Shown piece after piece: positions 1-64,000 of a stretch of DNA of 64,000 nt (positions within the stretch are counted from its first letter, which is position 1; every line of letters begins with the position of its first letter). The position numbers and the translations under genes were made by a program. Under the pieces are notes generated by a model. That model did no database searches, was not told the origin of the DNA, and worked only from the letters and a program-made list of their open reading frames with translations. Source of the stretch: Acidobacteriota bacterium (GTDB lineage: Bacteria; Acidobacteriota; UBA6911); the NCBI GenBank assembly GCA_963664705.1, contig OY761556.1:1600001-1664000 (forward strand), written 5' to 3'.

Positions 1-123
1 TTCTTTATGGCCGGCTGCGGCTGTGACATAATTGGGGGAACCAATGTCCCGGATGCTTCGTACTCAGAGTGACCTAATTTACGCAACCTTTGTCGTGCCG
101 ATTCCCAAGGAGGGGATCCTTCC

Positions 124-2883
124 ATGAGTACAACCTGCCAAAGGTGTAAATATGTTGCTTTTGTGATTGTGGCGTTGTTTTGCGCCACTTTGTATGCGCA
201 GCAGTCGCCCGTGCCGTTGCCGACGGGCGTGCAGTATGTAACAAGCGTTGAAGGCATCAGTGAATACCGGCTGCAGAATGGGCTGCGCGTTCTGCTTTTT
301 CCGGATCCTACGAAAACCAACATCACGGTCAACATCACCTATATGGTCGGATCCCGGCATGAGGATTACGGCGAAACCGGGATGGCCCATTTGCTAGAGC
401 ACCTGATGTTCATGGGTTCGAAAAACCACACTGACATTAAAAAAGAGCTGCAGGATCATGGTACTCAACCGAACGGTTCCACTTCTTTTGACCGCACCAA
501 TTACTTCGAAACCTTCCAGGCGACGGAGGACAATCTCAAGTGGGCGTTGGCAATGGAAGCCGACCGAATGGTGAATTCGTTCATCGCCAAGAAAGACCTG
601 GACAGCGAAATGACGGTTGTCCGCAATGAATTTGAAATGGGTGAAAACGATCCCCTGGGAATTCTTCAGGAACGGTGTCTGTCCACGGCATTTCTCTGGC
701 ACAATTATGGGCATTCACCCATTGGCGCCCGTTCGGATATCGAGCGCGTGCCCATCGACAGGTTGCAGGCCTTCTACCGGCATTTTTATCAGCCGGATAA
801 TGCAATGCTGGTTGTGGCAGGGAAGATTGATGAAGCGAAAACGCTTGCCCTGGTGAACCAGTTTTATTCCCCAATTGCCAAGCCGACGCGCCAGCTGCGC
901 GTGACTTACACGGCAGAGCCGACTCAGGATGGCGAGCGTTCGGTGACGCTGCGCCGGGTTGGCGATATCCAGGCGCTGTTTGCGCTGTATCACGTGCCTT
1001 CCGGCACACACGAGGACTTCCCGGCCGTAGAGATTGCTTCCACGATCCTGGGCGAACAGCCGGCGGGCCGCCTTTATAAGGCCCTTGTCGAGCCGGGAAA
1101 GGCTGCGGCCGTGGGCTCAGGCACATTGCGTGTGATGGATCCGGGCGTCATGCTTGCCTTTGCTGCCGTGCGCACGGAACGATCTCTGGACGATGTGCAA
1201 GCCATCATGCTTTCTCTGCTTGACGACCTCAAATCCAAGCCCTTTACCGATGAAGAGGTGAACCGCTCGAAGACACAGTTTGCCAAAGGCTTTGAGCTGT
1301 TGATGAACAATTCGCAGAATGCGGCAAGGAATCTGAGCGAATGGCAGGCGATGGGGGATTGGCGTCTTTTATTCCTGTATCGGGACCGCATCCAGAAGGT
1401 CACCCGTGCTCAGGTTCAGCAGGCTGCGGAGAAATATTTCATCGCAACGAACCGCACCCTTGGCAAGTTCTATCCGGACAATAATCCTATGCGTGCCGAA
1501 GTGCCCGCGCCTCCGGATGTGAATGCTCTTGTCAAGGACTACAAAAGCTCCGTGAAGACGGCAAAGGGCGAGGAATTCGATCCCTCGCCGGTGAACATCG
1601 ATAAGATGACGGTTCGTACCGATCTGAAGGGAGGACCAAAGCTGTCTTTTCTGGGCAAGAAATCCCGGGGTGAGCAGGTCAATTTTGTAATCGGTCTCCG
1701 GTTTGGCGACGAAGCTTCCTTGAAAGGGCGAGCCAACGAGGGCGGAATCGTTGCGCAAATGCTGATGCGTGGTACAGCCAGGCATACGCGGCAGCAGATC
1801 AAGGATGAATTCGATAAGCTCAAAGCTCAGGTCGGTATCTCGGGTAGCCCGAGTGGCGCATCGGCCACGGTTCAGACAACCAGGGAAAACCTGAAGCCCG
1901 TTCTGGATTTGCTGGCCGAAGTTTTGAAGGAGCCCACATTTCCGCAAAATGAATTCGAGGAGCTGAAACAACTGGCCCTGGCCTCGCTGGAATATCAGAA
2001 AAGTGATCCCCAGGCTATGGCCACCATGGCGGTGCAGCGTTATATATCGCCTTACCCTAAAGGCGATGTCCGTTACGTGTCTACCATGGAAGAACAGATT
2101 GAGGATGCAAAAGCTCTGGATCTGGAAAAGGTCAAAGCATTCTATAAGGATTTTTACGGCGCTTCGGACAGCCTGATTACTTTTGTTGGTGATTTCGATG
2201 ACGGCGAAACACAGAAGCAAATTTCCAGCCTTTTTGAGAACTGGAAAAGCCCGAAAAAATTTGTTCGGATAGAAAACAAATATCGCAATCTCGGGCCGAA
2301 GGCGGAGGTGTTTCAGGCACCCGACAAGCCGAACGCCATGTGGATTGGCGCTTCCGTGTTCAAGATGAGCGATGCGGATCCGGATTATGCGGCCATGACG
2401 CTGGCAGGCTACATTTTTGGAAGCAGCCCCATGAATTCCCGGCTTTTCGCCCGCATACGAAACAAGGAGGGATTGAGCTACGGTGTAGGCAGCCAGTTCG
2501 CCATTCCAACGGGCGATGATATGGGTGTGGTGTTTGCCTATGCGATCTGCGCTCCACAAAATGCTCCCAAGGTGGAGGCAATTTTTAAGGAAGAATTAGG
2601 CCTGATGCTTGAAAAGGGCTTCACAGCCGAGGAGGTCGAAGCTGCGAAGAAGAGTTGGTTGCAGCTGCAACAGGTGACCCGCGCCCAGGAGTCTAATCTC
2701 GTGGCCCTGTTGAATGCGCGACGACTCTGGGACCGGACTATGGCTTTCGATCTGGATCTCGAGAAGAAGATTGCCGCGCTGACGCCGGAGCAGTTGCAGT
2801 CCGCCGTTCGCAGGCATCTCGATCCCGCGCAGTTCAGCTTTTTCCGCGCGGGTGATTTCAAAAAGGCCAACGTTACCTGGTAA
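124..2883 (+). CDS. Secreted M16 (pitrilysin/PqqL-like) zinc metallopeptidase, 919 aa
   Basis: N-terminal signal peptide, inverted zincin motif HLLEH, NGSTSFDRTNY, and C-terminal RNKEGLSYG motif typical of two-lobed M16 peptidases. Confidence 0.93.
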   Translation: MSTTCQRCKYVAFVIVALFCATLYAQQSPVPLPTGVQYVTSVEGISEYRLQNGLRVLLFPDPTKTNITVNITYMVGSRHEDYGETGMAHLLEHLMFMGSKNHTDIKKELQDHGTQPNGSTSFDRTNYFETFQATEDNLKWALAMEADRMVNSFIAKKDLDSEMTVVRNEFEMGENDPLGILQERCLSTAFLWHNYGHSPIGARSDIERVPIDRLQAFYRHFYQPDNAMLVVAGKIDEAKTLALVNQFYSPIAKPTRQLRVTYTAEPTQDGERSVTLRRVGDIQALFALYHVPSGTHEDFPAVEIASTILGEQPAGRLYKALVEPGKAAAVGSGTLRVMDPGVMLAFAAVRTERSLDDVQAIMLSLLDDLKSKPFTDEEVNRSKTQFAKGFELLMNNSQNAARNLSEWQAMGDWRLLFLYRDRIQKVTRAQVQQAAEKYFIATNRTLGKFYPDNNPMRAEVPAPPDVNALVKDYKSSVKTAKGEEFDPSPVNIDKMTVRTDLKGGPKLSFLGKKSRGEQVNFVIGLRFGDEASLKGRANEGGIVAQMLMRGTARHTRQQIKDEFDKLKAQVGISGSPSGASATVQTTRENLKPVLDLLAEVLKEPTFPQNEFEELKQLALASLEYQKSDPQAMATMAVQRYISPYPKGDVRYVSTMEEQIEDAKALDLEKVKAFYKDFYGASDSLITFVGDFDDGETQKQISSLFENWKSPKKFVRIENKYRNLGPKAEVFQAPDKPNAMWIGASVFKMSDADPDYAAMTLAGYIFGSSPMNSRLFARIRNKEGLSYGVGSQFAIPTGDDMGVVFAYAICAPQNAPKVEAIFKEELGLMLEKGFTAEEVEAAKKSWLQLQQVTRAQESNLVALLNARRLWDRTMAFDLDLEKKIAALTPEQLQSAVRRHLDPAQFSFFRAGDFKKANVTW

Positions 2884-2901
2884 GCGTGGAGTGTCGAAGT
2901 G

Positions 2902-2949
2902 GTGGAATTCGTGGCAGGTCGGCAGTTGCCTTTTTGCCACGAATTCCAC
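2902..2949. repeat. REP-like palindrome, family A (GTGGAATTCGTGGCA...TGCCACGAATTCCAC)
   Basis: Perfect 15-bp inverted repeat with an 18-nt loop between convergent genes; related copies at 48408 and 51351, degenerate copy near 9450-9520. Confidence 0.8.
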
Positions 2950-2957
2950 GAGCCAAC

Positions 2958-3467
2958 CTATTTGTTCAGCTTCTTTGCATCCTCATCCTGATAGGCCACT
3001 TTCTTTCCTGAGCGGGCTTCAAGAATCCGGAGAGTTGTCCGTACTATATCCTTGCCCAACTCAAAAACAGCGACCTGTTCCTTGCCGGAATCGTCCAAAT
3101 ATCCGACGGTGATGAAATGCTTTCGCTTCTTTGACAAAAGCATGAATAACCCGACCGGACTGATCAATATAGCGGTTGCAATGGAAGCCCCCACCCTGCG
3201 GCCGACCTTTTGGCCGTATTCAATATCAATAAAGCGCTTGTATGGGATCGCATAGGCTTTATGCCTTTCATTCAAGCTATATTCAAACCTCAATTCGGTT
3301 TCGTTATCCGTATCCAGGTAGCCTTCGACCGCTTCTTTGGCTCCCAGGAAATCCTTTTCTCTTGTTGTTCCTCCGTGATAAGCAGCCTTTCGGCTTCCGA
3401 TACCGGCAAGACCAGTTGCGGCCGTTATAAATGAAAAAATCAGGCAAAGAGCGATTAATTTTTTCAT
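2958..3467 (-). CDS. Hypothetical exported/membrane protein
   Basis: ATG at 3467 preceded by GAGGAG; signal peptide MKKLIALCLIFSFITAATGLA; internal hydrophobic segment. Confidence 0.7.
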   Translation of the reverse strand: MKKLIALCLIFSFITAATGLAGIGSRKAAYHGGTTREKDFLGAKEAVEGYLDTDNETELRFEYSLNERHKAYAIPYKRFIDIEYGQKVGRRVGASIATAILISPVGLFMLLSKKRKHFITVGYLDDSGKEQVAVFELGKDIVRTTLRILEARSGKKVAYQDEDAKKLNK

Positions 3468-3559
3468 CAAGTATCTCCTCTCATCAAGAAAGGCCAATGG
3501 CGCATTAACAACAAGCTGCCGTGCCTTCTGCCAAAGTGAATGCATCTTTGAGCGGATGA

Positions 3560-5344
3560 CTAATATTCCAATTTCCTTCTCAGATTGTTAACCAGCCGTT
3601 CCGCGATTTTTTTCGGCCCTCCCTTTTTGACAATTCCCAAAATCGGAGACTTATCGCCGGCTTCAGCCCTCCACAAAACGGTCGATCCCTTCAAATCGGT
3701 GAGGGTGGCGGATCCTATGTTATCGTCCTTCATGCCCAGGTAGCCGCCCGTAACCTTGGAGCCGGTATCCCCCAAATTTTCCACCACTTCTCCCTGAAGA
3801 ACGGCGTCAGCTTCCTCTTTGCGTGAAACAACGCGCACGCGGCCCCACAGTTGTTTTTCGATTTCTGACTTAATGAATTCATCCAACTGACCGGGCATTT
3901 TCTCAACGAAAATTTTTCGGACCTCATGCAGCGACTTCGCACCCGTCGAGGTGGAAGCGGAGGCTGGGGGTTCGGCCTTCGGGACAGTCGCAGATTCGAC
4001 AGGTTTTGGAGGCTCGCTGGCAACCAGACTGAGCGGTGGATTTAACGACACGGGAGTTGTTCGAGGCGGCTCGCCTGCCGGAGGCGCCTCCGGCCTAGAT
4101 CCCATATCTGGAATCCCCGAGCCCTTGGGATCACCCTTTGTTCCTCTTTCTTTTGGGCTGATTTTAATCTGTTCCCGGGGTAATTCGGAAGCGGGCTTAG
4201 TCTGGAATATTTCAATCGGTACCAAATCCCCGGAACTTGCAGGCTCTGCAGGCTTCGGAGGTTGGGCAACCACCAACGGCTGGCGAATCGCCTGTGTGGT
4301 TTGCGGCAATGAGGCCGCCGTTTGCATTGCTTGTTCCTGAGCAGAACGACGATGGTGGATAGCCAGGAACAATCCAGCAAAAACGATTGTCGCGCAGGCT
4401 GCAAGTCCGATCCACTTCAGCGGAAGTTCCTTCGATGCAAGAGTCGGGTCTATCGGTTGTTGTGCCGTTGCGGATATTGAGGTCGGATCCAGCCTTGTTG
4501 GCATCGTGCCTGTCCGTGCAACCGCAGCCGGCGTTCCCGTACCGGCAATCAACGCATTGCGGAATTCCTCGGCGGAGCGGAAGCGCTGATCGCGAGATTT
4601 GGCAAGCGCCTTGATCAATAAATCATTTACCCACGGCGGGTATTTGAATCCCGTATTCTGCAAAGCGGGCGGGGGCTGATTTAAATGAGCCTGCATCAGA
4701 TCATAATCGGTATTGGCTGTGAAGGGGAGTTGCCCGGAAATAGCTTCATACATCACAATCCCTACCGAATAGAGATCCGAGCGTATATCGGCCTCCTCTC
4801 CCCTGATCCGCTCAGGTGCCAGGTACTCGAGCGTCCCGATGATTCGCCCGTCGCGGGTCATTCTAGAAGATCCCAATATGCGGGCAATGCCGAAATCGGT
4901 CACCTTAACGCGTCCATTATCTGTAATCATGATGTTGGCAGGTTTTATATCGCGATGTAAAACTCCCATTGCATCGGCATGCTCCATGCCGTCCAGTGTT
5001 TGTGTGAGTATTTCTGCGACATATTGCGGGGCTAGGCGGCCGGAACGGCGCATCAGGTTTTCCAGGGTCTCGCCTCTGACAAACTCCATCACCATATAGT
5101 AATTCTCGCCTTCCCGGAAAAAGCTGTACAAAGTGGCGATGCAGGGGTGATTGAGGCGTGCCAGTGTCACTGCTTCGACTCGAAACCGTTCGATCACTTC
5201 GGGATTCCGCGCGATTTCCGCTCGCAGCATCTTGATGGCAACGGGACGCTCCACCATGACGTCAACGCCTTCGTAAACAGCGCCCATACCGCCCTGGCCC
5301 AGCTCGCGAATCACGCGATAGTTTCCTACGATAGTCCCTATCAT
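3560..5344 (-). CDS. Hanks-type Ser/Thr protein kinase with TM helix, Pro-rich linker and extracytoplasmic domain
   Basis: GQGGMG, VAIK, HRDIKPAN, DFG and APE motifs; TM segment WIGLAACATIVFAGLFLAI. Confidence 0.95.
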   Translation of the reverse strand: MIGTIVGNYRVIRELGQGGMGAVYEGVDVMVERPVAIKMLRAEIARNPEVIERFRVEAVTLARLNHPCIATLYSFFREGENYYMVMEFVRGETLENLMRRSGRLAPQYVAEILTQTLDGMEHADAMGVLHRDIKPANIMITDNGRVKVTDFGIARILGSSRMTRDGRIIGTLEYLAPERIRGEEADIRSDLYSVGIVMYEAISGQLPFTANTDYDLMQAHLNQPPPALQNTGFKYPPWVNDLLIKALAKSRDQRFRSAEEFRNALIAGTGTPAAVARTGTMPTRLDPTSISATAQQPIDPTLASKELPLKWIGLAACATIVFAGLFLAIHHRRSAQEQAMQTAASLPQTTQAIRQPLVVAQPPKPAEPASSGDLVPIEIFQTKPASELPREQIKISPKERGTKGDPKGSGIPDMGSRPEAPPAGEPPRTTPVSLNPPLSLVASEPPKPVESATVPKAEPPASASTSTGAKSLHEVRKIFVEKMPGQLDEFIKSEIEKQLWGRVRVVSRKEEADAVLQGEVVENLGDTGSKVTGGYLGMKDDNIGSATLTDLKGSTVLWRAEAGDKSPILGIVKKGGPKKIAERLVNNLRRKLEY

Positions 5345-6207
5345 CGGATCACCTCATATTGCGCTGTGTCTTTTAATACTGTTTGCCCGCCGTTTGTGGC
5401 GGAGATTACCACAACAACAAGCGTGATATTGTCGTAGCCGCCCCGATCGCGAGCTTTCTGAATCAGGTTCCTGCAAGCCGTCGCGGGCTCCATATCCCAA
5501 ACCATCCGCTTCATCTCGGCGTCGGAAACAAGATCGTGTAAACCGTCGGAGCAAAGCAGGAAGACATCGCGAGGCTTGACCATCATGGATTCCGGCCAAG
5601 CCATCAATGTCAGGTCTTCGCGGGTGCCCATGGCATGAGTCAAAACATTGCGGTCCGTGTGATGCCTCGCTTCATCCAGCGTAAGCAATCCTTTGCGGAC
5701 CATTTCCATGCATTGTGTATGATCCTCCGAAAGCTGGTAAATCTCCCCTTCCCGCACCAGATAAAGCCGGCTATCTCCTACATGAACGGCCCAAAGCTGA
5801 AGCCCCTCAATGACGATAGCGGTGCATGTCGTCCCCATGCCTGCCAGCGCGGGATTTTGTTTTGCCTGCTTTCGGATTGCCAGATGGGCCTTGTGAAACG
5901 CTTTTTCCAGCGCTTCTCCCGGATTTCCCTGAAGTATTGAATATTCCCGCTCCACTGTTTCCACGGCAATGCGGCTGGCCACTTCGCCTGCCCGGTAGCC
6001 GCCCATACCATCGGCCACAATTGCAAGCAAGCTATGCTCTGCTTTGCTGCCGCCATGGACGTGGACGATCCTGGCGTTATCTTCATTGGATTGCCGGCAG
6101 CATCCCGGATCGCTCAGCATGCAGGCTACCGGTTCGCCTATCTCTGACGCGTCCGGCTTTGCCGCAATTTCGCCGGACTTTTGCTTGTCTTTGCGGGTCC
6201 AGAGCAT
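5341..6207 (-). CDS. PP2C/PPM-family Ser/Thr phosphatase (Stp1/PrpC-like)
   Basis: RQSNED, VADGMGG, MGTT, HVGDSR, LLCSDGL and GGYDNIT motifs. Confidence 0.95.
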   Translation of the reverse strand: MLWTRKDKQKSGEIAAKPDASEIGEPVACMLSDPGCCRQSNEDNARIVHVHGGSKAEHSLLAIVADGMGGYRAGEVASRIAVETVEREYSILQGNPGEALEKAFHKAHLAIRKQAKQNPALAGMGTTCTAIVIEGLQLWAVHVGDSRLYLVREGEIYQLSEDHTQCMEMVRKGLLTLDEARHHTDRNVLTHAMGTREDLTLMAWPESMMVKPRDVFLLCSDGLHDLVSDAEMKRMVWDMEPATACRNLIQKARDRGGYDNITLVVVVISATNGGQTVLKDTAQYEVIR

Positions 6208-7446
6208 CTAATGATCCTTTCTGGATTTCAGAACATAGGTATAGACGCTCCGCTCGCTCACATCAAATTGAATGGGCAGATCCTCAAAGCCATCACGTCG
6301 CAGTATCAAGTCCACATTTTCACCGACATGTGCCTTTATCTGAAATGGCGTCACTCCGACGGGCCTTTCTTCGCGGAGGACCTGAGCGGCTCCGTCCATA
6401 GTATCCACTGTAATGGTTTTAATGCCGCCCTCCAAACCGGGATAGTGAGCAGAGACGGCGTCTCCTTCGTTGATTTCTGTATGAATCGCTGTGGCGCCGG
6501 GGACATTCTCCGGAGTGCCTTTTCTTCCGAAGAGTCCATAGGATATTGCTATGACGACCAGCAGGACGGCGACTGAAATCCATGCCCAGGTTCGACGGAC
6601 ACGAGAAATCCACGTCGGCTGGGCCGGGACCGCTCGCTGCCCGACAGCCGATAGTTCCTGAAAGAGCTCAAAAGCGGTAGCGTAGCGACGGGAAGGTTCT
6701 TTCTGCAAACAGCGAACGACAATTCTACTGATGACGTCCGGCACATTCGGCCTCATCTGTTGAACAGGAACGTAGTCGGCCGAAAGTATCCGCTGATAGA
6801 TCTCGTGTGTTGTATTTGCCTCGAAGGGGAGATGCCCTGTGAGCAGCTCATAGAACAGCACGCCGAGCTGCCACACATCGGTGGGGAAGCCGGCCGACTC
6901 ACCGCGGACCTGTTCGGGTGCGAGCGACTCTGTAGTTCCCACGACAGAGCCCATGTGCGTCAAGCGGTCGGAGCGCTGGTGCCGCGCAATGCCGAAATCG
7001 AGAATTTTGACCTGGCCTGACTTGCTTATCTTGATATTGCTGGTTTTCAAATCGCGGTGAACGACTCCCTGGGCATGAAAGTGGGCAATGCCGGATGCGA
7101 CTTCACGAAGAATGCGAGCGGCTTCGACGGGAGGCAAGGCGCCTCGCTCCCGGACAATGGACGACAGCGTTTCGCCGTTGACATATTCCATCAGGATGCA
7201 GGGGCGCCCCTGGTACTCATAAAATCCCAGATACTCCGCCACGCTGGGGTGCTTAAGGCTAGCCTGGATGCTGGCTTCGTTATAGAACCGCTGCAAGGCT
7301 GGTCCGTCGGTCATGTTAGGCGAAAGTACCTTTACCGCGATCACACGGCCGAGATGCGTGTGCACGGCCTTGTACACCTCGCCCATACCCCCAGCCCCCA
7401 GGAGCTCCTCCAGTCGATATTCCCCGATCAAGGCGTTTGTCAACAT
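6208..7446 (-). CDS. Ser/Thr protein kinase with TM helix and C-terminal PEGA-like domain
   Basis: GAGGMG, IAVK, HRDLKTSN, DFG and APE motifs; C-terminus VGVTP...RRDGFE resembles PEGA. Confidence 0.93.
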   Translation of the reverse strand: MLTNALIGEYRLEELLGAGGMGEVYKAVHTHLGRVIAVKVLSPNMTDGPALQRFYNEASIQASLKHPSVAEYLGFYEYQGRPCILMEYVNGETLSSIVRERGALPPVEAARILREVASGIAHFHAQGVVHRDLKTSNIKISKSGQVKILDFGIARHQRSDRLTHMGSVVGTTESLAPEQVRGESAGFPTDVWQLGVLFYELLTGHLPFEANTTHEIYQRILSADYVPVQQMRPNVPDVISRIVVRCLQKEPSRRYATAFELFQELSAVGQRAVPAQPTWISRVRRTWAWISVAVLLVVIAISYGLFGRKGTPENVPGATAIHTEINEGDAVSAHYPGLEGGIKTITVDTMDGAAQVLREERPVGVTPFQIKAHVGENVDLILRRDGFEDLPIQFDVSERSVYTYVLKSRKDH

Positions 7447-7474
7447 AGCCTTGGTCTCCCGGCTTTGACGGGTT

Positions 7475-9190
7475 TTACTGTTGAGCGGCAGGCTTGACGC
7501 CCATCAATTCAATGCCATAGCGAATGGGGACGGCGCCGCTTGCATTTGCGTCCGCATGAATTCCCAGGGTGTAGATGCCTACCACTCTGCCTTGAGCATC
7601 AAACATCGGCCCGCCGCTATTGCCGCCCCCCGTGGAGTTGATGGTCAGCTGATAATAGTCGCCGGCGAAAACAGCCCCTTCCGTAATGGCAGTCGCCCCC
7701 CTCAAAATACGGCCGATATTTCCCGCCGAGAGAGTCGGATCCGGGATTTCTTTTACGCTGACCTGCTGGTTTAGAACATCGCGGGAAGCAGCCACGCCCA
7801 AAACCTTATCTGAAAAGCCCGGATACCCCAACACAACGACCTGATCTCCAACCTTGATAGTGTCGTAATTATCGCTCAGCTCGACTTTCTTCAATGTCTG
7901 CGGAATCTCGATCTTGACCATGGCTACATCGTTCCGATCCGATACACGCGCCAGCTTGGCAGGAATGCGGATGCGGTTCTTGGCGAAGGCAACGTCCAGA
8001 TAATCGTTTCGACCCTCCAGTGCCTTGCCACGCGGCATAATGGCAGGAAGCGAGCGCAGGGTAGCGAGATCAAGGGACGAAGACGTAACAACCTTGGCCT
8101 GCGAGGGAATCCATCGGGGGAAATCCTGATTTGAAATGGCCTTTATCTGTACCTTCCCTTTTTCGCCGCTTACCAAAACCAATCCCGCGCGAGCCGGAAA
8201 ATCATAAATGGCATGCCAGGCGGCCGCCACATGACGGTTGGTTAGAATAAATCCATCGTTGCTGACCACAAAGCCGCTGCCGGAATGATTGCCTCCGATG
8301 GCTTGATTCTTGCCGCCGTTATCATCGGTGGACAGGAGCGGTTCATACTTGCCGTCCTGAACAAGGAAAACCGGCAGCATGACATCGCCGAGCCCCTGCG
8401 CCAGTTCTGTCTCCTGCTGTTTTCCATTTTCCCCCTTTACCTTTTGCACATTGGGGACAGCCACATGATAGAGCTGTTTTCCGGTAGAGGTATCCACCAG
8501 CACCCAGCCCACCTCGAACAAAACTGTGGAATCGGTGTTCGCCTGTGCGATCTGGGTAGGGGTGAGCCCGTTGGGGGCAAGCTTCTGTTCAATTCTCTGA
8601 ATAACGGGTTGGGGCTTGGTAAAGTATAGCCATGCGGCAACAGCCGCCACGATTACCAGAACCGCGGCAATCGCCCAATACGTTATTTTCTGGCTCTGCT
8701 TTTTTGTCTCAAAGATCATCCGTTCCACGGTAGCCTTGCCCACCGTTGCGGACTGCGGGTTCGCAGCCGTTGAAGCCTCTCGTGTGGGCGAAACGCTGGT
8801 ATAGGTTGGGATGATCGGGCTGTCCGCCAGACGCGTGGGTTTTACCATGCTGGCAGGACGTGGAGTGATGTCGAATTCGAATTCCGGTCCGCCGGGGCCC
8901 AGCCGGATGAGATCGCTGCAGTTCAGCTTTACCGGTCCAAAAATCCGCTGATTGTTGACGAATGTCCCGTTCCGGCTCCCCAGATCCTCAATCGTGTAAT
9001 CTGCCGGATCGCCGGCGGAAGCAGTGATTTTTGCATGCCGACGGCTGACGAGATCATTGTCAGGATCAAATTTCACATCACAAGAGGGGTCACGGCCTAC
9101 AGTCAGTTCCCGCTTTTGGGCTACGGGAAATTCTTCCATTTGCCCCGATTTTGCTGCATGAAGGTGTTTCACGAGAATGCGCGATTCCAT
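7475..9190 (-). CDS. FHA domain - TM - trypsin-like serine protease
   Basis: FHA motifs VGR, VSRRHA, DLGSRNGTFVN; TM helix; catalytic triad in TNRHV, NDVA, GNSGGP. Confidence 0.92.
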   Translation of the reverse strand: MESRILVKHLHAAKSGQMEEFPVAQKRELTVGRDPSCDVKFDPDNDLVSRRHAKITASAGDPADYTIEDLGSRNGTFVNNQRIFGPVKLNCSDLIRLGPGGPEFEFDITPRPASMVKPTRLADSPIIPTYTSVSPTREASTAANPQSATVGKATVERMIFETKKQSQKITYWAIAAVLVIVAAVAAWLYFTKPQPVIQRIEQKLAPNGLTPTQIAQANTDSTVLFEVGWVLVDTSTGKQLYHVAVPNVQKVKGENGKQQETELAQGLGDVMLPVFLVQDGKYEPLLSTDDNGGKNQAIGGNHSGSGFVVSNDGFILTNRHVAAAWHAIYDFPARAGLVLVSGEKGKVQIKAISNQDFPRWIPSQAKVVTSSSLDLATLRSLPAIMPRGKALEGRNDYLDVAFAKNRIRIPAKLARVSDRNDVAMVKIEIPQTLKKVELSDNYDTIKVGDQVVVLGYPGFSDKVLGVAASRDVLNQQVSVKEIPDPTLSAGNIGRILRGATAITEGAVFAGDYYQLTINSTGGGNSGGPMFDAQGRVVGIYTLGIHADANASGAVPIRYGIELMGVKPAAQQ

Positions 9191-9448
9191 GGGACCTCCT
9201 AGCCGGTTTTTTATTGGTATTGCTTTTGGAATAGCAGGCTACTTGCATAGGAAATTAGCTGCTGTAGCACGCAAGAAGTTGGGTTTATGGCTTTGATTCC
9301 TGGAGGGACTATACTCCAGTCATGTCGATAAAGTAAAGGACCGATGCGGCTGCTAATATTATTAAATATATACGTTTACGAGTATGTATAGGGAATAGCA
9401 AATTTGTATACATGATTGCCTTATATTAATGGCCAAGAGTTGATTGAA

Positions 9449-9520
9449 TTGTGAAATTAGTTGAATTTATTGGCGGGTTTTCAGCTTAATTGGTGCCACG
9501 AATTACACAAATTGCACGAA
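9449..9520. repeat. Degenerate family A REP-like palindrome with 9-nt sub-repeats
   Basis: TGCCACGAATTACAC-AAATTGCACGAA arm with a degenerate complementary arm upstream. Confidence 0.5.
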
Positions 9521-9862
9521 GTTTTCACATTTCCGCAATCCCGATTGGTTGTTTCACTCTCCTGTTCATTGGATATACGTAGTTTTTTCGAGAACCGCTT
9601 TGTGTGCCAAGGGCGTGTAGCCAAGGAGCTTTGCTGCCTGGGGATTGCAGAAAAGGAGTGCGAGGGTTCTGCATGGCCACAACAAAGCTAAAACCGATAG
9701 ATACACTCCTAGAATTCGAACTTAATCGGCGGGGCACAGGCTTGCCATTACCAAATCTTACCGTGGCGAATTCGCCTATATTGGAAGCGGAATTGAGGGC
9801 ACTAGTTGGCTGGGGACGCGATCGCCTAAATGAATAGTACTAAAATATACGTTATTTGTGCT

Positions 9863-9889
9863 GCAGTGATTTGCCCGGTTTGCCGATAA
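9863..9889 (+). promoter_or_regulatory. Candidate sigma28 (FliA) promoter
   Basis: Perfect -10 box GCCGATAA at 9882-9889, 42 nt before a chemoreceptor gene; the -35 match is weak. Confidence 0.45.
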
Positions 9890-9931
9890 CAAACGCGTTC
9901 TAAGGTTAGAACACTATAAGGAGCGGAAACT

Positions 9932-11860
9932 ATGGCAGCCGGTGCACTTAGCAAGGTCATCGAGGTTGACGATTCGAAATGTGTGAATTGTCATACATGC
10001 ATTTCAGTTTGCCCCGTTAAATATTGCAATGATGGCAGCGGCGATACGATCCGCCTGAATGATTCGACCTGCATCGGTTGTGGTGAGTGCCTGTCGGCCT
10101 GCACGCATGGTGCCCGGATGCCCAAAGACGACCTGCCCGCGTTCCTCGATGCTGCGAAGCGCCGTGAACGAATGGTCGCGATTGCCGCGCCTGCTGTGAT
10201 TTCATCATTTCCCAACCGACATCTCAACCTCAATGGCTGGCTCAAGACAATGGGTGTTGAGGCTGTGTTTGATGTGAGCTTCGGTGCCGAATTGACAATC
10301 CGTTCCTACCTGGAGCATCTGCAGAAGAACCAACCTAAATGCATCATTGCGCAGCCGTGCCCGGCGCTTGTCACTTACATCGAAATGTATCGGCCGGAAC
10401 TCCTCAAATACCTGGCGCCTGCAGATAGTCCGATGCTGCATGCACTGAAGATGATCGACCGCTTCTACCCGCAGTACAAAGGTTACCGAAAACTGATCAT
10501 ATCGCCGTGCGTCGCCAAGAAGCGCGAATTCGATGAGGTCGGAATCGGTGATTATAATGTCACGATGTTGGCGCTGCAGGAGCACTTTGATGCTGCGCGG
10601 ATCGACCTGGGGTCATTCTCCGCGATCGATTATGCAAACCCGCCGGCTGAGCGGGCAGTCCTGTTCTCGACACCGGGCGGTCTGCAGCGAACGGCGGAAC
10701 GCTGGAATCCAAAACTGCGAAATGCCATCCGGAAGATTGAGGGGCCACACACGGTCTACCACTACCTCGACCATTTGGACGAGATGGTTCGCCAGGGCAA
10801 GGCGCCCGTCGTCATTGATTGTCTGAATTGCGAGATGGGGTGCAATGGCGGGACTGGCACCGGCCTTCGCTCCAAGTCGCCCGACGAGGTCGAATTCCAC
10901 GTGGAGGAGCGCAATAAAAAGATGCAGGCGCTTCACAAAAAACGCGGAATGATGAGTGTCCGTTCGACCAAGAACACGATTGAAGCGCTTGTCAACAAAT
11001 ACTGGGAGCCGGGACTCTACGACAGAAAATACGTACAACGATCGGATGCCTTCAGGATAAAGGTTCCAAACCAGGTTGAGCTCAGGAAAGTATATGAGCT
11101 GATGGGCAAATATGGAGAGGAACACCTGTACAATTGTTCATCGTGCGGCTACAACTCCTGCGAGAAGATGGCGACGGCCATTTTCAATGGGCTGAACAAG
11201 GCGGAAAACTGTCATCACTTCCTCAAAAGCGAGCACGAAAAAATTGTCGCGAGAACAGAGTTGGCTGTGAAGGAACGCACGGCCGATCTCGAGGATGTAT
11301 TCCAACGGCAGAAGACCATGACGGAAAACCTCGGCGAGCGGCTGGGCATGGTTGCCAGCGCGGCTGAGGAAATGACTGCGACGATCAGTGAAATTGCGAG
11401 CAACTCCGAGCGGGCTCGGGGTATTACCGGCGGGGCAGTGGATGAGGCCGGCTCGGTGTCCGCGTTGGTGAAGGAGTTGAGTGCTGCTGCGACCCAGATT
11501 GGCCAGGTAACAGAAGCTATCTCGGAGATCTCCGCGCAAACAAATCTCCTGGCTTTGAATGCCACCATCGAGGCAGCGCGAGCCGGAGCCGCGGGGAAAG
11601 GATTTTCGGTGGTAGCCAGCGAAATCAAAGACCTGGCGACACAGACATCCACGGCGGCACAGGATATCAAGAATCGCATAGCCGGAATTCAAACCTCTAC
11701 TCGGGACGTGATGGGTGGGATTGAAGGAATTAACCATGCCATTTTTGATATCAATTCGGTTGTAAGCTCGATTTCCGACGCTATCCAGCAGCAGTCGACC
11801 GCTACCAAGAGCATTGCCGAAAACATCACCGAGGCTTCGCATGAGGTCAAGAGGATCTAG
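9932..11860 (+). CDS. Soluble [FeFe]-hydrogenase-like sensor fused to a methyl-accepting chemotaxis domain (group C sensory type)
   Basis: Two ferredoxin motifs ([23 protein letters not shown]), H-cluster-like motifs [14 protein letters not shown] and [11 protein letters not shown], FeS domain CSSCGYNSC, and MCP signature [17 protein letters not shown]; no TM helix. Confidence 0.88.
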
Positions 11861-12112
11861 CAGCCTTCCGTTGTGTATAGGATCCGATTTCGATGTGGTC
11901 CCGATTGACAGCGGCGTCCATTGGAGGTATGGAATATGGATGCACTTACCACACCCAGGATCCCGTAGCCGATAGATAACGTTCCGGTCCAAATCCCTCG
12001 TTCCGCTTTCCGCGCCATTAGGAAAACAAAGCGCGGCTAATTCCCACGTTGCGCGGCAAACCTGCAAGCAAAACCGCATTACGAAACGACCACTCTAACA
12101 GGAGGGAAGACC

Positions 12113-12886
12113 ATGTATCCTGATCGCTTTGCCCATGGATTAAGAATAGGATTCTGGCTGTTGCTGCTGATTACCGCATGGGTCAGTTTTGGAATGGCAC
12201 AAACCGCAGCTCAAACACCCCAGGCCTCCCGGATGACCGAACTGGATATAAGGAGCGGGATGGGACCGGAGTTTGAGAAGTTTTTGAAAACTGATTTTGT
12301 TCCCGCGTTGAAAAAGGCCGGAGTAAAGGACCTTAGCGTATTTAAGACGGCGGTCTTTGGACCGGCAAACCGATACATATTGACTTCACCCATAACGGGC
12401 CTGTCGGAACTGGATAACCCGAATCCCCTCGTTAAGGCAATCGGGCAGGACGGCGTGAGCAATTTGATGGTCAAGATGCAACAATTCGCTGAAAGCGCGC
12501 GCAATGCAACGTTCGTAAGCGTGCCGAACCTGGCGATTGATCCTCCGGCCGGCTATGCCGGCACGATTGGCTTTGAAGTAAAGATGGCTATAGCTCCGGG
12601 CCACGATGTGGATTACTTCAAAAATGCAAAGGCAGCAATGGATGTGGTCCGGAAGACCAATGCCAAAGGCGCGTACGCGATACGCATGGGTCTGGGCGGC
12701 AATCCAAACGAATTTCGCATTCTTGTACTGCTTGATTCTTTCGCTGACATGGAAAAATTCGGACAGTCGTTCGGGAAGCTGGCGACCGAGGCCAAGCTTG
12801 CTCCTATGACGGATGTCGTAACGCATGTCGAATATGCCATCTTCCGGTATCTCCCGGAGTTGAGCATTGCCGCCCCTGCTCAATAG
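12113..12886 (+). CDS. Exported hypothetical protein, two tandem alpha/beta (NIPSNAP-like) domains
   Basis: GGAGG RBS, signal peptide, and two similar ~110-aa halves (IRSGMGPEFEK / IAPGHDVDYFK). Confidence 0.65.
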   Translation: MYPDRFAHGLRIGFWLLLLITAWVSFGMAQTAAQTPQASRMTELDIRSGMGPEFEKFLKTDFVPALKKAGVKDLSVFKTAVFGPANRYILTSPITGLSELDNPNPLVKAIGQDGVSNLMVKMQQFAESARNATFVSVPNLAIDPPAGYAGTIGFEVKMAIAPGHDVDYFKNAKAAMDVVRKTNAKGAYAIRMGLGGNPNEFRILVLLDSFADMEKFGQSFGKLATEAKLAPMTDVVTHVEYAIFRYLPELSIAAPAQ

Positions 12887-12904
12887 TTGCGGCTCGGGGC
12901 CTAC

Positions 12905-13230
12905 TGGGCGCCGCCGTCCCGGCGTCATCAACACTATTGAAGTGGCCACGCTCTTGCCGGCGAGACGGCTAGTGCCGCATATTATTTGTTCTACGCCCTG
13001 CGATGCGATTCCTTGCTGGGTCGAATCCAATCCAGCCCCGGCAGGGGCGATCAGCAAGTAGCCAGGGGTGAAGCGTAGCGAACCCCTGGTAAAGATAAGC
13101 GCTAGAAAGAGCCCTGAAAGGGCGAAAGATCGGCGCCTTCTGCCCCCCCTTCGGGGCTGTTGTTTCACTTGGGTCGCAGGGCCTGGAGCAAATAGTATAT
13201 GCGGCATAAGCCGGGACGGCGGCGCTCCCG
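12905..13230. repeat. Nested REP/MITE-like element
   Basis: Outer inverted pair GGGCGCCGCCGTCCCGGC / GCCGGGACGGCGGCGCTCCC; inner 13034-13158 unit bounded by AGCCCCG...CGGGGCT with hairpins CCAGGGG...CCCCTGG and GCCCTGAAAGGGC. Confidence 0.7.
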
Positions 13231-13233
13231 GTG

Positions 13234-14892
13234 CTAGCGCCAGTCGTCGATGCGTGTAGCCCCTCCCAGCATATTGCTTTTTCCCAGCATGAAGTCTGTC
13301 ACAAACCAGGTGGTCTGGATTCCACCTCCGGCCACAACAATATTGACTGAGGATGCCTGACTGAATGCCTTTGTCTTCTCCCCTGAAGGGTACTGAGTTT
13401 TTTCGACATTTTCTGCAAACCACTTGTTCAGCTGGTCTTTCGTTTTGAAACCCAGGCTGTCCTTGAGAAGCGCGGCAACAGATGGATCCATAATGACGGT
13501 GGCCGAACCCATGGTCAGCGCCTGCATTTCATCGGCCATCACCAAATGAGCGGGATGGTCGCGCACTGCCATCACTACACTGGAAATATAGGTCCAGCCG
13601 ACGCCCACGGTAATCACGCTCTCGTTTGGCTTAAACCCCATCTGCACATGTAGAGGCTGCCAGCCTTCGGGCAGGCCCTTCTCATTTTCCGCAATGCAGA
13701 CGTTGTTGTATTGCATGGTGCTTCCCAGGCTGCTCCAGGTCGTTTTTTCGCTGTGCAAACCTCCGATGGTTTTCGACATCAGAGTGTAGGCGCGGCCAAT
13801 AACCGCATTTGCTTCATTATGCGGCCCCATGACGTTGGTGCCGTAATTCATTCCTATTTCGTCGCGAATGGGCCCGTTGACCACAATAATGTTCGCCATA
13901 GAGGATGTGGAATTTCCAAACGGTATGTGGTTGGCCAGGGCGAGGATCACCGGCAGATACTCACGTTTGGCGCCGGCCATTACGGCGCAGGTTGCCACCC
14001 TTTCCACGGTAACTTCACGTTTGCCTCCCGGCCAATCCAAGGTCTTGATGACTTCCGTTGGCTTATGCGATGTGCCTTTCAGCATGTCCGCCACGCGTTC
14101 TTCAGTCGGGAGAACGATAGGAAGGTAGTCGGTCCAGTCCTGGTCCTTGAAGAAACGCTGCAGGTTCTCTTCTGTATCCGGCCCGAGGAATCTGGATTCG
14201 GATGGCGAGGGTTCCGGCGCTGGTCCTTTGTATTTTTCTCTCTCGGTCAGTGGGAGGGTCAGTGCGTCGATGAAAGCCTGCATCATCGGTTTTCCGCTTA
14301 CAACGTCCCTGGCCTCAAATACATATTTGTGGTGAACCGATTGCGGCTGCCCGGCCACCGGGAACGGAAACGAAATAAATCGGATGGGTGATCCGTTGGT
14401 ATACAGGAAGTCGTGCCCCTGGGCATATTTGATGATGTTGGATGCTGCGCCTCCGACGGTGGGGATGTGAAAGTTTTGTTCCAGGGTTTTGCAGTTTCGG
14501 CTCACGGCCGATGTGCAGCTGTCTCAACCCGATATTCCGATCATGGCTGCCTGGCCTTTCTCTGAGATTTCCTTCCAGAGTTCGGGCTGATCCTGCATGT
14601 AGGAGCCCTTGATGGTTCGGATCTCCACTTTCACGCTCGGCATATTCTGGGCAAACCAGGTCTTCATCTCCGCATAGATGCTGGGGGCTGCCTGGGGGCC
14701 TCCCCAGCCGATATCCACGAGATAGATGGTTTTTCCTTCCAGCGTACTGAGTCTCGGGGTTAGCGGAACTCGATCCACCATTCTATTCGGCGGCGTCGGA
14801 TTCAATACCCTCAATTTTTCCGCACAATATGCGGTGGAATATAAAGCGAGAAGAAGAATGACTGAGGCCGCGGGCCCTATCTTTTTTATCAA
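13234..14892 (-). CDS. UGSC-family selenoprotein (552 aa with Sec at TGA 14526-14524); joins ORFs 14524-14892 and 13234-14505
   Basis: The two ORFs are in frame across one TGA: ATA TCG GGT TGA GAC AGC TGC ACA = I-S-G-U-D-S-C-T (UxxC). C-terminal TDYLPIVLPTEERV and ANAVIGRA segments match this family. TTG start after GGAGGT. Confidence 0.85.
14490..14517 (-). promoter_or_regulatory. Candidate bacterial SECIS hairpin
   Basis: mRNA just 3' of UGA reads UGCA-CA-UCGGC-CGUGA-GCCGA-AAC-UGCA; the upper stem starts 12 nt after the UGA and has a G-containing loop. Confidence 0.65.
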
Positions 14893-15149
14893 ATTGCACC
14901 TCCGCTTTTAAGGCTGCTAATGCGTTAAAGGAATTGGAGTGGTTCCTGCCTGTCCTGGCGCAACTGTAGTGAATCCTGATCGTGAAATACAAGCGAAATG
15001 ATAGGGGTAATGAAGCAGTAAGACCGGCATGGCAAGGTATGGTGCAAAGAATCTGCTCATTCCTTTGCCGGGAAGACTGTGAAGGGAATCCTGGCGCCCC
15101 AAGCGCATCCGGGACGGTCGAAGTCCCAAATGCGCTTGGGTGGTATAGT

Positions 15150-16625
15150 CTATTTCATCGATTCGGAAGCAATTTGGTAATGGCGCCTTGACGGATCCTT
15201 TTGAAATTTATCCATGCAGTATTGGGAGCAGAAATAATAGGTCCGGCCTTGATAGGCGATTTTCCGATCCATGGCCTTTGCCGGGTCCACCTGCATGCCG
15301 CAAACAGGATCGGTGGCGCCTGCCGGTTCGGGCATCGGCTCCATGGCTGCGGCTCTGAGCCGGCTTTCCGAGTCGATCAGGAAATTGCCTGAAACAACGA
15401 TCTGTTCACCCGGCATCAACCCATTGGTAATTTCAATGAGATCTCCCATGCGCCATCCTGTCTCCACCCGTCGCGATTCAAAATGACCGTCGCCGCGAGA
15501 TACAAATACTGTTTTGCTGCGGCCCGTATCCAGAACGGCGACAGAAGGAATCGCAATGGTTGGAGGGTAGTGTACCGGGAGTTCCACATTCGCAAACATA
15601 TCGGGGCGAAGCCGGAATCCAGGATTATCGGCTTCGAGTCGGACTTTCAAAGTCCTGGTAATCGGATCGAATTGCGGAAGGATATTCGTTACCCTGGCGC
15701 TGACGCTCGTGCCCTGATTCGGAAGATATATTTTGACAATTTCTCCCGGCCGCAGGTGTCTTTCCTCGTTTTCAAATATATCCACAAGGATCCATACGCG
15801 GCTCAGGTCGGAAATGCGATACAGCTCATCCCCTTTGTTGAAGCGCTGGCCGTCGCTCACCTTGCGGGTCAGGATGAAACCTTCTGCCGGGGAGGTGATC
15901 TCTACCTTTTCCTCGAACTGGCGGGTGTCCGCGATCTGCTGGATCTGCCGCGCCCCCATCCCGAGATTGCGCAGAGCGGCCTTGTACTGCTGCAATGTTT
16001 GATTGAATTGAGCGATCTGGTCTTTTTGAACAGGATTCTCCTTTCCCGTCGTTTGAATCCGGTCCATGGAACTGAGGCCGTAAAGGAGGGACTGTACGCC
16101 GGCGAGAAATTCAGGGCTGAAAAACGTTGCCAGGACTTCGTTCTTGCGCACAAAGCTGCCGGTTGAATTGGGCATCGTGGAGGTGATCCAACCATCCACG
16201 GTGGCGTTAATCACATAGGTTCGAGTCTCATCCGGAGCAACGCGGCCTACGGCCCGCAGTGTGTTGGTGCCGCTGGATCGCTCGACCGTTGCCAGGCGAA
16301 CGCCAATGAGCTGCTGTTTTGCCAGGCTGATATGAAGGGCAGGCGGATCCAGTTCTTTGCCGTCATTGGCAACCGGATTATCCTCCGAATCATCCTTTTC
16401 CATGGGCACGAGACGCATGCCGCAGGATGGACAATCGCCGGCCTTGTCGGAAGTGTATTGCGGATGCATGGGGCAGGCGTAGCGGAGCATTTTTTGCCCA
16501 ACCGAAGCGGACACAGCTTCTCCACTGTTTTTACTCCTGTACCAAACTCCTGCATAAAATGCAGCCATGACAATTAGGACCAGAATTGCTATTTTTGCGG
16601 CTTTCATTGCAGCTCCTGCTGACAA
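15150..16625 (-). CDS. CusB-like heavy-metal efflux RND periplasmic adaptor with HMBD and YHS domains
   Basis: YACPMHP...CPSCGMRL, LRPDMF, GNFLIDSES, and C-terminal YHS TDPVCGM...YYFCS. Confidence 0.9.
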   Translation of the reverse strand: MSAGAAMKAAKIAILVLIVMAAFYAGVWYRSKNSGEAVSASVGQKMLRYACPMHPQYTSDKAGDCPSCGMRLVPMEKDDSEDNPVANDGKELDPPALHISLAKQQLIGVRLATVERSSGTNTLRAVGRVAPDETRTYVINATVDGWITSTMPNSTGSFVRKNEVLATFFSPEFLAGVQSLLYGLSSMDRIQTTGKENPVQKDQIAQFNQTLQQYKAALRNLGMGARQIQQIADTRQFEEKVEITSPAEGFILTRKVSDGQRFNKGDELYRISDLSRVWILVDIFENEERHLRPGEIVKIYLPNQGTSVSARVTNILPQFDPITRTLKVRLEADNPGFRLRPDMFANVELPVHYPPTIAIPSVAVLDTGRSKTVFVSRGDGHFESRRVETGWRMGDLIEITNGLMPGEQIVVSGNFLIDSESRLRAAAMEPMPEPAGATDPVCGMQVDPAKAMDRKIAYQGRTYYFCSQYCMDKFQKDPSRRHYQIASESMK

Positions 16626-16711
16626 ATCGGTTGGGGGATCCCTTCACCAGCAATCTGTCCCGGAGATCTGCGAGTCGGGACAGATTGGGTGAGGGGAAAA
16701 AGATGGCCAAG

Positions 16712-18796
16712 CTATTTCACAATCAATGGCCGCATCATGTCATGCTCCTCATGTTCCAGGATATGGCAATGATAGACATACTCATGCCCGCCTGTTCTCG
16801 GGCTTTGAGGTACGACAAAGGGAACGGCAGGCAGGTCGAATTTTGCAATCACCGTGATGACTTCACCAGGATTCATCTTGATGGTTTCCTTCCAGCCCAC
16901 TTCATCCGGTTCCGGGCCACGGGCCGCACCGCTGGGTGTCAGCACACCGCTTACCTGTTTGAACGGTTGACGAGAGAGCACCTGCATGTTGACCAGGTGG
17001 AAGTGGATCGGATGCGTATCGGCCGTTAGATTGAAAATCCGCCACGCCTCGGTACTTCCGGCTGCCACAACTTCCGTCGGCGGATCGGCATAGGGAATCC
17101 CGAATCCAAAAGCAGTTGGTGCCATAGTTCCGATCATTTGGATGAGACGACCGTAGGAATCAAACGCTTCATTCAATGTCAGCTGTCTGGTTGGAATACC
17201 AGCCGGAACGGCAAGCGGAGGAATGGGCGCCACTGTTGTGGTATAGGGTACCAGCGGCTGCGGATCGAGATTCAGCGGATTCAGAATCGGGCCTGCCGGC
17301 TGTGGATCAGGCGTTATCGCCGGAACGACCTTGATCCGGACCACATTCCGAGTATCCGGCCCCGTGCTCGGCAATGGCTGGATGGGATTGTGAGCATTGC
17401 CCAGATAGTAATCGTTGGTGGGAGCCCCACCGGGGAATGGAGCCGGGGCATCGTTGTAAAGCATGAACTCCTGGCCAGCCTTGCCGGTGAAATCAATAAT
17501 GATGTCGGCTCTTTCTGCCGGCGCCATCAACAGGTTTCCGGTGAAGGTCGCGGGGTTCGCCGGCAAGCCGTTTGGATGGGTTGTTTCGGTCAGCAGGAAT
17601 CCTGCTTCATTTCCGATGTGGATGATCTGCGGTCCTATCGGTGTACCCTTGGCGGCAAATCCGGTTTGAGGATCCGTGACGACATCCGCCCCTGTGGCTA
17701 CCCGGAACAGGTTGAGGTTCAGAACGCGCGCATTACAGGCATTGAGGAGCAGGAATCGATAGCGCTTGGCCTCAACTGTGATCAATGGGTACACGGTCCC
17801 GTTTGTCAGCATCGTGTCACCATAGAATTCGGGGATGCAGGAGGGATCCGGAGGTGTAATTGTCTTCTTGCCGTTAAATAAACGATATAGCCTTGGATCA
17901 TAAATATGCGCATACCACAGACTGCCGATTCCTTGGACGCCGGGTTTCATAATGGTCGCCCAGGAGGGATCCGTAACAGGCGTTGTTGCGCTGACAAAGA
18001 TCTTGTCCTGGAAGACAAGCGGGATGGTGCTGGCCATACCAGGGATTTTGCCCGCCGCTACATAGGCATCGTTGACCGCATCAAGGATAAGATAAGCGGT
18101 GGCAATTCCGGCATAGGCATTGGTGCGTGTTATGCCATGGGCATGGTCGTGATACCACAAAAGCCGGGCACTCTGGTTGTTCGGATAGAAATAATCGGCT
18201 TGTCCAGGGACCATCGGCTGCAGCGTGATATTGTCAAAAACGCTTTTGGGGCCATTGGAGAAGCTGGGGCCTCCCAGGCCGTTCGGATCAAACCATTCAA
18301 AGGGACCTCCATCACTGAGCCAGGGTACAAATCCGCCATGAATATGGGTCGCGATGCGATTGGTGGACAATCCATCGCTGGGCATGAGCTGAGTGGCATC
18401 AACCGGAATAATCGGCTGACTGGGAAGGGAATTGGTGAAACGAATTCTAGATGCCGTGCCGCGCCTGGCGAGAATAAAGCCGCCCAGGTGGGTTTTGACG
18501 GGGTTGGTTGTATCCCAATAACCCCATAGCCTTGTGGGGGGAAGTGAAGGATGCAACTGGTCTGTGAATTCGCCAACGGTAACCTGATAATAGCTGGTGC
18601 CGGGGAATACTGGATCGGGGGCAGGATTCAGAATGGGAATTCCCCCGGGCCCAATGCCACGGAGCGGCTGGATCCACTTCGTCAGATTCCCGCTGTTTGC
18701 AAAGGCACAAGCTTCGCGGAGGGCAGCCCGATAAGCCAGAATGCCCGCTGTGCCAATTGCTGCGGTTTTTACAAAATCACGTCGTGTTAGGTGCAT
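16712..18796 (-). CDS. Tat-exported multicopper oxidase (CotA/bilirubin oxidase-like)
   Basis: Twin-arginine signal TRRDFVK; Cu motifs HIHG, WYHDH, HPIHFH, HCHILEHEEHDMM. Confidence 0.93.
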   Translation of the reverse strand: MHLTRRDFVKTAAIGTAGILAYRAALREACAFANSGNLTKWIQPLRGIGPGGIPILNPAPDPVFPGTSYYQVTVGEFTDQLHPSLPPTRLWGYWDTTNPVKTHLGGFILARRGTASRIRFTNSLPSQPIIPVDATQLMPSDGLSTNRIATHIHGGFVPWLSDGGPFEWFDPNGLGGPSFSNGPKSVFDNITLQPMVPGQADYFYPNNQSARLLWYHDHAHGITRTNAYAGIATAYLILDAVNDAYVAAGKIPGMASTIPLVFQDKIFVSATTPVTDPSWATIMKPGVQGIGSLWYAHIYDPRLYRLFNGKKTITPPDPSCIPEFYGDTMLTNGTVYPLITVEAKRYRFLLLNACNARVLNLNLFRVATGADVVTDPQTGFAAKGTPIGPQIIHIGNEAGFLLTETTHPNGLPANPATFTGNLLMAPAERADIIIDFTGKAGQEFMLYNDAPAPFPGGAPTNDYYLGNAHNPIQPLPSTGPDTRNVVRIKVVPAITPDPQPAGPILNPLNLDPQPLVPYTTTVAPIPPLAVPAGIPTRQLTLNEAFDSYGRLIQMIGTMAPTAFGFGIPYADPPTEVVAAGSTEAWRIFNLTADTHPIHFHLVNMQVLSRQPFKQVSGVLTPSGAARGPEPDEVGWKETIKMNPGEVITVIAKFDLPAVPFVVPQSPRTGGHEYVYHCHILEHEEHDMMRPLIVK

Positions 18797-18982
18797 AAAT
18801 AATGTCTCCCGGAGCGTCAGCCATCCATTTGGGACAGCTGGGCGATGAACTGCTGTAAGCTTGTGGATACTTTATAGGGGGGCGAGACCTATCTTGTAGC
18901 AATGGTTATATTTCAAAATTCGGCGCAATTCGATTACGCGGATTACTCAATTTGTACTGCGCATAATTACCCAGCAGGGCGC

Positions 18983-19085
18983 GGGGAGCGCCGCCGTTCC
19001 GGCTAATGCTGCAAAGGATTCCAGATTTCAGATTCCAAATTCCAGACCAAAGCTGAGGAGTATTCACTCGGAGCGCGGGCGTCCC
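18983..19085. repeat. Cluster of REP-like motif and heptamer tandem repeat (GATTCCA-like x4)
   Basis: GGGGAGCGCCGCCGTTCCGGCTAATGCTGC is a near reverse complement of 13201-13230; heptamers at 19017-19044; GGAGCGCGGGCGTCCC near 19070. Confidence 0.6.
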
Positions 19086-19129
19086 TGTGGCATCAGCGCC
19101 ACAGAAGCGGCGAATGGATGTCGCCTCAG

Positions 19130-19846
19130 CTATTTTGAGCCTTGGTCCAATCCCGAGAGATGCAGGCGAAGGGGAGGGAGGAGGGAATAGAGGCTTATGG
19201 TGGCAATGATACCGGCGAGGCCGCCAATTCCGCCCCAGAACGCTCCCCATAGAATCTGATGATCGGGCATCGATTGCCAGAGGTTGATCAATGGAAACGC
19301 TACACCTTCATAAATTCCCAGGCACAGACTTAAAGGCAGCCAGCGTAGGCCTCTTAGCCGCATGGGTGCATCTGCAATCAGGGTGATGGAGGCAAACGGC
19401 ATCCATCGCGCGGCAATCGCATACATGGTTCCAATTACCAGCGTGGGAACCACGAGAGATACAAAACCCTTGGCTGCTCCGTCGGCCCAATAGTTTGCCA
19501 ACATGCTAACGGGAAGAATCCGTTGGACCGCAAAAATTCCGGCCAGAAAGAAGCCGCCCCAAAGTGAAGCCATCGCAATCGGGATCCGAATCAGCCGCTG
19601 CCCCTGGATATGGAAATGCATTCGAGGCAGGAAGCGATTTAAGATCAGGAGCAGACCCGCGGTGGCAACCATGCCAGCCAGCCAGCCATGCCAGGGAGCC
19701 TTGGGCGCTTCCGCGGATGCTCTGAGATGAAGAAGGACAACTAATGGTACGGCAAGAACTTCCAAGATCGGAATGATCCAGAATAAATGCGGCGAGATCG
19801 TGCTCAACTCAATTAAGAGATTATTATTTTGTATGCTTTTATCCAT
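19130..19846 (-). CDS. Hypothetical polytopic membrane protein
   Basis: About 6 hydrophobic segments; no recognisable motif. Confidence 0.55.
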   Translation of the reverse strand: MDKSIQNNNLLIELSTISPHLFWIIPILEVLAVPLVVLLHLRASAEAPKAPWHGWLAGMVATAGLLLILNRFLPRMHFHIQGQRLIRIPIAMASLWGGFFLAGIFAVQRILPVSMLANYWADGAAKGFVSLVVPTLVIGTMYAIAARWMPFASITLIADAPMRLRGLRWLPLSLCLGIYEGVAFPLINLWQSMPDHQILWGAFWGGIGGLAGIIATISLYSLLPPLRLHLSGLDQGSK

Positions 19847-19873
19847 TGTGTTCCTGTGTATAATGCGCGCGCT

Positions 19874-20809
19874 ATGAAAACGATTTTAAGTTCAATCCGG
19901 TCTTTAAACCAGAATCCTATTTTATACAAACATGCCCGGTTTCATGTCATGACCTTCGGGCTGTTTTGCGGTATTGGCTCCTTTTTGTTTGCCCTGGTTT
20001 TCCTTGCATATTTAGCGGTCGCCGGTTATCCCCTGGCCCACCCCATGCTCTTGAGCCTGGCTGGCGCGGTGTGTGTCATCCTGGGGGCCAGGCTGCTTGC
20101 GCTCGTGGCGCTTGGGAGGAACCTGTTTGACAAACCCATGCATTTTTTGGGGAAGACGGCATTTTTTAACCAGGGAGGCATAATCGGAGGCTGCCTTTTC
20201 TGCTTTCTGATCTATAAATTCGAACACATTCCTCTTTGGATTGCTTTCGATGGACTGTGCCTGGCCGGTACGTGCTGCCTGTTCATTGGGCGACTGGGCT
20301 GTTACAACTACGGGTGCTGTCATGGGCGCGTAACCACTCGTGAAGCGCTCGCGGTTTATTATACGCACCCGGAAAGCAAGGTCATCCGGTTAAATCCAAA
20401 ATTGTGCGGGGCGCCGCTGGTTCCTACTCAGTTCATGATGGCCTCCTTCCATCTGGTCATGGCAGTGGCGATGGTCGTAATGCTCGGTTATGGTTTGCCG
20501 CCGGGTCTGAGTGCCCTCATTTATTTTGTGGCGGATAGCGTGTTCCGAATCATCGTTCAGCACTACCGCTATCATGAGTTTTCCGGGCCGAGGCATTTTC
20601 ATTCCTGGATTGCCGTGGGATTTACATTTGCCGGCATTTGCCTTTTGATCAGTTACCTGAACTATCCTCCTATTCTGCCGGGCGTTAGTTTCCAGCTTCA
20701 ATTAAGTTTGAGCCAGTGGGTCATTTATACAGGAGCTTCGCTTGTGGTCGGGTTGACGGCGTTTGCGTGTTATGGAATTCATGGCAAGGAGATAGGAAGC
20801 ATCTTTTAG
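19874..20809 (+). CDS. Prolipoprotein diacylglyceryl transferase (Lgt)-like membrane protein
   Basis: GARL, GGIIGG, GRLGCYNYGCCHG, VPTQ and FRIIVQHYR motifs resemble the Lgt family; ATG at 19874. Confidence 0.7.
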   Translation: MKTILSSIRSLNQNPILYKHARFHVMTFGLFCGIGSFLFALVFLAYLAVAGYPLAHPMLLSLAGAVCVILGARLLALVALGRNLFDKPMHFLGKTAFFNQGGIIGGCLFCFLIYKFEHIPLWIAFDGLCLAGTCCLFIGRLGCYNYGCCHGRVTTREALAVYYTHPESKVIRLNPKLCGAPLVPTQFMMASFHLVMAVAMVVMLGYGLPPGLSALIYFVADSVFRIIVQHYRYHEFSGPRHFHSWIAVGFTFAGICLLISYLNYPPILPGVSFQLQLSLSQWVIYTGASLVVGLTAFACYGIHGKEIGSIF

Positions 20810-20826
20810 CGCCTTGAAAAATTTTC

Positions 20827-21699
20827 ATGGTGAGGGATCCAATGCCCCTGCAGGCAATTTGCATTTTTCAACTGATGATGGCTTTCAGTGCCGTTCAGGC
20901 TGCCAATTACGATCCGGCTACTGCGATCGACCGGGCCTTCAATCATCTATACAATTATGATTTCGCGGGTGCGCAGGCAATTCTGGACGAGCATATTCAA
21001 GCGCATCCCGAGGATCCCATGGCCTATTCGGTGCGTGCTGCGGGCATGCTGTTTGCCGAGTTTGATCGACAGAAGATCCTGGAGATGGAATTTTTTGCGG
21101 ATGACGAGAAGGTAACCAACAAACACAGGATTGTTTCGGATCCAAAGATCAGAGAACGAGTTTTTCAAACGACCGCGGAAGCTCGAAAACGAGCCAAGGA
21201 TCGTATGGCAATCCACCCGCAGGATCGGGATGCTCTGATGGCGTTGTGCATGGCCACCGGTATCGAGACGGACTATAGTATCTTAATAGAGAAAAAATAT
21301 TTGCGCAGTTTTTCGCTCTCCAAGGAATCGCAAGGATATGCCCGCACGCTTTTGTCGCTGAATCCTCCGGCCTATGATGCTTATTTGACCCTTGGCTCGG
21401 TTGAATACACGGTTGGCAGCATGAACTGGTTCTTCAAGCTGTTTGTTCATTTCGATCAGATCGAGGGCAACAAACGGAAGGGGATTGAAAACCTGGAAAA
21501 GGTGGCGGTAGGGGGGCATTATTACCGGCCGTTTGCCAAAATGCTGCTTGCGGTGATTCATCTCAGGGAAAATCAGCCGCAGAAATCCCTGCAGTATTTG
21601 CATGAACTGGTTGCGGAATTCCCCCAGAACCCGCTGGCCCCGGAGCAGATTGCCAGGATCACCGAGAAGATCAACCGGTCCAGAAAACCTGGTAAATAA
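20827..21699 (+). CDS. Exported TPR-like helical protein
   Basis: Signal peptide (AVQA/ANY) and TPR-like helix pairs (LSLNPPAYDAYLTLG; LVAEFPQNP). Confidence 0.7.
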   Translation: MVRDPMPLQAICIFQLMMAFSAVQAANYDPATAIDRAFNHLYNYDFAGAQAILDEHIQAHPEDPMAYSVRAAGMLFAEFDRQKILEMEFFADDEKVTNKHRIVSDPKIRERVFQTTAEARKRAKDRMAIHPQDRDALMALCMATGIETDYSILIEKKYLRSFSLSKESQGYARTLLSLNPPAYDAYLTLGSVEYTVGSMNWFFKLFVHFDQIEGNKRKGIENLEKVAVGGHYYRPFAKMLLAVIHLRENQPQKSLQYLHELVAEFPQNPLAPEQIARITEKINRSRKPGK

Positions 21700-21778
21700 T
21701 TAATCCCGCATGCAGAATCCGGCGAAATGGGGCAGCCTACGCAGCACAACGCTGCCCAAATTTCGCCAATCATCGTTA

Positions 21779-23176
21779 TTAGTCTTCCGGGCGCTCTCCC
21801 TCCGGAGCCATTTTGACCAGTTTGGGGTCAAACCGGGCAATAATTTCCACTAGGTCCGATTGAGCATTCATTACCGATTCAATATCCTTGTAACCCATGG
21901 GTACTTCATCCAGGCCGGCTGAAATCAGGACAACATCATGTTCGGCCAGAAACTTTTTCCCATCATTCCAGGTATAGCTGTTTTTGGTCATGGTGCGGCT
22001 CAATCGGCGACCTGCGCCGTGGGATGCGGAGTTCATGGATTCCGAAACTCCTTTTCCCCGGACGACATATCCGGGAGTCGCCATCGATCCCGGAATGATG
22101 CCAATCGTGCCTTTGCCGGCCGGCGTCGCCCCCTTTCTGTGGACAATGAGATCCTCTCCGAAGTGGTTTTCCTTCCAGGCAAAATTGTGGTGATTCTCGA
22201 TATCGAGGAGAACCTTCGCTCCCAGCAACCTGGCGATATCCCTGTGGATCAGGGAGTGGTTGGCGGCTGCATATCTTCCCATGAGCTCCATGGTCTGCCA
22301 ATACTCCTGACCGGCTTCACTCTCCAGGGCCAACCAGGCCAGGTGGGTCAGTTCTTTGGGAAGCTCAGGGTGAAGCCTCATTGCCAGCCGGCTGTAGTAG
22401 GTGGCCACATTTCCACCTGTACCGCGGCTGCCGCTGTGGCTCAAGAGCGCGAAATGGGTTCCGTTCTTCAAGCCCAACTCATCACGGTCCAGCGTCAAAG
22501 TGCCGAATTCGACAAAGTGATTGCCGGAACCGCTGGATCCCAGCTGATGGGCGGCCTTGTCTCGGTTTTGTCGGAGAATATCACTGAATGACCAGTCCTC
22601 CTCCATCACGGGGTGCTCTTTTCGCTTTCGGAATCCTCCTCCAACTCCAAAGGAAGTTGCCTGTTCGATGACGTTCCGGAGGCGTCCTTCTTCGCCGCGG
22701 ATTGCGGAAACAGGAAGGTCCAGAACGGTCAGCTTCATTCGACAGGCAATGTCCATTCCCACGGCATAGGGAATGACGGCATTGCGCGTCGCCAGGACTC
22801 CTCCAATAGGCAGACCATATCCGACATGGGCATCGGGCATCAGCGCCCCTGCGATGGAGACAGGAAGATTGCAGGCATTTTCCATCTGTCTTATCGATTC
22901 CATGTCCATATCGGATCCCCACCGCCGATAGGGCGCCGGCTCGGTTCGCGGCAGGAATTTGGACCGCGCGGTTTCCGATTCGATAAGAGAAGCGGCCAAA
23001 GCCGACCAGACCGGGTCGTCCAGGTGGGATTGGGGATTCCGTGCGATAGCCTTCATCCTCTCTCTTGCCGATTCCCGCGAAGCTCCGCCCTTCAGGACTT
23101 CCTTTATAATCTCGATCGCCAATTTGACGGGCTTTCCTTTTGGGATGCCCAGATTTTGTATCTCTCTCGATTTCAC
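21779..23176 (-). CDS. rtcB: RNA 2',3'-cyclic phosphate/5'-OH ligase RtcB
   Basis: LMPDAHVGYGLPIGG, DIAC, GSGNHF, HSGSRG, HRKGAT and SHGAGR motifs. Confidence 0.96.
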   Translation of the reverse strand: MKSREIQNLGIPKGKPVKLAIEIIKEVLKGGASRESARERMKAIARNPQSHLDDPVWSALAASLIESETARSKFLPRTEPAPYRRWGSDMDMESIRQMENACNLPVSIAGALMPDAHVGYGLPIGGVLATRNAVIPYAVGMDIACRMKLTVLDLPVSAIRGEEGRLRNVIEQATSFGVGGGFRKRKEHPVMEEDWSFSDILRQNRDKAAHQLGSSGSGNHFVEFGTLTLDRDELGLKNGTHFALLSHSGSRGTGGNVATYYSRLAMRLHPELPKELTHLAWLALESEAGQEYWQTMELMGRYAAANHSLIHRDIARLLGAKVLLDIENHHNFAWKENHFGEDLIVHRKGATPAGKGTIGIIPGSMATPGYVVRGKGVSESMNSASHGAGRRLSRTMTKNSYTWNDGKKFLAEHDVVLISAGLDEVPMGYKDIESVMNAQSDLVEIIARFDPKLVKMAPEGERPED

Positions 23177-23191
23177 CGCAGTGCTCCATTT

Positions 23192-24214
23192 TTATTTTGG
23201 GCTGATATCAACGCTCCAGATAAGACGATCCAGCTTTGCTGTCGCGATCTCCACATCCAGAAACTTTTTGATCACTTCGATGTTTGTTAGGGAATGACGG
23301 CTCAACGGGACGGTCCTGAATGATCCGCCGCCCGCCAATGCCATCGGAACCATTAACTGATCGGCTAAATGCCTTCCGACAGGAACTCCGGACGACAGAT
23401 ACTCTCTCACTTCGTCGCTGAGAAGCGTGGCCACACGATGGGCCGGGATGCCTCGTTCTCCGAAGCCGGTAAAGACCTCTGTGGCATTTTGGCTTTCAAT
23501 CCGGCAACTCAATATATTCCCCGGACCCCGTGAATCCCGGATCTCCAGCACCTTGAAGCATTCCTCTCCCCAGGCAAACTTGGATTTGAGAATACCGATT
23601 TCGGTCTCGGCAATTTGCTTCGGTATCTGGGAAACCATGCCGACCGCTTCCTTTCGCAAAATCGGTCCTCTTTCCGTCAGGTCCACCCGTGCAAGCTTCT
23701 GCACCGGCTCAATTGTAATTGTAAGCTTTCCTCCGCCTGCCGGATAGAATCCGTGGCGCTCCAGGCGGGATTCCAACACGGGTCCCATACGATTCAGGAT
23801 CGGAATAAATGCCTGTGCCAGGAACTCATAGGGTGGTGCATATTGATTGTGCGTGCCCCCCTCGAGGACAATTGCCGATTTCGACTTTGCTGTCAGGAGC
23901 GCGGGTAACACGGTCTGCAAAACGAGCGTTGTACTTCCCGCCGTACCGATTGCCCAATGGTAGGAGCCGCCGTTTATCATCCCTGGGACAAAAGAAAGCC
24001 GCCCGGAGCCGATCTCTGCGCCTTCCACCTGTGCCCGGCTGATTTCTGTGGCGGCATTCACAGCCGTAAGATGCTGCCGAAGAAGCCCCGGTTTTTCCCG
24101 TTTAGATCGGATGTGTTCGATTCTGAAAGGCTTGCCCGTTACCAGGGACAATGCCAGTGAACTCCGCAGAATCTGCCCTCCGCCTTCTCCCAACGAACCA
24201 TCAATCGTAATCAT
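23192..24214 (-). CDS. rtcA: RNA 3'-terminal phosphate cyclase RtcA
   Basis: MITIDGSLGEGGGQILR, PGLLRQH, GGTH, GFYPAGGG and HLADQL motifs. Confidence 0.96.
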   Translation of the reverse strand: MITIDGSLGEGGGQILRSSLALSLVTGKPFRIEHIRSKREKPGLLRQHLTAVNAATEISRAQVEGAEIGSGRLSFVPGMINGGSYHWAIGTAGSTTLVLQTVLPALLTAKSKSAIVLEGGTHNQYAPPYEFLAQAFIPILNRMGPVLESRLERHGFYPAGGGKLTITIEPVQKLARVDLTERGPILRKEAVGMVSQIPKQIAETEIGILKSKFAWGEECFKVLEIRDSRGPGNILSCRIESQNATEVFTGFGERGIPAHRVATLLSDEVREYLSSGVPVGRHLADQLMVPMALAGGGSFRTVPLSRHSLTNIEVIKKFLDVEIATAKLDRLIWSVDISPK

Positions 24215-24267
24215 CCTGGCACCTGTCCGGGGCGTGCGGCACCATCGAACGTGCCGCACGCCAGTGT

Positions 24268-25374
24268 CTAAAGCATGTTAATGACCTGCTCTTTTAGTCC
24301 TTTATCTCCGAGAATGACCTTGAGTTTTGAGCTGCCGGCCACCTTCTCCAGAACTTCCAGTTCCCGAAGCCTCATCAGCGACGGATTTTCTTCAATCAGC
24401 CTCGCTGAATTCAGCTGACTTCGAATCGCTGCAAGCTCCTCTCTCCGGGAGATGAGATTGGCTTCCGATGCCTTTTTCGCTTCAATAACCTTATTCAACA
24501 GCATCTTCATATCGCCCGGGAGAATGATATCCCGAATCCCGAGACCAATGATTGCCACCCCGAAAGCATTGGCCCGCTGCCGGACCATGGATTCCAGTTC
24601 GCCCGCGACGGCCGACTTGTCCGCCAGAAGCGAATCCAAATCCCTGGTTCCAATCACCGCGCGCAACGCAAGCTGTGCTTCCCGGTACAAGACCTGGCTG
24701 ATGTCGTTGACGGTCTCCACTGCTTTGCGCGCATCCGTAACCTGGTACGTCATGAGCGCATTCAAACGCAGCGAAACCTTGTCGGAAGTCATTATTTCCT
24801 GGCCCCCGATGTCCAGAACCGTCTCGCGGGTGTCGATCGGATATAGTTTAACCTTACCCGATTTATTCCAGAACGAATACTGTCCGGGCGGCAGAATCCT
24901 GGCGTATTCTCCATCCTTGAAATAGACGCCGACATAACCGTCCTCGATGGAAAAAGGAGTCAGTGCTTTGTCCGCCTCCCGCGACTTCAGGATGACATCA
25001 AGATCCCTGTGATTGAACAAAGTGGATCGGGCGTCGACAATCTCCGTATCGATTTTGCGAAAACCCGTCCAGAGCGCGTACTGGCCCGGAGTCAGAACGC
25101 GATCAAACCGGCCGTCAATCCAGACAAGAGCGCGTTCCTGATCTTTCAGATCCAGAATAATCGCTCCCTTATCCAGGGCTTCGGATTTGATGATCAAATC
25201 GAGATCCTTATGCTCCAGCCAGGGATCGCGCCCAGACACGGTTTCCACGCGGACTTTATTCAGGGGATCCAGGAACCAGTATTTGCCGGGGGCAAGGATC
25301 TTTTGGAACTCTCCATCCTCAAAAAGAAGTCCCTTCTCATAAGAGCGAATTTTGATTCTGCTGAGAAGCCACAT
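24268..25374 (-). CDS. Slipin / SPFH (band 7) family protein
   Basis: N-terminal repeats (LAPGKYWF, LTPGQY, LPPGQYSF), GQEIMTSDKV, IRDIILPG and LMRLRELE; GGGAGGT RBS. Confidence 0.9.
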   Translation of the reverse strand: MWLLSRIKIRSYEKGLLFEDGEFQKILAPGKYWFLDPLNKVRVETVSGRDPWLEHKDLDLIIKSEALDKGAIILDLKDQERALVWIDGRFDRVLTPGQYALWTGFRKIDTEIVDARSTLFNHRDLDVILKSREADKALTPFSIEDGYVGVYFKDGEYARILPPGQYSFWNKSGKVKLYPIDTRETVLDIGGQEIMTSDKVSLRLNALMTYQVTDARKAVETVNDISQVLYREAQLALRAVIGTRDLDSLLADKSAVAGELESMVRQRANAFGVAIIGLGIRDIILPGDMKMLLNKVIEAKKASEANLISRREELAAIRSQLNSARLIEENPSLMRLRELEVLEKVAGSSKLKVILGDKGLKEQVINML

Positions 25375-25396
25375 GATTTACCTCCCGTTTTGATGG

Positions 25397-25632
25397 GGCC
25401 CGCTGAAGGAAACGCCGATCGATCACACGACGGACGCGGAGTTTTGCGGGAGCATCCGTTCGCTATAGCCATCCGGTCGGCCGTTACCGCGTGCCGTCTG
25501 AATACATCGCACTGGATGCCGCATCCGTGAAACCACAGGGCGCCCTGGGTGAGTGCCCGCGAGCATTGACGACAGGACAACCGCCGTCTTCGCTCCGGGG
25601 CCGATCAATCAGGCATTTCTTTTCAGCGAGCC
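25397..25632 (-). ncRNA. Putative structured RNA module 3 of the rtc leader
   Basis: Closing helix GGCUCGCUGAA-AA-GAAAUGCC-U-GAUUGAUC / GAUCGAUC-GGCGUUUC-C-UUCAGCGGGCC (~27 bp including G-U pairs) enclosing several hairpins. Confidence 0.55.
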
Positions 25633-25645
25633 GTTTTGTTGTGTC

Positions 25646-25720
25646 CACCATAAAGTGGTGCAGGATTCGAACCTGCGTCCGACGGGGTGATCCCGTTGCT
25701 CTGCCACTGAGCTAACCAGC
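25646..25720 (-). ncRNA. tRNA-like RNA (pseudo-tRNA) in the rtc operon leader
   Basis: UA-GCUC-AGUGGCA-GAGC (D arm), ACGGG-AUCAC-CCCGU (5-nt loop), CGGAC, GCAGG-UUCGAAU-CCUGC (T arm); only a 4-bp acceptor stem UGGU/ACCA. Confidence 0.8.
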
Positions 25721-25835
25721 GTCAAACAGTCGCTTCGTTACAACCCATGGAAGGAACGCGCGGCACTGAAACCTGTGTCTTGCCGAATATACCAGGCGTA
25801 GCCGCCCGCCTTTGGCCCGCTTCTGTTGACGACGG
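25720..25835 (-). ncRNA. Putative structured RNA module 1 at the transcript 5' end
   Basis: CGUCAACAG near the predicted +1 pairs with CUGUUUGACG about 100 nt downstream. Confidence 0.4.
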
Positions 25836-25845
25836 AATAACCTAT

Positions 25846-25861
25846 TGCAACGATCGTGCCA
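25846..25861 (-). promoter_or_regulatory. sigma54 -24/-12 promoter of the rtc operon
   Basis: TGGCACG-ATCG-TTGCA, a perfect consensus match, divergent from rtcR. Confidence 0.92.
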
Positions 25862-25966
25862 AAAGTTCCTGCCTGTCAGGATAAAATATAAGTGTAATAA
25901 AATGAATAAGATGCATAAAAAGCAAAAATTGGTATTAAGGAAGGCAGGTTGGTCTGTCGGTAAAAG

Positions 25967-25992
25967 GCTATTTATAAATATAAATAAATAGC
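25967..25992. promoter_or_regulatory. Candidate RtcR upstream activating sequence
   Basis: Inverted repeat GCTATTTAT-N8-ATAAATAGC about 105-130 bp upstream of the -24 box, in an AT-rich spacer. Confidence 0.45.
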
Positions 25993-26007
25993 TTATAAGA
26001 TAAAAAT

Positions 26008-27594
26008 ATGAAAAGAGTGGTGATAGGCCTGTTAGGAACGAAGCTGGATGCAGGGAAACGTGCGGACCGATGGAATCACTGGCGGCCTTCCGTCAGCCTT
26101 TGTCAGCATGAGGATCTGTTGATCCATCGCTTCGAGTTTTTATATCCGCAGAAGTATCTATCTCTCGCGGAAACCGTGCGCGACGATATCCGGAGTGTTT
26201 CTCCGGAAACGGAGGTGATTCTTCGGCCGGCGGATTTTGCCAGGCCCTGGGATTTTGAAGAGGTTTACGGGACGCTACATGATTTTTCGCGGGAATATCA
26301 TTTTGAGCCGGATGGTGAAGAGTATCTCGTTCATATCACCACGGGAACGCATGTGGCGCAGATCTGTCTGTTTCTGTTGACGGAGGCACGCTATATTCCC
26401 GGCAAGCTGATCCAGACCGGGCCGCCCAAAAGGGAAGGGAAGCAGGATCCCGGCTTTTTCGATATCATCGATCTGGATCTTTCCCGTTACGATCGGATTG
26501 CCACGCGGGTCAAGCAGGAGCTTCAAAACGATATTTCCTATCTCAAATCGGGGATTGAAACCTGCAATGCCGATTTCAACCGGCTCATTGTCCAGATTGA
26601 AAATGTCTCGATGCACTCAACCGAGCCGATTCTCCTGATCGGCCCGACCGGTGCGGGGAAATCCCGCCTGGCGCGGCGCATCTATGAACTGAAAAAATCG
26701 CGAAGTCAGTTGAGCGGCGGGTTTGTCGAGGTGAACTGCGCGACCTTGCGTGGCGATCAGGCCCTGTCGACGCTCTTTGGTCATCGAAAGGGTGCGTTTA
26801 CGGGAGCCAGCCAGGACAGGCAGGGACTGCTGCGCGAAGCGGACAAAGGAATGATCTTCCTGGATGAAATTGGGGAATTGGGCCTGGATGAACAGGCGAT
26901 GCTGCTTCGGGCTATTGAGGAAAAGCACTTCTTCCCGATGGGTTCGGATCGGGAAACCGAGAGCGATTTCCAATTGATCTGCGGAACGAATCTGGATCTT
27001 CAAACCCGCACCCAGGAAGGCAAATTCCGGCAGGACCTGTATGAACGCATCAATCTTTGGACCTTCTATTTTCCGGGACTTCGGGAACGGCGCGAGGATA
27101 TCCGGCCGAACATCCAATACGAATTGGAGCAGTTTGCCAGGAAGCAGGGAACGCTTGTCCGTTTTAATAAGGAAGCACAGGAAGATTTTCTGAATTTTGC
27201 GATGTCCGATGAAGCGAAGTGGACCGCGAATTTCCGGGATCTCAATAATGCGATTATTCGAATGGCTACCCTGGCGCCCGGAGGCAGGATTACGCGTGAG
27301 GTGGTCGAGGAAGAATTGGGACGGCTTCGACGGAAATGGAATAAGGAAGGCCATAGCGGAATACTGGAACAGTTGCTGGGGGCGGAGCGGATCGCGAGTC
27401 TGGATTTGTTTGATCGTATTCAGTTGACGGAGGTTTTGCAGATCTGTTCGACTGCGAGAAATCTGTCGGATGCCGGTAGAATTCTCTTTTCCGTTTCACG
27501 CCAAAACAGGAAAATCTTCAATGATGCGGATCGACTCAAAAAATATCTTGCCCGATTCGGTCTGCAATGGAGCGATTTGGACGTTGGACGTTGA
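26008..27594 (+). CDS. rtcR: sigma54-dependent RNA repair activator RtcR (CARF + AAA+)
   Basis: WRPSVSLCQH, PWDFEEVY, HITTGTHVAQIC, Walker A GPTGAGKS, GAFTGA, FLDEIG and NDADRLKKYL motifs. Confidence 0.96.
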   Translation: MKRVVIGLLGTKLDAGKRADRWNHWRPSVSLCQHEDLLIHRFEFLYPQKYLSLAETVRDDIRSVSPETEVILRPADFARPWDFEEVYGTLHDFSREYHFEPDGEEYLVHITTGTHVAQICLFLLTEARYIPGKLIQTGPPKREGKQDPGFFDIIDLDLSRYDRIATRVKQELQNDISYLKSGIETCNADFNRLIVQIENVSMHSTEPILLIGPTGAGKSRLARRIYELKKSRSQLSGGFVEVNCATLRGDQALSTLFGHRKGAFTGASQDRQGLLREADKGMIFLDEIGELGLDEQAMLLRAIEEKHFFPMGSDRETESDFQLICGTNLDLQTRTQEGKFRQDLYERINLWTFYFPGLRERREDIRPNIQYELEQFARKQGTLVRFNKEAQEDFLNFAMSDEAKWTANFRDLNNAIIRMATLAPGGRITREVVEEELGRLRRKWNKEGHSGILEQLLGAERIASLDLFDRIQLTEVLQICSTARNLSDAGRILFSVSRQNRKIFNDADRLKKYLARFGLQWSDLDVGR

Positions 27595-27612
27595 ACGTTG
27601 GACGTTGGAACG
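27577..27612 (+). repeat. Heptamer tandem repeat (TTGGACG-like x5)
   Basis: TTGGACG TTGGACG TTGAACG TTGGACG TTGGAACG, overlapping the rtcR stop codon. Confidence 0.85.
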
Positions 27613-27631
27613 TGGAATAACGGAGGGAATG

Positions 27632-28369
27632 ATGGATCTGAAGTTGAAGGATAAGGTGGCACTGGTGACCGGAACCGGCAGCCAGACGGGATATGGCAGA
27701 AATATTGCCGTAACACTTGCCAGGGAGGGGTGTCCCATAATTTCCGCAGACCTCGACTTTGATGGAGCGAAGCGGACCGCGTCCGAAGTAGAGTCCTTGG
27801 GCGTGAAGGCACTGCCTATCAGAGTTGATGTGACGAATCGGAAAGAGGTGGATGCCATGGTGCAGGCATCCATCCATTTGTTTGGAAGGATTGATATTCT
27901 CGTCAACAATGCGGGCGCCAGCAGCCGCGAAAAGCCCTTTATGGAGATGACAAAGGCAGACTGGGACATCGATATTAATGTGAACCTGATAGGCCAGATG
28001 AATGTTGCTCAAGCTGTGATTCCGTTCATGATTTCACGAGATTATGGAAGGATCATCAACACGACGGGCGGGCGAGGGATCCCGGGCATTTCTGTTTATG
28101 GCGCCGCGAAAGCAGGGATTGTCGCGTGGACACATGCGCTGGCGGCTGAAGTGGCCCCCTTCGGCATCATCGTCAATGGAATTGCACCGGGCTTGGGCAA
28201 TACGGGGCTTACGCAAAATGCTCCGCCGGAGTTCAAAGAACCGAATATCCAGCGCTCCATGATCAAACGGCTTTGCCGACCCGAGGATGTCGGTCCTGCA
28301 GTCGCCTTCCTCGCCTCAGATATCTGCAGCTATATGGCGGGGCAGTTCATCGAACTGAGCACATTTTAG
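27632..28369 (+). CDS. Short-chain dehydrogenase/reductase (FabG-like)
   Basis: VALVTGTG...GYG, LVNNAG, YGAAK and VNGIAPG motifs; GGAGGG RBS. Confidence 0.92.
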   Translation: MDLKLKDKVALVTGTGSQTGYGRNIAVTLAREGCPIISADLDFDGAKRTASEVESLGVKALPIRVDVTNRKEVDAMVQASIHLFGRIDILVNNAGASSREKPFMEMTKADWDIDINVNLIGQMNVAQAVIPFMISRDYGRIINTTGGRGIPGISVYGAAKAGIVAWTHALAAEVAPFGIIVNGIAPGLGNTGLTQNAPPEFKEPNIQRSMIKRLCRPEDVGPAVAFLASDICSYMAGQFIELSTF

Positions 28370-28373
28370 ATAT

Positions 28374-28426
28374 CATTCAACGTCCAACGTCCAACGTCCA
28401 ACGTTCAACGTTGGACGTATAACGTT
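28374..28426 (-). repeat. Heptamer tandem repeat (CGTCCAA-like x5), inverted relative to the 27577 array
   Basis: CATTCAA CGTCCAA CGTCCAA CGTCCAA CGTTCAA CGTTGGACG. Confidence 0.85.
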
Positions 28427-28434
28427 TGCAGCCG

Positions 28435-28980
28435 CTACTGTGCTATAGGAGCATTCAGGCATTCCGTTGCCAGCTTCGCCAAAGCCTCGCTTCTGCGCTG
28501 GGCCCAGATTTCGAAAACGTCCGCGGGAAGGGATTCTGTCCAATACTCAATTTTGTGGATTAGAATCGTTCCCGCTTCATCGATGGTCAGATGGTAATGT
28601 GCGCTTGCCTGGATTGGAGACCATTGCTTGCCGGTGGGGCCATCGTGGAACTGAATTTCGAACTGCACGGCTACAATCCGTTGCCGCAGATCAATGACAT
28701 AGCATTTGGGGAATATGTCCTCCTGCAAACCCGGGTGGATAAATGATACCAGGAGCGCATCACGCGTCATCACCAGAGGTGTTTGAGATGGCGCGGTATG
28801 CATGGTGAGTTGCAGGTTCGCGGCGAAGAATCGCTTGAGTTTCGGCACTGTCTCCAAATTGCCCTGGTACCGGCACACCTGCTCAAAGTAAACATCGAAC
28901 CAGCCTGCCACTGTCTCATAAGTCAATTCAATTGCCATAGGACTCTCCGGCACAAGTTGTCTGTAAAAATGCCTGACCAT
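28435..28980 (-). CDS. Hypothetical protein, possible SnoaL/NTF2-like fold
   Basis: Helix followed by a run of beta strands (YVIDLRQRIVAVQF; HYHL; IHKIEYW); the fold call is tentative. Confidence 0.5.
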   Translation of the reverse strand: MVRHFYRQLVPESPMAIELTYETVAGWFDVYFEQVCRYQGNLETVPKLKRFFAANLQLTMHTAPSQTPLVMTRDALLVSFIHPGLQEDIFPKCYVIDLRQRIVAVQFEIQFHDGPTGKQWSPIQASAHYHLTIDEAGTILIHKIEYWTESLPADVFEIWAQRRSEALAKLATECLNAPIAQ

Positions 28981-29099
28981 GGAAAAACAAAGGTGTTACA
29001 CTGCCACTCAACGGCATTATCAGGGAATTTCCCGACAGAATCGAAAGAAAAGTCTATCAACTGGCGACAGCGGACTTCTGAAATCCAAGGAGGGATGGG

Positions 29100-30632
29100 A
29101 TGGGCGCAAACGATCTCCAGGCGGATATGGTAGTCATTGGCGGAGGCGGTGCGGGTCTTGCCGCGGCGCTGGCGGCCGCAGAGAATGGGTGCAGAAATAT
29201 AGTTGTGCTGGAAAAGGCTGGATCAGCAGCCGGAAGCACAGCCATGGCTCACGATATCTTCGGGGCTGAAAGCCCTGTCCAGAAGCGGCTCGGAGTCGAT
29301 GCGCGCAAAGATGATCTTTTCAAAGTTGCAATGGAATGGGCGCATTGGACAAAGATCAACCCGCGAATTGTGCGGGCCTTCATCGACAAATCCGGGGACA
29401 CCATAGGATGGCTGGAAAGGAAAGGATTGAGTTTCGAGCTTATTCAATATTATCCCAACCAGGTGCCTCTGGTCAGACACTCGGTCCACGGGCATGGCCG
29501 AGCGCTCATGAAAGCCTTGCGTGATGGCTGCACGGAACTGGGAGTCCGGATATTGACCCGTACGCCGGGAAAAAGGCTATTGAAGGATGACCACGGAAAT
29601 ATCTGCGGTGTTGTTGCTGAATCGAAAAATGGGGAAGTTCTTATCGATACAAAGACAGTTGTTATTGCCACGGGTGGCTACGGCAATAACAAGGAGATGT
29701 TGAAAAAAAGCTGCCCGTACTACCAGGACACATTTACTTATGATGGTCCGCCAAGCAATACAGGAGATGGAATCGTAATGGCTTCAGCCATAGGCGCAGA
29801 CACGGCCGGAATGGGATCCCTCAACCTGCACGGTCCTTTCCTTAAGCCAACGAGCGATTCCAAATCCATGAAGATGGATGCCAAATGGCTTGATGGGGCG
29901 CCAATCAAGATAACGCTGTGGTTTCTTGCCTGGGAACCGCAAACTCTTTGGGTGAACAAGACCGGCCGGCGGTTCATCGACGAGGGGTATAACCTCGCAT
30001 TTTTCGCCTTTGGTAATGCCGTCGCAATGCAGCCGGATGGGATTTGCTACACCATTTTCGACAGCGCGAACCTGAAACAGATGGAACTGGAAGGATTGAT
30101 TCGGCCCGGGGCTGCGTCTCGCGCCAATTGGCTTCCGGTATCGGCGGCGACTCCGCTCCCGGGACTGGAGCGGGAAATACGAAAACAGAATGACAAAGTT
30201 GATCTGAATATCTGCAATTCATTGGACGAGATTGCACACTGGATGGGCGCAGATCCGGCTCAAGTGAAGACCACGGTGGATGAATACAACGCAGCGTGCG
30301 ATCAGCGGCACGACGGGATTTTTGCCAAGGATCCTCGTTACCTGTTACCGCTGCGGACTCCCCCTTACTATGCCGTCAAAGGGCACGTTGCGCTTTGCGA
30401 TGCATATGGCGGTGTTAAGATCAATGAGAGGATGGAGGTGCTGGATGCCATCGACAAGCCGATCCCCGGTCTTTTTGCGGCCGGATCGACTACCGGGGCT
30501 TGGGAATCGGAGAGCTATTGTTACCGGCTGACGGGGCATCTGGTCGGGTTTGCCCTAAATTCCGGCCGGATTGCGGGAGAGAGTGCAGTGCAATACCTGC
30601 AGCGAATGACGGCTTGCGCGGCATCGCATTAG
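29100..30632 (+). CDS. FAD-dependent oxidoreductase (flavocytochrome c / fumarate reductase flavoprotein family)
   Basis: VVIGGGGAGL, VIATGGY, NTGDG, GGVKIN, IPGLFAAG and SGRIAG motifs. Confidence 0.9.
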   Translation: MGANDLQADMVVIGGGGAGLAAALAAAENGCRNIVVLEKAGSAAGSTAMAHDIFGAESPVQKRLGVDARKDDLFKVAMEWAHWTKINPRIVRAFIDKSGDTIGWLERKGLSFELIQYYPNQVPLVRHSVHGHGRALMKALRDGCTELGVRILTRTPGKRLLKDDHGNICGVVAESKNGEVLIDTKTVVIATGGYGNNKEMLKKSCPYYQDTFTYDGPPSNTGDGIVMASAIGADTAGMGSLNLHGPFLKPTSDSKSMKMDAKWLDGAPIKITLWFLAWEPQTLWVNKTGRRFIDEGYNLAFFAFGNAVAMQPDGICYTIFDSANLKQMELEGLIRPGAASRANWLPVSAATPLPGLEREIRKQNDKVDLNICNSLDEIAHWMGADPAQVKTTVDEYNAACDQRHDGIFAKDPRYLLPLRTPPYYAVKGHVALCDAYGGVKINERMEVLDAIDKPIPGLFAAGSTTGAWESESYCYRLTGHLVGFALNSGRIAGESAVQYLQRMTACAASH

Positions 30633-30654
30633 CGCCGGTGCTCCCAATATTTGC

Positions 30655-32613
30655 CTAAGACTTATTCCATTTTCCAGATTCAGGTAAAAATACTGAGAAG
30701 GTGCTGCCGGCCCCGACGGTGCTGGTTACAGTACAAACGCCTTCATGAGCTTTGATAATGCCCAAAGCCAGGGCGAGGCCCATGCCGCGCCCTTCAAATT
30801 TTGTGGTATAGAACGGATCAAATATCTTTTCCAGCTCGGATGCGGTAATTCCACAGCCAGTGTCGCGAATTTCAATGCAGGCATAGGTCGCGGCTTTGGG
30901 TGTCCAATCTATGGGATACCGGGTGGCAGCCACGATCTCATCTGCCGATACAGATTTCGCGATAAAGGAAATCAGGCCGCCGTTGTTTCCAATGGATTCC
31001 CGGGCATTGGAAAAAATTGCATGAATGATCTGCTGCAGATCATCACGGCTTATCATAATGCAGGAATCGCACTGAGAAAGATCAAAACTGGCCTTTATAG
31101 TCGGAGGCAAATCAATAATCAGCAGGTCCATGATCTGCCGGCAACAGGCGGAGACTTCTCTGGTCTCCACAGAAAGTCTCTTGAAGCCAAGATAGGTGAC
31201 CATCTGACGGCTTGTTTCAGAGGCTCTCAACGCCTCTTCTTTGGCTAACGAGAGAATTTCGTGCAAATCGGATGGAATGGATTCGGTATGCAAAGCGAGA
31301 TCCAGGCCGATGATGACTGACTGGAGGCGATTGTTGAAATTGTGGGCAATTGCGCCGGCCATGCGAGCCAGGCTTTCACCTTTCTTTGCCTGCCATAATT
31401 GGTTTTCCAGCGATTTCCTGATTTCTTCCTGCTTGATCTGATCGGTAATGTCAAATGCTGTTCCAATGGTTCCGGTGATTTCTCCATCTGAATCGCGCAA
31501 CGGAACTCTGTCCAGCCTCAGCCATTTCGTATCGCCTGAGGGAAGTGCTATTTCCTTTACCTGGAAAGGCGGACGACGACCGGTTTCCAGGATGGATCTT
31601 TCGGTCATTTCGCTTGTGACCGCAAGATCCTGAGGAAGAAAATCAGCATTGGACTTGCCCAGCAATTCTGATTCCTCATGACCTAACAGATGGCAAATTT
31701 CCTTGTTGACCGAAACAAAACGGCCTTCCCGATCTTTGACAGATATACCGATCGGAACAGAATCGATAATGAGCTGAAGTCTGTTTTTCAACTCTTCAAG
31801 CGCACGTTCGGCCAGCTTCTTGTCTGTGATGTCGGTATCGGTTCCAATCATCCGGAGCGGCCTGCCACCTGAATCCCGTGCCACAATCTTGGCCAGGCTC
31901 AATTGCCACCGTACCTCGCCATTCCTTGTAACGATTCTGTGTTCAGACCTGTATTCCTGTGTTTCTCCCTTAAGATATGCGTTTAGCTTGAGGAGCGTTT
32001 CCTCTGAATCGTCCGGATATAAAGCTTTCTCCCAGAGAGAAATGTGCGGCTCGATTTCTCCCGGGACATACCCAAACAGGCGAAACCATTGATCATTCAC
32101 CTTCACGGCACTGGTTTCGATATTCCAGTCAAAAAGGGCCTGGTTGCTGGCATCGAGCGCAAAGCGCAGTTGCTCTTCGCTTTCCCGAAGCAATAGTTCC
32201 GTTCGCCTGCGTTCCGTAATGTCGGTAAACGAAGTGATAACCAAAAAGGGCCGGCTCCCATTATTTTCAAAAACCGGCTCGGCATTCATGCTGATCCATT
32301 TTTCGGAGTCATCCGGAAGATGCAACCCCATGATAACGTTGCGGCAGGGTATTCCTGTTTGAAGGCTTACCATTGCCGGGTGCTCCATGGAAGGGAAGGG
32401 GGTTCCATCCTCCCGCGTGGACTTCCCTTCGGCATCAAAGGTATCTCTGCCCAGCATTTGGTCGCGCGTCAAACCGAGAATTCTTTCCGCGGCCCTGTTG
32501 CAATCAATGATCATGCCGTCAGAAGAATGGAGAATGACTCCCTCCGCCATCGAGGCCAGGATGGATCGAGGGATTGCATCCAGCACGGATTTCAGTTTTT
32601 GTTTTAGGGCCAT
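30655..32613 (-). CDS. Cytoplasmic multi-PAS sensor histidine kinase
   Basis: Three PAS/PAC units ending DIT; H-box AIAHNFNN; DTGCGI, FDPFYTTK and GRGMGL. Confidence 0.92.
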   Translation of the reverse strand: MALKQKLKSVLDAIPRSILASMAEGVILHSSDGMIIDCNRAAERILGLTRDQMLGRDTFDAEGKSTREDGTPFPSMEHPAMVSLQTGIPCRNVIMGLHLPDDSEKWISMNAEPVFENNGSRPFLVITSFTDITERRRTELLLRESEEQLRFALDASNQALFDWNIETSAVKVNDQWFRLFGYVPGEIEPHISLWEKALYPDDSEETLLKLNAYLKGETQEYRSEHRIVTRNGEVRWQLSLAKIVARDSGGRPLRMIGTDTDITDKKLAERALEELKNRLQLIIDSVPIGISVKDREGRFVSVNKEICHLLGHEESELLGKSNADFLPQDLAVTSEMTERSILETGRRPPFQVKEIALPSGDTKWLRLDRVPLRDSDGEITGTIGTAFDITDQIKQEEIRKSLENQLWQAKKGESLARMAGAIAHNFNNRLQSVIIGLDLALHTESIPSDLHEILSLAKEEALRASETSRQMVTYLGFKRLSVETREVSACCRQIMDLLIIDLPPTIKASFDLSQCDSCIMISRDDLQQIIHAIFSNARESIGNNGGLISFIAKSVSADEIVAATRYPIDWTPKAATYACIEIRDTGCGITASELEKIFDPFYTTKFEGRGMGLALALGIIKAHEGVCTVTSTVGAGSTFSVFLPESGKWNKS

Positions 32614-33016
32614 GTTGCATCCTGGAATATAGGATCGGTTTTGAATACACCTATCCTATATAAGTAGACTGATCCCGTTGCGGGAACGCTCCAATGCATA
32701 CACCTTTGACTCATAGGTCATAGGATGTGTTTAATACGCGCGAGCAATGCAGGAAAAATCCTATTCCTGAAATGAACTTATGAGTCGGGAAGCATCCTAC
32801 TCCATTTGCGCGACTAATGCACGCATAAGTGTGTCATAAGTATGACACGATGCTAGAACGTAAGGGGATCCTGCGGGAGAACCGCCATTGGAGCCATTTG
32901 GCCTGCGAAATGCCCAATCCCGCATATTTTATTTCTCTGCGTTTTGAGGACAGCATCCTCGTGAAGCAGATATCGAGGGCGGGCGATCCCGCCCCCGATT
33001 GGAGAAAATCAACCTA

Positions 33017-36000
33017 TCACATGTGGTTGATAATGTAGTTGGCATCGGCAATCAAGATATCGGCTGCCTGGGCAGTAATAGCTTTTCCTCTTTGAGCTAG
33101 AACCGCGTTAATAAAACTGAGCAACTGGTTCTTGGCCGTTTTTGTTTTGCCCGAATCAAAGGAGGCTTTGGCGGCATTGAGTTGCTGGAGAAGGTTATCT
33201 TTCAAGTCCTTCTTGCTGATTTTCCCTTCAGTGTAGAACTTGTTTACAAGAGCGATCAGGCTCTGGAAGCTATCGATAACCTGGAAAGTGACGGTTTGGG
33301 TCGCTGAATTGCCATAGTAATCCGTGGCGATGACCAGCACTGTGTGAGAACCGACGGACAGGTTATACAATTCCATTGTCTGTCCGTTGGAAATCGCTGT
33401 CCCATCCAGTGTGGCCACAAGGCTCTTTACGCGGGAAGGGGGTGCGAAGCCAGGGGTGGTGCCGCCGGCGCCGTCCACGGCAGAGAAACTAAAGGTCATC
33501 GAATCCGAATGCATATAGTTGGTTGCGGCCGGAACATTGATGGAGACTATCGGTGCGACCGTATCCCCATAGAGCAACCGGCCTTCGACCTTTGGCGAGA
33601 TGGTTCCCTTGGCGGTGATGTAATCGATCGCAGCATCGCGCACATAATATTGTGTGTCGTGGACGATTTGATTTAGAGGCCATAGACTGACACCGCCATC
33701 GTTGAAGTTGCAATTGCCGGCGGCCAGGTCACTAATGGTCGATATATTGTAGTACTTGCTGCTGTCGGTGAAGTTCACCGGATTTCCGTTTATGAGCAAA
33801 GCAACGACATTGTTGCCGTCAGGCAGCGCCGGGCTTGTGTCTTTGTAATAAACACGGGCAACTGAATTTGGCACAGGCGTACACATCGTATAATAGGCAT
33901 ACCCGCCGTACCCGGGCACATACTTGTAGTAATAATAATTTCTATAGGCGCGTTCCAGGACAGCCTTGAGCTGAGGCCCGTTCATTTTGATGACAACGAG
34001 AGAATCCTCATAGGGCATGCCTGCAAACATATCCGATATCTTAAGGCTCACGGGAGCGGCTACTGTCGCACCGGAGGCCATGAGCTTGTTTGTCATGGCG
34101 CCGGCGAGATGGACATCGACATCGGTGATTCCATGCTGCGCCAATTCCCAGACGGACGAATCCGCCTGAAGGGTGGCTCCATTGGTCTCTTCCGTGAAAC
34201 CATTCAGCGTGTCGATCGGCTCGGTCGTTTTCCCGACTACCTTGTTGTTATAGGCATTCAGTTGGGCAACATAGGGATCCACGATGGCCTTGGTGGCTGC
34301 ATCCTCGGGAGTGAACGAGTTGACCGAGAAATACTGGCCGGTGGCCGAAACAACTTCGTATCCTCCACCCGTTTTAGGCCGAACGCCGAGGACCACTTCA
34401 CCCAGGCTGTTGTTATAGCGATACGCCTGGTTTACCAGAACAGGCGTGTCATTCGGACTTTCAACGATGGTCGGGAGAAACTTATAGGGAGCTTCCGGGC
34501 TGGCCGGATTGCTGTGGCTGTGGCCGCCGATAATGGCATCAAGCCCGTGAACCTGGGCCGCCATTGCCGTATCAACATTAGCGTCAACCTCAACGCTTTT
34601 CGGATTTGTCGTGAAGCCGATATGAGTCAGCGCCACGACAACATCGTCCTGAGCTTTCAACTGAGTTGCATATTGCTGGGCTACAGTCAGCGGATTGCCG
34701 AATGTCAAGCCAACGATGTTACTGGGCAGTTCAAAATTGGGCACGCGATGGTTTGTAATGCCCAAGACGGCAACCTTTATGCCCCCGAGGTCCTTCTCAA
34801 TATAAGGGAGTACTCCTGCTCCGCCGTTGGCGACGGAAAGCCCGTAGCTGCCATTGTCCGCCACGTTGGCTCCTAAAATCGGGAATTGGGATTGGGCGAG
34901 AATACCTTTGAAGACATCCGCCCCAAAATTGAACTCGTGGTTGCCCAGGACCATGGCGTCATAATCCAGTGCATTCATGACGGCCATCATTGGATGGGTT
35001 TTCAAGGCATCCGGAAGGGGAGTCCCATCCGCCGCAAACCCGGTGGGAGCGGTTTTGAAATAGTACATCATTGCATCACCCTGAATCTGGTCGCCGGCAT
35101 TCAGCAGCAGAGTACGCGTCGGATTATGAGCCCGTTCCTGTTTTATCAAACTGGCTAACTGCGTATAGCCAACGTAGGTTCCTTTTGCCAGGCTGCCATG
35201 GGAATCGTTGTGATGCAGGATTGTTATGGGTCTGATGGTTCCGCTGTCCAGCGCGTCCCCACCATCCCGAATGATTCTGTCGTCCAGAGTTCCATCGCCG
35301 TTAGGTCCCCGGTATGCGGCAGCCGGCGAGCCGTGATGAGCGGAAACATAGGCATCGACGGCATTCAGCATGTCGCCCCAATAGGTGATATTGGTCATGT
35401 ACTTGAATGCGGCATATCCATCTCCCCCGGCCGGCGCCAGAAATTCGTTGGTGCCGACGCTATAGGTTTTTGCCATATCCAGGGGATCGCATGCATGCGT
35501 GGCCTTATTGACAACGCAATAATCAAAGGCTCCCCAGGCATAGGGCTGCGGCTCAGAATCCTTGTAGCCGTAATATTTATATTTGAGCCCGGCCGGTTGG
35601 ATGACTCCATTACTGACCATGGGAGCCTGGTTGAGAACCTGCAGAATCTGCGCGCCCGTCATTTGGCCGACGACCGTAGCGTTGCCGAATGGAAGGATCA
35701 TGAACATATTCCCGTAGGTCAGGAGCGCGGGATCATGCGTCCCGGATGCGCAGCCTGAACTCATCCACGCAGTCCCGTTCCAGCACCAATCCGTCCGAAT
35801 TCCTCCTGCATTGTTAAAGAAGATGTCGACATCGTTGCCAGGATCCGTATCCGTATTCAGATAGTTATAGATGGCATCATCGACAAAAGCGGCCATCATA
35901 TTGTCGACTGTTCCACCCTTCCGCGCCAGGTCGACCGCAGAATAGCCGATGGGCTGGTTCACGAGCGAGAGATACGACGGATCCGTGGCATAAGCGTCGA

Positions 36001-36961
36001 TGACACTCTTTACATCGGGATCTTCTGGGCCTGTTGTACTGACCGTGAGCTTCTGCCAGGCCACCGTCACCGCCTTGGTGGCCGGATCAAAAGTCAGATC
36101 GGCGCGGCCGACTTGCCTGCCGTTGTAGTAAGCCTGAGCAATTGTCGTAACGCCATGGATTACAGGCGCTGGTATGGAGACATTTGTGTGGCTGTGCCCG
36201 CCGATGATGAGCGGAACAGGCTTCCCGGCCTGGTACAGCTTTTCGGCCAGAGTCTGATCCCCGTAGACAGGTATCCCATAGCCATAGCCTCCGTCGGTGA
36301 ATCCGATATGGCTTAGAACCACGATGACATCGGCACCGGCTTTTACTGTGTCGTAGTAATGAACAATGGAATCGGCAGGATCCTTGAAACACAATCCCTG
36401 GGTTGCCGAGGCAGTGGTGATGATCGGCGTCTCCGTGGTGCTGACTCCGATAAAGGCCACGTTTATTCCGGCCACCGATCGGATTTCGTACGGTTTTGTG
36501 AAAGCTGGCGCGGTCCACCCGGCTGTGGCGCAGCTTCCCGTGTCATTGACAACAATATTGGCGGCAATGAATGGGAAGGTTGCCTGGGCCGCGCGATCCG
36601 TGAGTATGCTCTGCCCCCAGTCAAATTCATGGTTCCCGAGGGTGGATACGTTGTAGCCCATTTTATTGAATGCAGCAATCGTGGGAACTCCCTTTTGCAG
36701 ATTTGAGAGCATGGAGCCTTGCATTCCGTCTCCGGCATCTGCGAGAAGAACATTGCCGGCTCCGACCGATGAGCGCACGCCATTCACGACGGCAGCAACG
36801 CGCGCCAAACCCGGGTTGCTGCCCGATGCCTGCAGCTGGCCATGAAAATCATTGGTGTGTAGAATTGTAAAAGATACGGTCCCTGCTGAATAGGAGGCAG
36901 GGACGGCCAGAACGCTCAATATCAGAAGCAACAAAAGCAGTTTCGATGGCTTATTAGGCAT
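33017..36961 (-). CDS. Secreted tandem 5'-nucleotidase / metallophosphoesterase with C-terminal FIMAH-like domain
   Basis: Two calcineurin-like modules (HTNDFHG/AGD/GNHEFD/GGHSH and HHNDSHG/AGD/GNHEFN/GGHSH), each followed by a 5'-nucleotidase C-terminal domain; signal peptide. Confidence 0.9.
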   Translation of the reverse strand: MPNKPSKLLLLLLILSVLAVPASYSAGTVSFTILHTNDFHGQLQASGSNPGLARVAAVVNGVRSSVGAGNVLLADAGDGMQGSMLSNLQKGVPTIAAFNKMGYNVSTLGNHEFDWGQSILTDRAAQATFPFIAANIVVNDTGSCATAGWTAPAFTKPYEIRSVAGINVAFIGVSTTETPIITTASATQGLCFKDPADSIVHYYDTVKAGADVIVVLSHIGFTDGGYGYGIPVYGDQTLAEKLYQAGKPVPLIIGGHSHTNVSIPAPVIHGVTTIAQAYYNGRQVGRADLTFDPATKAVTVAWQKLTVSTTGPEDPDVKSVIDAYATDPSYLSLVNQPIGYSAVDLARKGGTVDNMMAAFVDDAIYNYLNTDTDPGNDVDIFFNNAGGIRTDWCWNGTAWMSSGCASGTHDPALLTYGNMFMILPFGNATVVGQMTGAQILQVLNQAPMVSNGVIQPAGLKYKYYGYKDSEPQPYAWGAFDYCVVNKATHACDPLDMAKTYSVGTNEFLAPAGGDGYAAFKYMTNITYWGDMLNAVDAYVSAHHGSPAAAYRGPNGDGTLDDRIIRDGGDALDSGTIRPITILHHNDSHGSLAKGTYVGYTQLASLIKQERAHNPTRTLLLNAGDQIQGDAMMYYFKTAPTGFAADGTPLPDALKTHPMMAVMNALDYDAMVLGNHEFNFGADVFKGILAQSQFPILGANVADNGSYGLSVANGGAGVLPYIEKDLGGIKVAVLGITNHRVPNFELPSNIVGLTFGNPLTVAQQYATQLKAQDDVVVALTHIGFTTNPKSVEVDANVDTAMAAQVHGLDAIIGGHSHSNPASPEAPYKFLPTIVESPNDTPVLVNQAYRYNNSLGEVVLGVRPKTGGGYEVVSATGQYFSVNSFTPEDAATKAIVDPYVAQLNAYNNKVVGKTTEPIDTLNGFTEETNGATLQADSSVWELAQHGITDVDVHLAGAMTNKLMASGATVAAPVSLKISDMFAGMPYEDSLVVIKMNGPQLKAVLERAYRNYYYYKYVPGYGGYAYYTMCTPVPNSVARVYYKDTSPALPDGNNVVALLINGNPVNFTDSSKYYNISTISDLAAGNCNFNDGGVSLWPLNQIVHDTQYYVRDAAIDYITAKGTISPKVEGRLLYGDTVAPIVSINVPAATNYMHSDSMTFSFSAVDGAGGTTPGFAPPSRVKSLVATLDGTAISNGQTMELYNLSVGSHTVLVIATDYYGNSATQTVTFQVIDSFQSLIALVNKFYTEGKISKKDLKDNLLQQLNAAKASFDSGKTKTAKNQLLSFINAVLAQRGKAITAQAADILIADANYIINHM

Positions 36962-37470
36962 AGCTTTTCTCCATTCTGGATAGTGTGCGCGCGTGGTTTT
37001 GGGGACAAATCGCTACCGGACATTTTCCGGCCGTTCGAAATCGTGAAATGCCATTCCTCAGCCAAGGCATATGCGACCGCCCTGAGGTAGCGGAAATCTA
37101 TTTCCTGTATGAAAGCGAAATTGTAGCTATCGAATACGCAAGCAATTAAGGAACCTACACGGGTCGAAAGCAGGGTTGCATCGGTAAGCGATTACATTAG
37201 AAGGTCTTAACGCATTATAAATAAGTATAAGAGGAACTCATTGTTGCCTGGTTTTGTAAAGAAGATCGACAGGCGCAGATGAAGAGATGGGACAACAAAG
37301 CGTTAAGTTGTTGGGTGTCAACAAGATCGTTTGGGCTGTGTGAAATGTAATGAGCAGCGACAGTTGGTTTACATTTTTTGCCGCTTGTTTATGAAGCGGC
37401 GCTGCTGGTGCGATCGGGAGATTATGTGCTCGACTTGACAATACCTCGCTCATCAATATGATTGGCAGGC

Positions 37471-38982
37471 ATGATCCTGATAAACCCTCCCATCTCAAAA
37501 CCGTGCGAACCTCCGGCCGGCCTTGCCAGGCTTGTGGGAGCCGTCGGAGGTCCCAATCGATCCTTATCTGCTATCGATGCAAATCTGGACGGCATTCTAC
37601 GCGCCCTCAGTGAACCTGTCCGCGCCACTGATACCTGGACTCGTCGCGCCGCCAAAAATCTTCAGCCGAACCTCGATTACGTGCGCAGCGCCAAACAGAG
37701 ATGGGCCATCAGCAAATATACGAGAGCGGTAATGGATATCCATCGCGTTCTGGCCAAATCCACTGAATCGGCTGGTACGCGAGTGAGCCTCAGCGATTAC
37801 CAGGACGATACATTATCCCCGGTCAGGAGCAGCGATCTATTGCGAGCTGCGGAGTATCCGGAGAAAAATCCCTTTTATCCTTATTTTCCGAATTGGCTAA
37901 TCCCGGGTTCATCGGCAGAGCAGGATCAGTACGTTGGAATTTCGCTAAATTACCTAAGCCAGGCGCTGACTGCTTTTTCCATGATGGGGCATATACGGAA
38001 GCGGAATCCCATGGCCAAAATCATTTTGGGCGGGGGGCTGGTCACATCCTGGCTGAAGCGACCGGAATGGCGGAATCCTTTTGAGGGCCTGATCGATGCT
38101 ATCGTGGCAGGCCCGGGCGAGTCTTACCTGCGGACGCTGTTTGGCATGGATGCATGCGAACGACACACAAGGCCGAGGTATGACCTGTTTCCGCTGGACC
38201 GGTATTTTTCTCCTGGGCTAATTCTTCCCTATAGCGCCTCCAGTGGATGCTATTGGCGAAAATGCCTCTTTTGCCCGGAGATGGCGGAAGGTAATTGCTA
38301 TGTGCCGCTATCGGTCGATAGCGTTCTGGATGATCTTTCCGCGCTGATCGAGACTCATCGCCCGGTCATGGTGCATTTTCTGGATAATGCCATGAGCCCG
38401 GCCTTATTGAAGGGGTTGATTACCAGGCCGCTGAATACACCGTGGTATGGATTTGCGCGCATGACAGATCATTTTAAAGATCCCGGTTTTTGCTTTGAAT
38501 TGAAAAAGTCGGGATGTGTCATGCTGAAAATTGGAATTGAGTCGGGGGATCAGGGAGTATTGGATAACCTGCAGAAGGGAATTGACCTCGAGACGGCGTC
38601 CGTTTCCCTGCACAACATCAAAAGGGCCGGTATCGGTACTTATTTGTATTTTCTCTTCGGGACACCGGCCGAAGGACGCTCGGAGGCAATCCATACGCTG
38701 GATTTTGTGCAAAAGCACAGCAGGGTAATTGACTTTCTGAATCTCGCTATCTTCAACATGCCTACCAATGGCCCCGGAATCGAGAGATTCAATGTTCAAA
38801 AGATCTACGAAGGGGATTTATCCCTTTATTCAAATTTTGAACATCCAAAAGGATGGAATCGGGACAAAGTTAGGTCCTTCGTGGAAAGTGAATTCAAAAC
38901 GGATCCTGCCGTGCGGAGCATTATTCAGAGGAATCCGCCTTTTTTTACATCCAATCATGCGGCGTTTTTTCTGAACGGTTGA
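37471..38982 (+). CDS. B12-binding-type radical SAM protein
   Basis: CYWRKCLFC radical SAM motif; N-terminal LINPP and VGIS...IILGG segments; GIESG. Confidence 0.88.
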   Translation: MILINPPISKPCEPPAGLARLVGAVGGPNRSLSAIDANLDGILRALSEPVRATDTWTRRAAKNLQPNLDYVRSAKQRWAISKYTRAVMDIHRVLAKSTESAGTRVSLSDYQDDTLSPVRSSDLLRAAEYPEKNPFYPYFPNWLIPGSSAEQDQYVGISLNYLSQALTAFSMMGHIRKRNPMAKIILGGGLVTSWLKRPEWRNPFEGLIDAIVAGPGESYLRTLFGMDACERHTRPRYDLFPLDRYFSPGLILPYSASSGCYWRKCLFCPEMAEGNCYVPLSVDSVLDDLSALIETHRPVMVHFLDNAMSPALLKGLITRPLNTPWYGFARMTDHFKDPGFCFELKKSGCVMLKIGIESGDQGVLDNLQKGIDLETASVSLHNIKRAGIGTYLYFLFGTPAEGRSEAIHTLDFVQKHSRVIDFLNLAIFNMPTNGPGIERFNVQKIYEGDLSLYSNFEHPKGWNRDKVRSFVESEFKTDPAVRSIIQRNPPFFTSNHAAFFLNG

Positions 38983-39056
38983 GTGCATGAGCGGGCAGAC
39001 AGACTGCTCCGCCCCTGCCAGGCAAAATCAATGCGGTGATTTAGGGAGCGAACAGT

Positions 39057-39281
39057 ATGGAGCAAGAGAACGACGAGAGTATTCAAATCAAGCTCGAATC
39101 CAAGATTGCTTTCCAGGAGAAGGCCATTGCGGATCTCAACGACGCTTTGATCAGCCAGACTCGGGCGATGATCGATCTGCAGCGACGTGTGGAGTCGCTC
39201 GAGAGAATGGTGCGCGGAATGAACCAGCGTCTTGAGGAGAAGATGGATCCGCTGCCTTATGAGAAGCCGCCGCACTACTGA
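39057..39281 (+). CDS. slyX: SlyX family protein
   Basis: LESKIAFQE...LN and C-terminal EKPPHY. Confidence 0.9.
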   Translation: MEQENDESIQIKLESKIAFQEKAIADLNDALISQTRAMIDLQRRVESLERMVRGMNQRLEEKMDPLPYEKPPHY

Positions 39282-39314
39282 TCGGATAGCCGCCGCCATC
39301 AGGGCTCATTTGCA

Positions 39315-40322
39315 TTAATCGCCCTGAGGTTTTCGTGGTGCTGCAATGACAACTGATCCGCAAGTATCGGGGATGGGAACCATAACCTCGGGCCTGCCTT
39401 TCATGAATGTGTCGACAGCATTTCTTGCTCCCAGTCGCGAATTGTAATCATGAACCACAATTCTTCCGCCGGGTGAAAGCCGCGGCAGAAAAAAGGCCAG
39501 ACCTTCATAGGTCGGCTCATACAGATCTGCATCCAGATGAACAAAGGCGAATGATTCTCCCTTCAGTTCGGGAGGGATTGTGTCTGGAAAGTATCCCCTG
39601 TGGAATAGGACATTATCGGAGAGAGGCTCAATAACGCGGCGTGCCAAATCAATGGATGTGTTATTGAAATCATCTTTGGAAACAATGGAGCCGGTAAGCT
39701 TCTGTTCTGCTTCAGCACCGCGGGCGGAGAAGCCCTCAAATGTGTCGAACAGGTGCAAGGGCCGATCCGGCGCATAGTGGTGCATGATTCTTGCCGTTTC
39801 TCCCATATAGACTCCCACTTCGGCAAATCGCCCGGGAACCGCGTCCTCCACGATGCAGCGCAATTGGAGCCACAGCATCAGTTGCCGCGTGCGGTCAAAG
39901 GGTGCATAGAAGGGAAATTCCGGCGGATTTGAGCCGGCACGACACTTAGGAAGGAGCCCTCCGGTAGCCTCTACCACGTCGGCTTTGTATCGATGAGCGC
40001 CTGGCTGGATATCCATCTTCCATTGAAGGAAAAAGGGAAAATCCCGATTCAGCAGCCTTGCCATGGGAACGCTATGGAACGGCCCTATTTTCAGGATGGA
40101 ATCGCGCACCTCCACGGCCTGTGTCATGACGCATATCAGAATCAGGGTGTCTTCGGGGTTCAGGCTGCCGAGAACCTTCTTGGGATCTTCGATTACCAGA
40201 CCATTTTTGGTTTTCCCCCATTTGGCAGGGTCCGAATCCACCAGTCGATCAATAACCCCATCGAGTGGGTAGTGAATGATCTGATCCAAAGCAACGCCGG
40301 CACCCCATGCGACAATATTCAT
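39315..40322 (-). CDS. TylF/MycF/NovP-type O-methyltransferase with N-terminal Rossmann-like domain
   Basis: GRFAEVGVYMG, FDTFEGF, GYFPDT, HLDADLYE and VHDY motifs. Confidence 0.88.
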   Translation of the reverse strand: MNIVAWGAGVALDQIIHYPLDGVIDRLVDSDPAKWGKTKNGLVIEDPKKVLGSLNPEDTLILICVMTQAVEVRDSILKIGPFHSVPMARLLNRDFPFFLQWKMDIQPGAHRYKADVVEATGGLLPKCRAGSNPPEFPFYAPFDRTRQLMLWLQLRCIVEDAVPGRFAEVGVYMGETARIMHHYAPDRPLHLFDTFEGFSARGAEAEQKLTGSIVSKDDFNNTSIDLARRVIEPLSDNVLFHRGYFPDTIPPELKGESFAFVHLDADLYEPTYEGLAFFLPRLSPGGRIVVHDYNSRLGARNAVDTFMKGRPEVMVPIPDTCGSVVIAAPRKPQGD

Positions 40323-40679
40323 AGACTCTCCGTTGAAGGGGCTCTATTAGTCATTCATTGAGTAATTCAGCCCCATGCTTGTACCCTGCCTTTCTATAAG
40401 CAGTTCGTCAGAAACGGTTATATTCGTTAGAGATTTCCTGAATTCAGGATTTGCCGGGCAGGAGTGGGGGATGGCAACAATCACTCAGTGAACGAGAGAA
40501 ATCGGGCGAAATTTTGCCGAATTTGCCCGATATGCCAGTGTTGCCGCCCTCTTGGAGTCGCCGGTTTCCGCAGGGCACGAATCCGAACGTCCGGACGCTG
40601 CCGGAATCATGTTCTTTCAGAATTGAATTTACTGTAACATCGCCCTAATCGCATTTAACCTCGCCTCAAGGAGGCCGCT

Positions 40680-41345
40680 ATGGCAGGCAAAGCTCTTTCC
40701 GGTTGGTACGATATTTCTGTTCCGCTCAAACAAGGGATGAATTATTTGCCCATCGATCCTGTGGCGCCCAAAATATACCGATTCAGCGATGTTGATCTCG
40801 GTGCGAAGGTTACCATGTCCATGCTGGAAATAATTTCTCATACCGGCACGCACATTGATGCGCCGCGCCATTTTATACCCGGCGGGTCGACGATCTCGGA
40901 TATGCCCCTGGATGCAACCATCGGGCGGGCGCGCGTTATCGACATCAAAGATCCACAATCCATTAAAGTGGCAGAGCTGAAGAAGCACAACATAAGGAAG
41001 GGTGAGCGTATCCTCTGCAAAACGCGGAACTCGCCGATTGTTTACGAATCGCCGAAATTCGTGGAAGACTATGTTTACCTGGATTCTGATGCGGCCACCT
41101 ATCTTGCGGAAAGGAAGATCATTCTTTTCGGCCTGGACTGCATCACCATCGGGGATATTCGCAATGAAGAAAGTGTGATGAAAACCCATCAAACTCTGCT
41201 TCAGGCCGGAATCTATATTCTGGAGGATTGTGCATTGGGAGGCGTGCCTGCCGGAGAATATGAGCTGCTATGTCTGCCTCTGTTGATGTATAAGGGAGAT
41301 GCAGGACCATGCCGGGCGATACTTCGCCCCCTGGATTCCAAGTAG
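40680..41345 (+). CDS. Cyclase family metal-dependent hydrolase (kynurenine formamidase-like)
   Basis: HTGTHIDAPRH, G(L)D, H...LL, ILE and DAGPCRA motifs. Confidence 0.9.
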   Translation: MAGKALSGWYDISVPLKQGMNYLPIDPVAPKIYRFSDVDLGAKVTMSMLEIISHTGTHIDAPRHFIPGGSTISDMPLDATIGRARVIDIKDPQSIKVAELKKHNIRKGERILCKTRNSPIVYESPKFVEDYVYLDSDAATYLAERKIILFGLDCITIGDIRNEESVMKTHQTLLQAGIYILEDCALGGVPAGEYELLCLPLLMYKGDAGPCRAILRPLDSK

Positions 41346-41396
41346 ACAAGTAAAACCGGCGGTTTGAACAGGGTTGGAAAGATAGGGAGAATAGGG

Positions 41397-43421
41397 ATGG
41401 CTAACGGATATACCGGGAAAATATTGCGAATCAATCTGACCAGCAGGGAAATCAGTACGATGGATACCGCCAAGTACGAGGAATTTGGCGGTGGCTATGG
41501 TATTGGCACGGCAATCTTCTGGGACCTGGCGGTCGCCCCGGGCCAATGGAATCTGAAGGATGCCTATGATCCCCAGAATGTCATTCCGCTAATGTCGGGC
41601 CCTTTAGCTGCAACCGGAGTGCCGAGTGCCGGTCGGACCAGTGTTTGCGGGCTGTCACCGGAAACTTTTCCTACCTGCGAATTCTGGCGGGGTAATTTCG
41701 GCGGGCGTTTTGGCACCATGATGAAGCTGGCCGGTTGGGATGGCGTCGTGGTCGAGGGCCGGGCGGAAAAGCCGGTCTGGATCAATGTCATGAACGATCA
41801 GGTGAAAATTGAAGACGCCAAAGAGCTTTGGGGGCTGGACACCTATGAGACTCAAACCAGAATTACATCCATGGTGGGTGGAAGAACACGCTTTGGCGAA
41901 GAGTGGCAGTCGATAGGCAGTGACTATACCACCGCACGGCCGCAGATTGTCTGCATCGGTCCGGCGGGCGAGACAAAATCCCGGCTCGCCTCCCTGATTA
42001 CCGGCAGCGGGATTAATGCGCGAATCGGCGGATACGGTGCGGTCTTCGGAGCAAAAAACCTGAAGGCCATCAGCGTTATCGGGACCGGCGGAGTGCGGGT
42101 CGCCGATCCCAAGGGGATCGTAGATGCCAGACTGCAGCATATGCGTGCCCCGGCATTTGGAGCCATTCCTTATTCGCAGCAACCGGGAGCGGCTTCCTGC
42201 TCGCCATGTCTGCGATGCGACCGGCGCAGAAGCAATTATTATGGTGGCGAGACCATGTGTGCCGATACGGGCTGGTTTTCAGGCGGCAAAGGGCCGGCGG
42301 ATAGAGACCTGGCATGTGAAGCTTTGATAAAGCATGGCGTCAGCAGCTGGTCCGCTCACTTCCATGCAATGTCGGTAAAAATTGCCGGCGCACCCGCGTT
42401 TTTCCATGGAGAGGTGCCGACAGACTCTGGCCTTGGCTGGTATCTCCAATACCTCACCGAGCAGGGGCTGCTTGGTCCGGGGAAGCAGATTGATTCCGCG
42501 CCGCTTCCTATGGATCAGCAGGGGGAGTTGAGCTTCCGATTGGCTTTGCTCGACGCGATTTCGCGGCGTGCAGGGATCGGCGATGCCTTGGCTGAAGGAC
42601 TGTGCCGGGCAGCCCAGAAATGGGGGAGACTGGAAAAGGATCGAGACAGCGGTGCCTTGCGTCTTCCGGCCTGGGGCGCTGCAAGCCATTGGACCATGCC
42701 CTTTGTTGAGTGGGCCTATGCTTACATCCTTGGCGCGGGAGATCCAACCTGGCACGGACTCATGGCCCCTACGGGAGTTCCGCGCGACGGCACTTCTTTG
42801 GAGAGTTCGCTGGAGAAATTATCCAAAAGAACCATTCCCTATACCGATGATCTTTTTATGTTCAACTACGCCTGGAAAGGGGAGGAAGCCTGGAAGACCG
42901 GTATCTACTCCCCGCATAAAGCCAAGCAGGTGGCCTGGTGCCGACACTATTCGACTTTCTGGAACGAATCCATGGCGTTCTGCGAAATGCTTTTCCCGGA
43001 GTTGGGCAGCTATAGTCCTGAGATGGAAATCATGTACTACAAAGCGGTAACAGGGAAAAAGGATTCATTTGCCGACACAATGCGAATCGGCCAGAAAATC
43101 TGGACCCTGGAACGAGCCATCCGCGTGATGCATGGAAGGAGCCGTCAGACAGAGGATTTCTTCCCTTATATGTATATGCCGGGAGCATCCGGCTTTGCCG
43201 TCTACGGCGGAGTGCCGATATACGAGAACGGCAAGTGGCGCAACGACCAGGCTCCGGATATGTATCTAGACCGGAAAGGAGTGGATGATTTTAAGAGTCA
43301 CTACTATGCGCTGGAAGGTTGGGATAACGAGCACGGCTGGCCGACACGGAAGACCTTGGAAGGATTCGGACTAAAAAGGGTAGCGGACACACTGGCCGCC
43401 AAGAATAAGCTGGGCGCTTAA
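41397..43421 (+). CDS. Tungsten/molybdopterin aldehyde:ferredoxin oxidoreductase family protein
   Basis: GYTGKILRINL, GGRFGTMMKLAGWD, CIGPAGE, GAVFGAKNLKAI and YYALEGWD...GWPT...L motifs. Confidence 0.9.
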   Translation: MANGYTGKILRINLTSREISTMDTAKYEEFGGGYGIGTAIFWDLAVAPGQWNLKDAYDPQNVIPLMSGPLAATGVPSAGRTSVCGLSPETFPTCEFWRGNFGGRFGTMMKLAGWDGVVVEGRAEKPVWINVMNDQVKIEDAKELWGLDTYETQTRITSMVGGRTRFGEEWQSIGSDYTTARPQIVCIGPAGETKSRLASLITGSGINARIGGYGAVFGAKNLKAISVIGTGGVRVADPKGIVDARLQHMRAPAFGAIPYSQQPGAASCSPCLRCDRRRSNYYGGETMCADTGWFSGGKGPADRDLACEALIKHGVSSWSAHFHAMSVKIAGAPAFFHGEVPTDSGLGWYLQYLTEQGLLGPGKQIDSAPLPMDQQGELSFRLALLDAISRRAGIGDALAEGLCRAAQKWGRLEKDRDSGALRLPAWGAASHWTMPFVEWAYAYILGAGDPTWHGLMAPTGVPRDGTSLESSLEKLSKRTIPYTDDLFMFNYAWKGEEAWKTGIYSPHKAKQVAWCRHYSTFWNESMAFCEMLFPELGSYSPEMEIMYYKAVTGKKDSFADTMRIGQKIWTLERAIRVMHGRSRQTEDFFPYMYMPGASGFAVYGGVPIYENGKWRNDQAPDMYLDRKGVDDFKSHYYALEGWDNEHGWPTRKTLEGFGLKRVADTLAAKNKLGA

Positions 43422-43453
43422 ATCGGTGAGGTTTCCGATTTAAGGAGAGTTTT

Positions 43454-44143
43454 ATGAAAGCACTCGGATTGATCGGTGGTACCAGCTGGGTTTCCACGAT
43501 TGATTACTATAAGCTCATCAACGAGATTATCAACGAGCGATTGGGTGGCGTTAATGCCGCAACCCTTCTTCTATACTCGGTCAATTTTGCCGAATTCCTG
43601 CCTCCAGCGGATGAAGCCGGCTGGCAATATTTTGCATCCCGATTCATCGCAATCGCCCGCAAACTCGAAGCGGCGGGAGCCGAGGCGCTCGTTTTATGCG
43701 CCAACACGCCGCACAAGGTCGCCCCGGAAATCGCGGCGGCCATAGCCATTCCTCTCATCCATATTGCCGAGGCTACTGCCAGGGAAGTTAAATGTCACAA
43801 GCACTCCACGGTTGGCCTTCTTGGTACACGATTTACAATGCAGGAATCGTTTTATCACGAGACTCTGGCAAAATATGGGATCAATGCTCTCATACCCGAA
43901 AAATCCGACCGAGAATATATCCATGGAACGATTCTGGGCGATTTTGCCAGGAACGTGTTTACGCCGGAGCATAAGGCTCATTATCTGGGAATTATCGATA
44001 AACTCGAGAAGGCTGGGGCGGAGGCGATCATTCTGGGGTGCACTGAGATTCCGCTTTTGATTAAGCCGCAGGATTGCCGGCTTCCGCTGTTCGATACAAC
44101 AGTCATTCATGCCCGTGCTGCAGTTGATTTTGCGCTTGCATAA
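43454..44143 (+). CDS. Aspartate/glutamate racemase family protein
   Basis: GLIGGTSW, catalytic CANTPH and GCTEIP motifs. Confidence 0.93.
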   Translation: MKALGLIGGTSWVSTIDYYKLINEIINERLGGVNAATLLLYSVNFAEFLPPADEAGWQYFASRFIAIARKLEAAGAEALVLCANTPHKVAPEIAAAIAIPLIHIAEATAREVKCHKHSTVGLLGTRFTMQESFYHETLAKYGINALIPEKSDREYIHGTILGDFARNVFTPEHKAHYLGIIDKLEKAGAEAIILGCTEIPLLIKPQDCRLPLFDTTVIHARAAVDFALA

Positions 44144-44162
44144 CCACAGGGAGCGAAGCTTC

Positions 44163-44189
44163 CGGAGTGCGGTGGCTTGCCACCGCCTT
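44163..44189. repeat. REP-like hairpin GGAGTGCGGTGGCTTGCCACCGC
   Basis: GCGGTGG-CTTG-CCACCGC stem-loop between convergent genes. Confidence 0.5.
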
Positions 44190-44252
44190 CTATCTTTTAT
44201 GATTTTCGAAGGCAGCAACAAGCCGTACCGCTCCCGGATACTCCCGAGCAAT

Positions 44253-45310
44253 TCACGGTTGGAATACGGCGATAACCCCCGCATGGTCGGAGGCATGAGT
44301 CGGAAATCCAAGTCCGAAAGATGCCGGGATGATCAGCTGCTTTGCACTTATGATGTCCATTCCTTTTGCGAAGAACAAATCAATGCGTTCAAACGGAGGA
44401 ATGGGTCCCAGATAAAAGGAGGGAGGCATCTGGTCCTCCAGATATAAGGGCCAGGTAGCTCCAGGATCCAGCGGATTGGCATTCTGCCATACTTCCGCGT
44501 ATCCGGCTTCTTGGAGCATGGCCACGGTAGCCGTGTTGTCCGGTCCTCCTCCCGCAATCCCAAGAATCGCATCCGAGTTGAAGTCTCCTGCAAGAATGAC
44601 TGGAACCGTTACATTGCGCAATTCGTGGATTAGTTGGATGGCTTGCGCTGTCTGAACCTCCGTTGCTGCCGGAAACCCAGGGACAGGGCTCTGCAGATGG
44701 GTGGTAACGAATTGGAAGTGGCGATTGCCGGTGTGAATGCTTGCTGATATCCATCCGGCGGGGATTATCAACGAGTTGAAGTCGAGCGCTGCGTCAAAGA
44801 TCCTGGAATGAACATCGGAAATGTGGAAAGCCGGCGGGCGCAATGAAGCTCGAACCAGCAGTGTGTCCCGATCGGTGAAACGGACCGCTCCAATGCTTCC
44901 GGGCAATGCAATATCCATGATGGTGTTGACTGCAACGATGTCGTAGGGCTCTCCCTTTTGATTAAGAGCAGCCAATAGCAGTTGGAGTTGGTCGCAGATG
45001 ACATTGGTCGCGGTTTCAACCGTTGGTCCGTTGCGCCAGAGTGTGACCTCCTGCAGGGCACAAGGTCCGGTTTCTCTTCGGCAATTTTTTCAGCGAGCAA
45101 GCCGGCACGTTCAGGAATTTTTCCATTCAGTATTTCGGCCAGGGTCAGGTCAACTCCGTCTGGAACTCCGAGACCGACGATGAATGCCAAATCTGTTCCG
45201 GCATCCATGTTTTGAGTCAGGATCTTGATGGTTGAGGGATTGCCGCCGTCTTTCGCCCAGGCGGAGACTGCAAGCAGAAGCAAAATGAGGAATAGGCATT
45301 TTCTAATCAT
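44253..45310 (-). pseudogene. Exported endonuclease/exonuclease/phosphatase (EEP) family gene with a single-base frameshift
   Basis: One frame gives signal peptide, LTQN and KPDLV; another continues LQEV...TTHL...AGDFN...RID...SDH. Adding one G near 45059 restores PDLVALQEV. Confidence 0.8.
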
Positions 45311-45664
45311 GGGACCTCCAATGAGATAGAACCTGCAAATTCTGCTAAATCGAAAGGCTGTGTTTGTGTCCGGCCCTTCCGCGGTCTGAAGCCGCGGTCG
45401 GCGATCAATGAAGCTGACTTGGGCAAATAGGCTGTTCTTAATGCTAATCAGGCGGAAGCCGGCTGGCAAGAGCTTACAGATTTGAAGCGCAAAAAAGCAC
45501 CTCAATTGAATGGGCCGAGGATTATTGAAAAACTCATCTGAATGCAAACTTCCTTTTGTAGTACGATAGAAAAATTCAACACGATTGTGAGCAGGTTCAA
45601 CCAGCAGGCCTTAATCGCGGCATGAATTATTGTGCCTAGGGATCGGTGTCAGGAGGATTTCACG

Positions 45665-46546
45665 ATGAAAAGCATTTTGCGAGGGTCATTATTGGGTGGA
45701 GCCATTTTGTTTTTGTTAGCGGTAAGTAGTACTGCAGGGATAGCGCAGTCAGGCGGCCAGACCTGTACGCGCGAAGGACTCGACGCCATCACCGGCAAAT
45801 TTTTTGCAGCGCTGGAAGCACACAGTCCATCGGGCGTACCGCTTGCTGCCGGGGTGAAATACACGGAAAACGGCCAGGCCGTTGCGGTTGGAAAAGGAGC
45901 CTGGACAACTGCGGGCAAGACGACATTTAAGCGAAAAATGATCGATACTCAAAAATGCGGGACCCATACACAAGCCATTATTGATGAAAATGGCAAGCCT
46001 ATGCTTTACGGCGTTCGACTCAAGATTGACAAGGAGAAGGTCTCCGAGATTGAAGCTATCGTGGTGCGAGGAAAGGAAGTGCTCGATGTCCAGGCAATCC
46101 TGGATACCAGGGATCAGGATTGGGAAGGCATTCTTCCGCTGGAGCAGCGAAGTTCGCGCCTGTCCATGATGGCTGTGGCGGATGATTATTTCGAACTGTT
46201 CGTCAAAGAGCAAAAGCCGAAGGTCTCGGTTCTTCCGTTTGCCAAAATCTGCGATCGCTGGGAAAACGGCATGCAGACGACCAAAGGAGGAACCAACCAG
46301 GGTGTAACGATGCCCGCTCACAATTGCTCGCCCAAAGGCTTCGCCGATATGACCCATAGTCCCCGGCGGTTTTTGGTGGATGTGGAGACCGGTGTCGTGG
46401 TGGCTTACACGCTTTTTAACAATACATGGCCTGATTTTCACATGTTCAAGATCAGGAATGGCCAGGTGGATTGGATCCAGGCTTATTTTGAATATGCGAA
46501 GCAGTACAAGTCGATAGGCTGGCCCTCGGAACCGGCATGCAAATAG
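45665..46546 (+). CDS. Exported hypothetical protein with two similar alpha/beta domains
   Basis: AGGAGG RBS, signal peptide, and repeated YTENG / RWENG motif. Confidence 0.7.
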   Translation: MKSILRGSLLGGAILFLLAVSSTAGIAQSGGQTCTREGLDAITGKFFAALEAHSPSGVPLAAGVKYTENGQAVAVGKGAWTTAGKTTFKRKMIDTQKCGTHTQAIIDENGKPMLYGVRLKIDKEKVSEIEAIVVRGKEVLDVQAILDTRDQDWEGILPLEQRSSRLSMMAVADDYFELFVKEQKPKVSVLPFAKICDRWENGMQTTKGGTNQGVTMPAHNCSPKGFADMTHSPRRFLVDVETGVVVAYTLFNNTWPDFHMFKIRNGQVDWIQAYFEYAKQYKSIGWPSEPACK

Positions 46547-46550
46547 CGAT

Positions 46551-46593
46551 CGGGAGCGCCGGACAACGTCATCGCGAAGACTGGCGCTCCTGG
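46551..46593. repeat. REP-like palindrome GGGAGCGCCGG...CTGGCGCTCCTG
   Basis: Imperfect inverted repeat between convergent genes; shares the GGAGCGCC core with the 13210 and 18983 copies. Confidence 0.55.
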
Positions 46594-46607
46594 TTTTTGT
46601 CTCGTGC

Positions 46608-46922
46608 CTATTTTGCGTACGAGCAGCAGTAATCCACGATTGTCCTGACCTGAAGCTTGAATCGGGAATCGCCGGGAACGTCAAATTTTGCCCCGGTTGT
46701 ATAGGTTTTCCAGACTGTTTCCCCGGGCAACTGCACATTCAGGTCTCCGCTCAAAATCTCCATTCTTTCGCTCACGCCGGTCCCAAACTCGTAGTCTCCA
46801 GGAAGCATAATTCCGAGTGTTTTCATGCTGCCGTCCGCGAAAAAAACGGTTCGGCTGGTTACCTTTCCCTCAAAATAAACGTTGGCCTTTTTCACCACCG
46901 ATACATTTTCGAACTTATCCAT
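46608..46922 (-). CDS. ppnP: Pyrimidine/purine nucleoside phosphorylase (DUF1255/YaiE)
   Basis: [27 protein letters not shown] and DYCCSY motifs. Confidence 0.92.
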
Positions 46923-47159
46923 AAGCCTTGCGGTCCTTTTTGAATTTTGGAAATCAGCCGGCAGGTGTTTGCCCTGGCGGCGTCATTCGAGTTCCCACAG
47001 GATGAAAGCATATCGTTTTGTGCTGCAGCGGAGCAAATGAATATGAGCGATGGCCTGTGTTTATGCTATTGATACAGAAATTTATCGGGACGTCTTGAAG
47101 CCCTTCTCCGCGGGACATATACTCGAAACATTTGGTGTATCTAAAAAGATGAAAGGGGA

Positions 47160-48377
47160 ATGTGTATGCGCCGCTTAGGACGGTCTGGGTGCTGCTGGAT
47201 AGCCCTGTGTGCAATATTGACCATTCTGTCTCCCTCGATGGAGGCGGCCAATTTTTCGGTAACGCTATTTACGGATGCAAACTCAGGAGGAGTGGCCGGG
47301 ACGGGCGTTGGAGTAGCAGGAGATCTGCGATCGGCGATCCTGGCTGCGAATGCTTCAGGGGGAACGGATGCAATATCCTTTGCCTGTGGAACTCCGCCCT
47401 GCACGATCACATTGACCGGGCCTTTGCCCCCAATAACCGAGAGCCTCACGATTGACGGGGGCACTTTGGGCAACATCATCGTGAGTGGCGCGAATGCCTA
47501 CCGGGTCTTCTTTGTTGATACCGGCACCGTCACCATTCAAAACATGATGATCCAAAACGGACGCGCACAAGGGGGCGCCGGTGGCAATGGCGATGGTGGC
47601 GGCGGCGGTGGCGCCGGCCTTGGTGGTGGACTCTTTGTCAACCAGGCGGGTGCGGCTGTAACCTTGACTAATGTTCGATTTGCCAGTTGTTCTGCAATCG
47701 GAGGTGCCGGCGGCAAGTTCGTTGCCCATGCCTATGCGGGTGGTGGCGGCGGGGGTATGGCGTTTCGCGGAGGCAATTCCACGATCAACGCCGGCGGAGC
47801 TGGCGGCGGGGGCATGCTGGGTGCCGGAACGGATGTTGCCGCGCTGGCAACTGGCGGCGATGGCGGTGCGGGTGGTGGTGGCGGCGGTGGCACTGGTAAT
47901 GTGGGAGCGGGTGGAAATGGCGGAGCTGGCGGCGGCGGTGGTGGGGCTGATGGTGGTACGAGGGGAACCGGCGGGTCTTTGGGATCCGCGATGAAGGGTG
48001 GGGATGCAGGAACCGGTGGTGGTGGCGGCGGTGGTGGCGGTGCCGCAGCTGGACCAGCCGTGTTTGTCAATGCCGGGACCTTGACAGTGTCTAACGTTTT
48101 GGCGAGCGACTCGGTGGCAACCGCGGGCGCTGGAGGTACTGGAGACTTGAGCCGGAATGGTTCCGCTGGAACGGCCAATGCAACGCATCTCTTCAACTAT
48201 GCCGGAGCTGTCAATACCTCGCCGACGACCGGTCCACTTGGACTTTTGGACCCGCCGGTGGCGGTGCCTGCACTTTCAACCGCAGGGTGGATCTGCCTGG
48301 TGCTTGGGATTGCCCTCGCGGCATGGTTTGCGATGTCGCATAAGCGACGCACGCCTACGGCTGGCAGCCCGCTCTAG
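47160..48377 (+). CDS. Gly-rich secreted beta-helix-like surface protein with IPTL-CTERM sorting signal
   Basis: Signal peptide, CSLREA-like GDLRSAILAAN, GGxGG repeats, and C-terminal VPALSTAGWICL + TM helix + KRR. Confidence 0.8.
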   Translation: MCMRRLGRSGCCWIALCAILTILSPSMEAANFSVTLFTDANSGGVAGTGVGVAGDLRSAILAANASGGTDAISFACGTPPCTITLTGPLPPITESLTIDGGTLGNIIVSGANAYRVFFVDTGTVTIQNMMIQNGRAQGGAGGNGDGGGGGGAGLGGGLFVNQAGAAVTLTNVRFASCSAIGGAGGKFVAHAYAGGGGGGMAFRGGNSTINAGGAGGGGMLGAGTDVAALATGGDGGAGGGGGGGTGNVGAGGNGGAGGGGGGADGGTRGTGGSLGSAMKGGDAGTGGGGGGGGGAAAGPAVFVNAGTLTVSNVLASDSVATAGAGGTGDLSRNGSAGTANATHLFNYAGAVNTSPTTGPLGLLDPPVAVPALSTAGWICLVLGIALAAWFAMSHKRRTPTAGSPL

Positions 48378-48407
48378 CCGGCTGCGCTGTAGAGAAACTG
48401 TTGTTCG

Positions 48408-48447
48408 GTGAAATTCGTGGCAGATGAAAAGTTGCCACGAATTTCAC
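48408..48447. repeat. Family A REP-like palindrome
   Basis: GTGAAATTCGTGGCA-N10-TGCCACGAATTTCAC, a perfect 15-bp inverted repeat. Confidence 0.8.
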
Positions 48448-48510
48448 TGGTTTGCCCGGTTTTGACTTGCCCAATTACTGCGGATCTTCATCCGCTTCAA
48501 ACGACAGAAC

Positions 48511-49059
48511 ATGCAACGGAGGGCTGCCCCGCTGAAGAAGCAATCAGACAAGCGGATTTCCGGATCCTTTTCGATTGGCAGGTTTATAGCATTCTATGTG
48601 CTTTATATTGCAGGAATGATGATTTTTCTGGCTGATCCCGTCGCCGGCTGGCTGAACCTGGATAAGGGATTCAGCATCGGCGAGGCGGTCACATCCGCGC
48701 AATTCCTGAGATGGCTGGGGATTCAGTGCCACTGCGATGGGCGCGTTCTTCAAATGCAAGGAGCCAGCCTGTCCATCGAATTCGGTTGTAACGGGCTCGA
48801 GGCCATTATGATTCTTGCTGCTGGAATCCTGGCCTATCCCGGGAGTTGGAAACGAAAAGGCTGGGGATTGCTGACCGGTTTTATTCTGCTGCAGATATTG
48901 AACTGGATGAGGATTGTGCTGTTGGCGGCCGCGTCTCAATACAGCCCGGCAATATTCGAAATTCTTCATGTTTATGTGGCCCAGGGAGTCATGATTGTCC
49001 TGGCCTTGCTTTGTTTCATCATTTATGTTCAAAAGGCCCCCGCATCCGATGGCGGCTAA
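48511..49059 (+). CDS. Exosortase H-like transpeptidase (IPTL-CTERM associated)
   Basis: Exosortase catalytic Cys-Arg-His in GCNGLE, LNWMRI and LHVY; lies next to an IPTL-CTERM target. Confidence 0.8.
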   Translation: MQRRAAPLKKQSDKRISGSFSIGRFIAFYVLYIAGMMIFLADPVAGWLNLDKGFSIGEAVTSAQFLRWLGIQCHCDGRVLQMQGASLSIEFGCNGLEAIMILAAGILAYPGSWKRKGWGLLTGFILLQILNWMRIVLLAAASQYSPAIFEILHVYVAQGVMIVLALLCFIIYVQKAPASDGG

Positions 49060-49642
49060 ACCAGGAATCACACTTGGAAAATTTGCGCTGATCTTGTTCG
49101 GCGCATACATCGTTTGTCTTATGCTGTGGCTGCCGCTGAAAAGCTACTATGCTGCTGCAATTTCCTATGGAGCCGCTCAGCTGACTTCCGTTTTTCAGGA
49201 AGTCAGCTATCAAAAGATGGAGGTCAGGCGAGATTCCACTGTCGTTACTTTTGACTTTCATCATTCCCTCCGAACCAGCTCCGGATCCTATACCATCAAT
49301 ACCTCTGCCTATGATTTCAGCATGCCGCTAATTCTTGCGCTGTTGCCGACGTTCGCTCCCTTTTTGACAACGAAATGCAGACCGCTGCTGATCATTGCGA
49401 GCGTGACGATCGGGATTCATCTTTTGTACATGGTGCTCTCCCAGTGTAACGCCATCAACCTGGCGCTGGCGCGCGAGGGATTTGGCTGCGGAGGGAAGGG
49501 CATGATTTCCTTCATGCGGGAGTGGATTGGATTACTCGTCTTGAGGTTTTTGCCTTTCCTGTGCGGCTTTTATTTGGCCGTAAATACGTCCTTTTGGGGG
49601 GAGTGGCGCAAAAGGCGTACCAGGAAGGACGGGATTCGCTAA
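49049..49642 (+). CDS. Exosortase-associated membrane protein
   Basis: Overlaps the exosortase stop; several TM helices; position matches the partner gene of exosortase H cassettes. Confidence 0.55.
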   Translation: MAAKPGITLGKFALILFGAYIVCLMLWLPLKSYYAAAISYGAAQLTSVFQEVSYQKMEVRRDSTVVTFDFHHSLRTSSGSYTINTSAYDFSMPLILALLPTFAPFLTTKCRPLLIIASVTIGIHLLYMVLSQCNAINLALAREGFGCGGKGMISFMREWIGLLVLRFLPFLCGFYLAVNTSFWGEWRKRRTRKDGIR

Positions 49643-49648
49643 GGCCTG

Positions 49649-49685
49649 AATTCAAAATTCCAGATCTCAGATTCCAGAGTTCAGA
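49649..49685 (+). repeat. Heptamer tandem repeat (GATTCCA-like x5)
   Basis: AATTCAA AATTCCA GATCTCA GATTCCA GAGTTCA; same family as the array at 19017. Confidence 0.6.
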
Positions 49686-49773
49686 GCAAGCCGGCATCGT
49701 CGCGCGCAGTGTGATCTCAATTCCCACAAACATAATTAAGACAGGAATCGGCAGACAGCCGATAAGGTCAGTT

Positions 49774-49789
49774 TGGCCCGGCCAATGCT
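49774..49789 (+). promoter_or_regulatory. Candidate sigma54 promoter
   Basis: TGGCCCG-GCCA-ATGCT (GG-N10-GC), about 110 nt upstream of the Cys-repeat gene. Confidence 0.45.
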
Positions 49790-49900
49790 TTCTGGCTTAA
49801 GGCTTTATCAAATGCCGGTCATCGGAACCAATAGTGGCACCAAAGCAATGCGAAAAACCGACGCGATCAAGAATGGCTCGAATCGCAACTTTTCAATGAG

Positions 49901-51250
49901 GTGATCATGTTCCAGAGATTCGTAGTAGTCCTTTTCATCTTTGCTTGCATTATTCCAGCTTGCATGGTCCAGAATGCACCGGCCGGCGACTGGCTGAGTG
50001 TTGGGACCGGGGATTGTCCTGGCCGGGATGTTGCCGGATCCACCGGGCCGAACCCGGATCCCGGCAGGTGCAACGGGCAGTTTTCAGGATACACAGCTGT
50101 ATGTTGGAACAATAACTGCACCTATAAAAATGTAGCGACTGCAAGCTGCACTGGCGGATCGAATCCGGGACGGATGTACACCTGTGGCAACTCCGTTGTT
50201 CCTACGCAATCGGTAGGCACCTGGCTGAGTGTTGGGACGGGGGACTGTCCTGGACGGGATGTCGCCGGATCCACCGGGCCGAACCCGGATCCCGGCAAGT
50301 GCAACGGGCAGTTTTCGGGATACACAGCCGTGTGTTGGAACAACAACTGCACCTATAAAAATGTAGCAACTGCAAGCTGCACCGGCGGATCGAACCCGGG
50401 ACGAATGTATACCTGCGGTTCAAGTTCGATGCCGGCCAGCACACCGGTTGTCCCGGCGGCCTCGACTGGCAACTGGATCAATGTCGGGACGGGGGACTGT
50501 CCCGGCCGGGATGTCGCGGGATCCACCGGGCCGAACCCGGATCCCGGCAAGTGCAACGGGCAGTTTTCAGGATACACAGCCGTATGTTGGAACAATAACT
50601 GCACCTATAAAAATGTTGCGACCGCAAGCTGCACCGGCGGATCGAACCCGGGACGAATGTATACCTGCGGTTCAAGTTCTATGCCGGCCAGCACACCGGT
50701 TGTGCCGGCGGCCTCGACTGGCAACTGGATCAATGTCGGGACGGGGGACTGTCCCGGCCGGGATGTCGCGGGATCCACCGGGCCAAACCCGGATCCCGGC
50801 AAGTGCAACGGGCAGTTTTCGGGATACACCGCGGTCTGCTGGAACAATAACTGCACCTATAAAAATGTTGCGACTGCAAGCTGCACCGGCGGGTCGAATC
50901 CGGGACGAATGTATACCTGCGGTTCAGCGTCGACAACACCGGCAGCGCCTGCCGCATCTGCGCTTTCCGGTCGATGGACGCTCAACGCGAATGGCTTTGT
51001 TTTCCGTGCAGATGTGATCCAGAGGGATCGCCTTGTTACGGGAACAATGACTCCAATAAATCACCAGGGATCCACTAGTACCATAGATGGAAGTTTCGAT
51101 GGCCGTGAACTGAATTTCACTCGTTCGACCCCAGGTTCCGGTTCTCAGCAATACCACGGATTCCTTTTCCTGGGTATTGAATCAGGCAACGGGATTGGCG
51201 GCACATTCAGAAGCGGTGGGTTGGATTATGGTTGGTACGCTACCAAATAG
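49901..51250 (+). CDS. Secreted protein with four tandem 65-aa six-cysteine repeats and a C-terminal beta domain
   Basis: Signal peptide; the unit WLSVGTGDCPGRDVAGSTGPNPDPGKCNGQFSGYTAVCWNNNCTYKNVATASCTGGSNPGRMYTC occurs four times. Confidence 0.85.
   Translation: MIMFQRFVVVLFIFACIIPACMVQNAPAGDWLSVGTGDCPGRDVAGSTGPNPDPGRCNGQFSGYTAVCWNNNCTYKNVATASCTGGSNPGRMYTCGNSVVPTQSVGTWLSVGTGDCPGRDVAGSTGPNPDPGKCNGQFSGYTAVCWNNNCTYKNVATASCTGGSNPGRMYTCGSSSMPASTPVVPAASTGNWINVGTGDCPGRDVAGSTGPNPDPGKCNGQFSGYTAVCWNNNCTYKNVATASCTGGSNPGRMYTCGSSSMPASTPVVPAASTGNWINVGTGDCPGRDVAGSTGPNPDPGKCNGQFSGYTAVCWNNNCTYKNVATASCTGGSNPGRMYTCGSASTTPAAPAASALSGRWTLNANGFVFRADVIQRDRLVTGTMTPINHQGSTSTIDGSFDGRELNFTRSTPGSGSQQYHGFLFLGIESGNGIGGTFRSGGLDYGWYATK
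49991..50920 (+). repeat. Intragenic tandem repeat, 4 units of 195 bp (periods 231/252/252 bp)
   Basis: Units start at 49991, 50222, 50474 and 50726 and differ mostly at synonymous sites. Confidence 0.92.
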
Positions 51251-51350
51251 GATCGTTGAGCCTGAAATATCCGGTGAAGGATAGCAGGACAAAAGCGAAT
51301 TTAGAGGACTCCCGCCTGCTCTTGTGATGAGTCTATAGACTGCATGAAAT

Positions 51351-51403
51351 GGGTGAAATTCGAGGCGAAAGAAATGCCCGCGGGGCAGCCACGAATTTCA
51401 CCC
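51351..51403. repeat. Family A REP-like palindrome
   Basis: GGGTGAAATTCGAGGC...GCCACGAATTTCACCC, 16-bp arms with one mismatch. Confidence 0.75.
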
Positions 51404-51665
51404 TTGCCTCCTCGACTTGATAACCCTGCCATTGCCTGTCAATAAAATAAGAATCGCTAAATCTTAAATCGGGATTAGTATTTCTAATGATATGATCGGT
51501 TACACTCAAAGAGTACGCATTCTCCGGCGTGTGCGAACCTTTTCACGAAACCGCGTTGGGCGGCGATGGCTTTGCTCGTGTTCGTAGATACCACAATGTA
51601 GTTATATACTTATGGAATTGCTCGGGACTTTTTCTGCAAGCCTGCAACAGGAAAAGAGGGCTGCC

Positions 51666-53231
51666 ATGGATAAGGTGGAACAACGGAATTTTTTGCATCG
51701 TCCCACGGTCAAAAGTTGCGCCAGAGGGCTTTGCCTTAAGAATCCCAATCTCTGCGAGAGTGTCATTTGCCAGGGGCTGCCGACACGAGCCAGGCCGGAA
51801 ATTGGCCGGATTCTTGTTACCGGGGCGTCGGGGTATGTTGGGGGGCGGCTGGTCGTTGAGCTTTTGAATCGGGGGTACCAGGTGCGCGCCATGGTGCGCA
51901 GGAAACTGACTGTATATGAGCAGCGTTGGCCGGGAGCGGAAATTGTGGAAGGGGATGCGCTTCGACCGGATACGCTCCGTAGCGCTTTGGAAGGAACCCG
52001 AGTAGCCTATTATTTGATTCACTCCATGATGCTGGGTCCCCGATCGTTCTCGGATTCGGATCTGCAGGCCGCCCGGAACTTCGCGGAGGCCGCACACACA
52101 GCAAATATCGAGCGCATCGTCTACCTTGGAGGCCTGGGCGAGCGCCATGCCAACCTTTCAGAACATTTGCGCAACCGCATGGAGGTGGCAGAGGTATTGT
52201 GTGCCGGAAAAGTTCCGGTGACCATTCTACGTGCTGCCATTATCCTGGGTTCGGGGAGTGCTTCGTACGAGATTATGCAGCACCTGGTGTCGGTTTTGCG
52301 TGTGATCTTTGTTCCCAAATGGGCAAATAGCAAGTGTCAACCTATTGCGGTTCGTGACGTCATGAAATACCTGATCGGAACCATTGAGGTTCCGGGTACT
52401 GCAAATGGAGAATTCGACATCGGCGGCGTTGAGATCATGAGTTACCGGCAAATGCTCGAGCGGCTTGCACGACTGCTGGGGCGCCGAATATTCCTGGTGC
52501 GCGCGCCGGTCAGTGAGCCCAAGCTATATGGATATTTTGTCAGTCTTCTGACTCCCGTTCCCGCCCCGATTGTCAGCTGCCTGATGGGGAGCCTGAAAAA
52601 TGACGTTACTTGCCAGGACACGCTCATTCGCTCCTTCCTGCCTTTCAAACCCATGCCTTTTGATGAGGCAATCAACGCAGCGGTTGCCAAACTCCAAACC
52701 GATACGGTGGAGACGCGTTGGTCCGATGCCTATCCACCGGGACATGATGTCGTGCCGCAGCTGGATGAACTCACAGAGCGTCCGCGGTTCAGCGCCACCT
52801 ACAGCCTGGTGACGGAGAAATCCCCCTCCGCGCTGTTTCGGTCTTTCTGCCGTGTCGGCGGTCGGAATGGCTGGTTCCGCAATAACTGGATGTGGCGGAT
52901 TCGGGGACTCATCGACCGCATATTGATGGGGGTCGGGAATGCGCGTGGACGCAAACATCATTCATTTGTTGAACTCGGTGAAGTCATCGATTTCTGGCGC
53001 GTGGAAGATTTGAGTGAGGATCAGCGACTCCTGCTCCGGGCGGAAATGAAGATACCGGGCCAAGCATGGCTGGAATTCAAAATCGTGCCTGCCGATCGAA
53101 AAAGAGGATTGGTTGTGTGTGCCTACTTCGCCCCGCGCGGTTTTCTGGGGAGTTACTACTGGTACCTTTTCCTGCCTTTCCACCGGGTAATATTCAAGAA
53201 CCTGATTGAGCAGATTGCTGCCCGTGCCTAA
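51666..53231 (+). CDS. Atypical SDR / NAD(P)-binding protein with DUF2867 domain (YbjT-like)
   Basis: ILVTGASGYVG, YYLIHSM, SEHLRNR, GSGSASYE, IDFWRVE, LRAEMKIPG and YWY..LPFH..IF motifs. Confidence 0.9.
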   Translation: MDKVEQRNFLHRPTVKSCARGLCLKNPNLCESVICQGLPTRARPEIGRILVTGASGYVGGRLVVELLNRGYQVRAMVRRKLTVYEQRWPGAEIVEGDALRPDTLRSALEGTRVAYYLIHSMMLGPRSFSDSDLQAARNFAEAAHTANIERIVYLGGLGERHANLSEHLRNRMEVAEVLCAGKVPVTILRAAIILGSGSASYEIMQHLVSVLRVIFVPKWANSKCQPIAVRDVMKYLIGTIEVPGTANGEFDIGGVEIMSYRQMLERLARLLGRRIFLVRAPVSEPKLYGYFVSLLTPVPAPIVSCLMGSLKNDVTCQDTLIRSFLPFKPMPFDEAINAAVAKLQTDTVETRWSDAYPPGHDVVPQLDELTERPRFSATYSLVTEKSPSALFRSFCRVGGRNGWFRNNWMWRIRGLIDRILMGVGNARGRKHHSFVELGEVIDFWRVEDLSEDQRLLLRAEMKIPGQAWLEFKIVPADRKRGLVVCAYFAPRGFLGSYYWYLFLPFHRVIFKNLIEQIAARA

Positions 53232-53813
53232 CCCGACTAAATTGGGCGGATAAAAGAATATCTTCTGATTTTCCACAAACTTGACGAAAAGCTTAATGTG
53301 GCAATGCAATTGCATGTCAGCCCTGAGGTTTGAGCCGTTCTGCAACCAAGGCTTGGGATTATCGTTAAGCATGAATGATAGCATTTGGGTTGGAGATGGA
53401 CGCCCGTTGCCTGATCCGATCTTTGGGTACTTGCCTGCTACCGGGGTTTTTTCTCGCCTGAGTCGGACGCCTTCCCGGAGGCAAATGATCGTGTTCGCGC
53501 ATAGAAATCTTTGCATCGGCGGCTCCGCCAAACCCTTTAGGGCCTGCCTGGTTTTTGGTTGAAGGTTTTTCCGGGATCCGCCGGCCGCTCCCAACAGATT
53601 TAAGCCTGGAGTCCATTGTTCAGGAAAATATGATGAAGCATCGATCAATATTGACAATATTTAGCTTTCTTGCCAATAATAAGCCGCGGGGAATCAGGGC
53701 CTGCAACAGGCCTCAGTACTTTCCACGGATATGGTTTCGTCTAATTCCCCAGTTCCTACGGATGGATTGTTCTTCAACTACAAACGAGAATAGCATTTCT
53801 AGGATTCCCAGGT

Positions 53814-55271
53814 ATGTATTCTGAATCACAAATCGGCAATTTTGCAATGCGGACGGCTAAGTCCTTTAGGGCCAATAGCGTCCGAAATCTGTTTATTTTC
53901 ATTCTACTTGTCGGTTGTGCGGCGGCGAATCTTTTTGCCGGCAAACACCCGGTTCCTCTCGCGGCGGATATCGATGCAGCCAAGTGTATCGAATGCCACG
54001 AGAACAAGACGAAGGAAAAGTCCATTCACACCGCGGTCAAAGGCGGCTGTTTTTCCTGCCACGAGGTGCGTGTTCGAGGTGAGGTCACACGCGTCAACCT
54101 GACAACGACAACGATTCTCCCGCTTTGCCTGAAATGCCACACGGACAAGACAGCAGCTCCCGGGCAGGGACTGTTGCATCCCCCGGTGGCAAAGGATTGT
54201 ACCATGTGCCATGATCCGCACGATTCTCCGAACAAGGATCATCTGGTAAAGACGCTTTCGGGCGACAGCAAAGAGAACCTTTGCCTCCGGTGCCATAACA
54301 AAGGATTAGATGTCTCGGCCAACGGGAGCCGGCATGCGCCCCTCGACATGGGATGCGATACCTGCCACGTTATTCACAAAAAAGGTGTGCGCGGAAATCC
54401 GGAATCCAATCTGCATCTGAGCGCCGATCCGCACACATTATGTGTCGGCTGCCATGATGTGAAAAACGAGTCGCTGGTCAAGGCGCACCAGGGGCAGCCT
54501 TTTGAAAAAGCGGATTGCCTGGCCTGTCATGCGGTGCATCAGTCCGATGGACCCAAGCTGATCCAGAAATATGCCCATACTCCGTATGCGAGCAAATCGT
54601 GCGATGCCTGTCACCAGGCGCCGAAGGACGGAAAAGTAGTCCTGACCAAAGCGGATTCCAAAGCGCTTTGCCTTGACTGCCATGCGGATACCAACAACAA
54701 GATCCAGGGTGCGAAGGTGCAGCATGCAGGGGCAATGGGCGAGTGTGTGGATTGTCACGATCCGCATGCATCCAGGAAGCCCGGATATGTACGTCCAGAC
54801 CCGGTAAGTGCGTGTCTCAAGTGCCACAGCGCTCAGTCCAAGCTTCAAAGCACCAAGACGATTCTGCACAAGGCTGCTTTCAGGGACGGGTGTGCCACCT
54901 GTCATGAGCCGCATGGTGGGAGTCGCCCAAAGCTGCTTCGTGCCGATACCAACGAATTATGCCTGTCCTGCCACGGCACCAATGTAAAGCCGCAGAAGGT
55001 GGAAGGCCAGAAACTGGTCTCCATTTTTGGCGGCGCGGTCCGGCTTCCGGAAAACTATTTCGATTCGGTGCCTCGCGTAGCATTGAAATGGGGCCTGGGG
55101 CATCCGATTGACAAGCACCCGGTTGGAGACTATGCGGATCCGCTGGATCCCAAAAAAGAGAGGAAGCTTTCCTGCCTGTCGTGCCATCAGGCGCACGCCG
55201 GCAATGCCAAGGCGATGCTGATTACGGATCAGCCGCAATCGCTGTCATTCTGCAGCCAATGTCACAAGTGA
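53814..55271 (+). CDS. Periplasmic multiheme c-type cytochrome (16 CxxCH)
   Basis: Signal peptide and 16 CxxCH motifs, many in doubled CxxCHxPH...LCxxCH units; true start may be 53847. Confidence 0.92.
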   Translation: MYSESQIGNFAMRTAKSFRANSVRNLFIFILLVGCAAANLFAGKHPVPLAADIDAAKCIECHENKTKEKSIHTAVKGGCFSCHEVRVRGEVTRVNLTTTTILPLCLKCHTDKTAAPGQGLLHPPVAKDCTMCHDPHDSPNKDHLVKTLSGDSKENLCLRCHNKGLDVSANGSRHAPLDMGCDTCHVIHKKGVRGNPESNLHLSADPHTLCVGCHDVKNESLVKAHQGQPFEKADCLACHAVHQSDGPKLIQKYAHTPYASKSCDACHQAPKDGKVVLTKADSKALCLDCHADTNNKIQGAKVQHAGAMGECVDCHDPHASRKPGYVRPDPVSACLKCHSAQSKLQSTKTILHKAAFRDGCATCHEPHGGSRPKLLRADTNELCLSCHGTNVKPQKVEGQKLVSIFGGAVRLPENYFDSVPRVALKWGLGHPIDKHPVGDYADPLDPKKERKLSCLSCHQAHAGNAKAMLITDQPQSLSFCSQCHK

Positions 55272-55386
55272 TGGGAGACTGTGGGAGCTATTTATGACGC
55301 GACAAATGGATCAGGCCGATAAGGTCATGGTAAGTGAAGGCAGACATAGAGATATGGGTATCCAGAAGGTGGGAGGAGCAAACAAG

Positions 55387-56661
55387 ATGTCGGCAGTTCG
55401 GAACAACTCGGTTTCTTGCCGGATTACGCGCCGGACACTGTTAACCGTACTGATGATTGCGCTGGCCCTCATCACGACGTATTCGCTGTTCGCCAAGGGA
55501 GAAAAGAAAAAGAAGAGCCCCAAGGAAGATGAATCAACCGCCGCATCGCTGGATAACCGGAAGCTTTGGGAAAGTCTTGATCTCTCCAAGTTTGTCTGGC
55601 CGAATCCGCCGGCAATTACCCGGATCCGGTATTTGAACTATTGGTCCGGCGAAAAGTTCGTCGAGAAAAAGCAGGCAAAAAAGGCCAGCTGGATGGAGCG
55701 CGTTTCGGGAATTGCCACCGGCTCTACTCCCAGCGATGCAAAGGTTCGTTGGCAATTGATTTCTCCGAATGGGATCGCGGTGGATTCCAAAAACCTCGTC
55801 TATATTGCCGACAGTAAAGTTCGGGCCATATTCATCGTTAACATTGAGACCGGCGAATATTCGATGATCAAGAACGGTTCCAATGCCAAATTCCAGTGGC
55901 TCATTGGCCTGGCAATTGATGACACCGACCGGTTGTTTGCGGCCGACAGCGCCCTTCGACATGTGGCTGTTTTTGATAAGGACCATAAGTATGAAGGGTC
56001 GATTTCCGAAGGTCTCTATGCACCCGGGGGCGTTGCTGTCGACAACGAAAACCGTTTGCTCTACGTCACCGATGCGGAACAGGACCTGGTGCTTGTATAC
56101 GATGCCGATCCGCCGTTCAAGCTCATCCGGAAGCTAGGCAAGGCCGGAACGGAGCACACCTCGACTTTGCCGGGCGAATTTGCCAAGCCGGTGGGCGTGG
56201 CGGTGGACCAGGACGGAAATGTGTATATATCCGACACCTGGAATAACCGGGTCGAGGTCTTTAACGCCGATGGTACGTTCATAAGAACGTTCGGCGAAGC
56301 AGGGGATGGCCCGGGGTATTTCGCGCGGCCCAAGGGCATTTCCATTGATGGAGATGGCCATGTCTGGGTTGCTGATGGCATGCAGGACCGTGTCCAGGTG
56401 TTTACGCCTGATGGGCGGCTGCTGATTTACATGGGAGAGCATGGTTTGCTGCCGGGTCAATTTCAGAGCCTCACCAATGTGATGGTTGACAAAAAAAACC
56501 GAGTCTTTACCACGGAGCTGTATCCGGGCCGGTTACAGGCGTTTCAGTATTACACGAATTCTGAAGCAAAGGCAGAACTGGATCGACGCAATGCGGAGAG
56601 CAAGAAGAAGGCGGATCAACTGAAGCCGGGATCTTCATCCACTCCCGCGCCGAAAAATTAG
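55387..56661 (+). CDS. Exported NHL-repeat beta-propeller protein
   Basis: Repeated PxGIAVD...YIxD...NRVxVF blades; GGAGGAG RBS before ATG 55387 (ORF open from 55294). Confidence 0.9.
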   Translation: MSAVRNNSVSCRITRRTLLTVLMIALALITTYSLFAKGEKKKKSPKEDESTAASLDNRKLWESLDLSKFVWPNPPAITRIRYLNYWSGEKFVEKKQAKKASWMERVSGIATGSTPSDAKVRWQLISPNGIAVDSKNLVYIADSKVRAIFIVNIETGEYSMIKNGSNAKFQWLIGLAIDDTDRLFAADSALRHVAVFDKDHKYEGSISEGLYAPGGVAVDNENRLLYVTDAEQDLVLVYDADPPFKLIRKLGKAGTEHTSTLPGEFAKPVGVAVDQDGNVYISDTWNNRVEVFNADGTFIRTFGEAGDGPGYFARPKGISIDGDGHVWVADGMQDRVQVFTPDGRLLIYMGEHGLLPGQFQSLTNVMVDKKNRVFTTELYPGRLQAFQYYTNSEAKAELDRRNAESKKKADQLKPGSSSTPAPKN

Positions 56662-56799
56662 TTTGCCACAACGGGTTTGGCTGCCGGCTCAATCTGGCGG
56701 CCAGGATCGGGTCGGGGTTCACTGCGGCCCGGGAAGTAAAAGTGCAATGCAGGTTAAAACCTTAGTTAAGTTGGATCCCTTATCAGGAGGCTTTAGTTC

Positions 56800-57861
56800 A
56801 TGAAGAAAATTATGATTTTCGCCCTCGCCGTGTTGGTTTGCACCAGCGTGGCCATGGCCCAGTCGTATGTCCGTGGTACCGGTATCACGGGTATCGACAA
56901 ATTAGGCGCTCACCAGAACGGTGGACGCGGTTGCGTTGGATGCCACGCCCCGCACAGCGGAGTCCGCGGCAACGGCGGTGCTCTCACCGCGAGTTCCGTT
57001 CTTACGTCCACGGCCAACACACACAATGCCACTGGTTCTCAGTATTCCTGGTCGAACCAGTCCACAATCAAAGGCGATGTTGGTGATGAAACGCTGTGGG
57101 GACAGGATATCGGTCCCATCGTCACAATGACCATCCGTACGGGTGCGGATGGTGGCTTTGCTGCGGACCTGTCGACGTCGGCAACAAGAGAGCGCGTCAA
57201 AACCGGTATCGTTTATTGCCTCAGCTGCCATGACGGCAACGTGGCCAAGGGTGCCATGATGACGAACCAGTCTTTCGAGCAGAGCGCGGGGCTTTTGCCT
57301 TCGAGCTACGGCTCTCAGCCGATCCCGACCCTGTTGGGCGCGGATGGCGGCTCCGGCGGCAACTATGAGAACGATCATCCGATCGGGCCGAACGCCAAAC
57401 TCAGCCTCCTCGGCACATCCTCGGTTTCAAAGTACGTGGACCTCGACAACGCCAGCAACCCGACCAAGCTGATCCTGAAGTCCAGCCAGCCGGATGCCCT
57501 GTATACAACGTTTCAATCCAATTATGGCTTGCCGACGATTACCGGAGCTCGCGCAGGTGCCGGTTTTGCGGTGGAAAAGGGCATGACAACCGCGGGTGAT
57601 GCATATGTAGTCTGCACAACCTGCCATACGCCGCACAGCATGTACACGGCATCCGCCAGCGGCACGAATCCTATCGGCGGCTTGACCTCCGGTACTTTCC
57701 CCAGCTACTTCTTCATCGCGGCTCCCTACAACCCGGGCGCAAACACTGCCAACGGAACGAAGGCCTCATCCGCCACTCAGTTCTGCCGTCAGTGCCACTT
57801 CACGGGTGCAGGTGGTTCGAACGAAGGAAGCAATATCCTGACTATTCAGACCGCTTTCTAG
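56800..57861 (+). CDS. Secreted tetraheme c-type cytochrome, OmcE-like motif order
   Basis: AGGAGG RBS, signal peptide; CVGCHAPH, CLSCHDG, NDHPIG, CTTCHTPH and FCRQCH; Ser/Thr/Gly-rich. Confidence 0.85.
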   Translation: MKKIMIFALAVLVCTSVAMAQSYVRGTGITGIDKLGAHQNGGRGCVGCHAPHSGVRGNGGALTASSVLTSTANTHNATGSQYSWSNQSTIKGDVGDETLWGQDIGPIVTMTIRTGADGGFAADLSTSATRERVKTGIVYCLSCHDGNVAKGAMMTNQSFEQSAGLLPSSYGSQPIPTLLGADGGSGGNYENDHPIGPNAKLSLLGTSSVSKYVDLDNASNPTKLILKSSQPDALYTTFQSNYGLPTITGARAGAGFAVEKGMTTAGDAYVVCTTCHTPHSMYTASASGTNPIGGLTSGTFPSYFFIAAPYNPGANTANGTKASSATQFCRQCHFTGAGGSNEGSNILTIQTAF

Positions 57862-57873
57862 CTGGCATTTTCC

Positions 57874-57898
57874 AGGGGGGGGAGTATTCCTCCCCCCT
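57874..57898 (+). terminator. GC-rich hairpin after the tetraheme cytochrome gene
   Basis: AGGGGGGGGA-GTAT-TCCTCCCCCCT; no long U-tract, so it may stabilise the mRNA or attenuate rather than terminate. Confidence 0.5.
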
Positions 57899-57927
57899 AA
57901 TCTGGTTATCGTTTGTTGAGAGGATTT

Positions 57928-58941
57928 ATGAATTTCCGGTTGTGCGCGATTGCTGCGGGCCTGCTCTACAGTTCCATGGCCTTTGGGCAGTCGCCGTTGG
58001 CTTCGGCACACACTTCCACTACCAGCAAAGCGGCCGCAAGTACTGAAAGCGAAGCGACAAAGCCGGCCGTGCGAGTCAATGGCTCTGTGTTGACGGAAGC
58101 CGATGTGATTCGCGAAATGTATACGATTTTTCCCTACGCGCGCCAACACGGCGGTTTTCCGAAGGCAATGGAAGGGGATATTCGGAAGGGCGCCATCGAA
58201 ATGATTGTTTTTGAGGAATTGGTTTACCAGGAAGCCAAAAGGTTGAAGGTTCCTATTGCACCGGAACGGTTGAGCCGCGCGGAGGCGGAGTTTATCCAGC
58301 AGCTTGGTTCCAGCGCCTATGAGCAGTTTTTGCGCACGGAATGCCAGGGCTCCAAGACGGTATTGCGTGAGAAAATCCGGCGTTCATTGCTGATCGAGAA
58401 GATGCTGCGAACTGAGGTCGAACAGAAGTCGATCGTTACCCCTGTTGCGGCCAAAGCCTATTATGACAAGAATCCAAAGCAATTCGAAAAATCGGAGAGT
58501 TTGCGGATTCAGACGATTTCGATCATCCCGCCCCAGCGTGGTACAGATTTGGACAAGGAGGCGCGCCGGCGCGCTGATGAAGCTTTCAAACTGGCTCAGG
58601 CGGCAAAAAGCTATCAGGACTTCGGACTTCTCGCGGAGAAGGTGTCGGATGATGATTGGCACGTAAGCATGGGCGACCGCAAGTTGGTTGAGGCATCGAA
58701 ACTTCCTCCTCCGGTTGTACAAGCGGCAGCAGAAATGAAACCGGGCGAGGTCAGCAAACTGATTCAGCTGGGAAACGCCTATACCATTTTCCGCCTGGTT
58801 GAGCATCAGCCTGCCGGACTAACGCCGTTTGAAAAAGTGAAGGCACAATTGCAGTCAGATCTGCAAAAACAAAGGCGCGTGGATCTGCGTGCGGCACTGA
58901 ATAAGAAGCTGCGGGAGAACGCAAAAGTTGAAGTGTTTTAA
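57928..58941 (+). CDS. SurA/PrsA-like parvulin peptidyl-prolyl isomerase chaperone
   Basis: Signal peptide, VRVNG N-terminal domain, and DFGLLAEKVSDD...MKPGEVSKLI rotamase domain. Confidence 0.88.
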   Translation: MNFRLCAIAAGLLYSSMAFGQSPLASAHTSTTSKAAASTESEATKPAVRVNGSVLTEADVIREMYTIFPYARQHGGFPKAMEGDIRKGAIEMIVFEELVYQEAKRLKVPIAPERLSRAEAEFIQQLGSSAYEQFLRTECQGSKTVLREKIRRSLLIEKMLRTEVEQKSIVTPVAAKAYYDKNPKQFEKSESLRIQTISIIPPQRGTDLDKEARRRADEAFKLAQAAKSYQDFGLLAEKVSDDDWHVSMGDRKLVEASKLPPPVVQAAAEMKPGEVSKLIQLGNAYTIFRLVEHQPAGLTPFEKVKAQLQSDLQKQRRVDLRAALNKKLRENAKVEVF

Positions 58942-58948
58942 GATTGCA

Positions 58949-60781
58949 ATGATTGACCCAAAGACAAAATCAGGCAGAATTCCCACGGCAATTGCGATAT
59001 GCCTTTTGCTCTCGTTTGCGGCAGCGGCAAATGCGCAGACAACGGTCGGGGATAATCTCCACATGACCATGAATGGAAGCCTGGGCGCCAGCTACGAAGG
59101 CAGCTATGGGGATTCCATCGGCTCCAACCATGGCCTCGGCTTTGGGGTAAATGGCGATTTGAACGGCTATTATTTTGATCCCAATTTTCTCAATTTTCGC
59201 GTGCGCCCCTATTATGACCGGATACAATCCAATGCGGAGTCGCAGTCGGTCACGCGCGGTACCGGCATCGAGGGTTCGGTGGGCGTGTTTGGTGGCAGCC
59301 ATTTCCCTGGATCGATTTCCTATGGAAAAGATTTCAGCCGAAACAGCGAATTCCGCTTTGCCGGCGTCCCTTCGGTCCTGGGAAATTCAACCGGAAGCAA
59401 CATCGACATTGCCTGGAGTGCATTGTTTGAAAATCGGCCCACGCTTCATGCCAACTATCTGATTGCTGATTCCACCGCAACGCTGCTTGGCACGGAAAGC
59501 CAAAGCAAGAGTTCCTCCCGCAGCCTGAGCCTGAATTCTGATTACAAGGCCGGCGGGTTCAGCCTTCATGGCATCCTGAACCATTACAACACGGAATTTG
59601 TATCTCCAAGCTTTGTGACCGGGGAAACGATCGGCAACTCTTCATCAAGCACGAATTACGGAGCAACCGCTGTGCGCCGGTTGCCGCTATCGGGGAGTCT
59701 TGCCCTGGGATGGTCTCGTTCCACCTCGGAAAATGGAGCCAGCGATTCTTCAAACAATTCCTACTCGGCATCGGCGATCTTTTCGCCCTGGGAGCGATTG
59801 GTCATCAGTCAGAGCTGGAACTATACAACCAACGTGATTGCCGCGCTGGCAGAGAGCCTTGGCGGAGACGTCAATTCCGCAATCTTCGGATCCAAGGACG
59901 GCTGGAGCGCGATGTACATGAGCACCACGGGAACGCTCATGTTGGGCAATGGCCTCACGGTCTCCGGCCACTTGAACCATCGGATTCAGCATTTTGATGG
60001 TAGCAATCTGGGCGATACGCAGTACGGCGGCAACGTAACCTTCCGCCGGGCCAGTCATCTTTTCGGTTTTCTACACTTCTCCGTCGGCATCGTAGACACG
60101 GCAACCAAAGAAGGAAATACCGGCATTGGGCTTGTGGGAGATCTCAGTATGACGCGAAAATTTGGCCGTTGGGACACTGCGGCTGATTTCAGTTTTTCGC
60201 AGGATACGCAAACGCTCTATTCCGTCGCTACCACAAACAATTATGGTTTTGGTGGCTCACTCCGGCGCAAAATCAACTCGTCAACATACTGGAGCGGCAG
60301 TTACAGGGAAACGCGCAGTGGATTGACTACGCAGGACGGCAACAACAACCGGTCCAAGGGAGTCGCGACCAGCTTTTCCTGGAGCCGATTCGCTTTCGCC
60401 GGCAACTACTCACGATCGAGCGGTGCCGCGGTATTGTTGGTTGACGGTTCGCTAACCGCAACTCCGGTTGGTTCCATTATCAGCGATTATTTTCTGACTT
60501 TTAATGCCCGCAGCATCGGCATAAACTCTAGGACGAGGTTGCTTCGTGTGCTTAGCCTGTTCGGTGGCTATACGAAGGTTTCCAGCAACAGCACGCAGAA
60601 TGAATTGGGCACGTTTAACAACGGCAAGCGCTTCAATGCCCGTCTCGAATTGAGGATGCGGCGCTTGAACATCTTTGCCGGATACGATCGCGCGGTTCAG
60701 GACTCCAGTGCAGTACCAGGTGGACCGAAAGTGGTTAACTCCTATTATGTGAGTCTATCAAGATGGTTCAACGTGTTTTAA
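58949..60781 (+). CDS. Large outer-membrane beta-barrel protein (putative cytochrome-associated porin)
   Basis: Signal peptide, many amphipathic beta strands rich in S/G/Y/F, and C-terminal YVSLSRWFNVF. Confidence 0.75.
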   Translation: MIDPKTKSGRIPTAIAICLLLSFAAAANAQTTVGDNLHMTMNGSLGASYEGSYGDSIGSNHGLGFGVNGDLNGYYFDPNFLNFRVRPYYDRIQSNAESQSVTRGTGIEGSVGVFGGSHFPGSISYGKDFSRNSEFRFAGVPSVLGNSTGSNIDIAWSALFENRPTLHANYLIADSTATLLGTESQSKSSSRSLSLNSDYKAGGFSLHGILNHYNTEFVSPSFVTGETIGNSSSSTNYGATAVRRLPLSGSLALGWSRSTSENGASDSSNNSYSASAIFSPWERLVISQSWNYTTNVIAALAESLGGDVNSAIFGSKDGWSAMYMSTTGTLMLGNGLTVSGHLNHRIQHFDGSNLGDTQYGGNVTFRRASHLFGFLHFSVGIVDTATKEGNTGIGLVGDLSMTRKFGRWDTAADFSFSQDTQTLYSVATTNNYGFGGSLRRKINSSTYWSGSYRETRSGLTTQDGNNNRSKGVATSFSWSRFAFAGNYSRSSGAAVLLVDGSLTATPVGSIISDYFLTFNARSIGINSRTRLLRVLSLFGGYTKVSSNSTQNELGTFNNGKRFNARLELRMRRLNIFAGYDRAVQDSSAVPGGPKVVNSYYVSLSRWFNVF

Positions 60782-61854
60782 TCCGGGCGCGCGGCGTATG
60801 GATCGCTCTGCTGCTGGGTATTCTTGTACTTCCTTTCTCCTCTGCATTTGCCTTTAAGCAATCGAAGACCCCGGCGGAAAAGCCCTGGCCTGAACTCCTT
60901 CTTGAGGCCGGACGGAAGCTGAGCTACCAGCAATCGATCAAATCCGAACGGGATGTGGGCGGGAAGCAGGGTTTCTGGTCCAAGTTTGCGAATATTGTGG
61001 CGGGTGCGCCCGAGTTCCGTGAAATGGTGCGTCCGTATGGAATCGCGGTCGATTCCCATGGCCGTGTGATCGTTACCGATCCAGCCATTGCTTCTGTGCA
61101 TATTTTCGATTTTGCGGGGCGCAAGTATAAGCTGATCGATCGGTGGGAAAAAAACCGGGACCCGATGGTCGCGCCTCAATGCGTGGCTGTGGATGAGAAG
61201 GACAACATTTATGTGACGGACTCGGAAGCGGGCAAAATATTTGTTTTCGATCCGCAGGGCAAGACGCGCAAAGTTTTTGGCAGCCTGAAACGGGGTGAAG
61301 GCTTTTTCAAGCGGCCCACGGGCATTGCCATCGATAGGGAGACGCATCGTGTCTACGTGACCGATACGCTGTCTGATCGAGTTTACATTCTTGATGCCGA
61401 GGGGACGGTACTGCGCAGCTTTGGCCAACGCGGCGGGGAAAGAGGCGAATTCAACTTTCCGGTCGAAGTGCAGGTGAAGGATGGTGTGGTCGCGGTGGTC
61501 GATGCCATGAATTTCCGCGTCCAGTTATTTGATCGTGATGGCAACTTCCAGGCTCAGATTGGAACCAGCGGTGATCCGGCCGGCGGTATCTACCGCCCCA
61601 GAGGCGTCGGGATCGACTCAGAAAATCATATTTACATTGTGGACAGCGAGTGGGGAATGGTGCAGGTATTTGATCTCAGAGGTCGCCTGCTTTACCGTTT
61701 CGGGAATGGCACCAACTTTGGCCAGTTCCTGCTCCCCGCCGGATTGTTCATAGATCGGAATGATCGCGTTTACCTGGTGGACTCCTACAATCGTCGAGTG
61801 CAGGTCTTCCAGTATCGTGCCATTCAGCGATCCACGACTGGAGTGCCGCAATGA
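60763..61854 (+). CDS. Exported NHL-repeat beta-propeller protein
   Basis: RPYGIAVD, RPTGIAID, FNFPV, NFRVQLFD and NRRVQVF repeats. Confidence 0.9.
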   Translation: MVQRVLIRARGVWIALLLGILVLPFSSAFAFKQSKTPAEKPWPELLLEAGRKLSYQQSIKSERDVGGKQGFWSKFANIVAGAPEFREMVRPYGIAVDSHGRVIVTDPAIASVHIFDFAGRKYKLIDRWEKNRDPMVAPQCVAVDEKDNIYVTDSEAGKIFVFDPQGKTRKVFGSLKRGEGFFKRPTGIAIDRETHRVYVTDTLSDRVYILDAEGTVLRSFGQRGGERGEFNFPVEVQVKDGVVAVVDAMNFRVQLFDRDGNFQAQIGTSGDPAGGIYRPRGVGIDSENHIYIVDSEWGMVQVFDLRGRLLYRFGNGTNFGQFLLPAGLFIDRNDRVYLVDSYNRRVQVFQYRAIQRSTTGVPQ

Positions 61855-63716
61855 CCTGGACACGCATGGTGCCGGCCGGAGCGCTCGCCTGTGTGCTGCT
61901 GTTTGCGGCACTCGCGGGAGCTCAAACCAATCCTTCTCCGACGACCGATGTGCTGGGAGTGCATGATCTGAGTTCGGGGAGTTCTCCCCTGCATGGGCCG
62001 AATGCCAACGCCTGTATCTACTGTCACGCTCCGCATAATGCCCTATCTTCACCCGGACTCTGGAACCAGACGCTTTCGACGAGCGAGTATGTTCTGTTCC
62101 CGGATTCAACCAGCGCCCCCTCCGCTCCGACCAAGGTCGGGACTGCGAGTATGCGCTGTCTAAGCTGCCATGATGGCAGCGTAGGTGTTGGGCACACGGT
62201 GGCTATTGGTTCGCTGCAAATGACGGGAACGCTGCGCTCGAATCTGGGGACAAAGCTGGCTGGCTCGCATCCCTTCAGCATGCAGCCGCAGCTGAAGGAC
62301 CATGCCTCGCTTGCGGCAGGCCTGGTCGCCTCGCACAGCACCAAAGACAAAGCGGTTATTCTGGTAGAGAACAACATAGAATGTCCTACCTGCCATGATG
62401 TCCACAATCAATACAAAGATCTGAATTCTCCTAAATTCCTGGCTCGCGACAACACTGGGAGTCGTTTGTGTTTTGCATGCCATGATGTGGGCGCCCGCAC
62501 GGTAGGTGGAGTCAATAATTCGCTTACGGCCTGGCCCAATAGCGCCCATGCGCAGTCGTCTGTTGCAGTGGCGCGGAAAGCAGGTTTGGGCGGATACGCG
62601 ACGGTGAAGGAATTCGGCTGTTCCAGTTGCCATAGATCGCATGACGCGCTGGGCACGGCACTGCTGCGTAAGAATCCGGATGCACCCGCGAATATTGACG
62701 AGACCGCGCAGGCCTGTTTTACCTGCCATGACGGCAGCGATAACCTGTCTCAGCCGCTCCTCAATGTGATCGAGGCGTTCAACGGGCAGCGCGGGCATCC
62801 GTTCTCGGATTCAAACAATGTGCACGGGATGAATGAACCGGTTGTCCTGGATCGGAATCGACATGCCACGTGCGCGGATTGTCACAATCCCCATGCTTCG
62901 CAGGCGACAGTATCCTTTTCGGCCAAGCCGGATCTGCGGCCATCCCAGGCTGGAGTAGCCGGTCTGACAAAGGATGGCGCGGTGGTTGCCAATGCAACCT
63001 ATCAATATGAGAACTGCCTGCGATGTCACGGCACCAGCCAGAATAAGCAGAGCCTTGCTGTTTATGGCTACATGCCGGCGCGCGCTCTTTTTTCGGGAGA
63101 TACGCTGGATATATCTCGCGAGTTTGCACGGGGTGCCACTTCATCTCACCCCGTAATGCGTGAGGCTGGAAATCTGGCCCGCCCCAGCCTGCTCAAGGCG
63201 TCGAGAAGCATCGGTTCCAGGGTCAGGGTTCGAGGCCGGCTTATCAATTCGCGGATTCTTTGCACTGACTGTCACAATAACGACAATGCCCGCGAGGCTG
63301 GCGGCACTGGGCCCAATGGGCCCCACGGATCCAAATACGATCACATCCTGGAACGCCAGTATTTAATGAGCCAGGTTGGGACCGGTTCGGCTCCCGGCAG
63401 CATGATTGTGAATCTCAATCCGAAGCCCATTTTGAGCTCGGCTCCTGCATCGCCGTATGCACTGTGCGCCAAGTGTCACGATCTGGATTACGTCAATTCC
63501 GGTCAGAGTTGGAGTGAGCATGGCCGGCATATTCAGAAGGGGTTTTCCTGCTCCGTGTGCCACAGTGCGCATGGCGTACCGGCGGGAACAGCGAGCGTCA
63601 GCGGCAGTGGCCTGGTGAGCTTCGATATGAATGTCGTGGGAAGCAATAACGGTCTGCCGGTTTCCTACAACGGGTCGTCTTGCACATTGAGATGCCACGA
63701 GAAGTCCCATAAATGA
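61851..63716 (+). CDS. Multiheme c-type cytochrome (11 CxxCH + 1 CxxxCH) with OmcE-like N-terminal tetraheme module
   Basis: HDLS...CIYCHAPH, CLSCHDG, SHP, CPTCHDVH and LCFACH, then seven more CxxCH and a terminal CTLRCH. Confidence 0.9.
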   Translation: MTWTRMVPAGALACVLLFAALAGAQTNPSPTTDVLGVHDLSSGSSPLHGPNANACIYCHAPHNALSSPGLWNQTLSTSEYVLFPDSTSAPSAPTKVGTASMRCLSCHDGSVGVGHTVAIGSLQMTGTLRSNLGTKLAGSHPFSMQPQLKDHASLAAGLVASHSTKDKAVILVENNIECPTCHDVHNQYKDLNSPKFLARDNTGSRLCFACHDVGARTVGGVNNSLTAWPNSAHAQSSVAVARKAGLGGYATVKEFGCSSCHRSHDALGTALLRKNPDAPANIDETAQACFTCHDGSDNLSQPLLNVIEAFNGQRGHPFSDSNNVHGMNEPVVLDRNRHATCADCHNPHASQATVSFSAKPDLRPSQAGVAGLTKDGAVVANATYQYENCLRCHGTSQNKQSLAVYGYMPARALFSGDTLDISREFARGATSSHPVMREAGNLARPSLLKASRSIGSRVRVRGRLINSRILCTDCHNNDNAREAGGTGPNGPHGSKYDHILERQYLMSQVGTGSAPGSMIVNLNPKPILSSAPASPYALCAKCHDLDYVNSGQSWSEHGRHIQKGFSCSVCHSAHGVPAGTASVSGSGLVSFDMNVVGSNNGLPVSYNGSSCTLRCHEKSHK

Positions 63717-63823
63717 GTGCACGTGCATTCTGCCAGAACACGATCCTATAGCGCGATGGATGAGACTCCCCATGCCTCCATTGGAAATTGCGGCGTATGC
63801 CGGCTGGTTATTGAGGGAAGCTG

Positions 63824-64000
63824 ATGGTGGAAAATGAAGCAGTGGTAAGGCCGCGCAGCAGCATCCGGCTTTATGGAATTATCATTGTCTGTCTTGGCGC
63901 GTGCCTCGGCATTGCCTTTCTAATCCACAAGGCACTCCAGGAAGGTGACGCCAAAGGGCTCGCAGGAAAAGCTGCGGCTGCGCACCGACCCGGCGTTCAA
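63824..64000 (+). CDS. Partial ORF with N-terminal TM helix (runs off the window)
   Basis: GAGGG RBS; MVENEAVVRPRSSIRLYGIIIVCLGACLGIAFLIHK..., open to the window end. Confidence 0.5.
   Translation, partial: MVENEAVVRPRSSIRLYGIIIVCLGACLGIAFLIHKALQEGDAKGLAGKAAAAHRPGVQ

Follow-up and report, generated by a model that had tools for sequence, protein, structure and literature searches.

The locus studied here raises the question of whether a TGA codon lying between two open reading frames ends a gene or encodes selenocysteine, and what kind of protein would be made in the latter case. The window, which is the whole stretch of Acidobacteriota DNA analysed, is 64,000 nucleotides long. On its minus strand, positions 14892..13234 form a single frame whose sole interruption is the TGA at 14526-14524 when the translation is made with TGA as U. 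With translation table 11, the same frame is divided into an ORF at 14892..14524 (122 aa, TTG start) and another at 14505..13234 (423 aa, GTG start). An earlier note on this DNA had joined two ORFs through one TGA to give G-U-D-S-C-T, and this was borne out on the minus strand and in a single frame. When the TGA was read as U, the gene at 13234..14892 extended over 552 codons from the TTG start at 14892 to the TAG stop at 13236-13234, and its product had 552 residues with no further stop, U123 being placed in ...AAMIGISG-U-DSC-TSAVSRNCK.... The Shine-Dalgarno sequence GGAGG was found at 14899..14903 of the same strand, 6 nt upstream of the TTG start, and the next in-frame start, a TTG at codon 27, was without a Shine-Dalgarno sequence like GGAGG. 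The contigs from two public runs, which are a possible source of this DNA, agreed with positions 14300-14900 throughout (0 differences), and an assembly slip is thereby excluded as the origin of the TGA; in one set of raw reads, no read fell on the stretch. In addition, a scan of positions 12900-15200 gave 0 promoter-like sites and three terminator-like sites versus 2.4 expected. On the whole, we hold it to be highly probable that positions 14892..13234 of the minus strand are one gene, in which the UGA is a predicted selenocysteine codon and the 552-residue product is likely exported and likely a selenol/thiol redox enzyme.

The genome (6.89 Mb, one contig) was searched for the selenocysteine machinery and for paralogues of the window gene. 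The earlier note had proposed to look for selA, selB, selC and selD, and the genome was found to have selA, selB and selD in two copies each, all over the curated cut-offs, together with two tRNA-Sec genes, both with the anticodon TCA and a score over the curated cut-off. One of the two selD genes itself bears an in-frame TGA. Furthermore, the six-frame search with the read-through protein gave 39 matches, 30 with exactly one TGA, and these 30 were rebuilt to full length and aligned. U was in the same column in all of them, within the motif G-x-U-x-[SG]-C or G-D-U-G-S-C, and the classical G-D-U-G-S-C was present in seven paralogues of this genome. The 31st Sec paralogue, which is intact and has 573 residues, stands outside that alignment. 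Four more full-length paralogues possessed L, S, N or M at the Sec column, and Cys was found there in none of the paralogues of this genome. The identity of the aligned paralogues was 23-82%, and conserved sequence flanked the TGA on either side.

The same codon was followed in other genomes. All 18 genomes of genus relatives that were searched held 8-45 matches (E <= 1e-20), with one TGA in nearly all of the matches listed, and the orthologues of the window gene in these relatives showed 77-91% identity over residues 1-552 with one TGA each. Among other genomes of the class, a match was obtained in only 2 of 12. The scan of one genome per species gave at least 590 relatives, distributed over Acidobacteriota, Chloroflexota, Actinomycetota, Thermodesulfobacteriota, Alpha-, Beta- and Gammaproteobacteria, Latescibacterota, Verrucomicrobia, Rokubacteria and Bacillota. 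For the 77 foreign loci kept, the aligned codon was TGA in 65, a Cys codon (TGC/TGT) in 11 and a Leu codon (CTA) in one. The alignment of homologues for Cys or Sec, which had also been put forward as a check, thus yielded TGA throughout the 30 paralogues and almost always TGA or Cys at the foreign loci. A column that alternates between Sec and Cys and is flanked by conserved sequence is the standard mark of a selenoprotein. On the frame translation and the column shared by paralogues and foreign relatives, the in-frame UGA at 14524..14526 is predicted, almost certainly correctly, to encode selenocysteine at residue 123.

If the TGA were instead a true stop, the locus would give a secreted peptide of 122 residues and a cytoplasmic protein of 423 residues from the GTG at 14505. 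This is how gene callers have handled all 120 homologues listed, and TGA also ends other genes of this genome in the normal way, among them several of the paralogues. However, the GTG 'start' would lie inside the helix after the UxxC motif, within residues 29-187, which Pfam matches as one domain that extends over the TGA. Moreover, the TGA column kept in 30 of 30 aligned paralogues despite their divergence, the Cys codons at 11 of 77 foreign loci and the Sec machinery of the genome all speak against termination, which is extremely improbable. The best 120 database homologues are 'hypothetical proteins' of 349-427 aa whose coverage of the read-through protein does not exceed 77%, so all of those listed begin after the UGA, just as the suggestion that gene callers would split the gene had implied. 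The predicted catalytic Sec domain and export signal are consequently lost from these records, and the window gene illustrates the poor annotation of the fused UGSC form.

The hairpin UCGGC-CGUGA-GCCGA that had been noticed 12 nt past the UGA was indeed present, with tcggc-cgtga-gccga at 14511-14497 of the minus strand, exactly 12 nt 3' of the TGA. RNAfold extended it by a 4-bp outer stem, and the SECIS-like stem-loop spans 14517-14490 (14490..14517), with the inner stem 14511-14507/14501-14497 enclosing the loop CGUGA. This loop carries G at its second and U at its third position and begins 18 nt after the UGA, and both the G-U and the 18-nt spacing agree with the bacterial SECIS consensus in the available text of a 2026 review (PMC13188914). 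Taken singly, the hairpin of the window gene was not beyond chance, and the 42-nt window after the UGA was at the 16th percentile among windows of its own gene by MFE. Over the 30 paralogues, the MFE after the UGA had a mean z of -0.7, which is weak as a SECIS test, and a positional hairpin count was used instead. For this count, the stem had to be perfect, with 5 bp or more and no fewer than 3 G-C pairs, the loop had to have 3-8 nt with a G among them, and the start had to lie 9-18 nt after the codon. Such a hairpin followed 23 of the 30 paralogue Sec codons versus 2079 of 16593 control codons (12.5%), an enrichment that a binomial p-value overstates because the paralogues are related and not independent, and the remaining seven Sec paralogues were without a simple hairpin. 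The stems varied by subgroup (UCGGC/GCCGA, CGGCGA/UCGCCG, GCCGGC/GUCGGC, GGGGCG/CGCCUC), with registers shifted by one or two bases between subgroups, and the G-D-U-G-S-C group of paralogues had a longer stem and a larger loop. A crude genome-wide read-through screen for UxxC/CxxU gave 524 candidates, 83 with a hairpin, which were mostly noise; the candidate inside the window, at about 50086 on the minus strand, translated into low-complexity junk.

The protein consists of four parts, namely a signal-peptide-like leader, a UGSC domain, a linker and a 320-residue C-terminal domain. Residues 29-187 (14332..14808) matched the Pfam family PF24696 (UGSC) with 38.0 bits against a cut-off of 25, as did 34 of 34 family members, in agreement with the UGSC-family assignment of the earlier note. 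The NCBIfam equivalog NF041046 (UGSC_fam) gave 24.7 bits, below its curated cut-off of 125. In the motif U123-D-S-C126, both U123 and C126 were invariant in the 67-sequence alignment of the UGSC domain (U read as C), and Cys126 (14515..14517) is the predicted resolving cysteine of U-x-x-C. The AlphaFold2 model of the whole protein, built on a 34-sequence alignment, had a pLDDT of 90 and a pTM of 0.87, and it placed the UGA position between the strand 115-121 and the helix 124-141 of a flavodoxin/CheY-like alpha/beta fold. The N-terminal domain was paired by VIA-align with generic flavodoxin, CheY and periplasmic-binding-protein folds (Z up to 10.6, residues 50-223). The rows returned by Foldseek against the PDB for the whole model (FtsZ, lumazine synthase etc., query TM <= 0.2) were set aside as generic alpha/beta likeness.

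UGSC proteins have been described previously. Zhang and Gladyshev (2008, PLoS Genet, PMC2398784) counted the 'UGSC-containing protein' among the major selenoprotein families, as one of the most abundant in aquatic metagenomes, and found it fused to a conserved domain named 'Unknown_1', according to the available portions of that paper. The family was given as a selenoprotein of unknown function in the consulted part of the 2007 Olavius paper (PMC1976440), without function in a 2022 review (PMC9312934), and still without function in the available text of the 2026 review (PMC13188914). The statement of the earlier note that proteins with this U/CxxC motif have no established function was therefore upheld, but its sense of novelty was not, since the family and the two-domain fusion are both in print. 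The stand-alone UGSC protein (PF24696; NF041046, about 147 aa) possesses the same domain and the U/C-x-x-C motif, whereas the window protein has U-D-S-C, a leader and the 320-residue extra domain. Judged by its sequence, the window gene is a further member of the described, functionally orphan UGSC/Unknown_1 selenoprotein kind.

The 'Unknown_1' part covers residues of about 230-552 (13237..14205) and belongs to no Pfam family; no Pfam match was obtained over residues 190-552 of the window protein or of any of the 34 family members. Figure S1A of PMC2398784 aligns Unknown_1 as AVNGVMAGCRPEYMP...NGP..., and this block was compared by eye with the family consensus. The published A-V/I-N-x-V-M-A-G-C-x-P-E-Y-M-P...V-N-G-P/S corresponds here to A-[IV]-N-A-V-M-A-G-A-x-P-E-Y-F-P...V-V-N-G-P-I-R, and the order of the domains is the same, UGSC and then Unknown_1. 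The Cys marked as conserved in the published domain (MAG-C) is Ala in the window family. In addition, the published fusion came from marine reads, with free-standing Unknown_1 in a few genomes, and the portions of PMC2398784 consulted are silent on signal peptides and on dozens of paralogues per genome, unlike the present findings. In a literature search outside the subscription journals, no paper was found that deals with export or massive expansion of UGSC fusions.

When the C-terminal domain was folded alone on 80 sequences (AlphaFold2), a pLDDT of 94 and a pTM of 0.93 were obtained. A Foldseek search with this model was empty at E <= 0.001, and of the 48,161 chains compared by VIA-align none reached Z >= 8. 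Class I fumarate hydratase was considered as a relative and rejected as too weak, its best Z being 5.6 over 87 residues only. The search of PDB sequences with the family profile returned only MukB (E 1.8), and in the ESM Atlas the table-11 C-terminal piece matched nothing but clusters of about 354 aa that lack annotation. As far as the model can tell, the domain is without a clear solved structural relative and its fold is unnamed, which does not by itself prove the fold to be new. Its invariant or near-invariant residues were D255, P262, T263, A300, M305, P314, G340, G366, R367, E402, E404 and G522, with no Cys or His among them. The search with this domain gave 3181 clusters at 50% identity, which were truncated (about 420-460 aa), full-length (about 530-570 aa) or free-standing (about 345-370 aa), and a few had about 710 and about 1250 aa.

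The N-terminus, MIKKIGPAASVILLLALYSTAYCA, has two lysines and a hydrophobic core with a best 10-residue Kyte-Doolittle mean of 2.85. Small residues follow the core at S-T-A / Y-C-A, with Y at -3 for a cut at A-E. Leaders were scored by a heuristic (not SignalP) that looked for a basic residue in the first nine positions, a 10-residue hydropathy of at least 2.0 and small residues past the core. From this heuristic and the leaders of the paralogues, a Sec-type signal peptide is predicted at residues 1 to about 21-24 (14821..14892), where the model has a low-confidence detached helix (residues 2-20). By the same heuristic, 26 of the 30 Sec paralogues had signal-peptide-like leaders, one had a twin-arginine leader (SRRSFLK) and three had none. 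The 26 leaders differed in sequence and stood ahead of the conserved domain start K-I-T-V-L-N-P. Among the foreign relatives, leaders were Sec-type, Tat-type (NRRKLLSLLG... in Acidiferrales and others; twin-arginine leaders in at least a dozen) or absent, the last in most proteobacterial, actinobacterial and Chloroflexota copies. As for the signal peptide claimed earlier, the N-terminus was as written and passed the heuristic, but the cleavage site was ambiguous. The window protein is likely exported, and export is a prediction only, as the signal-peptide test was a heuristic.

It is quite unlikely, though worth considering, that the selenoprotein is not released to the periplasm, either because the leader is an uncleaved signal anchor or because a cytoplasmic form starts from the TTG at codon 27. 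The imperfect cleavage motif would fit this, and the absence of a leader from three Sec paralogues and from many of the foreign relatives implies that the fold works in the cytoplasm; the thioredoxin-reductase neighbours found elsewhere likewise imply a cytoplasmic reductant. However, the GGAGG lies upstream of codon 1, whereas codon 27 has none, and leaders of unrelated sequence recur in 26 of 30 paralogues. Twin-arginine leaders, seen in one paralogue and in at least a dozen foreign relatives, and the PQQ dehydrogenase genes at 6 of the 77 foreign loci are further arguments for release, so the exported form is kept as the preferred reading.

The neighbours of the window gene, which are unrelated and include copper-resistance genes, encode a multicopper oxidase, a CusB-like adaptor with a YHS and a heavy-metal-binding domain, an uncharacterised secreted protein of 257 aa and an FHA-trypsin protein. 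No operon partner, reductant gene or recurrent partner adjoins it. Over the 35 loci of this genome, TonB-dependent barrel proteins were found at 10, aldehyde:ferredoxin oxidoreductases at seven and molybdenum hydroxylase subunits at four; six loci were directly adjoined by the gene of a small DUF4352-like protein that is exported. At the foreign loci, the commonest neighbour was a thioredoxin-reductase-like flavoprotein (Pyr_redox_2, CATC/CASC), which occurred at 7 of 77. It had 299-317 aa in six of these loci and 833 aa in the seventh, and in five of the seven its gene was the immediate neighbour in the same orientation. None of the seven was among the foreign loci with signal-peptide-like leaders. 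SelD-like genes occurred at three of the 77 foreign loci.

For the function, selenoprotein B (GrdB/PrdB, PF07355), which belongs to the glycine and D-proline reductases, was considered as a distant analogue. GrdB is the selenoprotein of glycine/sarcosine/betaine reductase and PrdB that of D-proline reductase, and the local architecture of the UGSC domain is like theirs. In the PrdB/GrdB proteins from two foreign genomes, a strand, the Sec and a helix with the Cys were followed by an E-x-x-G-I-P-T strand. With hhalign, the 67-sequence UGSC profile matched the 9-sequence PF07355 profile with a probability of 77% and an E of 2e-5, with U/C placed on U/C; the match covered 66 of about 190 columns, and single sequences reached a probability of only 14-21%. 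The Pfam GRDB model gave no match at E up to 1 in the 34 family members, and its search of this genome also gave none, although this second negative carries little weight, the control being likewise without a match anywhere. Outside the 66 columns, GrdB/PrdB could not be aligned to the window protein. Moreover, GrdB/PrdB are cytoplasmic, whereas the window protein bears a leader. The grd operons also carry a thioredoxin-reductase-like gene, and such a gene lies beside some of the foreign UGSC loci.

A scheme that mirrors this selenoprotein B can be proposed. SelB with Sec-tRNA(Sec) would be recruited by the hairpin 12 nt past the UGA, and the TTG-initiated leader would direct the product to the Sec translocon, to be cut near S-T-A/Y-C-A. 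In the predicted structure, Sec123 is located at the helix start after a beta-strand; once in the periplasm, it would attack the substrate that the 'Unknown_1' domain at the C-terminus is proposed to bind. The adduct may then be resolved by Cys126, with formation of a selenenylsulfide, and the Sec123-Cys126 bond would be reduced again by a dithiol donor. By this analogy, the UGSC fusion likely works as a selenol/thiol oxidoreductase of the selenoprotein-B-like type. The redox reading draws on the UxxC motif and the neighbouring genes. The exported redox selenoprotein of the earlier note accordingly stood as a selenoprotein, on the Sec machinery and the Sec/Cys column, but exported and redox are predictions only.

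The Sec/Cys pair might serve other chemistry than selenoprotein-B-like cleavage, such as redox of the peroxidase or disulfide-isomerase type, a two-base isomerase or racemase reaction, or ligand sensing or binding by diversified periplasmic receptors. Among the recurrent neighbours scanned at own and foreign loci there was no pyruvoyl-type partner subunit (GrdE/PrdA), and the fold of the N-terminal domain resembles periplasmic binding-protein and receiver domains too. The 31 diverged paralogues, with 10 beside TonB-dependent receptor genes, are reminiscent of a substrate-recognition radiation, and the four paralogues in which Sec has given way to a residue other than Cys (L, S, N, M) suggest that some members function without redox. 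However, a dithiol-donor redox cycle is favoured by the U-x-x-C motif with its invariant Cys, by the thioredoxin-reductase-like neighbours and by the aligned Sec in PF07355, and such other chemistry is regarded as possible although rather unlikely. The selenoprotein-B-like oxidoreductase thus stays the preferred function.

A broader proposal is that the 31 or more putative periplasmic selenoenzymes of this one bacterium belong to an undescribed class of exported selenoprotein-B-like reductases, whose substrate domain, free of solved relatives, radiated over many compounds. It is put forward tentatively, being in our view unlikely as a whole; if true, selenium-dependent metabolism outside the cytoplasm would reach an extent that has been described for no organism. 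For work on the function, this genome is a convenient system, as it has 31 paralogues, mostly with leaders, and the models of the two domains are of high confidence (pLDDT 90 and 94). The thioredoxin-reductase-like neighbours in other phyla provide a testable hint at the electron donor. According to the available text of PMC13188914, the largest bacterial selenoproteomes comprise 57 and 63 selenoprotein genes, and the 31 copies of this genome are therefore a large number but no record.

The genome to which the window belongs, a single contig of 6.89 Mb (G000:C1; C1 coordinates refer to it), contained 31 TGA-bearing copies of the UGSC/Unknown_1 selenoprotein family. Among these, an intact Sec paralogue of 573 residues at G000:C1:1726784-1728505 (minus strand; positions 7004-8722 of its own locus, L059) carried U138 within the motif G-D-U-G-S-C and possessed a signal-peptide-like leader at its N-terminus. 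One paralogue was present in two near-identical copies, at G000:C1:3995147-3997511 and 6758057-6760421, each followed downstream by a DUF4352-like gene, which points to a recent segmental duplication. Clustering was also seen among other paralogues, with a tandem pair at C1:3542946-3546682 and a group of three at C1:6758057-6774538.

The Sec machinery of this genome was duplicated, with two copies each of selA, selB, selD and tRNA-Sec. One selD copy, at C1:2046792-2047721, had an in-frame TGA, and a compact selB-selA-selD-tRNA-Sec set was located at 3.07 Mb (G000:C1:3072623-3078305). For selB, a single match at E ≤ 1e-60 was found in 16 of the 18 same-genus genomes searched.

Directly adjoining six paralogues were genes for small exported proteins, 177-205 aa in length, located, in coordinates local to each paralogue locus, at L044:8751-9362, L046:8739-9353 and L050:8751-9362 on the plus strand, and at L044:14594-15124, L045:17465-18034 and L061:6406-6969 on the minus strand. 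These proteins shared the motif ...YVLARV/IKF/RFEY...EGWV..., and one copy gave a weak match to DUF4352. A similar protein of about 190 aa adjoined the relatives in three Thermodesulfobacteriota/Deltaproteobacteria loci. Furthermore, in paralogue loci including L036, L044, L056 and L063, aldehyde:ferredoxin oxidoreductase genes, of a tungsten-enzyme family, lay within 6 kb of seven paralogues, and four paralogues were near genes for the large subunit of molybdenum hydroxylases.

Among the neighbours of the window gene (window 14892-13234, minus strand), the small exported protein of 177-205 aa was absent. Upstream lay a copper-handling gene pair (window 15150-18796, minus strand), in which a CusB/HlyD-type adaptor, with a YHS domain at its C-terminus in addition to a heavy-metal-binding domain, was followed by a multicopper oxidase. 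On the other side, a convergent secreted-protein gene (window 12113-12886, plus strand) was separated from the selenoprotein gene by a 347-bp spacer (window 12887-13233). The spacer held G+C-rich hairpins on both strands, at 13142-13157 (plus) and 13123-13111 (minus), and a CCGGGA...TCCCGG repeat stood directly past the TAG stop of the selenoprotein gene; a terminator scan gave no excess over shuffled sequences. In addition, a 642-aa protein encoded at window 9932-11857 (plus strand) combined 4Fe-4S ferredoxin motifs, a domain resembling the [FeFe]-hydrogenase large subunit and a methyl-accepting chemotaxis signalling domain, and is possibly a redox- or H2-sensing chemoreceptor.
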